A model generated the notes under the pieces. It did not search any database, was not told the origin of the DNA, and was given only the letters and a program-made list of their open reading frames with translations. A stretch of 64,000 nucleotides of DNA, from contig NW_024704757.1 in assembly GCF_018977255.1 (NCBI RefSeq), forward strand, positions 7,688,001 to 7,752,000, given 5' to 3'. This DNA comes from Callorhinchus milii. Lineage: Eukaryota. A program made the translations under genes and the position numbers. This document shows, piece by piece, positions 1-64,000 of the stretch. Position 1 is the stretch's first letter, and each line of letters opens with the position of its first letter.

Positions 1-317
1 TATTGGGAAAGAGAAGGGAGTTTCTCTCCCAGTGTCCTGGCCATCAATCTGGTCACTCACTGCACCTTGCAAATTGGCTGTTGTGTTTGTCAACAAATAC
101 AGTCACTACACTTGACAGCAATTACTTGTGAAATGCTGCAAGACTTTTTGACATAATTGGTTTGTTCACCTGCAAGAATTATTATTACTTTATTATATTA
201 TTATATCTCCCCCTCATTATATCAAGTGTCCTCGACTCTGACCCCCCCTTGACTCCGCCAGTTCACATGTAGCTGGTTACACACACAACGACTGGCTGCA
301 CCAGGACACACTCTTAC

Positions 318-440
318 CTGGTACCTGAGCGTTTGGTCCTGAATCAGCCAGAAATTCGCCTGAACATTACCCAGAAATCTACCTGCGGAGCCGCAACTCT
401 TTTGTGGATCAGTTACAGTCAGCGGCTGAATGAGCAGCTC
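318..440 (-). other. Possible isolated 123-nt exon of an unidentified or degenerate gene
   Basis: Acceptor TCTTGGTTACAG, donor CAG|GTAAGA, open in phase 0-0 (ELLIQPLTV...FWLIQDQTLRYQ). Confidence 0.3.
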
Positions 441-2350
441 CTGTAACCAAGACAAGACGTGACGTACCAGCAATAACCACAGCATAGGACTAGCACAGCA
501 CAGGCAGTATGACACGCGTGTGAGACACACACTGTGTATGTGTGGGGAGATGATGAGTGAGTGGGAGGTAAATGGGGATGTGGGGGAGAGGGTAAATGGG
601 GGTGGGGTTGTGATGGGGGATATGGGGGTAATTGGGATGTGAGGGGACTAAATTTAATAATCCTTACATTTGATATAGCGTCTTATCATGTCATTGAGAA
701 GTCACCAAGTGCCTTGAAGAATACACTGGATGGTGAATTGACTGTATAATTTTTGGGCGAAGTGCAGCAGCCAATTGCGCACAGCAGTGTCCCACAAATG
801 GTGGTGGATTGAGTGACTACATTATTATTTGTTTATTTATTGAAGAGATTATTAGCCCCGGAAAGCGATCCATTAATCAACTAATGTGTGTGTGTGTGTG
901 TGGGGGGTAACTAGATGTGGGGGTAATTGAGGAGTGGTGGGGGTATTTTGGGGTGAGAGAGGTTTGGATGTGTTAGGGGTGGGTGTTCAGAGGCGTTTGG
1001 GGTGGGGTATATATTGGGGGAGTGGGAGGGTTGGAGTATTTGGATATGAGGGCTGAATGTGTGTGTGGGGGGAGCTTGGAATGTGAAGGGGGGGGGGTAT
1101 ATGAGGTTGGGGGGGGGGCTCTATGAGGGTATATATATTATATATAATCCTTGCATTTGATATAGGCCTTATCACATCTTTGGGCCGTTTCGAAGCACTT
1201 CACAGGATATACTATAAAGTGAATTGACAGTATATGTTGTGGGCGAATATGAGGGAAGGTCTTGTGTCTTTTGCTGTGGTGGTGTTGGCGCTTCCAGTGC
1301 CCGGTTTCCAGTTTATTGAGCTTGCTCTGTTCCTGCCCCCCTCCCACCCACCCCTGCACACTGCCCCTGCCTATAGTGGGAGTGTGTGTGTCCAGTTAGA
1401 AACATTCAGCCCAATATTTCTGCTGTTGCTCCTTCACTTTCTCATGTACCTCATTGTCTCTTGAACTTGCATTCAGAGAGTACCTTCACCACTGACAGAT
1501 CAACAGCCACTTACTTACGTTCAGCCGTTGAGCTTAATCTTGTCAGTTTAATAAATTGTGCAACGTCTACTAATCACAATTTTCTGGCTTTTTTCCTTAT
1601 CCCTAAATTCCTCCTTTTAAACAAACATTGATTCCACCTCTGCCGTCTTCTGGGACAGCTACAAGCACCTGCTCACACTGTGTAAGAGTCTCTCAGCTCT
1701 CCCTCTTTCACTCTCTGTGTGAGGATGTCTCACTGCTGTCTCAGCTTCTCCCTCAGTCCCTCCCCTCTCACAGCAGCTGTTCCTGGCTTTTTTTCCCGGA
1801 TCATTTTCTTGCTGGGCATCGTGCTGACCAGACTGCCAACGAGTGGTGCCAGAGCCACTGGTCAGCGGTTAACCCGAGAAACGTCTATGACAGAGGTCTC
1901 ACGGCAAACACCAGAGAAGGTCTGAGTTCCTGTTGGTCGGTCTGAGCCCCGGGTGGTAGATGGCAGGGAGATGAGACTGGACATCGGTCTGACACTTAGG
2001 AGTGTTAGCTGCTTAGGAGTCACCAGGAATTATGATTCACATCCTGCTCATGGGGCAGAGAAAAAGGGAGGCCAGAACAGAAGCTAAATCTAGAGGTGAA
2101 TCAACAACAACTTGCATTCATATAGCAGCTTTCACTCAGGGCAGGGCCCCGGAATCACATTGATACCCTGCGTTTGTGGTTTTGTAAATGGAAGACTGAG
2201 GAATTCTGCTCCAAAGCAACCAAAAGGTCTGTAACAGAGATCTGTCCGATTGCTCTCAGGTCTGTGTTATCCTGTAATAACCAGTGGCTTAGTCCCCGCA
2301 CCAGAATGCTGCTCAAGTTTGCAAACACACCAAGAGATAAAAATACTGTT

Positions 2351-2356
2351 TTTATT
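2351..2356 (-). terminator. Candidate E4F1 polyadenylation signal (AATAAA)
   Basis: TTTATT on the plus strand, about 890 nt downstream of the E4F1 stop. Confidence 0.45.
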
Positions 2357-3244
2357 TGCAATGGTTTCAGCATCTGCTGGGAGCTTGGAGTGAGTGACCT
2401 TGGCACATGCAGTAACAGTGAGAGGCTGAAAGGCCTCACACACACTATTGCCAATTATAAATGTGTGCCATGTGGAAGAAACCTTTGTCACACAAGACAT
2501 CTGTGCAGAAATGTTTGGCTTTAAAATAAGCTGTACATAACCTAACATTAGCCATTCACACACACCATTGTAAGGTCCCAGTGAGCAACTCCTCATCCCT
2601 GACAGACATGAGCTCAGAGATCTAGACCAGGACACTACACCCCCACCCAGAACCACGTCACCAGATGCCTCATAGCCAGCGGGAGTCGGGCCCCACCCGG
2701 GACATTGCGTTGGAAGTTTCAGGAACAGGAGGCTCTTAAGGCAGTGGGTTGGAAGCAACATCGAGGTGGAATTGTCTGGGATTTCCGCTGTGAGCAGCAG
2801 ATACTTGTGAAATCAGTAGCTTCAATGCCAAACGCATTGTCTTGTCCAATGATGCAAATCATACTCCACAGATGGTGGTAGTGAGTGTTTACTAGGGCTG
2901 TGGACAGGCAGTGTGACAGGCGGTGTCTCATATACCAACACTCATCTTAGTTCAAAGAACATCAACGCTTCATTCTGTGTAACACGTGGGGTCTGTAGCA
3001 GCTGTGCGTGTGCAGGAGTGGCAGCAATGGAGCAGTCTGCACACGAGACACAAAGCCGGGAAGCAGCAATGGCTGAAAGGCAAAGTGCAGAGATCAGAGC
3101 CGAGGCCCAGTCTCACCAAACTGTCTGTGCCCGGTCCTGTGCTTCTCCCTGTGGATTACGCTGGAGAGTTATGGTGATGATGACGACAATTAACCAACTT
3201 CTTTGTGCAGCCTTCAGCCGCCGGTGCCATGGTATGGCCTGGTC

Positions 3245-6200
3245 TCAGTCACCGACCACTACTGTCTGTATCTCCACCTCCCCCTCCTGGCCAGTGACCA
3301 CATACTCCTCAGCATGGCCGAGCACCTGGAGGTCAGCCGCAGTGACCATGGTGAGGGTGGAGGGGCTGCTTTCCAGGCTGGAGCCCTCGCTGATGGTGGA
3401 GGCCAGCGTCATGGCCACCTGCTCGGTCAGGCTGTCGGGCGTTGCTATGGTAATTGTGTCAGCACCATCCTCTGCCGACAGGCTCTCGGCAATGATCTGC
3501 TGGCCACAGTTCGCCTGGTTCACGATTTGTTGCACAACCTTCATAATGTGACTGTCCACCTGACAGGACAGAAACAAGACATCAGAGCTGCAGACGGGAG
3601 AGAGCTCCCCCCCACCTCCCCGCATCCGAATAGACACCGCTGACTAACCTGGTGTTTGGAACCTCGGATCAGCGTCTCCACATCACTGCTTCCAACGGCT
3701 TCAGCCGGGCTCTACACACACACAGACCAACACACACATCAGGAGCCTGAAAACTGTCCCTAAGTCCTTCCTCCCGGTCACCACGCCCTCCCCCTGGACA
3801 AACCCCTCCCCTGATCAGTACATCCCTCCCAGTGGCCACCACGCCCCTCCCCCCGACGGCTACACCTCTCCCACTTGAGCCGCCTGGGATACCTCGATGA
3901 TGTACTCCTGCGTGTCAGCAACCACCGAGGAGAACTCCACTAGGACCGTGTGAGAGTCGTCAGAGCTGATCCCAGCGACACCATCCACTGACTGGCCATC
4001 CGATGAGATCTCCACCTGCTCCAGCACATGGCAGCCGCCTGGCGATGGAGAAAACTCATCAGCTTCAACCTGTCACAGCTCCTCAGTGCTACTCTGCAGA
4101 GTCAGCCAACACCCCTACCTCAGCTCACTGCTCCCCGACATTTGGGCTAAACTGTGGGCTCAGAGTCCACTAACAATCCAGTGCAGGACCAGGGACACCA
4201 GCCTTCAAGTGAGACATTAAACCCACCTCTTCTCTGTTTAAGTGGATGTTAAAGATCCTGTGATACGATTTAGAAAGAGAAGGGAGTTTCTCCTGATGTC
4301 CTGGACACCAGTCAACGAGATTGACCTCATGTGGGACTTTGCTTTGTGTAAATTGGCTGCTACTTTGCATGCAATACAGTCATGACTGTTTTCAGATACT
4401 GTGGTATCAGGGGCACACTGCGAGACACTGTTGCCATATTAAGAAGAATTATTATAGGATTAAAGCCAGCGTTGACCTGGAGCATCATTTCTGCGCCAGC
4501 CCGAGGAGTCACTGCTTGGAGCCACACTTGACAGCAAATGCGAGCGAAGGGGGGGAACGGGCCGCGGAGGAGGACCCACCTTTGGCTCTCAGGTGCCGGT
4601 TAAGTGTGCCGTGCTCGGCAAAGCCGCGGCCACAGTTGTAGCAGTGAAACGGCCGCTCGCCCGTGTGCAGCCGCACGTGCCGCACCAGCGAGCCCTTCTC
4701 CCTGAATGCCCGCGGGCAGTGCTCACACACAAATGGCTTGGCCTCCGAGTGCGTCCGCAAGTGCACCTGCTGTGCATTCTGTGTGAGAGAACGAGAGGCG
4801 GTCAGTAACAGTGAGACCCCGTGGGGGGGCAACGGGAAGCCAGGCGGGGTGGGGGGGCGGTGGAGATTGGGGGGCCCCGTAAACCCTCACCTTGGTTTTG
4901 TAGCTCTTGCCGCAGCACGGGCAGGGGTAAGGCCGGTGGTCGGAGTGGGCCCTCATGTGCTCCTTCACGTGGGCGATGCTCTTGTACAGCTTACCGCACT
5001 CCCCACATTTAAAACGCCGCTCGTTGTAGTGCGACTCCAGGTGCTTCTTCAGGATGTACGCGGTCATGAACTCCTTCTCACACAGCGAGCAGCGATGGGG
5101 CTTGTAGCCTACAGACACAAGCATGTCAGCACGGTTCCCAGGCAGCCCCATCCCCCACTAGGAGCCAGTAAGAGTATAATTGTCTCACACCGAGGCCGGG
5201 AGCAGACACTTTACCTAAATGTGCTTTAATGTGCAGCCGCAGGTAGCTGGAGCCCCGGAATTCCCGGCTGCAATGAGGACACTTAAACCTCCTGCAGCCT
5301 CTCCTGCTGGATGAATCCGACTGTAACAAAAGGATCCAACTGAGATACTGACAGAAACCCACAAACTGCACCTTATAATCCCAAGCCGCACTCCGCACCC
5401 TCATTCCCCGTCGTGAGCGTCCAGGAGTGAGGTACAAAAGCGAACCACAACTTGGGAACGTGTGGCCAGCTGGGTTTGCGCTGAGCACTCGGGTGTCAAA
5501 CATCACTCACTGCAGCAGCCATGTTAAACAGGGAGTCACGACAAACAGCTACTTTTAATGTTGTTTTTGTGAATTGTACATGTAACAAACGCACCTCGTT
5601 AGCCTCTTCCACCTCCTGTGTCTGTGCCTCATGCTCGGGGCTGTCCCCGTCCTCACCCAGGGACACAGACTCACTGCATTTTTCCGCATCTTCAATTATT
5701 ACAGTCTCGATGACGATGCCGGAGTTTCTCATGGCTTGGCAGATGAGGCTCTCGCTGGCAGCCTCCCCGGAACAAGCCATCTCTGCTGGGGTGGGCGACT
5801 GCAGGTCAATGACACAACAACAACTTGTAATTATGTTGTGTCCCTCACACATGCGGTGTCTTAGACACCACAGTGACAGAGCCATCTCCCCCCCTCCACC
5901 CCGATTAGAGCTTTCAGTCATACAGAGCATCACAACAACAGCAATACTGCTGCCCCTTCACGTAGGGGCAGTGGGGGCAGTGGAGTGCGGAGGCTGTGGT
6001 GTGAGCGGAGACAGACCTGGGTGGGTGGGTCAGTGAGTATAGTGGTGAGTGTGCGTGGGCGTGAGTGAGTGTGCTTGGGAGTGAGTGAGTGAGCGTGGGC
6101 GTGAGTGAGTGAGCGTGGGCGTAAGTGTGCGTGCGTGGGCGTGAGTGAGTGAACGAGTCAGTGAGTGTGGTGAGTCAGTGAGTGAACGCAGGCTGTACCT

Positions 6201-9080
6201 GGCTTCTGTGCTGGGTCTCGGGGAGCAGTGTCTCGGGGACGCTGTGTACCTGCACCTCCTGGATGGTGCCCTCAGCGTTAGTGAGTACACTGATCACAGC
6301 TGTGGCCTCCGGGCACACCAGCTCCTCACTCTGCTTCTCGCTTACTACAACAATCAAAGAAAGAAGTCAAAGCTCCGTCGTGCTCCCAACCCACACCCCA
6401 GCCCAGCGGACACCAGTACCTGTCTGTGGCTGTGGTTTGCCCATCGCTGTGGCCTCTGTCTCCGGCTCCGACACCAGCTGCAGTTGCTGAAACTTGTTTT
6501 TCTCTGTACACGGAGTGATGGCCTTGAGGTGCCGGGTTAGTGCTCCCGATTCCCGGAAACTCATCCCACACATCTGACATCGGTAGGGTCGCTCGTCTGA
6601 AACAGTCACAGGGGTTACACAGAGCCAGACACCCGCACCCCCCTGGCAAACAGTCAGTGACCGAGCGGCGCCTGGTACCCAGACTCCTGTCTGACCTGTG
6701 TGCCGCCGGTTGTGTCGCACTAAGGATCCCTTTGTTCTGAAAGCCATTCCACACATCTTGCATCTGAAAGCCTTGTTGTCGCTGTGAGTAACCATGTGCG
6801 CCTTCAGGATAACAGCCTGTAATGAGACCCGTGTGTGAGGTCGATATACTCCAGCTCTTTCTCTCACACACATACACACACACACACACGTATGGACCCT
6901 CCTCAATACCCACTGTTTTGAAAGTCTTGACACAGATCTGACACACAAACCGTCCGTCCTCGTTCAGAACAGTATCCAATCTGTTCCTCTTGACCCTGTG
7001 GTCTCCGGCCTCGGGGCTGACTGGGCTCTCCTCGCTCTCACTCGCCTCCTGCTCTGCACTGCCCGACACTCGCTCTTCTGAACTCTGACCCCCATTCTCA
7101 CACCCATTGCCTGAAAAACAGGACATTGTTCAGATAGATAGCTGGGCGGTGATACTTTCCCCCCACCACCCCCCCAGCAATGACTACACACATCAGGGGA
7201 TGAAGCCATTGCTCTCAAATTGGAGCAGATGCATGATTATTGCATTGTGCTCAGCGTTCATCAATCTACTATCCTGCAACACACAGCTATCACTGAGAAA
7301 CACATACATGCCCACACAGCTCTATCACCTGGGAACACACACAGCTCTGCTTACCAGTCTCATCTGAGTGCAATGTGTAGGTTGTTTCAGGTGTTGCCAC
7401 AACCAACTGAGCGACTGCTACCGATGAACCCACTGGATCAGACTCCTGAAATATGCAGAGGTTGGAGTCTCAGAGTCAACGCTACAACAACTTTCATTTA
7501 CACAACGCTCCTCATGCAGGGTAGCGTTCCAAAGTGCTCGACAGTGGCGGAGCACGACGTAGGCACGGTTGAATAGGAAGATCTTCAGCCGCGACCTGAA
7601 AATGGAGAAGGAAGGGGAAGGGTGGAGGGATAGAGGAAGAACGTTCCAGAGTTTCTGGGCATAGTGGCTGAAAACGCAGCTACCAATGGTGGAATGGAGG
7701 GCATGAGGGACATGCCAGTCGAGCAGAAGCAGCAGGTAGTGGGGTAAGCAGGTCGGAGAGGTAGGAAGGGGCCAGGACATGAAGAGATTTGAAGAGACAC
7801 TAATGAATCCTAACTGTAATGCGGGAGGAAAAGGAGGGGGTGGGTGTGAAGAAACTGACCTGTCGTGACTGGCTGCTGACAGGTATGGTGTCAGGACAAA
7901 CAACAGACTGTTCCTGCAGCCTCTGACATGCTTTCTGCACTTTGTGACCAATGAAATCCTCCAGGCTATGGAACTCAGTGTGACACCGGCCGCACTTGTG
8001 CAGATCAACATCCTCTGTAACACATGCACAGACAAATCATCAGTGTCTCGCCACTCACAGACCCCCTCCCTGAACACATACAATCAGTGTCTCACCACTC
8101 ACAGACCTGCTCCACCAACACACACACACACCATCAGTCTCTCTTCACTCACAGACCTCCTACCTCACCACTCCCGCAGCATCATCATATACGCCATCCC
8201 ACAATAATCCCTGCACCTGTGGTCTCTCGTTCACACTAATATTCAGATACAATATTTACTCATCACCTTTTGTTCTTACACTTATCACCCAGGTTCCCAC
8301 CCCCATCTTGTATGCCATTGACCACCCGGCATTGTGAATGTGCTTTGGAACGCAGCACAAACAGTAACACAACTTTATTGTACCATGTTTAATGTCGCAT
8401 TCTGGTGACTCGCGAGATCTGTAACTCCACACACAGCTGCACAGCTTAACTATTCCCCAAATAAACCCAGTACCAGAGGTAGATTTTACAGAGCAGTAGA
8501 TGATGAATGCGAGTGACGTACAGACAAGAGGAGGTGTTTTATAGACAGAAAAGTGAATGACAGCTGGAATCCAACTGATGAGCTGAGGAGGAGATGTTAA
8601 TGATAGCCCGATATTGGTACAGAGCCTGTGACGTTGAGAGGGCGGCTCAAAGCGCTTCCCAAGATTTACTATAAAGTGTGGTGACTGTGGATCTGGTGGG
8701 CAAGTTTGGCAGCACAGAGCGCTATCAACAGCCGTGACGTGAGGGAGCAATGTTATGGGGGGGGGGGGGATTGTCAGCCAGTTTGAGCGGCGCCATGGAC
8801 AGGCCCTGATCTGGGGCTTCAACCTGAACCTCCGGACTGACTCACAGGCTGAGCTGAGCCGCTTCCCGCCCCCACAGCCACAGCGTCCCGGGTTAGACCG
8901 GCCCCAATAACAGCTTCACTGTGGGCTCGGGGTCGAGACGATTCTCCTCAGTGCGGCCCGGAGCCCGGGCGCGAGCGCTGGGCCCGAGGCCGGGGTTTAG
9001 CCTGGAAACAAGGACGGGACCCAATTACCTTCCTCCCCGCCGGCCCCCGGCGCCGCGGCTGCCGTATGTGCTGAACTCAT
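3245..9080 (-). CDS. E4F1: E4F transcription factor 1 (C2H2 zinc finger), 14 coding exons, about 729 aa
   Basis: Exons 9080-9029, 8014-7860, 7445-7355, 7110-6914, 6816-6696, 6596-6420, 6344-6199, 5798-5595, 5320-5215, 5108-4891, 4778-4580, 4038-3893, 3711-3649, 3559-3245, all GT-AG and phase-consistent. Peptides match E4F1: DLHKCGRC, ILKAHMVTHS, FRESGALTRHLK, GFAEHGTLNRHLR, HTVLVEFSSVVADTQEYIIE, VDSHIMKVVQQIV, TITIATPDSLTEQVAMTLAS. Head-to-head with PGP as in human. Confidence 0.96.
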
Positions 9081-9404
9081 CAGGACTTCCTCCCACTTGT
9101 CGCAAGGAGGACAAAATGGCGGCTTTACGACCTGCCGCCAAAGGTGGAGCCGCCCGGCTGCGGCAAGCGGGGACTGCGGCTGCGCACAAACCGGGGACAT
9201 CTGGGAGCTGTAGTTCCGTGCCGGCAAACAGCAACACTGAGGCTGCGCAGAGCATCGCCTGCTGGGAATTGTAGTGCGCTGATGAGCGATACTGAGGCTG
9301 CGCGGTGCAGTGCGTACTGGGAGTTGCAGTTCACGGGGGACAGACGTCGGGCTCGAGTTCCTGAAGGGCGGGAGAAAGCGCTCGACCTGCGGCCTCAGTC
9401 TGTT
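9081..9404. promoter_or_regulatory. CpG-island bidirectional promoter for E4F1 and PGP
   Basis: Only 324 bp separate the divergent ATGs. YY1 motif CAAAATGGCGGC at 9112-9123; three ACTRCAnnTCCCAG (ZNF143/THAP11-type) motifs on the minus strand at 9201-9216, 9262-9277, 9317-9332. Confidence 0.8.
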
Positions 9405-10421
9405 ATGGCCGCTGCCGAATGCCGGCTCCTCTCGGGCCCCGAGGCCTCCGCGGTGCTGGAGGCCGCCGACACGCTGCTGTTCGACTGTGACGGGGTGATC
9501 TGGCGGGGAGAGGCCGCGATCCCCGGCGCCGCGCAGCTCATCAACCGGCTGCAGGAGCGCGGGAAGCGGGTGCTGTACATGACCAACAACAGCACCAAGA
9601 CGCGGGCCATGTACACCGACAAGCTGCGCGGCCTCGGCTTCCGCGCTGAGACCCAGGACGTCTTCGCCACCGCCTTCTGCTCGGCGCTGTACCTGCAGCA
9701 GAAGCCCGCGCAGCGCGGGAAGGTGTACGTGCTGGGCGCCGAGGCCGTGAGCGAGGAGCTGCGGAGCCTGGGCATCGCCTGCATCGGCCCCGGCCCCGAC
9801 CCGCTGTGCGGCGCCATGGGCGACTGGGCCGCGCTGCCCCGAGACAGCGACGTCGGCGCCGTCCTCGTCGCCTTCGACCCGCATTTCAGCTACATGAAGC
9901 TGGTGCGGGCGGCGGCCTACCTGCGGGACCCGGGCTGCCGCTTCCTGGCCACCAACACCGACACCCGCCTCCCGCTGGAGGCCGGCGCCGCCATCCCGGG
10001 TAAGTGGCGCCGGCGGCGGGGGGGGTGGCAGCGTGAGGCCGGGGCGGGCGCGGGGCCTCGGGCTGAGCGGCCGGCACTAACCTTTCCCCCTCCCGCAGGT
10101 ACGGGCTGCCTGGTGCGGGCGGTGGAGGCCGCGGCCCAGCGCACGGCCACGGTGATCGGCAAACCCAGCGCTTTCATGTTCCGCTGCGCGGCCGAGCGCT
10201 TCGGGCTGGACCCGGCCAGGACCATCATGGTGGGCGACCGGCTGGACACCGACATCCTCCTCGGCACCAACTGCGGCCTCCGGACCATCCTCACCCTGAC
10301 CGGCGTCTCCACGCTGCAGGAGGCCGAGAGCCACCGGGACAGCGGGGAGGCCGACCGCCGCCGCCTCGTCCCCGACTACTACGTGCACAGCGTGGCCGAC
10401 CTGCTGCCCGCGCTGGACTGA
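9405..10421 (+). CDS. PGP: Phosphoglycolate/glycerol-3-phosphate phosphatase (HAD class IIA), 2 exons, about 305 aa
   Basis: Exons 9405-9999 and 10099-10421; intron 10000-10098 (GTAAGT...CCCGCAG). HAD motifs LLFDCDGVIW, MTNNS, IGKP, MVGDRLDTD. AATAAA at 10639-10644. Syntenic with E4F1 and BRICD5. Confidence 0.96.
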   Translation: MAAAECRLLSGPEASAVLEAADTLLFDCDGVIWRGEAAIPGAAQLINRLQERGKRVLYMTNNSTKTRAMYTDKLRGLGFRAETQDVFATAFCSALYLQQKPAQRGKVYVLGAEAVSEELRSLGIACIGPGPDPLCGAMGDWAALPRDSDVGAVLVAFDPHFSYMKLVRAAAYLRDPGCRFLATNTDTRLPLEAGAAIPGKWRRRRGGWQREAGAGAGPRAERPALTFPPPAGTGCLVRAVEAAAQRTATVIGKPSAFMFRCAAERFGLDPARTIMVGDRLDTDILLGTNCGLRTILTLTGVSTLQEAESHRDSGEADRRRLVPDYYVHSVADLLPALD

Positions 10422-11765
10422 GGCCGCGGCTCGGCTCAGCTCAGGGGTAACGCGGTGTTGTCGTCGTCGTTGTTGTCTGAATTATTTGTCTGAACACTTT
10501 ACTGTAAGATTTCAGGTTCCTGCGGAGAGCGACACAGAGAGAGAGAGAGAGAGCGCTGTGTGTGTGTGTGAGAGAGAGAGAGAGCGCGGCCGTGTTATTT
10601 ATTACTGTGATGTGAGTGACCCTTTACTGTGCACTGAAAATAAACTGATCAGTTTGCTCGAGTCTTGCTTGTCCTTTTTGTCATCGATTAATTATTATTA
10701 ATACATTGGTCACTCAATCCAATTGCCTTTTACCCAGCGATCCGCCAATTGTTCCCACTTAACCGCAAGGTAATCACATGTGTGTGTGTGTGTGTGTGTG
10801 GAGTAAGGAAACTGCTGAGAATCGAACCCAGGTCTCTCTCTCACTTGTGAGGGCAGTGCTCTGATCACTGAGCTACAGGTCTCCTCTCTCAATACCCAAT
10901 AATTACCATTAATAATTTTTTTTTCTCTCCATTCCTTATTCATTTGATAAAATTAACTCAGAACGGATCCGTACAAAACACGTCAAAGTGTTTGATGGAG
11001 TACATTGTGTCCCAGTGTAGTGACTGTGTGATACACACCGCCTTCGAAGTCCCACACACTACAATAAGAATGACCAAACTGAATAATTTGGAGACTGATT
11101 TTGCAAAAAGATCATTAACTTTCACCTGGATTGAAGCTCAGTGTAATCTCTGCTCTAATGGATGGCACACGGCACCCCCCCAACCCCCCCACCACTCCCG
11201 CCCTGGGCCAGAGCATCAGCCTGGGTTCGCAGCTCAAACAACCTTGTTTCACCCCCAAAGCAGACTTAACTATCCTGGGAAGGGCTCAAAGATATCTCGA
11301 TTATGGCACTGTATCAAATGCAAGGATTTTAAAATTAGTTGCGACAGAGGGCATCCTGAATACTAATTCTGGAGAGTATTAGGCACAGGTTGGCACGAGC
11401 CAAGGCTCGCAGATCCCACAGTGTGCGTTGGGGTAACTGCTGGAGTCTAACCAGTTAAAACCGCATAACTTGCTATTGATATCGCTGTCTGGCAGCTAGG
11501 ACTACACTAGCCTACCCTCTTGCTAAGCAGAAGCTCAAACAGACAATAACCAATTGTATTGCACTCATTGCACTTCAAATAAATCTCGCTGTATGAACAC
11601 AGCAAGATTTGAAGTGAGAAATTATGCTAACATCCAGGATTTCATCCAAAAGGGTTGCACCTGAAGTCCCCTCTCCCTCCCCCCCCCCCCCCGGTCCTGT
11701 GGTGGCATCAGGTTGCAGCCTGGCTCCAGGGGCTGAGACTCAGGCAGACAGTCAGACCTGGAGAC

Positions 11766-14960
<3,195 letters not shown>

Positions 14961-15450
14961 CTGCTCTCTACGACGGCCTCACCACTATAATGCCTCGTAG
15001 CTGCTTTTAACATTCATTTAATGTAATCCTTACTGACCAACCACCTACAGCCCTCCCTTCCCAACCACACTCCTGTACCTGACTCTGCACTGACCAGTGT
15101 CAGCACCAGAGAGGAAGGACACTGTGCTCAGCTCACTCCCCTTGGAGCCAGCGGTGAGCTCCTTCCGCCTCCCCCCACCCTTGACAAGCTGCCACGCAGC
15201 TACCACAATTCCCTCTCCTCTGAGGCTTAGGCCCACGTCAGTCTCTGTGTGACATTGTTTAAACCATCGTAAACAGAGGGTTCCCACAACGAGACTAATA
15301 GCAACTCTCACAATCACACATTTTTACACTTTCATATTTTTATAAACGTAGATACAATAAACGTGTAACATCACAACTGAAGTGGTATTTTTGTGATTTC
15401 AATTTCTCCTTTTCACTCGAAGAAACCCAGTGCTCACACTCAGCCCAACC

Positions 15451-15720
15451 CAGCCAGGCTCACACCCAAGCCAGCCCTCAGCCAGGCTCACACCCCAGCC
15501 AGCCCTCAGCCAGGCTCACACCCCAGCCAGCCCTCAGCCAGGCTCACACCCCAGCCAGCCCTCAGCCAGGCTCACACCCCAGCCAGCCCTCAGCCAGGCT
15601 CACACCCAAGCCAGCCCTCAGCCAGGCTCACACCCCAGCCAGCCCTCAGCCAGGCTCACACCCCAGCCAGCCCTCAGCCAGGCTCACACCCAGCCTGACC
15701 CAGCTAGGCTCACACCCCAA
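15451..15720. repeat. 28-bp minisatellite (CAGCCAGGCTCACACCCCAGCCAGCCCT), about 9 copies
   Basis: Direct tandem periodicity between the BRICD5 and MLST8 3' ends. Confidence 0.95.
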
Positions 15721-15723
15721 CCC

Positions 15724-15811
15724 TCAGTCAGGCTTAGTCAGTAGTCCTGATGCCTCCGAGTTGGGAGAACAGGTGGCCAGGAGCCTGGGGGGGTGGGGGG
15801 GTTAAGGGACA
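15724..15811 (-). other. Duplicated MLST8 intron/exon junction, a possible alternative terminal exon
   Basis: 15766-15791 is identical to 16901-16926 and flanking similarity continues (TTAAnGGACA). Reads LLATCSPNSEASGLLTKPD* in the MLST8 frame. Confidence 0.5.
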
Positions 15812-15829
15812 TTTGGGGATTTTGAACTC

Positions 15830-16175
15830 ACAGTCCAGGCCAACACTCCTGTGCAGCTTTAGGGGTGGAGGTGGAGGGGCTGTATTGTTGCAAGTGCCAT
15901 CCTTTGGATGAGACATTGAATCGAGGTCCTTGTTCAGGTGAACATTAAAAATCCCTGCTGCACTATTCAAAACAGAAGGGAGTTCCTTCTCCCGGTGTCC
16001 TGGCTAACAATTCCCCAAATAAAATCATACATTCACTTAATGACTTGTGGGACATTTCTGTAGACAAATTGGCTGCCATGTTTGCTTATGAAACAGACAC
16101 TTTACAGTCACTTTATATCCTGTGAAGGGCTCTGAGGTCACCTCCTGACATGGAATGTGAAGGTTATTATCATCA
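15830..16175 (+). mobile_element. Old Deu-domain-like SINE
   Basis: TGAGACATT...AAAAATCCCTGCTGCACTATT...GAAGGGAGTT...CCCGGTGTCCTGGC...TGTGGGAC...AAATTGGCTGCC resembles the DeuSINE core as recalled. Related copies at about 1-150, 4180-4440, 17060-17470(-), 19240-19400(-), 37190-37380(-). Confidence 0.6.
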
Positions 16176-16426
16176 GTGCCCACACCCATGGGGATTGGGT
16201 GAGGGAAGTGTGACCTTTGTAACAAATTTGGAGTGAAAAAACCTGTAACGAGCCCACTGACCTTGTCAGACTCATCACAGGCACGAGAGGCGAGAGGGAG
16301 AAGGCAGCACCAGGTCATTCTACATTCACTATTTATTACAACTCTGCCTCAGTGTTGCCCAATGACTTGACGGGGATCAGTTCACAAACACGTAGGCAGG
16401 AAAGCCATGTCTGTCTCCTGGTAACA

Positions 16427-19400
16427 TCAGCCCAGCACACTGTCATTGAAGGCCAAGCACACCACTGCCTTCTGGTGGCCACTGTATTCACGCTTAATCT
16501 CTCCAGTCTCCACACACCAGAGTCGGGCCAAGTTATCAGAAGAAGCTGAGACACAGAGAGAGAGAGAGAGAGAGGGGAACGTCAGCTTTCGAGCCAGGAA
16601 ACAATGAACACATTTTATACATCCAACTGATACCCCAGCCTCTACAGTAGGCATCTCTCCCCACCCCAGAGTCAGCAGACCACCCCATCCAGAGCCAGCA
16701 GAACCCCATCCCACAGCCTGGTTGAGATCCACTACTGCCCAGAGAGGGAGCCAACCTGTGACGATGTACTGGGAATCCCCCGAGAAGGCGCAGTCCCACA
16801 TCCAGCCCCGCGACGTCTCCCCGGGGTTGTTGCTCTTGATGCTGAGCTCCGTCATCAGGGAGAAGTTTGAGGTTCTCCAGATTTTGCAGGTTTGATCAGC
16901 AGAACAGGTGGCCAGGAGCCTGGGGGTGGGTTAAAGGACAAAGACTGGGTATAACATCAGCTCCTACACCAGGACAAGTGTGATACCGGCTCAAAGCCTC
17001 TGTGATAAGGAAGATCCCCGTGTGGAGGAACAACTAGTTAAGCTTAAAAAGCCACACCTCACAATGGGCAAGCACAGCAGCCAATATTCACACAGCAACG
17101 ACCCACAAACAGCCATGACGTGAATGAGTGACTATATGTGGGGGATTGTCAGAAAGGACCCGGGGAACATAACATGTCGGAGCAGGAGTAGGCCATTCGG
17201 CCCTTCGAGCCTGCCCCGCCATTCAATCATGGATGATCTTCTAACTCCAGCTTATAACCTGACCCTGCCTTATCCTCATATTCCTTAATCCCTTTTGCAA
17301 TAAGGGGGAAAGCCCCCTCTCTTTGAGAAGTGCCATTGGATCTTTAATGTCCACCTGAACGGGTAGATGAGTCCTTGATTTAACGTTTCATCTGAAGTTC
17401 AGCACCTCCGACCAAGCTGTGCTCTGCCAGCGCGGCACTGGAGCATCAGCCTAGACTGTGAGCGGTGGGCTGTAATCCACAAGCCTCTGGCGAGAGCGCG
17501 AGCCACAGTGGATAGAGCTTCACCCACAATGACCAAGTTACTTTAAATATTACATAAAACAATGTCAGCTGCAGTCTCACTCAGTTTATCATGGTTTTGC
17601 TATTGATTTGAACCTTAAAGGAACTTCAGCACGTAATGCAGCCCAGGAGTCACCCTGTTAACACACCACCCAATACCTCTTTAAACATTCCAACCGAACG
17701 TACGTACGTGGAGTCGGGGCTGAATTTGCAGCGCAGAGCGTAGCGCTTGTGGGCTGGGATCTTGGTTTTAGGAATGAGCTGTGTCACTTCCTCTCCAATA
17801 CCTCCTGTCAGGTTCCACACATAGCAATTCCCCTAAGAAGAGAGAGTGTGTGAGTAAGTGTGAAGGAGCGAGTGTGAAAAAGTGTGAGCGAGCAAATGTG
17901 AGCGACGCCACTTAACCCAAATGCAAAGCTGTTGCTCTTCTGCAGGTTACTCCCTCCCAGCCTTTACTTTTGTTTCTTCAAACCCTCAGCGCTCTTCACC
18001 CCAGCCCCCCACCACGCTACTCACTGAGCTGTTGACTGCTGCCATGTAGCTGGCATCAGGATCAATGTGAACAGCGTTGACAGAAACATCCGGCTCAGGG
18101 ATCAACTGCTCATTGTGGTCTGTTTTCAGGTCCCAGATGTGGATGGCTCCACTCTGGTCACCTACAATCAGCTCAGCCTGCCAAGAGAGAGAGTGTGTGT
18201 GTGTGTGAGAGGGAGAGTGAGAGATTTTTTTCACTCAGATTCACTTCCTCTAAAACCTGTTAGTGGTGAGTCAGAGAAGAGAGAAGAGTAAATACTTGTC
18301 TAGTGAGGGTATCTGGTGGCATGTAGATAATAATAATCCTTGCATTTGATATAGCACCTTATCATGTCTTCGAGATGTCTCAAAGCGCTTCATCGGATAC
18401 ACTGTAAAGACTATATTTTGTGGGCGAAATACGGCAGCCAATTGCGCACAGCAGCGTCCCACAAACAGTCGTGGATTGAGTGAACAAATTATTACTTTTT
18501 TTAAGTATTATCCCCGGAAAAGCGATCCGCCAATCGACTATCAACCAGGTTCCTACTTTGATTTCAAGATCCTCATCCTCACCTACAAGGCCATTCACGG
18601 CCTTGCTCCCTCCTACCTCTCCAACCTACTATCCCCCTACCTACCTGCCCGTACCCTCCGTTCCTCTGGCTCCGGTCTGCTCCACGTCCCCGCCCCAACC
18701 GCCTACTATCGGTGGTCGGGCCTTCAGCCTCTCAGCCCCCAGGCTCTGGAACTCCATCCCCCAGTGCCTTCGCCTTGCTTCCTCCCTTTCCTCCTTCAAG
18801 GCCGGTCTCAAAACCTTTCTCTTTGACCGTGCCTTCAGCTCCCCTCTCGACTCTCTTCCTCCTCCTCGCTCCCTCCCTTCCTCCCCTCACCCTGACCATT
18901 TCCCCTCCTCTCTCCTCCCTTCCCTCTCCTCACCCTGACCATTTCCCCCCTGCTCGGGTCATGACCCAACTGTGCAGCGCCTTGGGACGTCCTCCTGACG
19001 TGAAAGACGCTCTATAAGTGGAATCTTGTTGTTGTTGTTACTGTTGGTAAACAGAGGCGTGTGCGTGCTGAGGGGAAACTTGCCCAAAGTTTCGCCCTGC
19101 CCAGGAATCAAACTCAGGTCTTTCACTTACGAGGTGAGTGCTCTAACCACTGGGCTACAGGACTCTACAGGATAAGGTAAGTAAATCAATCAGCCACAAT
19201 CTCAGGCTTGAAGGGTTGTATGGCCTCTTCCTGTTCCTCGGCCAGGACACTGGAACAATAATGCCATGGGATCTTTACATCCACATGACCAGGTAGAAGA
19301 AATGTCAGTTCAGCATCTCATTCAGAGGACATCACTGCCAACAGTGCAGCTCTCCCTAGCCATGCCGGAGGTCAGCCTGCACGAGGAGACATGCTGGCCT

Positions 19401-21745
19401 GGCTGCAGGGACAGCACCACGGTGACCAAGGGACCAAGATTGAGGAGGAAGTGACATGTGGCAGTCAGGCCCGGGTATTGTACTCTACCTGGTTCGGATG
19501 CAAACAAACACAGTTGATGGGAGCATTGACTTGGAAGATTCTCTGGCACTGCAAATTACGTGACCTATTGAGAGAGAGAGAGAGTCACTACAGCCCAGAG
19601 ATAGAGGTAGCATTTTAATTCTAGAACGAGTTTTTTAAGCTATTGGAGGTCTTTTAATCCCAATCTCTGCTCTCTCCCCATCATGTCTGTGCTGGTGCTC
19701 GCTCCTCCACTGGAGCTTTCTTCCCATCGTGTCTGTGCTGGTGTTCGTTCCCCCCTGGAGCTCTCTAGCACCCCTTCCCTGCTCTCTCCCCATCATGTCT
19801 GTGCTGGTGCTCACTCCCCCACTGGAGCTCTTTACTCTTAATCTCATTCCCTGCTCTCTTCCCAGCAGCGCCATGGGACGTCCTCCTGACGTGAAAGGCG
19901 CTATACAAATGTAATCTTGTTGTTGTTTCTGTGTTGGTGCTCACTCTCCCACTGGAGCTCTCTACTCTAATTGTTTATCAAATTCCCACTTGGTGAATCC
20001 ACATCCTAATCGCCCTGTGTGTACTCTTCTCCCATCAAATACCTCAGGTCCCAGATCCTTGCCATGCAATCCTCGCCGCCGGTGTACATCCACCGCCCGT
20101 CCTCGTGAAACCCGACTGAGGTGATGTTCTTACTGACTCCGTCATAGTTAATGACGGGATTCGGGTTATTGGAATTCAGGTCATACATTCGGATATGCTG
20201 ATACCCTGTGAGAGACGAGGAGCATCAAAGCTGCCCTCACTGCCAATCAGCCTCCCCCCACACACATCCGTACCCATAGCCCCCAATACACAAATACCTC
20301 CCCATACACATACAAACCACCCCTCCAAAACGCACACACTCTTAACCACCACATACACCCCCACCCCATCACACACACATAGCTCCCCCCCACACACACA
20401 CTCTCAAACACCACATACCCCCCCTGGGTATAGACAGAAATAATGGCTGTATCACACACTGGGGTGATTGTACCTTGAGACCTTGTGCTCACCTGCAGCT
20501 GCGATCATACTACGATCTGGGGTGATTTCCAGTGAGTTCACTTGCTGGTCACTTGGTTAAGAAAATGTTTGACTGATCCTCAATATTCACTGTAACTCAC
20601 ACACTGCCCCTCTCCCCTGAGAGTTTATTACTATGATGATGCTAGGTTTCAAAATTCAGTTTTTTTTTATATAGAGTTGTCACAGTCTGGAATGCACTGC
20701 TTCAAAGGCTGGAAACAGATTCAGTAACAACTGTCGAAAGGGAATTAGATAGGAACTCGAAAAGGAAAAATTTGCAATGATATGGCGAAAAAGTAGGACT
20801 GATTGGGTAGCTCTTCCAAACAGCCGGCACAGGCACGATGGGCCGAGTAATAATAATCGTTGCATTTGATATAGTGTCTTATCAGATCTTCGAGACGTCT
20901 CAAAGCACTTCAAGGGATATAACAGAAAGTGAATCGACTATATATTTTTTATGGGTGAAACGCGACAGCCAATTGTATCCCACAAACAGTGACCAAATTT
21001 TTGAAGGAATTATTACCCCTGGAAAAGCAATCCAGTAATTGACTAACAATCGGGTTCCTACTTACTGCTAGATAAACATAGGAGTGTGGAGAAAGGAAAC
21101 TTGCCCAACATTTTGCCCCACAGAATGGCCTCCTTCTGTGCTGTAATATTCTATGATTCTGTTATTATTATTATGTTACTACAGTTTACATCAATTGATC
21201 GAGGAAGTTTCTAAGCAGCCTGTGTGTGGTCAGCCAGACCAATACACTGCCACATATGAATGGATGTTATGTTGCTCAGTAAATCTGAGCTTCCGAGAAT
21301 AGCTACTTTCTGCAGGAAGTTGATATTTTGCTCCCCGGGTATTTTATCAAATCATATTGAATAATCTTAACAGTCCCAGATACACTAATAATTATAGGAA
21401 CTGTTTGTTTTATACTGCCACATACGCCTGCATTCAATAGATTATTATTATTATGCACAAGCACAGATGTGCCTGTGTTCAAGTGGGCGCACGGGTGCAC
21501 TGGCCTGTGTGTGTGCAGGCGCGTGTGCGCGGGCACACCGGCCTGTGTGTGTGTGTGTGTGTAGGCACGTATTTGTGTACGGGCGTGTGTGTGCGGGCAT
21601 TTGCTGCCGAGGATACGGAGTCCTGGTGCTGCACGGTGCGGGTGCAGATGCCGCTGTGAGCCTGCCAGAAGCGCACGGTGTGATCGTACCCGGCTGTGGC
21701 CAGGATGACCGGGTCACTGCCGACGGTGCCTTGGTTCACGTTCAT
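16427..21745 (-). CDS. MLST8: Target of rapamycin complex subunit LST8 (WD40), 8 coding exons, 326 aa
   Basis: Exons 21745-21617, 20544-20493, 20205-20043, 19564-19489, 18177-18025, 17832-17708, 16919-16756, 16545-16427, totalling 981 nt. Peptides [57 protein letters not shown]. Poly(A) signal at 16332-16337. Probable non-coding first exon ending at 22586. Confidence 0.97.
18560..19038 (+). mobile_element. L2 3' end nested inside a SINE
   Basis: [36 protein letters not shown], (TTG)n tail. Similar L2 3' ends at about 7490-7740(-), 23770-23960(-), 27960-28275(+), 28900-29210(+), 35900-36130(+), 37740-38000(-), 54895-55110(-), 58340-58690(+), 60645-60950(-). Confidence 0.85.
20545..21616 (-). 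other. U12-type (minor spliceosome) GT-AG intron in MLST8
   Basis: Donor GTATCCTC; branch TTTTCTTAAC at 20565-20556, about 12 nt from the AG; no polypyrimidine tract. Confidence 0.8.
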
Positions 21746-21758
21746 GTCGGAGGTGCCT

Positions 21759-21856
21759 GCTCACGCTCGCTCACGGCTGCTCACGCTCGCTCACGGCTGC
21801 TCACGCTCGCTCACGGCTGCTCACGCTCGCTCACGGCTGCTCACGCTCGCTCACGC
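21759..21856. repeat. 20-bp tandem repeat (GCTCACGCTCGCTCACGGCT), about 5 copies, just upstream of the MLST8 ATG
   Basis: Perfect tandem copies. Confidence 0.95.
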
Positions 21857-22677
21857 CTGCAACATTAAATCATCAGTGAGAGTGGCGGCTCCAGGTCATC
21901 AACCCGGGCATTTGAGAACCCGACAACCCCTCGGGTCCCCCCCACCTCCCCTTCTCCCCCCTCACGGTTCTCCCCCCCCGCAACATTCCTTCTTCCCCTC
22001 CCCTTCTCCCCCCCCACACAGCCCCTTCCCCCACCCACCGCCCCCCACGGGTCTCCCCCCACATCACCCCTTCTCCCTCCCCACCTCCTCTTCTGCCCCC
22101 ACACAACTCCTCCCCCACTTCCCCCTCTCCCCTGTGAAGCCACCGTGTTTACAGGTTGCTGATGCCCACCCCCAGGGCCGCCCAGGGCGTTGCCCGGCAG
22201 TAGCTCCGCCGCGGACACACAAATGGCCGAGGTCAGTGCAGTGGCTGCGCGGCCCCGGGTAGCGAGGGGCGGGGGGGAGCTAAGGGCCCGGAGGGGGGGG
22301 GGGGGGAGCGAGGGGCCCGGGACGGGGGGGCGAGGGGCCCGGAACGGGGGTGGGGCGAGGGACCCGGGACGGGGGGGGGCGAGGGGCCCGGGACGGGGGG
22401 GAGCGAGGGGTCCGGGGTGGGGAGCGAGGGACCCGGGGGGCGAGGGACCCGGGGGGGGGGGGGAGCGAGGGGCCCGGGCCTGGGTGGGGGGCGAGCGGGG
22501 ATTGTACCGGCGGGAGGCGGGGTTCTGACGCTCAGGGCCGGCGAGCGGTGCCTCCTTGTTGTGCGCTAATGGCTGCCGCGCTCACCTACACTGGACGCTG
22601 TGAGTTGCTGGTGACCGGCCGTCACCTCCGCCACGGAAAAAAAACCGACCACCGGCGCCCTGCAAGGCTCCGCTGGC

Positions 22678-23005
22678 GCCATCTTGGTAAAGCCATCGTC
22701 CGCAATATATCGAAGGGAGAGTGCGGCCATCTTGGTAAAGGCAGAGTGAGCAATCATGGCGGGGAGGGGGGCGGAAGCCAGTGGCCATCTTGGTAAAGGC
22801 AGAGTGACCAATCATGGCGGGGAGGTGGGGGGCAGTGGCCATCTTGGTAAAGGCAGAGCGAGCAATGCATGGCGGGGAGGGGGGGGGAGCCAGTAGCCAT
22901 CTTGGTAAAGGCAGAGCGAGCAATGCATGGCGAGGCAGGAGGGAGCCAGTGGCCATCTTGGTAAAACCGTGACGGGGGCGGCCACCGTGGTAAAGGCAGT
23001 GCGCG
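22678..23005. promoter_or_regulatory. Bidirectional promoter region for MLST8 and HEXD-like, containing a ~56-bp tandem array of YY1-type motifs
   Basis: GCCATCTTGGTAAA at 22678, 22726, 22784, 22838, 22896, 22952, plus a degenerate copy at 22981, inside a CpG-rich region between divergent genes. Confidence 0.7.
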
Positions 23006-23253
23006 CAATCACACGTTCATCTCGGTACGGTCACTGAAAAACTGGCACGTTAAATAGTTTCACTGGCAACCGGCAAGTCAGCCCATAAACCCGCCACATG
23101 GCAGCCCTCCTGCCCCGGTGTAACAGCTGCACAGGTGCCGCCTGACCTGCTGAGCGTTCCCGGACGTCTGCTCTTTACTGTGAAAGCCGCTGACTTCGCT
23201 GTCACTTTTCTCAGGAGTGAGTGACATCGTTCCCGGTGGGGAGTGCGAGAGCT

Positions 23254-26200
23254 ATGGTGCGGAGACCGTATCTCCAGGTCCTGCGCCTGCTGGTGCTGCT
23301 GATCGCCCTGTTGGTGGGCGCCAGCCTCCTGTACCCATCAGAGTAAGTGGCTTCTCCGTGCGGGAGGCGTTGCGGGGTGTTTGTGCCGCAGTGATGCGCG
23401 AGATGGGGCAGGTTGCGGGGTGCAGCTCACAGAGCACCACACGATAGCATCTGAACCACAGGCTTAAGAGAGGGCAGGATTGCTCCTTTGCTATTTCATC
23501 CACAAACCGCACTGTCAATCCGCTTTATAGCGTATTCTGTGAAGCGCTTTAAGATGTCTCAACGAAGCGGTACCGCTAAAAACGCGAGGATTGTTATTCC
23601 GTTTGATGGGGCTCTGCAACCTGCAATCTGCAGCTGTTGTTATTGTGAAAAGCTTTCAGCTGAATAACCAGTGCAGAGCTGCAGCAGTATAGCCCGATTG
23701 CCAGCGTTGGGGTTTCTGCGTTGAGTACAAGACGAAAAATGCAAAATTACATTGTTAAAGTGGGTTGGGATCAGGGAGGGTGGCTGAAGGCACGGTTGGA
23801 GAGGGCGTCTTGGCACATGCCTTGAAGGAGGCAAGGGAGGGAGTGAAGCCAGGGAATGTGGGATGGAGTTCCTGAGGGTTGGGGCAGAGAGGCTGAAGAC
23901 CCGACCACTGATGGTGGGGCAGGCTGGGCAGGGGACATGGGACAGGCTGGAGCCTGCCGAGTGGAGGGAGTGGACAGTTTGATAAGGGGTTATAATAAAA
24001 TAAACAATAATCCTTGCATTTGATATATTGCCTTATCACGTCTTCGGCACGTCTCAAAACGCTTCACAGAATATACTGTTAAGTGAATTGACTGTATATT
24101 TGTGGATGAAACACGGCAGCCAATTGCACACAACAGTGTCCCCACAAGCAGTCGTGGATTGAGTGACCAAACTATTATTTTTTTTCTTGAGGGATTATTA
24201 TCAGGCGGGTGAAGTAAGGAAACTTGCCCAAGGTTTTACCTGCCAGGAATCAAACCCAGGTCTTTCACTTGTGGGGCTAGTGCTCTAACCACTGAGATAT
24301 AGGACTCCACAGGGTTAGCAGGTTGGAGAGGTAGGAGGGGGCAAGGCCATGGAGAGCCTTGAAGGTGAGGACGAGAACTTTGAATTCTATCCTCTGAGGA
24401 ATGGGCAGCCAGTGGAGCCAGGTGAGGATGGGTGCGATGCATCACGGAGCCTCGTGCGGGAGAGAACACAAGCTGCAGAGTTCTAGATGACCTGCAGCTT
24501 GTGAAGGGAATAGTTGGGAAGGCCGACAAGCAGGGCATTGGCATAGTTGAGCCTGGTTATAGTGAAGACATATGAGGGTTTTGGCGGCCTGAGGGGTGAG
24601 ACAGTGGCGGAGTAGAGCATTGTTGCGGAGGTGGGAGAAGGCAGAGCGGGTCATGGCACAGATGTGGGGGAAGAAAGGACAGTTAAAGGTTGAACAAGAC
24701 GCCTAGGTTCCTGATTGGTTCGGTGATGCTGATGCTGCCGGTGCCTGAGGTGCAGAGGCACTGGCGCAAGCCAATCGAGTATATTTACTGAGCTGATTGA
24801 AGATAAATATTTTAATCTGTGTTTAAGATCAAAGCCAGTGGATGACCCAAGCCACATAGATTTTTGGAAAAAGGCAAAAGACCCAAGGGCCAAGGCAACA
24901 CTGGAGAGCAGGGAAATCACGGGGGAGGCTCGGCACAGAACCACAACAGAACAGACTATCAACAAAGAAAATAGACGACAGCCCAAACAGTACGGAGCCG
25001 CAGGGATGAAAATTGTGCACTTGGACCTTAAAGGAGCTGCTCCAAAACTCTTATATCTGGAGCAGGTGAGGGTATACTGGGTGAGGGGCTCAGAGATGTC
25101 AGTGAGTGAGCACCCTGAGGGAGGGGGTACAGAGAGATGCTGGTAAGTGGTGTTAAATGGTATGTTGCCTTCCTGGTGTGAAGGTTGAAGACTTCACGGA
25201 ACAGGTACAAAACATTCTATGGGCGGAAGGGGACCTTTCAGAAGTCGTAATCCATGTTGGGAGCAATGACATAGGGAAAAAAAGGGCTGAGATCCTACAG
25301 GGAGAGTTTCAGAAGCTAGGAGTAAACTAAAGAGCTGGATCTCAATGGTGGTGATCGCTGGATTACTCCCAGTGTGCAAGCGAGTATAAGAACAGCTGGA
25401 TAAAACCCGTTAATATGTGGCTTGAGAAATGGTGCAGAAAGGAGGACTTTAGGTTCCTGGAACATTGGCTCTAGCCACAATTTTTCAATTTTCCATGGAT
25501 GCCGGGAGGTGCCCAGAGGACTGGAGGTTTGCAAATGTTACTCCTCTGAACAAAAAGGGGAGAAGGATAAACCTGGGAATTACAGGCAGCCTGATGGGGA
25601 AACTTCTAGAGACTATAATCCGGGACAAAATAATTTTCACTTTGAAAAATATGGGTTAATAAAGGACAGCCAACCTGGGTTTGTTAAAGGCAAATCATGT
25701 CTAACAAACCTGGTAGAGTTTTTTAATGAAGTGACGGAGAGGGTGGATGAACGTAGTGCCGTTGATGTAGTTTATATGGAATTTCAAAAGGCGTTTGATA
25801 AAGTGCCACATAATAGACATGTTAATAGAAAAAATTGAAGCCCATGGTATTAAAGGGACAGTGGCAGCATGGATACAGAACTGGCTGGGAGACAGAAAGC
25901 AGAGAGTGGTGGTATTTTTCTGACTGGAGGGAAGTGTGCAGTGGTGTCTCCCAGGGATCAATATTGGGACCACTGCTGTTTTTGATCTATATAAATGACT
26001 GGGAATTGGGTATAGAGAATACAATTTCCAAGTTTGCAGATGATACTAAGCTAGGAAAAGTAGTAAACATGAGATGGACAGTTGCAGACTGCAAGAGGAC
26101 ATAGACAGACTGATAAAATGGATAGCCACATGGCGGATAAAACTGCGAAATTATGCATTTTTGGGAAGAAGATGAGGAGAGGGAATGTAAGCTGATGGTA

Positions 26201-29200
26201 CAATCTTAAAGGGCATAAGAGACCTGGGGCTCCACCTGAGAAAATCTTTGAAGGTGTCAGGACAGGTAGGTAAAGCTGGTTTTTTTAAAAAAACATAGCA
26301 AAGAGAAACTATTTCCACTGGCGGGTGTGTCGATAACCCGAGGGCATTGAGTTAAAATAGATGTTAAAAGAAACAGAAAGGAGGTAGGAGAAATGTTTTC
26401 ACACAGCGAGTTGTTTGGATCTGAAAGGGTGGTGGAAGCCGATTCGATAACAACTTTCAAGAGAGTTGAAAGATATTTGGGGAGGACAAGTTTGCAAGGC
26501 TATGGGGAGAGGGCGGGGGAGTGGGACTAATTTGGACAGCTCCTTCAAAAAGCTGGCACGGATACAATGGGCAGAATGGCTTCCTTCGGTGCTGTATAAT
26601 TCCATAATTCTATGAAATGAAATGCAGTTTGGGTGTAATATTTTTCAGATATTTTCCCTCCTGCACACACTTGGTGTCCATGGTGTTCTGATGGAATACG
26701 AAGACATGTTTCCTTTTGAGGGTGATCTTGAAGTCCTTAAATCCACGTATGCTTACAGGTAAGATCAGGATTCGATTTATATACAGGGAGATTGGGGACG
26801 CCATTATCTTCCAACATGTCACTGCACACACATCAAGATTGGTCACATGAGTGAGAGGAAAATCAGCGAGAGAGGGAGAACACTGTGATACGGTGCTGTT
26901 CTTTATAAGCAATAATTCTGTGGTGTTTTCTCTGCAGTTCTGCTGATATTGAAAAAATCCAGGACTTGGCGGACAGAAACCAGCTGGAGATTATTCCTCT
27001 GGTTCAGACATTTGGACATATGGAAGTGAGCTCAGTGGCTGTTTATCCCTCAGGGTTTATCTCTCCTCCCGTCACCGTGCCGTGCGCCACTGCCGTACGT
27101 CTCTCGGTGTTGAGTGATGTGTGTTTTTCCTCCAGTTTGTGCTGAAACACGACAAATATCTGACTCTACGGGAGGTGGAGAATTATCCCAACAGCCTGAA
27201 CCCGCATCTGCCTGACTCCCTGAAGCTGGTGAAGGAAATGATCAGTCAGGTCCTGGATAAGCATCCCGCCTGTTCTCGGATCCACATTGGTGCGGACGAG
27301 GTTCGTGTTTGCAGGGCGGAGCTGAGGCAATAACTACAGAGCTTTAGTTGTGGGAGTGACAGCTCCTTCATGGTATTATGGTCCTCAATTCAGTAATTTA
27401 TGGTATTGTGTTGCCATGGGGAGATTCCTGTATTTACTGTTGTTAGAGATGTGAGGGGCCCCCGTGCGGTGCTGCAGGACATAGAGGGCTGCCCCCCTCT
27501 CCCTCCTCCCCCCAACCAGGGGAGGGCAGAGGGTGTAATGTTTAATGCCCACTTGCTGAATATTGTATATTCAGGGCTCCGAGTGCAATGCTGTGTGAAG
27601 GCTGTGTTATGTAGTTATATACATGATGTGGTGGTGGTGGAGGATGCTCAGCGAGCGATGTGGTAAAGAGTGTCTCTTCTGTTTACGTTGACAGGTTTAT
27701 TATCTGGGGGAAGGAGTTGAGACAAAGCAGTGGCTGAGCGAGCATGAAGAGGATCGGGGGAAGCTCTTCCTGGACCATGTGATGGCGGTCAGCAGCTACC
27801 TGACCACCAAGTACCCGGGGATTGAGGTCATCATGTGGGACGACATGATGCGGAAAATTAGCAAAGAGACGATCCAGCGTACGTGATCGAGTCCGGTGGC
27901 TGCTGCCAACTGAGTTGGCGCCCCACCCCGCCCGCCAGTCCCACCCCACCAGCCCTGCTCTGTCCACCCATCTACACTGGCTCTCAATCCACCAGGGGAT
28001 TGAATTACAGGTCCTCCTCCCCCATCTCACATCTCCTACTGCTCTGGTCGCTCCCCTCATTCCGCTAACACCTGCTTCACATCCCCTGCCTGACCATCGG
28101 CAGGTGAGCTTTCTGTCACCACTCTCTACAACTCTATCCTGGAGTTTCTCCGTCTTGTCTTTGAAGCCCACCTTAAGACCGTGCTTTTGGTCACCGTCTC
28201 CACCCACCCCACCTGGCTCAGAGTCAGCTGTGTGAAGCTTCCCCTTGATGGAAAAAGCACAATGTAAATTGTTGTTAGTTAAAGGTTCTCACTGTATTTT
28301 CCACAGAGACGGGGATCGCTCAGTACGTGGCTCCCATGGTCTGGTTTTACGCTGCTCAGTTCAGTACTGATTCCGTCGGTAAGAAACAGAAACACTGAGT
28401 CTCAATTTTCTCCATTATTAATATCGTTGCGTGTCTGAGAAATATTTGCAACTGGTAAAAAGAAATAATTTGAATAAACTAATTTTTAAGTTTTACAATA
28501 AATCTTCAATCTTCACGTCAGAGGAGATTCTCAGCAAGTACTTGGAGAGCGGATTCCGCAATGTCTGGTTCGCCAGCGCCTTCAAAGGAGCCTCGGGGGC
28601 AGCTCAGGACCGGACCCCCATTAACCTGCATCTGCAGAACCAGCTCCAATGGCTGAAGGTCATTAAATCTCTGCCCAAGTTTCCGTCACTCCACTTCCAG
28701 GGACTGGCATTAACTGGCTGGCAAAGGTCAGATATGCCTGCTGTTTGCTCGTTTCATTAATATTTAATATGTTTCTGTGATATGGTGCACGTCGCTTTAA
28801 TACATCTGCGTTAACCCCTTTCTCCCACCCCCCCCCCCCCCAAAAGCAGCAGCTTGTTGGTACCTGCTTCTGCCTTCCTCCACCTTTGCAACTTTGCCCA
28901 CCTTCATCAATACCTCCCCTCAGGCCGCTGAGAGCCTCACTCCCTCTGCTCGGCGGGCACTGGCCTGCTCCACATCCCCCACCCAGCCCACCTCACCATT
29001 GGCGGTTGTGCCTACAGTGTTTCTGCCCCTCACCCTCTGGGACTCCATCCCAGAGTCCCTCCACTTTGCCCCTTCCCAGTCCTTCTTCAAGGCCTGTTTC
29101 AATTCCTCCCTGCCCACTTGATTCCAACCCCCAGCTGAGGTGCAAACCCTTCACTGTCCAGCTCCTTGGGACATCCCAACTTGAAAGGCGCGATATAAAT

Positions 29201-32200
29201 GCAATCTGTCATTATATTAGAAGTTATATTTAGATTATTGTGGTTACCAGGTATGAGAGGTTATAGTTAGGTAGATAGACTAGTTACTAGGTATGAGGGG
29301 TGGATAGACTACGTGGCTGGTAACTGATTGCTGTGGTTTCCAGGTACGATCATTACTCTGCACTGTGTGAGTTGCTGCCCGTGGCAATCCCATCACTGGT
29401 GATTTGTGCCCAGACCGTGCGATATGGTGAGTACCACTCTTGCTCTCTTACTTACTTGTTTGTTGGATGTTCTGTGTCTCTCATACCTGTGTACTTGGAC
29501 CCTTAGGCTCCTTCAGCACTGAGGCCAAAACCACATCACTGCAAACTCTAGGATTTAAGGATATTGACCTGGAAAAAAATGTCAGGTTTGTTATTCTCAG
29601 CTTTGCTATTTACTGTTGTGGGAGGGAGAGGGGCTTGTGCGATGTTCCTCAGGGCTCTGTCCTGGGTCCCCTCCTCTTCAATATCTATATGCTCCCTCTT
29701 GGTGACATCATCCGCAGACATGGGGGCAACTTCCACATGTATGCAGATGACACCCAACTCTACCTCTCTGCCTCCACCCTTGACTCCAGGACCACTGCTG
29801 TGCTGACAGAATGTCTGTCAGACATCAAGTCCTGGATGAGAGCTAACTTTCTTCAGTTGAACGTCAACAAGATTGAGGCTCTCCTGATTGGCTCCCGTCA
29901 GTGCCTCCTCACCTCAGGCACTGAGAGCATCACCATCCATGGTGGCACACTCCACCTTGCTAAGCCATCCGGAACCTTGGGATCTTGTTTGACCCTCAAC
30001 TAGTCTTTCTACCCGACATCCGTGCCATGACCCGCTCTGCCTTCCCCCAGCTCCGCAACGTCGCCTGGCCCCGACACTGTCTCACACCGCAGGCCACCGA
30101 ATGCCTTACACACACCTTCATTACATCGAGGCTCGACTATGCAAACTCACTGCTTGTCGGCCTCCCCACTCCTCCCTCCACAGACTGCAGATCATCAGAA
30201 CTCTGCAGCCCGTGTCCTCTCCCGCACTAGGCTCCGTGACCCTATGACCCCATCTTTGCCCAACTTCACCGGCTTCCCATCACACAGAGGATACAGTTCA
30301 AGATTCTGGTCCTCACCTTCAAAGCCCTCCATGGTCTTGCTCCCCCCCACCTCTCCAACTTCCTAACCCCCACCATCCTATTCGCTCCCTCCGCTCAGTG
30401 GGCTCCGGCCTGTGTAATGTTCCCCCGCCTTGCTCGCCCACTATCGGCGGGCGGACCTTCCGCCACTCTGCACCCACCCTCTGGAACTCCATCCCATGGT
30501 CCCTCCGTATCGACCCCTCCCTCGCCACCTTCAAGATCCACATCAAGACCCTCCTCTTCGACCGTGCTTTTGACCTCCCTACTTCCCCCCCCCCACCCCT
30601 GCCCTCCACCATCCCCTACCCGGACCCCCAGCTCGGGTCCGTAACTGTCTGTCCAGAGCCTTGGGATGTCCTCCCGATGTGAAAGGCTCTTTACAAATGT
30701 AATTTTGTTGTTGTTGTTGTTGTGTGGTGGGATGCATGTGGTGGTATGCGCGTGCGTGTGTGTGGTGGGGGTGCACGTGTGTGTGTGTGGTGGGAGTGCA
30801 CGTGTGTGTGTGTGGTGGGAGTGCACGTGTGTGTGTGTGGTGGGGGTGCGTGTGTGTGTGTGGTGGGGGTGATTGTGTTGTTGTAGTTGGATTACTTTGT
30901 TTGGAGCCAGGTGTGAATTACTGTACCTGGTGCTAACTTTGCCTTTTCACCCTCGGCAGCGAAGGAACCGGGTCGTTTGCAGGAGCTGAAATTTACGAAA
31001 TGGTTTGTCATATTCATGACAATCTAAAATCTGAAATAACCAATGTTCTACAGGACAACAGGTTAGTCAGTCACACGCAAACTACACAAACTTTTTTGTC
31101 AATTGTTTCCCCTCCTCTCGGGCTCGCACCTGACAGAAACGTTTTCTTGTTGAAATTCACTTGTAATACACTGGCACAATTGAATCGCACCCATAATTTA
31201 AAGGTTCTTATGGGAGGATGAGCTCCTGGCTGCAGCTCTGCTCTCAGCCCTCTGTTGCAGGATCTGCTGTCACACAGAGGAAGGGGAGACACTGGAATCA
31301 CTTGAGCCCCTGGTCACGAGGCTCAGGCTGAGTTTCCCCTGTCAGCGAGGCCATCCAGTCAACTTGACCTGCTCAGGTGATGGTGAAGTCATGGTTCAGG
31401 TCCACATCGTCCTGTGACAATTTGGGGTCTAGAGAGTTTGGGGGGGAAGGGGCTGGTCTGCGGGGACAACCCTTGTGCACAAAGTGGGACGTTTGGGTGT
31501 AATTGGGGTAATGGGGGTGAGCAGCCTAACCTCGCTCAGCAATTTAAAAGTGACAGCTCAGAACGGGCTCACCAGGAAACCAATCACATGCTTAACACAC
31601 TTGACAGTTTGTTGGAAACATTTAGTTATTTCACATTGATAAAGTAAAATCAAAAGTTTGGAATTCTCACCCAGATGTGCCTTGGTCTGTTTCCATTTAC
31701 AGTTTGAGGTGATTAGTGACTGAAAATGACAAGCCAGACTTGTTCTCAGACTTATTAATTGCTCTGGTATAAAATAGAGCAGAATTTTAGGCAACCAACA
31801 GTTGCTGAATTGGTGTAAACAAAGTTTTTTTTTCCCTGATGCTTTGAATGTGTTTTCTCCAGTGATATCAAAGGCTGGTTCACTAACTATCACAGGAAAT
31901 ACCACTTTGCAAACCCACGAAACCTGGAGCGATTTGGAAATAAAGTATTGAAGTAAGTGGGTCACAATCTGTTCGAGAAATTGAAGGCGATTTCCCCCAA
32001 AACAGTCACTACAGTAAGCACTTTGAGACGTCTTGAAGATGTGATAAGGCGCCAAATCAAATGCAAGCATTATTATTATTATTTACCTTTTTGGGCAGCC
32101 AACCAAATACATTTTTTTTGATTGAATATTTCTTGATTGATGGCCACGCCGTAAATATCGTTGCGGGAAACAAAATATTGGTGTAACACTGACTGATCTA

Positions 32201-32562
32201 AACTGGTGTGAATGTTCGGTGGACCACCAGTGTTTACAATCTTATCATGTGCAGAGGTGGGAGGAGGTTAGATAATATAAGGTATGAGATGCTCCCCACG
32301 AGACGGGTGCTTTATAAATGCAAGTTTTTTGTTGTATATCAAATGTAAGGATTATTATTATAAACATTGCCTCTCCAGGGTTCACCAGAAGTGGGAAGAA
32401 TACCTGGCAAAACTGCGCTTACAAATGGAAAACATTTACTTCCCTGACACAGTGGAGGAGTGGATGGAGGAGAATGTGAACCTGTATATGGATGCGCTAC
32501 GAGTGTTTGTGGAGGACTACAAGAAGATCGTGCAGCTCCAAGCTAAGCCCAAGCACAAATAG
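23254..32562 (+). CDS. Hexosaminidase D-like GH20 glycosidase with N-terminal signal anchor, 13 exons, about 562 aa
   Basis: Exons 23254-23342, 24828-25065, 26649-26758, 26938-27025, 27136-27300, 27695-27878, 28307-28378, 28522-28726, 29344-29426, 29507-29585, 30960-31061, 31863-31952, 32379-32562, totalling 1689 nt and phase-consistent. HEXD-family motifs [30 protein letters not shown], catalytic [40 protein letters not shown]. Confidence 0.92.
24005..24310 (-). mobile_element. tRNA-derived SINE, same family
   Basis: Same head, core and tail. Further copies or fragments at about 655-880, 1143-1250, 10725-10885, 18330-18560 with 19040-19168, 20848-21120, 32005-32085(+), 63700-63930(+). Confidence 0.85.
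24310..24720 (-). mobile_element. L2-type LINE fragment
   Basis: [11 protein letters not shown]...[10 protein letters not shown]; homologous to 30020-30370. Confidence 0.75.
25290..26610 (+). mobile_element. CR1-type LINE 3' fragment (degenerate reverse transcriptase plus 3' UTR)
   Basis: Broken RT peptides [57 protein letters not shown], followed by a GAATGGCTTCCTTCGGTGCTGTA...TTCTAT tail. Confidence 0.9.
29638..30722 (+). mobile_element. L2-type LINE 3' fragment
   Basis: [55 protein letters not shown], and a (TTG)n tail at 30705-30722. Confidence 0.9.
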
Positions 32563-32867
32563 CAGTGAGTGGAGCTGTGAGAGCACAAATCTCAGGGAAT
32601 TAGTATTTCTGGAGTGGAGCTGAATGATCAGGATTGAACAAGCAATTTGCGTGTAATTTGGTGATGGGTCGGACAGACATTCTCTTTCTCTCAATTTCCT
32701 GTCTCGAGTTTCTGTTCCTAATTGTGGTTCCAATTCAAATGGTTAAACCGTGGTCTCACTGCCCTCACTGCCCATTGGCGAAATCTGATAATCTCTGCAA
32801 ACACAGATCTGAACAAGGATTTATTCCCTTTTTTATGTTAAAGATAATCAGCGTTTGTGACTTGGGG

Positions 32868-33260
32868 CTGTGTGGGTGTGAGCAGCAGTGTGTCAGGGTC
32901 ACTGTGTGGGTGTGAGCAGCAGTGTGTCAGGGTCACTGTGTGGGTGTGAGCAGCAGTGTGTCAGGGTCACTGTGTGGGTGTGAGCAGCAGTGTGTCAGGG
33001 TCACTGTGTGGGTGTGAGCAGCAGTGTGTCAGGGTCACTGTGTGGGTGTGAGCAGCAGTGTGTCAGGGTCACTGTGTGGGTGTGAGCAGCAGTGTGTCAG
33101 GGTCACTGTGTGGGTGTGAGCAGCAGTGTGTCAGGGTCACTGTGTGGGTGTGAGCAGCAGTGTGTCAGGGTCACTGTGTGGGTGTGAGCAGCAGTGTGTC
33201 AGGGTCACTGTGTGGGTGTGAGCAGCAGTGTGTCAGGGTCACTGTGTGGGTGTGTCAGGG
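32868..33260. repeat. 34-bp minisatellite (AGCAGCAGTGTGTCAGGGTCACTGTGTGGGTGTG), about 11 copies
   Basis: Near-perfect tandem copies downstream of the HEXD-like stop. Confidence 0.95.
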
Positions 33261-33334
33261 TGGTCGCTGGGTGGGGGTTTGGTTGTTTTTACTGAAACTT
33301 ATTGTGATTTTATTGAAATGTAGGGTGTGTGTGT

Positions 33335-33580
33335 GGGCGGGGCCACTGCTGGGGGCGGGGCCACTGCTGGGGGCGGGGCCACTGCTGAGGGCGGGGCCAC
33401 AATAAAAATCAACCCAAACCAGGACTTTGTTATTACATGAGGGGCGGAGCCGAGCGGTGGGAGGGGCCGAGCGGTGGGAGGGGCCGAGCGGTGGGAGGGG
33501 CCGAGCTGTGGGAGGGGCCGAGCGGTGGGAGGGGCTGTGGGGCGGGGCCGCGCTGTGGGGAGGGGCTGTGGGGCGGGGAC
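33335..33580 (+). promoter_or_regulatory. PLD6 promoter with GC-box arrays
   Basis: Four GGGCGGGGCC copies in an 18-bp repeat (33335-33400) and repeated GGGAGGGG/GGGGCGGGG boxes (33441-33580), directly upstream of the ATG at 33584. Confidence 0.6.
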
Positions 33581-33583
33581 GGG

Positions 33584-34762
33584 ATGCGCGTTCCCGCGCT
33601 GTTGGGCGCCCTGGCTGTGTTGAGCGCGCTCCTGTACCGGTTGCTGAGGCGGCGGGAGCGGGAGCGCGCTCAGGTGCTGTTCTTCCCGGTGGAGCCGGTG
33701 ATGTGCGCGCGGCCGCTGTGTGCTCGGGGCCGCGGCCCATGTGAGTGCGGTCTGTGGCAGCGGGAGCGCGCGGCGTGCCGCCTGTGCGCGCTCCTCCTCA
33801 CCGCCCAGCGCACGCTCGACGTCTGCGTCTTCACCATCTCCAGCCGCGAGCTCGCGCACGCGGTGCTCGTCCTCCACCGCCGCGGCGTCCGCGTTCGCGT
33901 CATCACCGACTCCGGTCACATGGCGCTGGCCGCCTCCCAGGTCGGCAACTTCCGGAGAGCAGGTACCCGCACCAGGGGGACACCTGCACCTGCACCAGGG
34001 GGACACCTGCACCAGGGGGACACCTGCACCCGCACCAGGAAGACGCCTGCACCCGCACCAGGGGCACACCTGCACCAGGGGCACACCTGCACCAGGGGGA
34101 CACCCTCACCAGGGGCACACCTGCACCAGGGGGACACCCGCACCAGGGGGACACCTGCACCCACACCAGGGACACACCTGCACCCACACCAGCGGCACAC
34201 CTGCACCAGGGGGACACCCACACCAGGGGCACACCCGCACCAGGGGGACACCCACACCAGGGGCACACCCGCACCAGGGGCACACACGCACCCACACCAG
34301 GGGCACACGCGCACCCACACCAGGGGCACACCCGCACCAGGGGCACACCTGCACCCACACCAGGGGCACATCTGCACCAGGGGTCACCGACACTGGAACA
34401 CTGGTCTCTCCGCAACAAATACACAGTCTTTGTGCAGTAAATCGCTAATTTACATTACTTCGCACAGTTTTATTTTCCCGTGAAATTCATTGGAGATGAT
34501 TTATGAATCCGTTGTTTCACCACCAGGAATAGAAGTTCGACACGACCAAGACACAAACTACATGCACCACAAATTCGCAATCGTTGATGGATCAATCCTT
34601 CTGAACGGATCGCTCAACTGGAGCTCCCAAGCCATTTACGGAAACAAAGAAAATGTCATCGTTGTAAAACTTCCCGATATTGTGAATCCGTTTGTGGAAG
34701 AATTTGAAAGTCTTTGGAATGAATATGATCCGTCAAAGTTCATCTTTTCTCCACAAAAGTAA
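33584..34762 (+). CDS. PLD6: Mitochondrial cardiolipin hydrolase / piRNA endonuclease zucchini (PLD6), 2 exons, about 204 aa
   Basis: Exons 33584-33962 and 34527-34762. N-terminal hydrophobic anchor, VLFFP, TLDVCVFTISS, RGVRVRVITD, a single HKD motif (MHHKFAIVD), GSLNWS, NKEN. Tail-to-tail with MPRIP as in human. Confidence 0.95.
33965..34385. repeat. Variable CACCTGCACCAGGGG(G) tandem repeat filling most of PLD6 intron 1
   Basis: Repeated 16-23-bp units starting right after the donor. Confidence 0.9.
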
Positions 34763-37700
34763 ATGGTGACATTGTGCCAGTGAAGGAGATTGGCTGCTGC
34801 TGTTTGGGGGACAGTAGGCATCAGTCAGATGGACAATTGGAAGCACTGCTTTGTGGTGCGATAATGTGTAGCCTCAATAAGCAACATTTCTGTTTTGTTG
34901 CATCTTACGTTTTGTTCGACCAGGATCAGTGATCAAAATGGTAATTATTTGATTTCTGGTATAATGTGTCATGTACATTTGCACACATTGCATACTGGCA
35001 TTTTACACCTACACGTAGAATATACATGCATCGAGAGGAATCTTTGTTCACTCAGGGACTTCGATTGAAATGTCAAATTTGATCCTAGTTCAGAGCTGGT
35101 ATTTGTTGTAGAATCCTGCAGCCAAAACAGAAGGCAAGGAAGATTGAAAGGGAAGGTAATGGACAAACAAGGCCGGACAGAAGTGATCACTGCTGCTGGT
35201 GTGGCTTCGGGGAGGTGAGGCTGGTGATGGTGTTCAATAGGCTGCCAACACTCACTAACACAGTCCTAGCTGGACACGTGTTAGAATTACTACTTCTTAC
35301 TGCATTCTGTTCCAAACTCCAGGGTTGATAGACTTTGTTGGGATATAGTCTGTTCTGTTCTTTCAAAGCATTAAATTCAGATGTTGTATTTTTCAATTCT
35401 CCAGCGATGATGTTTGTGTGGTAACAAATTTGAAGTCGCAGGTCTTTGATAGTTCCTTACAATTTTATTGATGTTAAACTATATTTTATTGGCCCTATGT
35501 GTACAGAATGCTGCACAGCTGAGGCCGTTTGTTTTTTAATCAAACAGCTTGTGAGAATAAACAGTGAAGAATGATGAACCTGATGATTTTATACTCTATT
35601 ATTATTCATTGTCTGATCTCGTCACAAAAATTATGTTTCCTCCCCCGGAATCATTCACCTTCACGTGGCACAAACCTGTCATATGTAGCTGTCATAACAG
35701 GTGCAGATTGTGTGCGTGCGTTTCAGCAGCAAACGAAAGTTGACTTTGCAGGAGGCAGTTTGGCTCATTGCACCTTCACTGGAGCTTATCTGCTCTAATG
35801 CTTTTCTCTTGTTATTTCCCCTCACATTAATGTTGGTGCTCCCTTCCCTCATTCGAGCTCACTGCTCTAGCCCATGTTCCATACCAACATTCAGCTTCTC
35901 TGCCCCATCCCACAGTCGCTTTGCCTCACTCCCTCACTTGCTCCTTCAAGGCACATCTCAAGACCCTCCTCTTTGACCGTGCCTTTGGCCACCATCCTAC
36001 GCACCCCTGCCCTCCACTCTGCCTTATCCCAACCCCTCCACCCGCTGGGGTCCAAATCCTTGACTGTCCAGCGCCTTGGGACATCCTCCTGACTTGAAAG
36101 GCGTTGTGTAAATGTAATTTTGTATTGTAAGAAGAATAAATTTTAAGTTATTCTATAGGGTGAAGTTCATCATAGGAAAGGATGTCACGTATGTGAAACA
36201 TGGTGGTTTGATAGCCATAATGATACATTGTCCTGTTATATCACATGCAGATTGATCAATACATTATGTTTACAGACAGGGGAACCAAGCGGATATTATT
36301 GATTTATTTTGCAGCAATGAGAACTTTGACCATTTATGAAGCTCCTCAAATTGCAGATCATTTACACAGTAAAAGCATTTACTCAGTGGGTGATGCATAC
36401 ATAACTCAGTTGCGGAAATATACCGCATGGACCCTGAAACCCCAGCTCAGTTTATGGCCTCATCATTCATTTGTGTTGGGAGAGATCAAGGTTTATGAAT
36501 GTTGATTTATGAATTGACAATAAATGAATGTATTGAGCTGGCATTTTCAATGACACAATCATTCAGATTGTCAGGGAACAAGCACAGTTAATACAAGTTT
36601 CATATTTTAGCAACTTTCCCTCTTTAATTAAATGCTTTGAACAGAATATAAACAAATCTTTAGCTTCATAACATTGGCAGATGTAATAATATTGCTGATT
36701 TTATGTGGCTATTTAATGATAAATACGATGATTTTTTGTAATAAAAACATTTTTACTAAATTTGTATGAACTTCACTAAACTTTAAATGACACCAGGCAC
36801 ATTCATACACATTTATACTTGGAACTCAGTCAGAAACACATTTGGGCTTTTGTTGCTGTTTGCTGCACTAAAACCTAACCTCGGTTCATGTTCACCATGT
36901 GTTTGTTTTCAGCCATTAACTAAAACCAACAATTATTTCCATTCCTATTTCCTGGAGGCAGCACTAACACAACGTCCCCCCACACCCTATCCTCAGTCTG
37001 CATAGGAGCCACTTATGCCACCCACTGAAGCTGCTCACATTCAGGAAGTAAACCACGTGTTTAAAGGCCTGTAAGGGCGCCGTCTACTGGCAATATTTAC
37101 TGGACGGAATCTCAGTGTCTCCTCACAGCATCATGTGCTGTGGTTTCTGCAAATTTATTTAGTAATTATAGTATTTACAGTATTTATAAGTAAACCCAGC
37201 CGCTGATTTGCACACAGCAATATCCAACAAACAGCTATTAAGTGAATCACCAGTTTTGCTGGAGGAGCGTTGGCCAAGACACAGGGAGAAACTTTTTCCC
37301 ATGAAATGTGTCATGGGATCTTTCATGTTGATGTGAATAGCAACTGTCTGAGGTCCAGTCAGTTTGACATCTTGTCCTTTGGGACATAACATATTCATAG
37401 GATTGTGTTGAAGTTGCGAGACTTACAGCAATGAGATAGAGGAAGTCATTGGCTGACCTTCCCCAGATGTTTTGCAGGACAATTTCACTGCATCACCCAT
37501 TCCTCAGTCACCCCATCTTGAAGCCACTGCTCGTCACTGATGCTCATCTGCTGGGGGAACCTCAGAGATAAAACCTTCACGGAAAAACTCTCCAAGCTGA
37601 ATGGTGTGCCTGCCTCCTGCTGTTTACATACCATTTCAATTTGTGACCAAATTTTAAGCCTCCGAACGATGAGCCCAAACCTCCCCCCCCACCCTGGGGA

Positions 37701-38456
37701 TTGAGATCAGGACAACAAATTACATTTACAACAACAACAAAATTACATTTACACAGGTTCTTTCAAGTCAGGACATTCCAAGGCTCTGGACAGTCAGGGA
37801 TTTGCATCCGAGCTGGTGGTTGGGATCAGGAGGGGTGGAGGATGGGGAGGGTCAGGGTAGGAGTGTGACCGAAGACACGGTCAAGGAGAGTCTTGAGACG
37901 GGTCTTGAAGGAGGCAAGGGAGGGGGAGAGGCGGAGGGACTGAGGGATGGAGTTCCAGAGGGTGGGACAGAGGCTGATGGTCTGCCCGCCAATGGGGGTG
38001 TGGGCAAGGACAGTCCATGCTGTGGAACTGGCCAGCATTTGGGAAATAAAGAATCAAAGGTAGGAATTAAATATTGCTCTCATCTACTGCTTGATGGCAA
38101 ACAGATAAATAAAATGTCCTACATTCAACTTTATAATAGATTGAGGGAATGGTAAAGAGATCCCTGATTATAACAACTTTTATTGTTGCTTTACTAATGT
38201 GAATAATTTGTATTTAATGACAGAGGTAATCTGCTTTCTCAACTACAATTCTATACGATAATTTACAAACCATTTTAACTGTGCAGCAATTAATGTGCAA
38301 AGTTAGGCTGAACCGGATTCATTATCTGCAGGAGTGATGTTACTAACACAGTGAGCGGTGTTACTAACACAGTGAGTGGTGTTACTAAACACAGTGAGTG
38401 GCTACACAGACTGTGACTTGGTGTTGCTGCTAATAGTGATGTGGTCTCAAAGCTCG

Positions 38457-41400
38457 TTATAGTTTCCTGGAATCCTTGGATTCAAAAAGCTTCATGCGTT
38501 CTTGTATTGTCAGACCTTCCTTCAAACTCTGTGGAAAGAGTGAAAGAGCGTGTGAGTGAGAAACAAACATGGTGTGTGTGAGAGATAGACAGTGTGTGTG
38601 TGTGTGTGTGAGAGAGAGACAGCAGGTGTATGAGTATGCGTGAGTGTGCGTGAGACAGTGTGTGAGACAGAAAGTATCAGAATGTGAGTGAGAGAAAGAC
38701 AGTGTGCGAGTGAGACAGAGTATGTGTGAGAGAGAGACTGAGTGTGTGAGAGAGTCAGTGTGTGACATAAACAGCGTGTGAGAGAGAAACAATGTGAGAA
38801 AGTATGTGAGAGAGTGAGTGCGTGGGTGAAATTGAGTGAGTGTGTGTGAGACAGAAAACTGGGCTTTCCATTAATGCAGAAACTATTCAAGAGCCGACCT
38901 AAAGAACCATCCAGAAAACAAACATTGTAAACGAGTTTTCCCCACATGTTTTAGACAATTCAAATGAGTGAATGCGTGATGCTCTTTCTGGGTCTGAGAC
39001 TGAAGTGGATTCAGGTCTCGATCCGACAGTGAGATAATAATAATGAAATAATAATATTGATATCGCAGGCTCTAAAAGTGAATTCTCAACCTGCATCCAG
39101 TCTATTCTGTCTGAACTAAAGACAATTTTAAATAAAAAACAGAACAATTTATAAATGTTTGGGTTATTGCTGTGACAAATCTACACTAATCTCTACTGTC
39201 ACTAAGTGAAAGGTCTCCTGGTCTCAACGGCAACACAAACCCTCTTGTAAGGCCTCACGGAAGGTGGCAATGATGATGATGGGGTGGTGTGGGGGGGGGG
39301 TCAGTGACCTCAGGTTGGGGGCACTACGTTTGTTGTATTTTCTCTTTCCTCAAAGTTCATAGAACATTGGTAAATAGAAACCATCCAACATTTTGTTTTA
39401 ATGAAACCCCCTCCTCCCCCCTCCTCATGCAGATAAAACATTTGCACAAACAAACAAACAAACAAACAAACAAAGCCCCACATTCCAGCATGCGGACTCT
39501 GGTGGGAGGCAAGTTACAATATCACATGCATCCAGCACTGCAATCAGCACCTCATGCAGACCAGCCCCTGGTCACAGACAGACTTGTTAGGAAGGTGTTT
39601 GATCTGCGGTGAAGCTCAAACCCATTCCACCTTCCAATTAACATGACCAACAAATGCCTTTGGCTCCCAGCATGCACAACACCAGGGTCAGACACGCTCA
39701 CCAAACACTGACGGCTCAACTGTTCCGTCTACAGCTTTCCCACAGGAAACGCCTCGTGTTCTCCCGTAATCCATCTCAAACACTTTTCATTAACTTCACC
39801 AGTGCCTATAATCACAATGTTGCATTATTGCTCATCATAAAATCTCTTCTAATTTATATTGCCGTCTCTCCTATCTGCAGCTGCTGACTTGAGTGCTTAC
39901 CTTTTCCTCCATACAGATTTTGTTTTATTGTTATTTTGTTGTAAAAACCCACAAGTTTGATCAGTGACCTGGTCCCCATCAGAGACCCAAAGCCCACGAT
40001 ATAGCGCTCTCTCTGCCCCCACCCCACCTCCGTGAGCACATGCTGGTCTTTGCGACATAAACTGGGCTGCGTTAGGGCTACAGAGGAGAGCAGCGAGGCT
40101 GATCCCCTGGGATGGCCTGTGTGGGATACACACGGCAGCATTTATGAGTATTGGGCAGTTCTCACCTTCGACCTCAGGGTGCGCAGGGGACGGCTGTACT
40201 GAGGTCTCTCCCTCTTCAGGAAATCAGGGTTACTTTTAGATTTCATTATGTCTGAGGAAAGTGAAAGATTAAAACAAACAAGACTGTTTCAGTGACCAAG
40301 CTGGACAATTTGTAAAACATTAAAATGGAGGAACAGCAAACTGTGTCTCGGGTGCTCGTGTTTTTTTTACCATAAACAGGAACATGTCCACTGCCGCCAC
40401 ACAGAGCCTCAGTCGCCTCTTTTAACTGTTCTCTCAACCGGTTGATGTCACAATCGGCCTTGGCTCGAACGATGCTCAGCTCTGTGTAAATATCCTTGTA
40501 CTTATCTGTCGAGTATTTCTTGTCCTTAGAGACAAAACGTAAAACATTTTAAATGGGCATAAAATGGCAGGTCACCAGCAACAGAGAATTACTGCCAACT
40601 GTCGTGGCTAATTTAATGAATCTGCTTCAGCATCGACTGCAATCAATGTCACATATGGTTGCACAGCAACGTAGGGAGTCACAAACACTCTTACCCTCAG
40701 GGCGGTGTGCAATTCATCTTTTACTGAACTAATCTCTTGTTTAAGATACTGAATTTCAGATTCTTTGACCCGCAATAAAACCTGAAAGATTAAAGGTAGA
40801 AATTATGTCTATAGCAGATTATACACTAGTTACTGTAACAATTTCTATCTTAACAAGCACCTTCCCACCAGACTGACCACAAAACTCCCCCCACACTGAA
40901 CCAAACACTGCCCTCCCCAGACTGAACCCCAACACTGCCCTCCCCAGACTGAACCCCAACACTGCCCTCCCCAGACTGAACCCCAACACTGCCCTCCCCA
41001 GACTGAACCCCAACACTGCCCTCCCCAGACTGAACCCCAACACTGCCCTCCCCAGACTGAACCCCAACACTGCCCTCCCCAGACTGAACCCCAACACTAC
41101 CCTCCCCAGACTGAACCCCAACACTGCCCTCCCCAGACTGAACCCCAACACTGCCCTCCCCAGACTGAACCCCAACACTGCCCTCCCCAGACTGACCCCA
41201 ACACTGCCCCCACACACTGGCAATCTGTCCGCCCAGTCCTTACCTCTAGTTCATAGCCATCTTTCCCCTGTGAGCTTGGTGAGCCAGCACGGTCTCCCCG
41301 CCCCTCCCCCGTCACCAGCTCCCGTAAACGTGCAAATTCTGCAGCCAGGCGCTTGTTCAAATCCTAGAAATGGCCAAACGACTAAAGTGAAGGCTGTGAG

Positions 41401-44400
41401 GAGCCGATATCTTGGATGTGGCTAACACAGGAACGAACGGCTTGTTGTTACCTGGTTGTGTGTGTTGAGCTCCTGATTCTCCCGCTGACACTGTTGCAGC
41501 GCCTGGCGTTCAGCCTCCAGCGCCTGGGCCAGGTGAGCGTTCTCCAAACACTTGTGGGAATATTGTTCCGACAGAACCTCCAGCTCCCGCTGAACAGATT
41601 CAATTTCCTCCCTGACAGAAAGGCAGATTGTCAGTTGCTATTAACATAAATGTCCAGTTGTGCTCACAGATCCATAACAGCCACCATCAGTGGCTCGTGA
41701 GGATAGAGAGAGATAGTGAACATGAGTTACATGGGGTTCTCTCTACTGTTCCTCATCTTTACACTGCATGGAAATGTGGGTCAGCATTTTCTCTAACTCT
41801 GCTTCGTTCTCACAGCCTTTCATTCCTGGACTGTTGCTGTGTCTGACATCAAGCCTGAGGAACTAACCTTTCCTCAAAACTCTCTGTTCACTGAATATCG
41901 GAATTAGTCTTGTCATCTAGATGCTATGTCACTCAGGCCATTTACAATTTTAGAATAAACTTTGACTATGAGCATCGTGCACTGGATGTTCAGTGCCGTC
42001 TCTCTCAGAGTAACTGTCGTCCAGTGTGCAGTCTGATTCCCGGACTGGGAGAGAGACAAAAACTCACATGTGCTGCTTGTGCAAAGCTTCTGTATCTGAA
42101 TTCATGCCACTGATTTGAGATCGCTGGGTTTTCCCTTGTTCCCGCTCCAGCTCCTCCCTGTGAGCATTCTTCATGGCTTCAATAGCTTGAGGAGAAATGG
42201 AAGATAGCGGTTACACCAACAACCGGACATTGTAGCTTCACTTCCCTCGGCTGTTGGTGTGAACGTACCCGCGATGGTGGCTGCCGTCTCCTCCGCCAGG
42301 AGCTGCTGCTTCTCCCTCTCCAGCGTCTCCCGCTCCCGCTGGTGTCGACGCTGCAGATCCTCCAGCACCTTGTGGTGAGACTCCTCCATGGCAGCGAACG
42401 CTCGCTCACACGTGGCCTGAGGGTGGAAATCAGCGTTATTCTCAACAGTGATCGGCAAAACCACATGGCAAATCTGGCTGAAACGTTTACAAACACCACG
42501 TGTCTTTGTTATCGTGGTCAATAGCTACAATTGATCCATATCTGTAAAACCATTTGATTATTAGGTATTGGCTGAGGGAGGGCTGTCGTTTAAAAAGATT
42601 GAGGCTCCTGGAGTGGCTGGGAACAAGAGCTAAGATTCGGAGCCTCCACTGTGCCCCCACTGAGCTCACACTGCCCGCACTGAGCTCACACTGCCCGCAC
42701 TGAGCTCCCACTGCCCGCACTGAGCTCCCACTGCCCGCACTGAGCTCCCACTGCCCGCACTGAGCTCACACTGCCCGCACTGAGCTCACACTGCCCGCAC
42801 TGAGCTCACATTGCCCGCACTGAGCTCACACTGCCCGCACTGAGCCAGTTGTGGGTGCTGTACAATACTGTACCGAGAACAGAGTGTGTGGGAACCACGA
42901 TTCAACTTAGGTTTTATCCTTTCTTTGGGCGAAAGGATGAAATTAGTTGAAATGTGATTTCTGAACTAACTTTCAATGCTGACACCTTGGCTGAACTACA
43001 GTGCAATGGCGCAATACTGAACAGGCGGTGAGAGTGAGGTCACTCTAGGTGAGGTCAAGGTAATGTGAGGCATTTCGTCAAATTCAAAACTTTCAGCTGG
43101 AATCAATGGTGACACACTATCTGGTTGAGTACATTCATGGTAGATTTGCTACTCCTAACTCTGGGGCGAAGTGACCAGAAACCTTAAGATTGTCAAAGTC
43201 TTTCTGTTTTTTCTCCTTCAGATCTGCAGCGTTTTCCTCCAGGCCTTTTTGCTCCAGTTCATCGCGCATTAGATTCATCTGGGTCTCCAGGTCCTCGATG
43301 CGCTCTTGCAGCACGGTCATGCTGTCGAGGTGAAACCTCCCCTCAGCCTGGCCCACGTCTCCCAGGAGCTGCCTTCTCCTGGGCCCCGTATCTTCCTTGG
43401 TGCCACTGCTCCTCTTCCTGAGGAAGCTCTGCTGAAATAATGATTCTGAATTTTCCCTCTTGTACTCAAGAGCATTTTCCAGCGCTCTGACCCTTTGCTC
43501 GTATTGGGCATGTAGATGATTTTCATCTTCACGCACTCTCGAGAGCTCCTGCATTTTATTGTGGAAACATTCTTCCAGGTCCTTGATCTTTGTTTGTTGA
43601 CAGTTTTTGGGGGACTCAGCTTCCCTCGGAGCAACACCTAACGTGTTCTGATCTGCTGTTTCCAGTCCCTCTAGGTTTTTGTGAATCAATTTTAACTCCA
43701 GTTCATGCTCGGCTTGGACCTGCTGCAAGCTGTCCTGGTGTTTCTTCTCCATGTCTTGCAGTAATGTTTGTTTCAGGGCGAGTTCAGCGTCCAAACAAGA
43801 GTTCTGATGCTTAAGGGCTTCATTTTCTTTCTCAAGCGTTGCCAGTGCTTCTGAGTAACCCTGCCATTCCTTGTGGAGAACCTCCTCGTATTTCAGCTGA
43901 ATAGAAGCAATATTTTTGGCATGTTTCTGACACAAGGCATCCATGTCACTGCACAAATCCTTGTATCTTTTGTGCTCCTCCTTGTAGTCGGTTTGTATTT
44001 TACAGACTATGTAGCTAATCTGAGCCTGAATCCCCGCCTCCTGCACCAACACCGAAGCATAATTGTTGATATTTTTCATGTAAACGTAGGATGAGAGAAC
44101 CTGTGAAACCTCCAGTAGTTTCTGACGGATTGTCTCTGTTTCCCCCTGAGACAGCGACTGCAGACCTTCCGCTAATTGCTGCAGGATGTTGGCACGTTCC
44201 TTCAGCTGATCTGACAACTCTGCTCTGGCTGAAAAGTCACATTCCTCCTGTTTCTTTCCGGAAATGTCATTTAAATGTTTTTCAACAACATTTAAAGTCG
44301 GGTTCCTGGCCTCTTCCCTTTCAATTTGTGCTAAAATCAACTCTGGGTGCCTTATGTTGAACATCTTTCTCTCGGGAACTTCCTTTAAAAGCTGCACAAA

Positions 44401-47400
44401 CTCACTGTGTGCCGGAGACTTGGAGGGATCTAGAACTTCGCTCAATATCTTGTCTTTCTCCCTGATTTCCTGCCGAGCTGTCTGAATCTCTTGTTCAAGG
44501 TTTTGAACTTTTAGTCTGAAGAACTCTGCGACCTTTTGCACGGATAAAGTTAGCTCTGCTTTTAGTGAAGCACTCTGCGCTACTTTACTAGCAAACGCAT
44601 CAATTAAAACAGCATCACATTCTTCCTTTTTGTCTTTATCTTCCTCTGGTCTGATATTTTTTCTCAACTTCTCCACTTCAATCCAGAATTCTCCTTCTGA
44701 AATTATTTTCTTTAATAAGATTTCTGCAAAGTCAACAGTGCTGCATGGTTCACTTGTGCCATCAGCAACATTGTCAGCTTCAGACACAAAGACCTCAAAC
44801 TCTTCACAGAGTCCTCCCAATCCCGTTGAGTCACTCGCTTCACTTTGCAACGTTTGAGCCATCTTATTGAGGATTAAGGCTTCAAAAGCCAATTTGTCAG
44901 CAAAGAGCTTGACCTTGTCCTGGTCGGATGCTTCCTGTTGCTGGAAGACTTCCCTCTCCCTCGCCAGCAGGAACTGGCCTCGGAGAAGCATCGCTCTGTC
45001 TGACAGACCATTGTGTATCTGCTCGTGAGCGTCCTGCAGCTCCATGTGCTGCTGCTCTAAGGATCTTCTCACTTTCTCCAAGCAATGGATAGCATTAGCA
45101 AGGCTGCTCTGCACCTCTAACAAGGTGTGAAGATGGACACTGCTTGCTTTGTTACTTTCTCGAAGCAGCACCTGGACATTGTGGTCACACGTCTCCATCA
45201 ACGAGCAGACCTGCCCGTATTGCAGCTCAATTGCCCCCAGATGGCCGTTCAGATCTTGGATTAATTTCCATCTCTTTGCTTTTTCCACTTCCAGTCGGAT
45301 GTTTACGGAATCAGCCGTAAACACACTCTCCTGCAGTTGTTCTTGAAGCTGCGCTTCCGGTTTCATCCTCTTCGGATTGGGAACATCTTGGTCGGCCTCT
45401 TTTTCCAGTATCAAAGTTGCAGCTTTTAGTTTCTCGTCAGAAGATAGAAGCTCTTTTCCTGCTTCGCTCCCTGCAGAGGAAGCAGCGTACAATGGAGCTG
45501 AAAGTACCCATCCACAGATAGGGACCTTCCCTGACTAATATCAGATGCTAAGCCGAGCCCCAACAGTTTTCCTGTTCCATCTCCAGCTCTGTACTTGTGA
45601 CACTGAATTCTGGAGAATCTGATCCTTTGCCATTTAGGAAAAGCTGAATCTGATTCTCCTCCTGTCACACCATTATCCACACCGCTCAGTATAAGGTCAG
45701 GCTCTGTTGAAGTCAGTTCAGCTTTTAATTCACTTTCCTGAGATGCTTCATATTGCTGCAAACTACCCATTCTTGTATTTTTTAGCTCTAGTTCCTCGTT
45801 CTCAAGTTGCAGCATATCTAATTGTTGTTTTAGTTCACTAATCTGCTTCTCTGCAGTGGACAATTTGTTCTGTAAGTTGTCTTGTTGATTCAGTGTATGT
45901 GTGCTGGCATCTTGTGGGCTGAGCTGCTGAAGCAGGGATGTTTGGGCTTGGAGTTGTTTCTCAGTTTCCTCTAAACTGTTTCCCAGGGCATAGAGTTTAA
46001 TCATGGCCTCATTGAGCATTCTATCCTTCTTCTTAATAAGGTTCTCGTACACATCCTTCACCTCATTCAATTCTCTGCTTTTCTCATCCAACAGCTTGTG
46101 AGCCACCTGAAGCTGCTGAGTGAGCTGTTTGTGAGAGTTCTTCACCATTAGAATCTCCGCTGGCTGATCCTGCCGTTTGGTTGCTTTGTTCATAACCTTT
46201 TCCACCAGCTGCTCTTTCTCACATTGCATCAGCGACTGGGACAAGATCTGAACGGTGATGTCTTGCTCCTCCAGCAGTTGTGACATCTGGCTTCCCTGCA
46301 GCGAGTTTCTGGGCTTTCCTCTCTGCAAATCATCCAGTTGTTCTTTAAAATCACCCAAACAGTTCTCGTATTGCTCCAGGCTTTCTTCCCCCCTCCTCAG
46401 AGTTTGAAGTTGGATCGCCTTTTCTTTTACATAATTTTGTTTAAAGATCTCGTAATGTTTCTGAAACATTTCTTCTTCGTTCAGAATACCTTGCTCACTG
46501 GCATGGAGCTGTCTGCTGTATTGTAGTGTTTGCATGTCGCCTCTTTGTGAAATCTGTTGTCTTTCTAACTCCCAAAGAGCTTGAGTTTTCTCTAAAAACA
46601 GAACTTCTGCCTCCAGCCTTTCCTCACTTTCCCTCAACTGCAAGTTTAAGGTCCTCTCCTGCTCCCACTCCACTGTGCTCTTTTGTTGCCATTTGGCCAG
46701 TTGTTGCTCAGTGGTTGGCTCCCCGTTATCCGATCCTTTATGGATGTGGATTAAACCTCTGGTTTCCTCACGGTCATGGTTCAGAGCCTGCTTCTCACAT
46801 TCGGCCCCAAACTCGATGGGCAGATGGGGATTGGCTGACTGGTGTGTTTCCAAGGATCGGGGTGGAGAGGTCACCTTTGTCTTTAAGACATTGATCAGAA
46901 ATCATGTTAATAACCATCTTCTCTCCAGGTATTGAGTGTCACACTCTGCCCAAACTGGACCAGGAAGAATTGATGGAAGATTTTTACATTTTAGGATCTG
47001 ATCTGTAGTTGTGCTTTTTCAGGTTAGATAATTTAGTACCTGCTCCCCGTCACTCAACACAGGAGCAGCGAGGGAGAGATTCCCATTGGCAGGTTGTGAA
47101 GAAAGTGTAGATTACAACAAAGCCACCACCTAATACACTAAATTTGAAATGAACAGAAACAATACGTGCTAAATACAGCCATGCAGATCACCATCACCTT
47201 AACCATTGCCTTAACCATAATCATCATATTAACCATCACCATGCAGCACGTCAACAACATAACAGCCATGCAGCAGCATTGCAGCACGCACACCCAGCCC
47301 TGCACACCCAGCCATGCAATCACGCATGGATAAAGGAGCAATAAACAGCCCAAGGCTTCTGTCCAGCTGAATGTTTCCTGGTAGGAAAGGCTGGAGATGT

Positions 47401-50400
47401 GACTCTCGATACCATGCAACAGTGGACTGAACCCCCATCGCCACCACTCGCCCAACCCCTTGCCACGCCCTCTCACCATGACACCTCACCCTCTCACCAC
47501 TCCCCTTCACCCCTCCTCCTCCTCAGAAAGCCTCACCCCCTCAACATGACACCTCGCCCACTCGACATGACACCTCAAACCCTCACGCCTCGATACACAA
47601 CCTCACCCCGCTTCCTCACCTCCATACGCTACCTTGTCTCGCCTTCCCACCTCACCCACTCGTCTCCTCACCTTAACCCTTGTCTCTCCATTCCCCGCCC
47701 TCACCACGCCCCGCCCCACCCTCACTTGCTGTTACCTGAAGGACGTAACCATCGCGGGCCGCTTGTGTCTGCTCCCGCGACACCTGCAGTTGACCCTGAA
47801 GTTGTCGATTTTGTTCATTCAGATTCCGGAGCTCCCGCTGTGCTTGCTCCAACTGTGGGAGGAAACGTAATGGGAGACGGTTACTGTTCCTACATTCATA
47901 CGAATCACAGGCCGGATTTGTCAGCCAGTTTGCGATACGCTTCTGTTTATCTGGATAGTAAACAGAGAATTAATCTGAGTGGAATGAACAGTTTCAACAA
48001 CTAATGGTGGAGTAAGCGCTCACCGGCCCGTACCTCTGTGCTGAGTGCCTGTGGCTCCTGGGCCGGGAGCCTTTCTTGCCCATTAGCCTGGGTGCTGTGG
48101 ATTGGGATTGGGACCTGGTTCTCTTCACAAAGCCGTGCACTTTCTACTTGATGCCATCGTTGCTCAATCTCCACGGAAACATTCTCTGGTCTGGCAGCTT
48201 TGGGGGTCCTGATTGACCCGTCCACCTCCAGCTTCATCAGTGGTTCATCATGCAGCGAATGGGAATCTTCAGCTGTCTCAAAGCGTCTGCGTCTCTCTTC
48301 CCGACGTCGGGCTCGGTCTCTCTCCAGCTCGCGAGGGTCTGGTTCAGTCGCGCTGCTGTTACTCAGATCCAAGTCCACCTTTGTGTCTCGACAAAACTCA
48401 GCCCAGTCGAGTGTCTTGGATCTTCCTTCTCGCCTCCGCTCCCGCGTGCGGCTGCGCTTTGATTCCGTTTCTACACATGTTCCCGTCTCAGCTTTTGTTT
48501 TCATTCTAAAGGAACCTTCAAACAGAGTCCTGGCTTTCTGCTTCTCCTCCGAAACATGGCTGTCAACAACAGAGTGAATTACTCCTGACCTCCAAACACA
48601 TGCTCGATTCCCACTCGCTCACACTCAGCCTCCGGTTACACACTCGCTCACACTCAGCCTCCGGTTATACACTCACTCACACTCAGCCTCCGGTTACACA
48701 CTCGCTCAAACTCAGTCTTTGGTTTCGCCGCACTTGCTCACGCTCAGTCTCTGGTAACCTCCACACAATCATCTGTCCTGCAGTCCCCGCCCTCAATCAG
48801 CAAAAATGCCCCACCCCCAGAGGGGCAGTGGGGAGGTGGGAGGGGGGGGGCAGGTTGCTGGGGCGTGGGGTGCAGGAGGGCTGGTGCTAAAGGTGCAGGG
48901 GGATAATTTGACTTCTACCTTGGCTTCATCAGACATTTGCAGTTAAAAAGTAAGAAAAAGTCAGCCAAGAATCAAAGCAGCAGCTGTTTAGCAACCTGAG
49001 AGATCCCAATACACGTGCGGTGTCAGTCACACGGTTGGGGACAGGACGCTTGTCACAAGTGCCTCGCCCGCTCGTGACTAACACGCCTGTGGCAAGCAGC
49101 ACAAATCACGCTCGTGTAAACCACACTGACCTGGCGACATCAGGCATAGTCACTGGACGCACATTTTTCATGATGGCCTGGATCCAGCTGTTTCGAATTC
49201 CTGACGTCATCGCGGACAAGACACACACACCTGCCTGGGTCTGCAACAAGAAGCAAACCCTGAAACTGCTTTGTTGACATCAGTCTAGAATCAATGCCTG
49301 ACCCCACACAGCACTAGCACTGAGTGCTGGCCTCAACCTTCTTTCCTATTAACCTGTTCAATCATTAGTAAGGAAATACTTCCTGGTGTCTGTGCTGTGA
49401 TCCCGCAGTCTGACAGACGTTTCTTATCACAAACTTACGTTGATCTGAAATCCGTAGTTTCTTTGCACTTCACATTCTGTCGCCTCGGAGCAGCCGTTTA
49501 AATCAACCTCACCGTCTAAATCCACTGCCTGCAAAGAGACAACAACAGCAACAATAAGCTCGCGTATAGCAGGCTTCATGTGTGGCAGTGTCTCTGAGAG
49601 CTTAATTGAAGATGGTATTGATTCAGGGACTGCCCCCAGAACCCTCCTCCCAGAGACACAAGGTGATCGACAACGTGACGGTGACTGTGCAGATAGTGTC
49701 TCACCTCCTCAGCTACAGAATCGCGGTAAAACCTCAGGAAGCGATCAGTTAGAACAAACCAATGTTTCTTCCACTGGAAGAGAAATCCAATGTCACTCGC
49801 TCATTCGGTACAGCAGCTTTCAGCACTGTGTTAGCGGGGGGAATGAAAATGACACATTCGGGATGGGATCGTACACTCGGAGGGAGTCGCCTTGTGCTGT
49901 AAATCACCCGGGAAGAGGTCAGATATCTGATAAAGACGCCAGTCTCTCACCAGCAGGGACGTTTATCACACGGTCCTACACAGTACCTAGGGCAAGCTAC
50001 ACAGTAACTACGGTAAGCTACACAGGAGGTAGGGTAAGCTACACAGAAGGTAGGGTAAGCTACACAGAAAGTAGTGTAAGCTACACAGGAGGTAGGGTAA
50101 GCTACACAGGAGGTAGGGTAAGCTACATAGGAGGTAGGGTAAGCTACACAGTAAGTAGGGTAAGCTACACAGTAAGTAGGGTAAGCTACACAGTAAGTAG
50201 GGTAAGCTACAGGGTAAGCTACACAGTAAGTAGGGTAAGCTACACAGTAAGTAGGGTAAGCTACACAGTAAGTAGGGTAAGCTACATAGGAGGTAGGGTA
50301 AGCTACACAGTAAGTAGGGTAAGCTACACAGTTAGTAGGGTAAGCTACACAGTAAGTAGGGTAAGCTACACATGAGGTAGGGTAAGCTACACAGTAACTA

Positions 50401-53400
50401 GGGTAAGCTATGCAGTAAGTAGGGTAAGCTACACAGTAACTAGGGTACGCTACGCAGTAAGTAGGGTAAGCTACACAGTAAGTAGGGTAAGCTACATAGT
50501 AATTGGATAGGTTACACAGTAACTCTTAATATTTTGATTTATCCATAATTTAATGTGAAAAAAAATTATGTTTTATTCTCATTGGCTTGAAATCACACTT
50601 TAGAAAGAGAGACTGTGCGGCTGTGTAACGGGAATGGGCAGGGAGCTCTGACCAACTGGAGTCTTGTACCTGACCCTCTTCAGAGAGCTTGGACATCCAG
50701 CCCTTCTTAAAGTTCAGCAGGTCTGGCTGCAGGAAAGTAAAGGAGAGTTAGCTGTACATCACAAATCAAAGTAAATCAGTAAATTCAGTACAAACTCAGC
50801 ATCTCAAACATATACACACAGTCTCACTCACACAGAGTGACCCACACACACGCACAGTGACACACCACACACACGCACAGTCACACAGTGACACACGGGC
50901 AGTGACACGTGCACAGCGACACACACGCACACAGCGATAGACACAGTGACACGCACAGTGATACAAACGCACACAGTGACACACACAAACACACACAGTG
51001 ACACGCCTAGTCACATAAACACACACGAAGCAAGCTGAATCCTTCCCATCAGTTGAGAACTGTCCTTACCGTCACTGCACACTCAGTTACTCTCCTGTCC
51101 AGTGACATTGCCCGAGAACACAGGGGAGGATGTACTGAGCTCAGGTTGCCCGACTCAGACACACATTCCTGCAACAAAAACCAACATCATCACTGCTACA
51201 GCCCAGAGCATCAGCATCACCAGATCTGAAGTGGTTAATAACATCACCAGATCTGAAGGGGTTAATAACAATAAGGCGTCATTCACAATAGCTCTGCCTC
51301 TGTCTGTGCATTTTCATAGTGCCTCCATGCTCGGTGCGTTTTGGAGCGATTAAACCGAATCACCAACGAAAAAGGAATGTGTGAATGTTGTGATAAACAA
51401 ATAATCCTTGCATTTTGATGTAGCACTTTTTCACATCTTCTAGATGTCTCAAAGTGCTTCACAGAATATACTGTAAAGTGAACTGACTGTATAATTTGTG
51501 GGCGAAATGCGGCAGCCAATTGCGCACAACAGTGTCCCACAAAACAGTCGTGGATTGTAGAGACCAATTTATTATTGGTTTTTTTCTTGAGGGATTATTA
51601 TCAGGCATGTAAAGTTAGGAAACTTGCCCAAGGTTTCGCCCTGTTAGGAATTGAACCGAGGTCTCTTGCTTGTGAGGCGAGTGCTCTAACCACTGAGCTA
51701 CCGGTCTCCACGTACCCTTTTCCTGAGAAGTTCCTGGTCTCACTTCGACCTTGTCGAGTCTCATTGTTGATCTTCGTATCGCCTGGGGAGCTGGCCTCCA
51801 TCTGCAGAGCCTCAAACTGCTCAATGACCTGGGACTTCCTACACGTGGGGACAAGAGGAGTGAGCACCGCAACGGAGGAGCACACACCGAGTTTACATCA
51901 ATTGCGAAACCGCTTGTTCACAGCCACAAAACTTCTCGGCCATGTTCAGGGAGTAACAGGATGAGCAACGAGCCTCTGCGGTGAGTGAGGAACAGAAACA
52001 CATTCCTGTGGCCATTTACAGTATCAGATAAAACCTCCTCTGGTCACTGTGAACAGCAATTATCGGAAAACAGCCAACAACAACATGTTCACTTTACATC
52101 AAAGTAAACTTTGCTCACGGAGCCCCATCAGCGTCAGCTGTGAATTGGCTATTTTCTCATCACTGTTTTATTACTGAATCCTCGGCCACAACAATCGCGT
52201 TTGTCAGGATTGTCAGGAGGAGAGTGAAGGGGGAGGGCAGGAGGAGAGCGGGGGGGGGGGCAGGAGGAGAGGGGGGGGGGAGGCAGGAGGAGAGCAGGTG
52301 GAGGGTGAGGGGGGGAGGCAGGAGGAGGGCGAGCGGGGGGAGGCAGGAGGAGAGCGGGGGGGGGGGGGGGGGAGGAGGCAGGAGGTGAGGTTCACCCCCG
52401 GTTACGCCATATTACATAATGTTTTATTACAGAGTGTTTTGCCTCTTTGGGGAATGAGCCGTATTATGTACGTAATGGCATGATGGGGTAATTGTGTAAT
52501 TCCCGCTCAACAGCAACAGCACTAACGGACATCAGTGAGATGGCATCAAACACTTTTCACTTTCGTCAGACAAGTGGAGTTCTTTGAAGAGTGAGAATGA
52601 AAACCAGAAACTGAGGGTAAACCTTGCCCATCGCCTACCTCATTGCATTGGCTCCAGCTTACTAATACTAGTGCAGTCTGAGCTCTAGGTTACTAACACC
52701 AGTATAGTCTGAGCTCTAGATGATTAACACCAGTATAGTCTGAGCTCTAGATGATTAACACCAGTATAGTCTGAGCTCTAGGTTACTAACACTAGTGTAG
52801 TCTGAGCTCTAGGTTACTAACACTAGTGTAGACTGAGCTCTAGATTATTAACACCAGTATAGTCTGAGCTCTAGGTTACTAACACCAGTATAATCTGAGT
52901 TCTAGGTTACTACACTAGTTTAGTGGATCAGTAACACACAAATGTTCTGTCGTCACAATCAAAGTAATGCGATTAAATGATGATTCAGACAAAGCGACAA
53001 TTCAGCCACAGACAACACTGCCCAGGGAAGGCCAGACCACTGCCCACCTCAACCAGGAGCCACATTAGCTCCGAGGGTGGGAATAATTCTCAGTTGATGA
53101 TTCCACCATTGGCACAACCTCAGCGCCCCCCGCCCCCCCCCCCCCCCCATACCCATTTACAATGCTCGACAGTGGTCTAGTCTTAACTGGTAACAGGCTG
53201 AAAGCACAGAGAGATTTGAATGAATGAGTGGGGTTGGATTGTATGGAGCCACATGCGAATCAGTCCTGGGAGCAGGCGGGGAGGCAGAGTCGGGCAGCAG
53301 CAGCACCTGGAAGACACACCTGGACAGTCAGACACATGGCAGCAACTGGACAAGCAACAACATGACTGTGTGTAACTGTCAAAGCTCCCACCCCCCCCAC

Positions 53401-56400
53401 CCTGGGCTCCTCCCCCAGCCCCGGGCACCCTTACCCCTGGTGCCTCCCCCACTGGGCACCTCTCCCACTCCTGGGCTGAGGTTGGCAGAAAGTTGTCATC
53501 ACTCGGTTCCTGTCACGTGACAGAACGAGGGACATGTGGTGACATGAGGAAGGAAACCGTTCCTAAACCTTTGCCTTAACTTCAGATTAACTTGGAGACA
53601 AATAATCAGCACGAAGCAGTAACAGTGAGTCTGACCGACACAGGGCAGAGATGGGATGTACACACACAGCCACAGACCACAGCTCATTACTGGCTGTGGA
53701 TCTGCTCAGGTTAAGCATGAATAAAATTACAGAATCTTTCTTACCTTCTTTCATACCCGAACAAGCGAATGACTTCCTCTCTGCCTGGACTTCGAGCCCT
53801 GGCCTGACGCTCTGCTCTGAACGCTTCCCGGTGACTGTTCCTCTTGACTCTGGGAATGTCAGCCAGTGTGACATAGTCAGTGTGCCTCGTCTCCAGCCCC
53901 GGCCCCAGAGTGTCCAGGGGGCTGGCACTGCTCAGTGAGCTGCTGCTGGTGTCCGAGCCCAAGGAACTCTGGGACGAGCTAATGGAGAGGTTGCGATCTG
54001 TGGGAGGGAAAGGATGGCAGGAGAGCTGAGGGGAACAGGCTGCCACACTGCCACTCTCAGGGCAACTATACCTGCTGAAAGTGCCAGTGCCTGGCAAGGA
54101 ACCCAGCGGTTTATAGGTGGCAGGAAGCTTCTCCAGGGAGCAGCAGTCGTTCCTATGTTGCCCACCTCTGTGGCTGGTGCTGGCTGTGCCGAAGGTCTCT
54201 GTAGAGAGGGGAAAGGACCTCATTCAGTCAATGGCATTAATTCCCAACATGAAGATCAGGCAGTGACTCAAACATCTCGGACTGCGGTCACACACTGAGC
54301 GGTCTGGGGCACTACCCTGCCTGAGGGGCACTATAATAAAGCAAGTTGTTTTTGTTGAACTATCAACCCCAACGCCTGTTTTTGCACTAGCCCCTTTTGT
54401 CTGTGCTGCTCTTTGAAAGATCAATCCATTCATTTCCATTTACCTGTCTCCTGCCCCATTCCCTCTACACCAACAAATGACACCTGGTTAAATATCTATC
54501 TTATTCTGTCTTGAAAGCTAGTATGTATCCTTGAGCCCCGGAAATGTCAAGGCATTCCACATCCCAACAATTCTGTGTGAAATATTCCTCCTAACCTACA
54601 ACTTTGCTAATTTCCTGTGAAGAGCATTTGTCACTTAATTTCTCTGGTTCCAGTTTTTAGAGCTCTGAGATCACATGAGCATCAACCAGTGGCCGAGGCT
54701 CCACAAAGGGCTGTGATGATCAGGTAACATCAGAGCCAAGTCTCAGGGCCATCGATTCTGTATAAAATCTCTACATAATGATAACAGGGCCTTGGAGAGG
54801 GTGCCGAGGAAATTAACCAGAATGGCACCAAGGATGAGGGACCTTAGTTATGTGGAGAGACTAGAGAAGCCGGGATTGTTCTCCTTAGAGCAGAGAACAA
54901 CAATAAAAACAACAAAATTACATTTATAGAGCGCCTTTCACGTCGGGAGGTCGTCCCAAAGTGCTGAACAGTCAGGTGTCGGGACCCAAGCATAGGGGAG
55001 GGGTGGTGTAGGGTTGAGGGAAGGCAGAGAGGTTGGAGGGTGACCAAAGGCACGATCGAAGAGAAGGATCTTAAGACTGGCCTTGAAGGAGGCAAGGGAG
55101 GAAGTGAGGCAAAGGGAAGATAATTCAGATGAGAAGGTTAAGGGGAGACTTAATAGAGGTGTTCAAAATTATGAGGGGAGATGAGGAGAAATTTTTCTTT
55201 TTTTTTCACACAAAGAGTTGTTACCGTCTCGAATGCACTGCCTGAAAGGCAAGAGAAACAGATTCAATAACAACTTTCTAAAGAGAATTGGATAGGAACT
55301 TGAAAAGGAAAAATTTACAAAGGGTATGAAGGGTACGGGGGAAAGAGCAGGGGAGTGGGACTGATTGGGTAGCTCTTCCAAAGAGCCGGCACAGGCATGA
55401 TGGGCCGAATGGCCTCCTTCTATGCTGTAATATTCTGATTCTATTAAAAACTTTGTCGGGGCTTAAACAGAACTTCTGAATGAGGTTGATGGGGAGCCAA
55501 TCACAGGGGTGCTCGGGAATTATTCATAGGGAACTTGGGAAATTTCCAGCCAGCCCGGCCCTGGTATCATTCTACTGATCGCTGCAACCCACATACCAGT
55601 CACATATCCAGCTTCTCTTAAACCAATAACACGCCTGACAACACAATCAGACTCCTTATAAACAATTGATTAGGCTAAAATCTCAACCTTTCCAAGAGTT
55701 TTAAAGAAGCAAAGCTTAACAACAAGCTTGTGTTTTGCAATAGGTCTGACTCAATCACTCCAGGAAGATGTCTATTTGCCTCTTGAACCCACGTGGACCT
55801 ATCACATCCTCTATCCTGTAGCTGACCCTGAAATAAAGTTCTACTTGAATTATCTTCCCTACGATGCCTGATGTAGGGGCCAGCGAGCAGCAACATTACC
55901 CTTGGTTCCTGAACCCTCATCCAGTGCAGGGGTTCTAGGAAACACAGCCATGGGTGCCGGGCCCTGGGGGCAATGTTGGGGATGATTCCTGGTTTCCGGA
56001 AGCTCTTTCTGCCACAATGTTGACTTCTGGCTGGGGATCTTCTCAACACCTGGAATGTGGCACTGAGTGACTGCAATCTTTGCCGGTCCGGGCTCCTAAA
56101 GAGAATGAGTGATACCCACAGAGTATCAAGCAGCTGGCACCACAGCAGTTTATTACCCTCTGTTATTGTAATCAATAATCAACTGAATGCCGAGTGCTCT
56201 CCCCACCCTGGCCCTGGGCACATAGTAGCGCCAATCACTGGAGCTCAGCTTCTGAGTTCAACGTATAAATGTCAATAAAAAAATCTTTACATTTATTATT
56301 GTGCCATTCAGATCGGGAGGATGCCTCAAAGCTTTCACAAGAATCACTGTAAAGTGTAGTGAATGTTTCCAGGAGAAATTAGTTAATCTGCATGGGAATC

Positions 56401-57667
56401 ACTCAGAGACCAGCGGCCATCCTCACCAACTGCAGCATTTCAGCTGCTGCTTGAGGTGACACGGAGGTAGTGTCCTCACCATCATTGGCTCTGTGAGATG
56501 TAGAGTGCATCCATGAAGGGTGATGCTGTCAGCGCCCAAGTTATGGCGGCGCTGACAGGAGCCAAGCAGGAGGTCCTCGGGCTTGTCTGTGAGGACAGCT
56601 GTGGTCCTGCAATTGAGGGTGGAGGCGGAGAAGTAGAGTTGGGTGTCATCTGCATACATGTTGAGATTGACCCCATGTCTACAGATGATGTCACCAAGGT
56701 GGAGCACTTAGATGTTGAAAAGGAGAGGATTTGAACCAGGCAAAGGCAGGTCCACGAACGTTGAGCTGGGAGGTGAGGCAGTGAAAGAGGATAGAATGGT
56801 CGACAGTGTCGAAGGCAGCAGAGAGGTCGAGGAGGACAAGGAGACAGAGAGAGCCTTGGTGACAGATGGACAGAATGTCATTAATGACTTTGATCAGGAC
56901 TGCTTCCATGCTGTGGGTACACCGATAGCTGATCGCTCGCCTGTCACAGAGAGACTTGGGCTGTCCCAGCGCTGGTACCTGGGCCGGGGGAGACTCCACT
57001 TTACGTTTCTTCTTTGGGTTCTGTTTGTTGGCGCGTGGATACACAATCAGCGTCTCAAACCAGCTACAGAAATAAGAAATACATTAAACATCACCAGTGA
57101 CAAGGACTGGTTGGGGAGTAGGGTGGGGGGAGTAAACTGGGAGATGGGAGGGAAACTGGGGGATGAGGGGGGGGGGTTGGCTGGGGGTAAGGGGGCAGAC
57201 AGTGGGTTGGAGGGGTAAGACGGGGGGTGGGCGGACTGCCTGGAATGAAGGAGTACATAAAAGAGGCGACCAGAACTTGGTAAATGCAAAACGCTAAATT
57301 TGATAAAAAGAATTTGGAGAAAAAAAAATCAGCTTCAAAATTAAGGCTGAATTTATTCATTTGCCAAAACCCATCAGTCTGAAATGTTACCTTCCTGGAG
57401 GAAATCCTGATTTGGGTGGAATTTCCCCCGTTATAGAGAACGGAACGCAGGGCAGCCATGCCAGGCACAAAGCCACTGACCAAGTGCTGACCCTTTGCCC
57501 CACTTTGACTCTTACCCGTTGATGGTCTCTCGGTTCTCAGCTCTGATGAAGTGTTGTTTCTCTGGTGTTAAAATGCAGAGTGAATATTTGTGAGCAGTGG
57601 TGCTCTCGCCCTCCAGCACATCGGTGGACTGGTTCATGTTGATGCTGCCTTGTGGCAGGGTGCTGGG
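38457..57667 (-). CDS. MPRIP: Myosin phosphatase Rho-interacting protein (PH domains plus coiled coil), partial; 5' exons not found in the window
   Basis: Exons 57667-57516, 57063-56979, 56095-55900, 54198-53745, 51838-51716 (donor uncertain), 51168-51070, 50726-50670, 49773-49705, 49528-49439, 49240-49131, 48559-48034, 47852-47736, [46874-43183 cassette], 42416-42269, 42185-42068, 41611-41452, 41363-41244, 40781-40695, 40524-40371, 40251-40166, 38528-38457. Peptides [73 protein letters not shown]. Confidence 0.93.
40892..41210. repeat. 27-bp minisatellite (CACTGCCCTCCCCAGACTGAACCCCAA), about 11 copies
   Basis: Tandem copies in an MPRIP intron. Confidence 0.95.
42647..42846. repeat. 20-bp minisatellite (CACTGCCCGCACTGAGCTCA), about 10 copies
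   Basis: Tandem copies. Confidence 0.95.
43183..46874 (-). CDS. MPRIP: Giant (~3.7 kb) coiled-coil cassette exon of the long MPRIP isoform, with an internal frame break near 45430-45535
   Basis: Two long overlapping E/Q/L/K-rich ORFs (46874-45426 and 45492-43135) lie in different frames. Phase-0 donor at 43183. The flanking exons (GYVLQ, ATCER) join in frame if this exon is skipped. Confidence 0.75.
49975..50520. repeat. 21-bp minisatellite (AGTAGGGTAAGCTACACAGTA), about 25 copies
   Basis: Tandem copies with variant units. Confidence 0.95.
51400..51711 (-). mobile_element. tRNA-derived SINE with an L2-like 3' tail
   Basis: Head GTGGAGACCGGTAGCTCAGTGGTTAGAGC (A-box) ... GGTTCAATTCC (B-box); core TGTGGGACACTGTTGTGCGCAATTGGCTGCC; tail AAATGCAAGGATTATT. 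Confidence 0.85.
52655..52922. repeat. 31-bp minisatellite (AGTATAGTCTGAGCTCTAGGTTACTAACACC), about 8 copies
   Basis: Tandem copies. Confidence 0.9.
54765..55445 (+). mobile_element. CR1 3' fragment interrupted by an antisense L2 tail
   Basis: CR1-like [29 protein letters not shown] and a GGCCGAATGGCCTCCTTCT tail; L2 insert at 54895-55115. Other CR1 tails at 20660-21160 and 17170-17300(-). Confidence 0.75.
56420..56920 (-). mobile_element. L2-type LINE RT fragment
   Basis: [35 protein letters not shown]. Confidence 0.85.
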
Positions 57668-57889
57668 CTGTACACAACAAGGAGCATTGTATCTGTTTCA
57701 GACCTAACTTTGCCATTGACTTCGCAATGACTGTAAACAGTGCAAATTGTTGTCGCTTTTAACAGCAGCAACATTTAAAGTAAGCAAAGTAAACAGAGTG
57801 TTCAAAAACTCTTATAACATTGAAAGCTGTTGTTTCAGATCCCGTGTGACTCGTCCAGGGACACGTGTCAGTGTGAGAGGGCAGGCTTC

Positions 57890-58085
57890 CACTGACAAGA
57901 CACCTGGAGTACCGCGCACACGTGTACTGACAGACACCCAGTGTACCGCGCACACGTGTACTGACAGACACCCGGCGTACCGCGCACACATGTACTGACA
58001 GACACCCAGCGTACCGCGCACACGTGTACTGACAAGACACCCGGCATACCGCACACATGTGTACTGACAGACACCCGGCACACTG
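57890..58085. repeat. ~33-bp minisatellite (GTACCGCGCACACGTGTACTGACAGACACCC..), about 6 copies
   Basis: Tandem copies. Confidence 0.85.
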
Positions 58086-58729
58086 CCCACACGTGCAGGC
58101 ATGTTGCAGCAGAGGTGCAAGCCTGAAACTCAGCAGATTTTCAACCTGATAAATGAGGAATTGGCTAAACATTTACATTATACCTTTACATTATATGTCT
58201 AATCACACTGACCATCTTACACATGCACTGTGTCATTACACACACAATGTAAACATTTCATGAAATGGAGACCATCGTACAATTCAGAACCCTGCAGCCC
58301 GTGTCCTTTTGCCTACCAGTCTCGGTGAGCCAATCTACAAATCTCACCTTTAAATCTCTCCACAGTCTCAATAACCCGACCTCCTGAAAGCTGAGCAATC
58401 TGCCCAGCCATTACTCAGTGAGTATAGGCCTGAGTCCTCCCTACCAGCAGCTTTCAGCCATTCTGCCTCCACTCTGGAACTCCACCGCGGATTCCCTCTG
58501 ACTTGCTCCCTGCCTCGCCTTGTTTGAGGACCGTCTCAAACTACCCTTTTGCTTTGACTGCACATTCGGTCATTTTTCCTCTCCCAATCCCTCCTTGGCT
58601 CCCACCCCCATCCTGGGTGTCAAGTCAAATTATTAAGCCCTCGGATGTCATCCTGACTTGAAAGGTGATACATCAATTTAAGTTTGTATTGTGTATTTGG
58701 TTCTCCACATTATTATTTCACTTGTTCCA

Positions 58730-60615
58730 TCAGGAACTCTCAGACTCCATGCGAGAGAGCTCCAAAGTTATCCTGGAGGCAAACAACAATCCGAAGACGC
58801 TGATTTCCACCATCCATCACCTCCTCCGTGCACCCCCTCAAACCCCCTCTATCCTCACATCAAACGCCAAGTGCAAAGAGGTCCTCGACTTCTTTGCCTC
58901 AAAAATGGAAACCATCCACTTGGCTGCATCATCCTCCCCCCGATTTCCGCTTCCACCCCACCAAGACCATCCACACCACCTCTCCCTCCACCATGGCTCC
59001 TGCCACTCCCTCCTGCTTACCCTTTGCCACCATTTCTCCCTTCTCCCTCTCAACCACAATCACCCAGATGAAGTTCACCATTTGCTATCTTGACTCCCCT
59101 CTCTACCCAGCTGCTGATCACTCAATTCCCCCTTCTCTCCCCCCTGCTGGCCGACTTGGTCAACCAGTCTCTCTCCTCAGGCTCTGTTCCACTTCCCCCG
59201 AAAACCGCTGCCTTCACCTCCTCCTCAAAAAACCCACCCTCGATCCCTCTAATCTCACACACTACCATCCCATTTCCAACCTACCTTTCCTTACCAAAGT
59301 CCTGGAACTTATTGTTGCAGGTCAACTTCAGTCACACCTTTCCCTCCACTCTCTCCTCGAGCCCCTGCAGTCTGGTTTTCGCCTTGCCTGCCCACAGCAC
59401 AGAGACAGTGCTTGTCAAAGTCACAAACGACATTCTCTCTGGTCTGTGGCCAGGGCTCCCTCTGCCTCCTCATCCTCCTGGATCTCTCTGCCAAGTTTGT
59501 CACAGTCGACCATGCCATCCTCCTCCATTGGCTCTCCTCTCTCATCTGCTGCATGGTTTGAGTCCTACTCAACCAGCCTCCATTTCATCCTCCCGCCCAT
59601 GCCCGGTCACCTGCGAGGTACTCCTGGGCTCCATCCTTGGCCCTCTTCTTTTCCTCACCTATATGCTCTGGGCGATGTCGTCCGCAGACATGGAGTAAAC
59701 TTCCACTTATATGCCGATGACACACAAATCTACTTTGCCTCTTCCAGCACTAATTCCTGGTCCGCCGATCAGCTTGTCTGGCAGACATCAAGGCCTGAAT
59801 GAGTGTAAACATCCTGCAGCTGAATATGGACAAGACAGAAGCCATACTCCTTGGCTCCCATCAACGTCTTCACTCCTGCAGTTCTAAACTCCACAACCTC
59901 TCTGGGCTCTCCCTCAGGCTCTCTGAACCAATGCGCAATGTAGGTGTCTGGTTCGACCCCCAAATAACCTACCTCATCTACATCCGGTTCCTGACCAGAT
60001 CCGTTTTCTCTCCCTCTGCCACATTATCCGCCTCCGATCGTACCTTACCCCAAATGCAGCCGAAACCCTTGTGCATGCGTTTGTCACCCCCCATCTGGAT
60101 TACTGCAATGCACTCCTCGCTGGTCTCCCCAGCTCCACCATTCACAAGGTCAGCTCATTCAGAACTCTGCCACCCGCTTTCTGACCCAGACCAAACTTCT
60201 TACCAACATCACACCAGTTCTGCCCCAGGCTGCACTAGCTCCCCATTGCTGAATGGATCGACTTCAAGATCCTCACACTCTCGTGTTCAAATCCCTTCAC
60301 TCTCTGGTACCTCATTATCTCTCCGACCTCCTCACTCCCTAACCCACCACCTCCACTCCACTGGCACCTGCTCATTCCTCTCGCCCTCCGGCCCACCATC
60401 GGAGGTTGTATTTTCAGCCACTATGCCCCAAAACTCTGAAACACTTTCCCTGAATCCCTCCGCCTTGCCCCCTCCCTCAGGCCCCGCTTAAAAACTTTCC
60501 TCTTCGACTGTGCTTTTGGCTATCTCCCCCCAGCTCGGAGTCAGGTTCCCCCACTGTTAAGCGCGCTCAGACGCTATGCTGGTGAAGGGCGCTATGTAAA
60601 TGCAAGTTGTTGTTG
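58730..60615 (+). mobile_element. L2-type LINE fragment (degenerate ORF2)
   Basis: LLKKPTLDPSNLTHYHPISNLPFLTKVLE, LQSGFR, HSTETVLVKV, FHLYADDTQIY, with frameshifts and a (TTG)n tail. Confidence 0.9.
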
Positions 60616-63600
60616 TGCAGAGTTACTCATTTCCTGATGATGTTTACAACAACAAATTACACCTGTATTGCGCCCTTCACGTTGGAAAAACGTCCCAGGG
60701 CGCTGGACAATCAGGGATTTTGGACCTGAGTTGGGAGTTGAGGAGAGAAGGGGAGTAGGGCAGTAGGGGTGGGGGTGGGAGGGTGGCGGAAGGCACGATC
60801 GAAAAGGAAGGTCTGCAGACGGGACTTGAAGGAGGCAAGAGACAGGGTGAGGCGGAAGGATTGCGGGATAGAGTTCCAGAGTGCGGGGGCAGAGATGCTG
60901 AATGCCCGACCCCCAATGGTGGTGCGGGAAGTGCGGAGGACCTAAAGCAGGCTAGTGTCCGCCATCTCATCCTCCTTTTTACTTACAGGAGTCAGTGGAA
61001 GCATACACAGGGCAATTACAACCAATCCAGCACTGCCTTCAGTTTATCGATGGAGGTGTTCATACAAACATCAATGTGGACCTGAACCATGTCTTCACGA
61101 CCACCTGAGCAGGTCAGGTGAGGGATGGCCTCTCTGACAGGGCAAACTGGGCCTGAGCCTAGTGACCAGGGGCTCAAGTGATTCCAGTGTCGCGCCTTCC
61201 TCTGGTGTGACAGCGATCTCACTCCTGCAATATCCACCCCAACCAACAGAGGACTGAGAGCCGAGATGCAGGCAGGAGTTCATCCTCCCATAAACTCTAT
61301 GGGGAGATTGGGTCATGGACACATAAACATAAGACAATCTCAACTGATCTTTCTGGAAGCTGCATGTCCCAAAGGAGTAACTGATAAGAAATAAGAACAG
61401 AGACTAAACTTGATCTTTGCCAAAAGGCCGAGAAGGTCAACCGGGGCCCGTGTTTCCTATAGAGCATCCAGGGGATACTCTGCCAGCTCCTCTCCAATCA
61501 AATCCATGGCACCTTCAACTCTCGATGTGAAAGGCACTGTATAAATGCAAATTTAACTTTGCTTGTTGATGTTTACCCCCAAAATAGCCACATGCGAATG
61601 GGTAAACAGACAATAGGAGGCACCAGCTCAGCATATGGTCTTAAAAGTGAAACAGATTTTACTCGATTGCCATACTTCACACACACGCGTGCACAATCAC
61701 ACGTGTACTCACACACAGAGCATGATTAATGGTGGGGATTAACAGATGAAACTGCTCACAAAAGAGCCATAGTCAAGAGGACGGTGATCTAAACAGGTGA
61801 TCAGACCCGGCTGTGCAGGGTTTAGACAAGACTAGAAAGTTGCTGAAATACTTGATTTGGTGAAATGGGATCTTCTGTCACAAGCAATACGGCATTGATG
61901 TTTGCTATCTGTCCCTGGCCTGATTCTATCCTCATCAACAATTTCCGCCTGGGAATAGCGATCAGAAGCAGGAACCCTGGCTGATTTGTCAACCCAGTTG
62001 CGAGATAAAATAACTCAGTAGACTAAACATACTAAACATTCTTAGTCTACATTCACCAGTTATATTATTGGCAATGATTGAAACACCAGCTCTAGTGGGC
62101 ACAAGAAGCAATTTTAACAGATGTGTCTTTTTCTCAAGTGTTTACTTTACGTCCGGATTTGTAACCCAGGAAACACTCCCATTGTTTGTTTTGCTCTGAA
62201 CACTATCTTGTCCCCCACCCTGTAAGGAACAAACACCCTCGCAAACAAAAACATTAAAAACGAGTGATTATTACATGTGTGAACACATTCCAGAGCTGGT
62301 CTGGGAAGCACCACCTGGTTACAGGAAATTTTGAGGCAAAACCTAAAGTTTACTGTTTCAAAGATTGGAAATGGACTACCAAAACTGCCACAGAGGCATT
62401 CTATCGACAAACACGTCATCTTGGAGCCAGCTCAGCTCCAAGGAGACCCTGCTTACCTCCTTCCCCCAAGGAAGGCAGTCACCTTAGACTGCAAGCTCAA
62501 AGTCCAAATTGGGGGCTCGAACCCAAACCTTCCAACTCCAACTCAGTGTGATTAATGTTACAAAACCCGTGGGCCAGCCCCAATCAGAGAATGTCCTTTT
62601 TATACCAACTCTATATATGCCTATCAATTTCCAATTCAATTCCATTTCAGCTGCTATGAATGAATCTCTCGACTATCAAAATTGTTCCAAAATCTAGGTT
62701 TGCTACCGTACAGGTTACCTCCGAATAAAGTTCCTTTTATTCTGTCCCAAAATTATGAATACTGTAACCCAACATTTCAGTCTGAATCCCAAATTCAGAA
62801 GTTCTCCCTCTTGGAGGAGTGTGACCGATGAATGTGTGGCCTCTCAGAGTGAAATTAACACAAGCTCCTGCTGTGGTTTAAAATGTTTAATCTTGTCGTT
62901 TGGGGTTGAGCTTGAAAACAGAACAGAGGTGAAGGAAATGTTGCAATCCTTGCTTGAGGGTAATTAATTCCAATGTAAATGTTTAACGTCAAGAACCGGC
63001 AATCAAGAACAAAAAGGCTTGAGTTATAAAACTATCCTTGTTCCTAATCAGATAGTTCAAAGGTCTATCAGACAATTGAATGGTGTGTTTCAACTCAGAC
63101 TTAATGGGTTTAAGATCTGGAAAATATTAACTCATTTTTATCCTTGGCTAAGTTGCTGTGAACCAGCCTCTCTGGATTCACATGGGATTTGTGATGGGAC
63201 ATGTATACGTTGAAATTAGTTATTCAGTCGTTCCCACAAACTCACTCTGTCAGTTATACAGAGATTAAACATCTGCTTTCAGTTCACATTATTAAACGTT
63301 AAAACTAAACAGTTGAGAATACAAAAATATTGCAGTTCAAATTGTGCTTAGTTCACTGAAATGAGATGAAACAGTGAGTGAGAATATTACTGATGTAGCC
63401 CTGGTGTTTATCATCAGCATATCAGCTGTTGTGTCCTGCCAACACTGACACCAATCTGGTGGCACAATCCTCTCTGCAACTTTACTCCAAGGCTAACTCC
63501 AAATGCAATGCTCGTTTCTCTGAACAGGCCACAGTTTACTGTGGAAAAGGCCAATGGAGCTGTGGACAATGACACCTTGTGAGAGCCTTGGCCTCCGCCT

Positions 63601-64000
63601 GGTACGGAGGCCAATGTCTCTCCTCCAGAACCAGTCAGTGCTTTAGGAGGAGAGAAATTACAAATGTACGTATTGATGTGAAAATATCAGGATAATCAGC
63701 TACCACGTTCATCCACAAAATATACAATCAATGCACTTTACAGTATATCCTGTGAAGCGCTTTAAGATGTCTTGAAGACATGATAAGGCACTATATCAAA
63801 TGCAAGGATTATTATTATTACTGCGTTCACCCACAAAACACACAGTCACTACACTTTACAATATATTCTGTGAAGCGCTTTGAGATGTCCTCCTGACGTG
63901 AAAGGAACTGCACACAATGTAAAGATTATTACAACACACCAAGAACGATCCTCTGCTTATGGGTATCTCAGCCTCAGAAAACCCATTCAAGGACAAAAAG

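What the first reader, a model, noticed from the sequence alone, without database searches (positions are those of the whole stretch)
23254..25065. HEXD-like hexosaminidase with a type II membrane anchor and stem
Seen: exon 23254-23342 encodes [29 protein letters not shown] (short basic tail plus hydrophobic stretch). It splices in phase to a ~60-aa hydrophilic stem, then a complete GH20 domain with an intact HIGADEV Asp-Glu pair. Known: human HEXD (17q25) begins about 8 residues before RLVHLDLKG and is nucleocytoplasmic. Inference: this is a distinct, secretory-pathway (Golgi-like) paralogue that may trim GalNAc/GlcNAc from glycans, and it may be absent from mammals. An internal Met (GMKIVHLDL) sits where the human protein core begins, so a soluble isoform is also possible.
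Basis: partly seen in the sequence, partly recalled or inferred. Interest (0 to 1): 0.75.

Follow-up and report, generated by a model that had tools for sequence, protein, structure and literature searches.

The report
Membrane-anchored HEXD sister missing in mammals
Sharks, bony fish, amphibians, reptiles and birds carry a second copy of the sugar-trimming enzyme HEXD, spliced here in the elephant shark, whose conserved hydrophobic N-terminus is predicted to anchor it in the secretory pathway, where it likely clips GalNAc from glycans, a step mammals appear to have lost.

Summary
Exon 23254-23342 splices in frame to 24828, and 13 GT-AG exons give a 562-aa GH20 subfamily-1 hexosaminidase identical to a database protein of Callorhinchus milii. 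All 12 joints appear in contigs of 4 of 4 RNA-like runs, the first at the same or nearly the same depth as later ones. It is not the HEXD orthologue: a second, anchorless copy on another contig, near UTS2R, groups with mammalian HEXD (100/98), while this gene heads a separate vertebrate clade (100/100). The basic tail, hydrophobic segment and stem occur in 109 of 120 top homologues. No mammal is named in two top-120 lists. Catalytic and substrate-binding residues match Trichuris HEX-2. Best reading: a type II, likely Golgi, GalNAc-preferring glycan trimmer like nematode HEX-2/HEX-4. Location, anchor versus cleaved signal, and substrate are untested; most orthologues have only 12 uncharged residues in the segment. 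A soluble form from the internal Met found no support. Databases label it 'hexosaminidase D-like'; nine literature searches found no description of it.

The parts
23254..23342 (+). Coding exon 1: start ATG (context GCTATGG), basic tail (aa 1-11) and hydrophobic segment L12-Y27 (23287-23334)
   Evidence: sequence; hydropathy; joint to 24828 in 4 of 4 runs
24828..25065 (+). Exon 2: stem (aa 30-89, with conserved FW at 42-43), internal Met90 (ATG 25006) and first barrel strand HLDLKG with K98
26649..26758 (+). Exon 3 (aa 110-146), TIM barrel
26938..27025 (+). Exon 4 (aa 146-175)
27136..27300 (+). Exon 5 (aa 176-230): HIGADE; catalytic D229/E230 at 27295-27300
27695..27878 (+). Exon 6 (aa 231-292), W278
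28307..28378 (+). Exon 7 (aa 292-316), W304/Y306/A307
28522..28726 (+). Exon 8 (aa 316-384), G338, W382
29344..29426 (+). Exon 9 (aa 384-412), Y385, C392, C405
29507..29585 (+). Exon 10 (aa 412-438), the only N-glycosylation sequon (N436)
30960..31061 (+). Exon 11 (aa 438-472), start of the C-terminal helical bundle
31863..31952 (+). Exon 12 (aa 472-502)
32379..32562 (+). Exon 13 (aa 502-562) and stop codon; RNA-like contigs continue to about 32897
23098..23145 (+). Possible 15-codon upstream ORF, in frame with the main ORF but stopping before it; inside one RNA-like contig (22974-23241)
   Evidence: translation untested

Best explanation
This is a spliced vertebrate paralogue of HEXD, a GH20 subfamily-1 beta-hexosaminidase with an intact active site, predicted to be a type II membrane protein that likely sits in the Golgi and likely removes terminal GalNAc from glycans in transit. 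Shown: the gene model, its splicing in RNA-like contigs, a separate anchorless HEXD copy in the same genome, two sister vertebrate clades, conservation of tail, hydrophobic segment and stem from sharks to birds, and the catalytic residues. From family knowledge: retaining, substrate-assisted hydrolysis, with D229 polarising the 2-acetamido group and E230 as acid/base. Inferred: residues 1-11 stay in the cytosol, about 12-27 span the membrane, and the disordered stem holds the TIM barrel and helical bundle in the lumen, where it would trim LacdiNAc GalNAc and perhaps lower-arm GlcNAc as nematode HEX-2 and HEX-4 do. Also inferred: the pair arose in an early vertebrate block duplication, and mammals kept only the anchorless copy.
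For: Model equals P0001; 12 of 12 joints in 4 of 4 runs. IQ-TREE, 41 rows: 15 anchored vertebrate rows 100/100; 7 HEXD rows, including the contig-C20 copy and three mammals, 100/98; both together 100/99 to the exclusion of 19 other rows. Window protein held with HEXD rejected, p-AU 1.5e-47. The ten internal coding exons shared with the C20 copy match in length exactly (7) or within 3 nt (3). C20 copy lies about 27 kb from a UTS2R gene (E 3e-72); human order is UTS2R, OGFOD3, HEXD (PMC10334611 passages). The USP gene near the C20 copy has its best paralogue on C16, about 640 kb from this gene. Hydrophobic segment in 109 of 120 homologues; column conservation 0.69 there, 0.36 in the stem, 0.76 in the barrel. 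Net charge +3 before and -3 after the segment in P0001; more positive before than after in 69 of 109 rows, equal in 26. AlphaFold gives one helix 4-26, a disordered stem and a barrel; best fold match is T. suis HEX-2 8QK1, E 3.6e-37, TM 0.87. K98, D229, E230, W278, W304, Y306, A307, G338, W382, Y385 match HEX-2's K66, D198, E199, W246, W272, Y274, A275, G305, W348, Y351. HEX-2 has cytoplasmic, transmembrane and stem regions and removes LacdiNAc GalNAc and lower-arm GlcNAc; C. elegans HEX-4 is reported to act in the Golgi (10.1101/2023.11.15.567194).
Against: In 104 of 109 anchored orthologues the uncharged run is only 12 residues and ends at a Lys in 102; 102 of 109 have a site compatible with a lax (-3,-1) signal-peptidase rule, so cleavage is possible. 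In 14 of 109 rows the charge bias is reversed. Sequons are scarce (mean 0.44 against 2.05 expected, none in 76 of 109), so glycosylation gives no positive sign of a lumenal domain. Active-site residues are equally conserved in nucleocytoplasmic HEXD, so they say nothing about glycan-processing specificity. 5 of 120 homologues are database isoforms with an N-terminal extension but no anchor. Mammalian absence rests on ranked lists, not genomes. The second paralogon test (UTS2R query) found no C16 paralogue at E 1e-30. No localisation or activity data exist for any member.
Confidence: 0.55

Rival explanations
1. The N-terminal segment is a cleaved signal peptide, or an anchor that is efficiently shed, so the enzyme is a secreted neutral-pH GalNAc-ase acting outside the cell.
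For: Uncharged run of only 12 residues in 104 of 109 orthologues; small residues allowing (-3,-1) cleavage in 102 of 109 under a lax rule; stems of type II enzymes are protease-prone (HEX-2 stem).
Against: The segment is nearly as conserved as the barrel (0.69 vs 0.76), which is unusual for a discarded signal peptide (general knowledge). Aromatic or apolar residues follow the Lys. A 54-100 residue stem follows. 65 of 131 mostly unnamed, presumed invertebrate representatives have the same anchor-plus-stem layout.
Confidence: 0.23
2. It is membrane-anchored with a lumenal or extracellular catalytic domain, but works at the cell surface, ER or endosome, or on glycolipid, O-linked or glycosaminoglycan GalNAc rather than as an N-glycan processing step.
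For: Nothing tested here distinguishes compartments or natural substrates; subfamily-1 enzymes share GalNAc preference on aryl substrates but differ on glycans.
Against: A short basic tail, short hydrophobic segment and stem is the usual Golgi enzyme layout (general knowledge); the characterised anchored relatives are N-glycan processing enzymes.
Confidence: 0.17
3. The protein is anchored with its catalytic domain facing the cytosol, a tethered version of nucleocytoplasmic HEXD.
For: Few sequons; short hydrophobic run; the sister clade is reported nucleocytoplasmic.
Against: Positive-inside bias favours a cytosolic N-terminus (+3/-3 in P0001; 69 of 109 rows); a Cys at column 438 is in 146 of 162 orthologue rows but 2 of 8 HEXD rows, as might be expected for a lumenal disulfide (inference; this shark has Ser there).
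Confidence: 0.04
4. The gene is the 1:1 HEXD orthologue, made as a soluble protein from Met90.
For: Met90 sits at the start of the core and has a G at -3.
Against: A separate anchorless copy groups with mammalian HEXD and sits near UTS2R; AU p 1.5e-47; the first ATG has G at -3 and +4 and an out-of-frame ATG at 24842 lies between; the accessions listed for P0001 all give the full 562-aa protein.
Confidence: 0.01

Closest known systems
Trichuris suis HEX-2 (PDB 8QK1) and C. elegans HEX-2/-3/-4/-5, GH20 subfamily 1
   Same: Cytoplasmic tail, transmembrane segment and stem before the catalytic domain; TIM barrel plus helical bundle (TM 0.87); all listed substrate-contact residues; phmmer E 1.9e-75.
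   Different: About 31% identity; not in one clade with protostome anchored enzymes (p-AU 0.00024); shorter, Lys-interrupted hydrophobic segment; vertebrate; never assayed.
Mammalian HEXD (HEXDC), nucleocytoplasmic hexosaminidase D
   Same: Sister clade; 41-48% identity to named mammalian HEXD proteins; same active site; same internal exon layout as the shark's own HEXD copy.
   Different: HEXD starts about 8-25 residues before the barrel with no anchor; different locus (near UTS2R, against MLST8 and PLD6 here); this paralogue is not found among mammalian proteins in the lists examined.
Insect FDL (fused lobes) Golgi hexosaminidase
   Same: Functional analogue: a secretory-pathway hexosaminidase that processes N-glycans (PMC4339880 passages).
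   Different: GH20 subfamily 2 and GlcNAc-specific; not a close sequence relative.
Streptococcus GH20C / GcnA
   Same: Next-best fold matches (E about 1e-15) and weak sequence matches.
   Different: Bacterial, about 15% identity, no anchor-stem layout.

Membership tests
GH20 beta-N-acetylhexosaminidase | PF00728 domain above the curated cut-off | tested here: met
   37.1 bits vs 22.3
GH20 beta-N-acetylhexosaminidase | H/N-x-G-x-D-E motif with catalytic Asp-Glu | tested here: met
   H225-I-G-A-D229-E230; D in 158 and E in 161 of 162 orthologue rows, the rest gaps
GH20 subfamily 1 (clade B) | Active site near the N-terminus, barrel followed by a helical bundle, closest to HEX-2/HEXD | tested here: met
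GH20 subfamily 1 (clade B) | Preference for GalNAc over GlcNAc aryl substrates, near-neutral pH optimum | not testable with these tools
   needs enzyme assay; residues match HEX-2
HEXD orthologues | Groups with mammalian HEXD in the tree | tested here: not met
   separate clade; AU p 1.5e-47; the C20 copy groups with HEXD instead
HEXD orthologues | UTS2R-OGFOD3-HEXD neighbourhood | tested here: not met
   window neighbours are MLST8 and PLD6; the C20 copy is near UTS2R, with OGFOD3 between them named from recalled motifs only (searches gave no firm hit)
HEXD orthologues | No membrane anchor | tested here: not met
   hydrophobic exon 1 is spliced at full depth
Type II Golgi glycan-processing hexosaminidases (HEX-2/HEX-4-like) | Basic tail, hydrophobic segment, stem, C-terminal catalytic domain | tested here: met
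   109 of 120 homologues
Type II Golgi glycan-processing hexosaminidases (HEX-2/HEX-4-like) | Anchor retained, not cleaved | tested here: inconclusive
   conservation favours retention; 12-residue run and (-3,-1) sites allow cleavage; no signal-peptide predictor on hand
Type II Golgi glycan-processing hexosaminidases (HEX-2/HEX-4-like) | Golgi residence and effect on the N-glycome | not testable with these tools
   needs localisation and knockout glycomics

The most novel reading that the evidence does not exclude
Jawed vertebrates other than mammals run an invertebrate-style Golgi hexosaminidase step that edits LacdiNAc and possibly lower-arm GlcNAc on secreted glycoproteins; mammals lost it and kept only the de-anchored sister, HEXD, whose unexplained GalNAc-ase activity is the relic of a glycan-processing enzyme.
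Probability: 0.3. Interest if true: 0.75.

Novelty: new member of a known kind. Interest (0 to 1): 0.5.

Why it matters
Golgi hexosaminidase trimming is treated as an invertebrate trait: mammalian hexosaminidases are described as four genes, none in the Golgi. A conserved anchored subfamily-1 enzyme from sharks to birds would put such a step in vertebrates, with consequences for fish, frog and chicken glycomes, including glycoproteins made in eggs or avian cells. It also gives a handle on HEXD, whose role is called elusive: its sister can be knocked out in fish, frog or chicken cells. Several bird, frog and lizard records of this clade are named plain 'hexosaminidase D' or 'HEXDC', so orthology assignments may be confused. 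The score is moderate because the fold, chemistry and layout are known from nematodes, the protein is already in databases, and function is untested.

Tried and rejected
Rejected: 1:1 HEXD orthology. Rejected under LG+G4: an ancient split putting vertebrate anchored enzymes with protostome anchored ones (p-AU 0.00024). Whether the anchor or its absence is ancestral is unresolved: the label changes 5 times on the tree and outgroups are mixed. The first FastTree had the C20 model out of frame, so its position there is meaningless; 31 partial representatives were dropped from that tree; the corrected model is. The anchor count of 110 included one mis-scored partial row; 109 is correct. No run was on record as RNA; X1-X4 are RNA guesses held as contigs, so strand, level and start sites cannot be read. 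The joint table omitted 146 weaker rows, so minor alternative first exons are not excluded, and no DNA-run control was laid. P0122, a 536-aa database model without exon 1, has no start Met and was not taken as an isoform. A scan of 17 kb upstream of the C20 copy gave four hydrophobic ORF starts, none resembling the anchor; an unseen anchor exon there is not strictly excluded. OGFOD3 naming: no Pfam hit and only a sub-0.9 Atlas lead. UTS2R paralogue search on C16: none at E 1e-30. The Atlas listed arthropod and nematode clusters and gave no vertebrate range. Sequon scarcity is ambiguous and the rows are related. Earlier scan notes: nothing. The primary HEX-4 paper was not held.

Full report
Gene and observation. 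The window is G000:C16:7688001-7752000. From the sequence I built a 13-exon model, 23254-32562, with AG/GT at all 12 introns; it translates exactly to P0001, 562 aa, which databases name 'beta-N-acetylhexosaminidase' or 'hexosaminidase D-like' of Callorhinchus milii. Exon 1 gives a basic tail and a hydrophobic segment (best 19-residue mean 2.52), exon 2 a 60-aa stem and the first barrel strand, exon 5 the HIGADE motif. All 12 joints appear in contigs of 4 of 4 runs laid (4 of 14 listed; 2 studies; RNA by guess only). The 23342>24828 joint has depth 107/199/73/60 against 110/177/73/59 downstream, and one 2073-nt contig runs from 23112 to 32803. The hydrophobic exon therefore belongs to the main transcript.

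A paralogue, not HEXD. The genome has two loci matching P0001, on C16 and C20. The C20 model (494 aa) begins 25 residues before HLDLKG with no hydrophobic segment, is 47% identical to P0001 and 50-57% to named mammalian HEXD proteins, and shares internal exon lengths with the window gene. In an IQ-TREE of 41 chosen rows (LG+G4, 472 columns) the C20 copy, gundi, fruit-bat and macaque HEXD, a bird and two fish form one clade (100/98); the window protein with 14 shark, ray, fish, coelacanth, amphibian, reptile and bird proteins forms another (100/100); together they exclude the 19 other rows (100/99). Holding the window protein with HEXD is rejected (p-AU 1.5e-47) (names). Holding the anchored vertebrate clade with protostome anchored enzymes is also rejected (p-AU 0.00024). 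The C20 copy lies near UTS2R, as human HEXD does (UTS2R, OGFOD3, HEXD; passages of PMC10334611); the intervening gene is OGFOD3 by recalled motifs only. The window gene lies between MLST8 and PLD6. A USP gene near the C20 copy has its best paralogue on C16, about 640 kb from the window gene, consistent with a duplicated block; a UTS2R query found no such partner. Origin in the vertebrate whole-genome duplications is inference.

Range. With the shark query, 120 of 2141 hits were listed; 110 are named and none is a mammal. With a turtle query, 120 of 2035 were listed; 118 are named, none is a mammal, and the list reaches frogs and sharks, although partial bird proteins crowd it. A mammalian orthologue should outrank those unless much diverged. 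The three mammalian proteins among 20 representatives looked up all fall in the HEXD clade. The literature counts four mammalian beta-hexosaminidase genes. Loss in mammals is therefore likely, but no mammalian genome was searched.

The anchor. 109 of the 120 proteins have the hydrophobic segment, followed by 54-100 residues before the core; 6 are too short at the N-terminus to tell and 5 have an extension without it. Column conservation is 0.47 in the tail, 0.69 in the segment, 0.36 in the stem (with a near-invariant FW pair) and 0.76 in the barrel. Charge is more positive before the segment in 69 of 109, equal in 26 and reversed in 14; P0001 is +3/-3. AlphaFold on a 55-row alignment gives helix 4-26, disorder at 29-72 and a confident barrel plus bundle (mean pLDDT 89.2). 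Against a simple anchor: the uncharged run is 12 residues in 104 of 109 and ends at Lys in 102, 102 of 109 allow signal-peptidase cleavage under a lax rule, and sequons are scarce. I put a retained anchor at roughly 70-75%.

Internal Met. M90 corresponds to an internal Met of mammalian HEXD, not its start, and is conserved in 147 of 162 rows. The first ATG has a strong context and an out-of-frame ATG intervenes. No soluble isoform is supported in this species; anchorless database isoforms exist in a few others.

Mechanism. The fold matches T. suis HEX-2 best (E 3.6e-37, TM 0.87), and every substrate-contact residue named for HEX-2 has an identical counterpart. That enzyme has cytoplasmic, transmembrane and stem regions, prefers GalNAc, works at pH 6-7 and removes LacdiNAc GalNAc and lower-arm GlcNAc; C. 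elegans HEX-4 is described as acting in the Golgi. Substrate-assisted catalysis by D229/E230 follows from family knowledge. Golgi location and natural substrate are inferred by analogy; the same residues are conserved in nucleocytoplasmic HEXD, so they do not prove a processing role.

What is known. Papers seen: bioRxiv 10.1101/2023.11.15.567194, parts 1-3 of 4; PMC11308363 passages, in which 'vertebrate' occurs 0 times; PMC2492878 passages and section 9, which call the roles of vertebrate clade-B sequences obscure; PMC4339880 passages, stating that mammalian hexosaminidases are not in the Golgi; PMC7614267 passages; PMC10334611 passages. Nine searches (listings only) showed no paper on a vertebrate anchored paralogue; 'hexosaminidase D-like' is in 3 papers, the 2 listed being on arthropods. 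Subscription journals are largely missing, and figures and supplements of the phylogeny papers, which may contain these sequences, were not seen.

Verdict. A real, conserved, apparently undescribed vertebrate orthogroup of a known enzyme kind. The evolutionary part is firm; the cell-biological part is a testable inference. Interest 0.5.

Noticed in passing
window 22725-22965: A 58-bp unit repeated 4.3 times in the stretch between the head-to-head MLST8 and hexosaminidase genes; each unit carries GCCATCTTGG, resembling a YY1 site (motif recalled), so it may be a multimerised bidirectional promoter element.
   Followed up: no
window 4600-62000: Gene order appears to be E4F1-like (-), PGP-like (+), BRICD5-like (+), MLST8 (-), this gene (+), PLD6 (+), MPRIP-like (-). 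MLST8 and PLD6 are named, the rest from ORF text by recall. In human the left block is on 16p13.3 and the right on 17p11.2 (recalled), so the gene sits at the junction of two blocks that are apart in human, which may bear on its loss.
   Followed up: partly
window 24863-24868 (F42-W43): An FW pair is about 99% conserved among anchored orthologues in the middle of an otherwise variable, disordered stem; a possible interaction or cleavage motif.
   Followed up: no
window 29585-30961 (codon 438): Most orthologues have Cys at this column (146 of 162) but this shark has Ser, and it has a Cys at 454 that the others mostly lack.
   Followed up: no
window 32868-33254 and 33965-34378: A perfect 34-bp array (11.4 copies) between this gene and PLD6, and a 17-bp-based array in the PLD6 intron that keeps a long open frame running on from exon 1.
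   Followed up: no
window 23237: Contigs of two runs from two studies show an extra G here in the 5' UTR relative to the assembly.
   Followed up: no
L003-L010 (G000:C20:9930001-9990000): Downstream of the shark HEXD copy lie a WD40 gene and a USP gene rather than CYBC1 and NARF as in human, so synteny is kept on one side only.
   Followed up: partly
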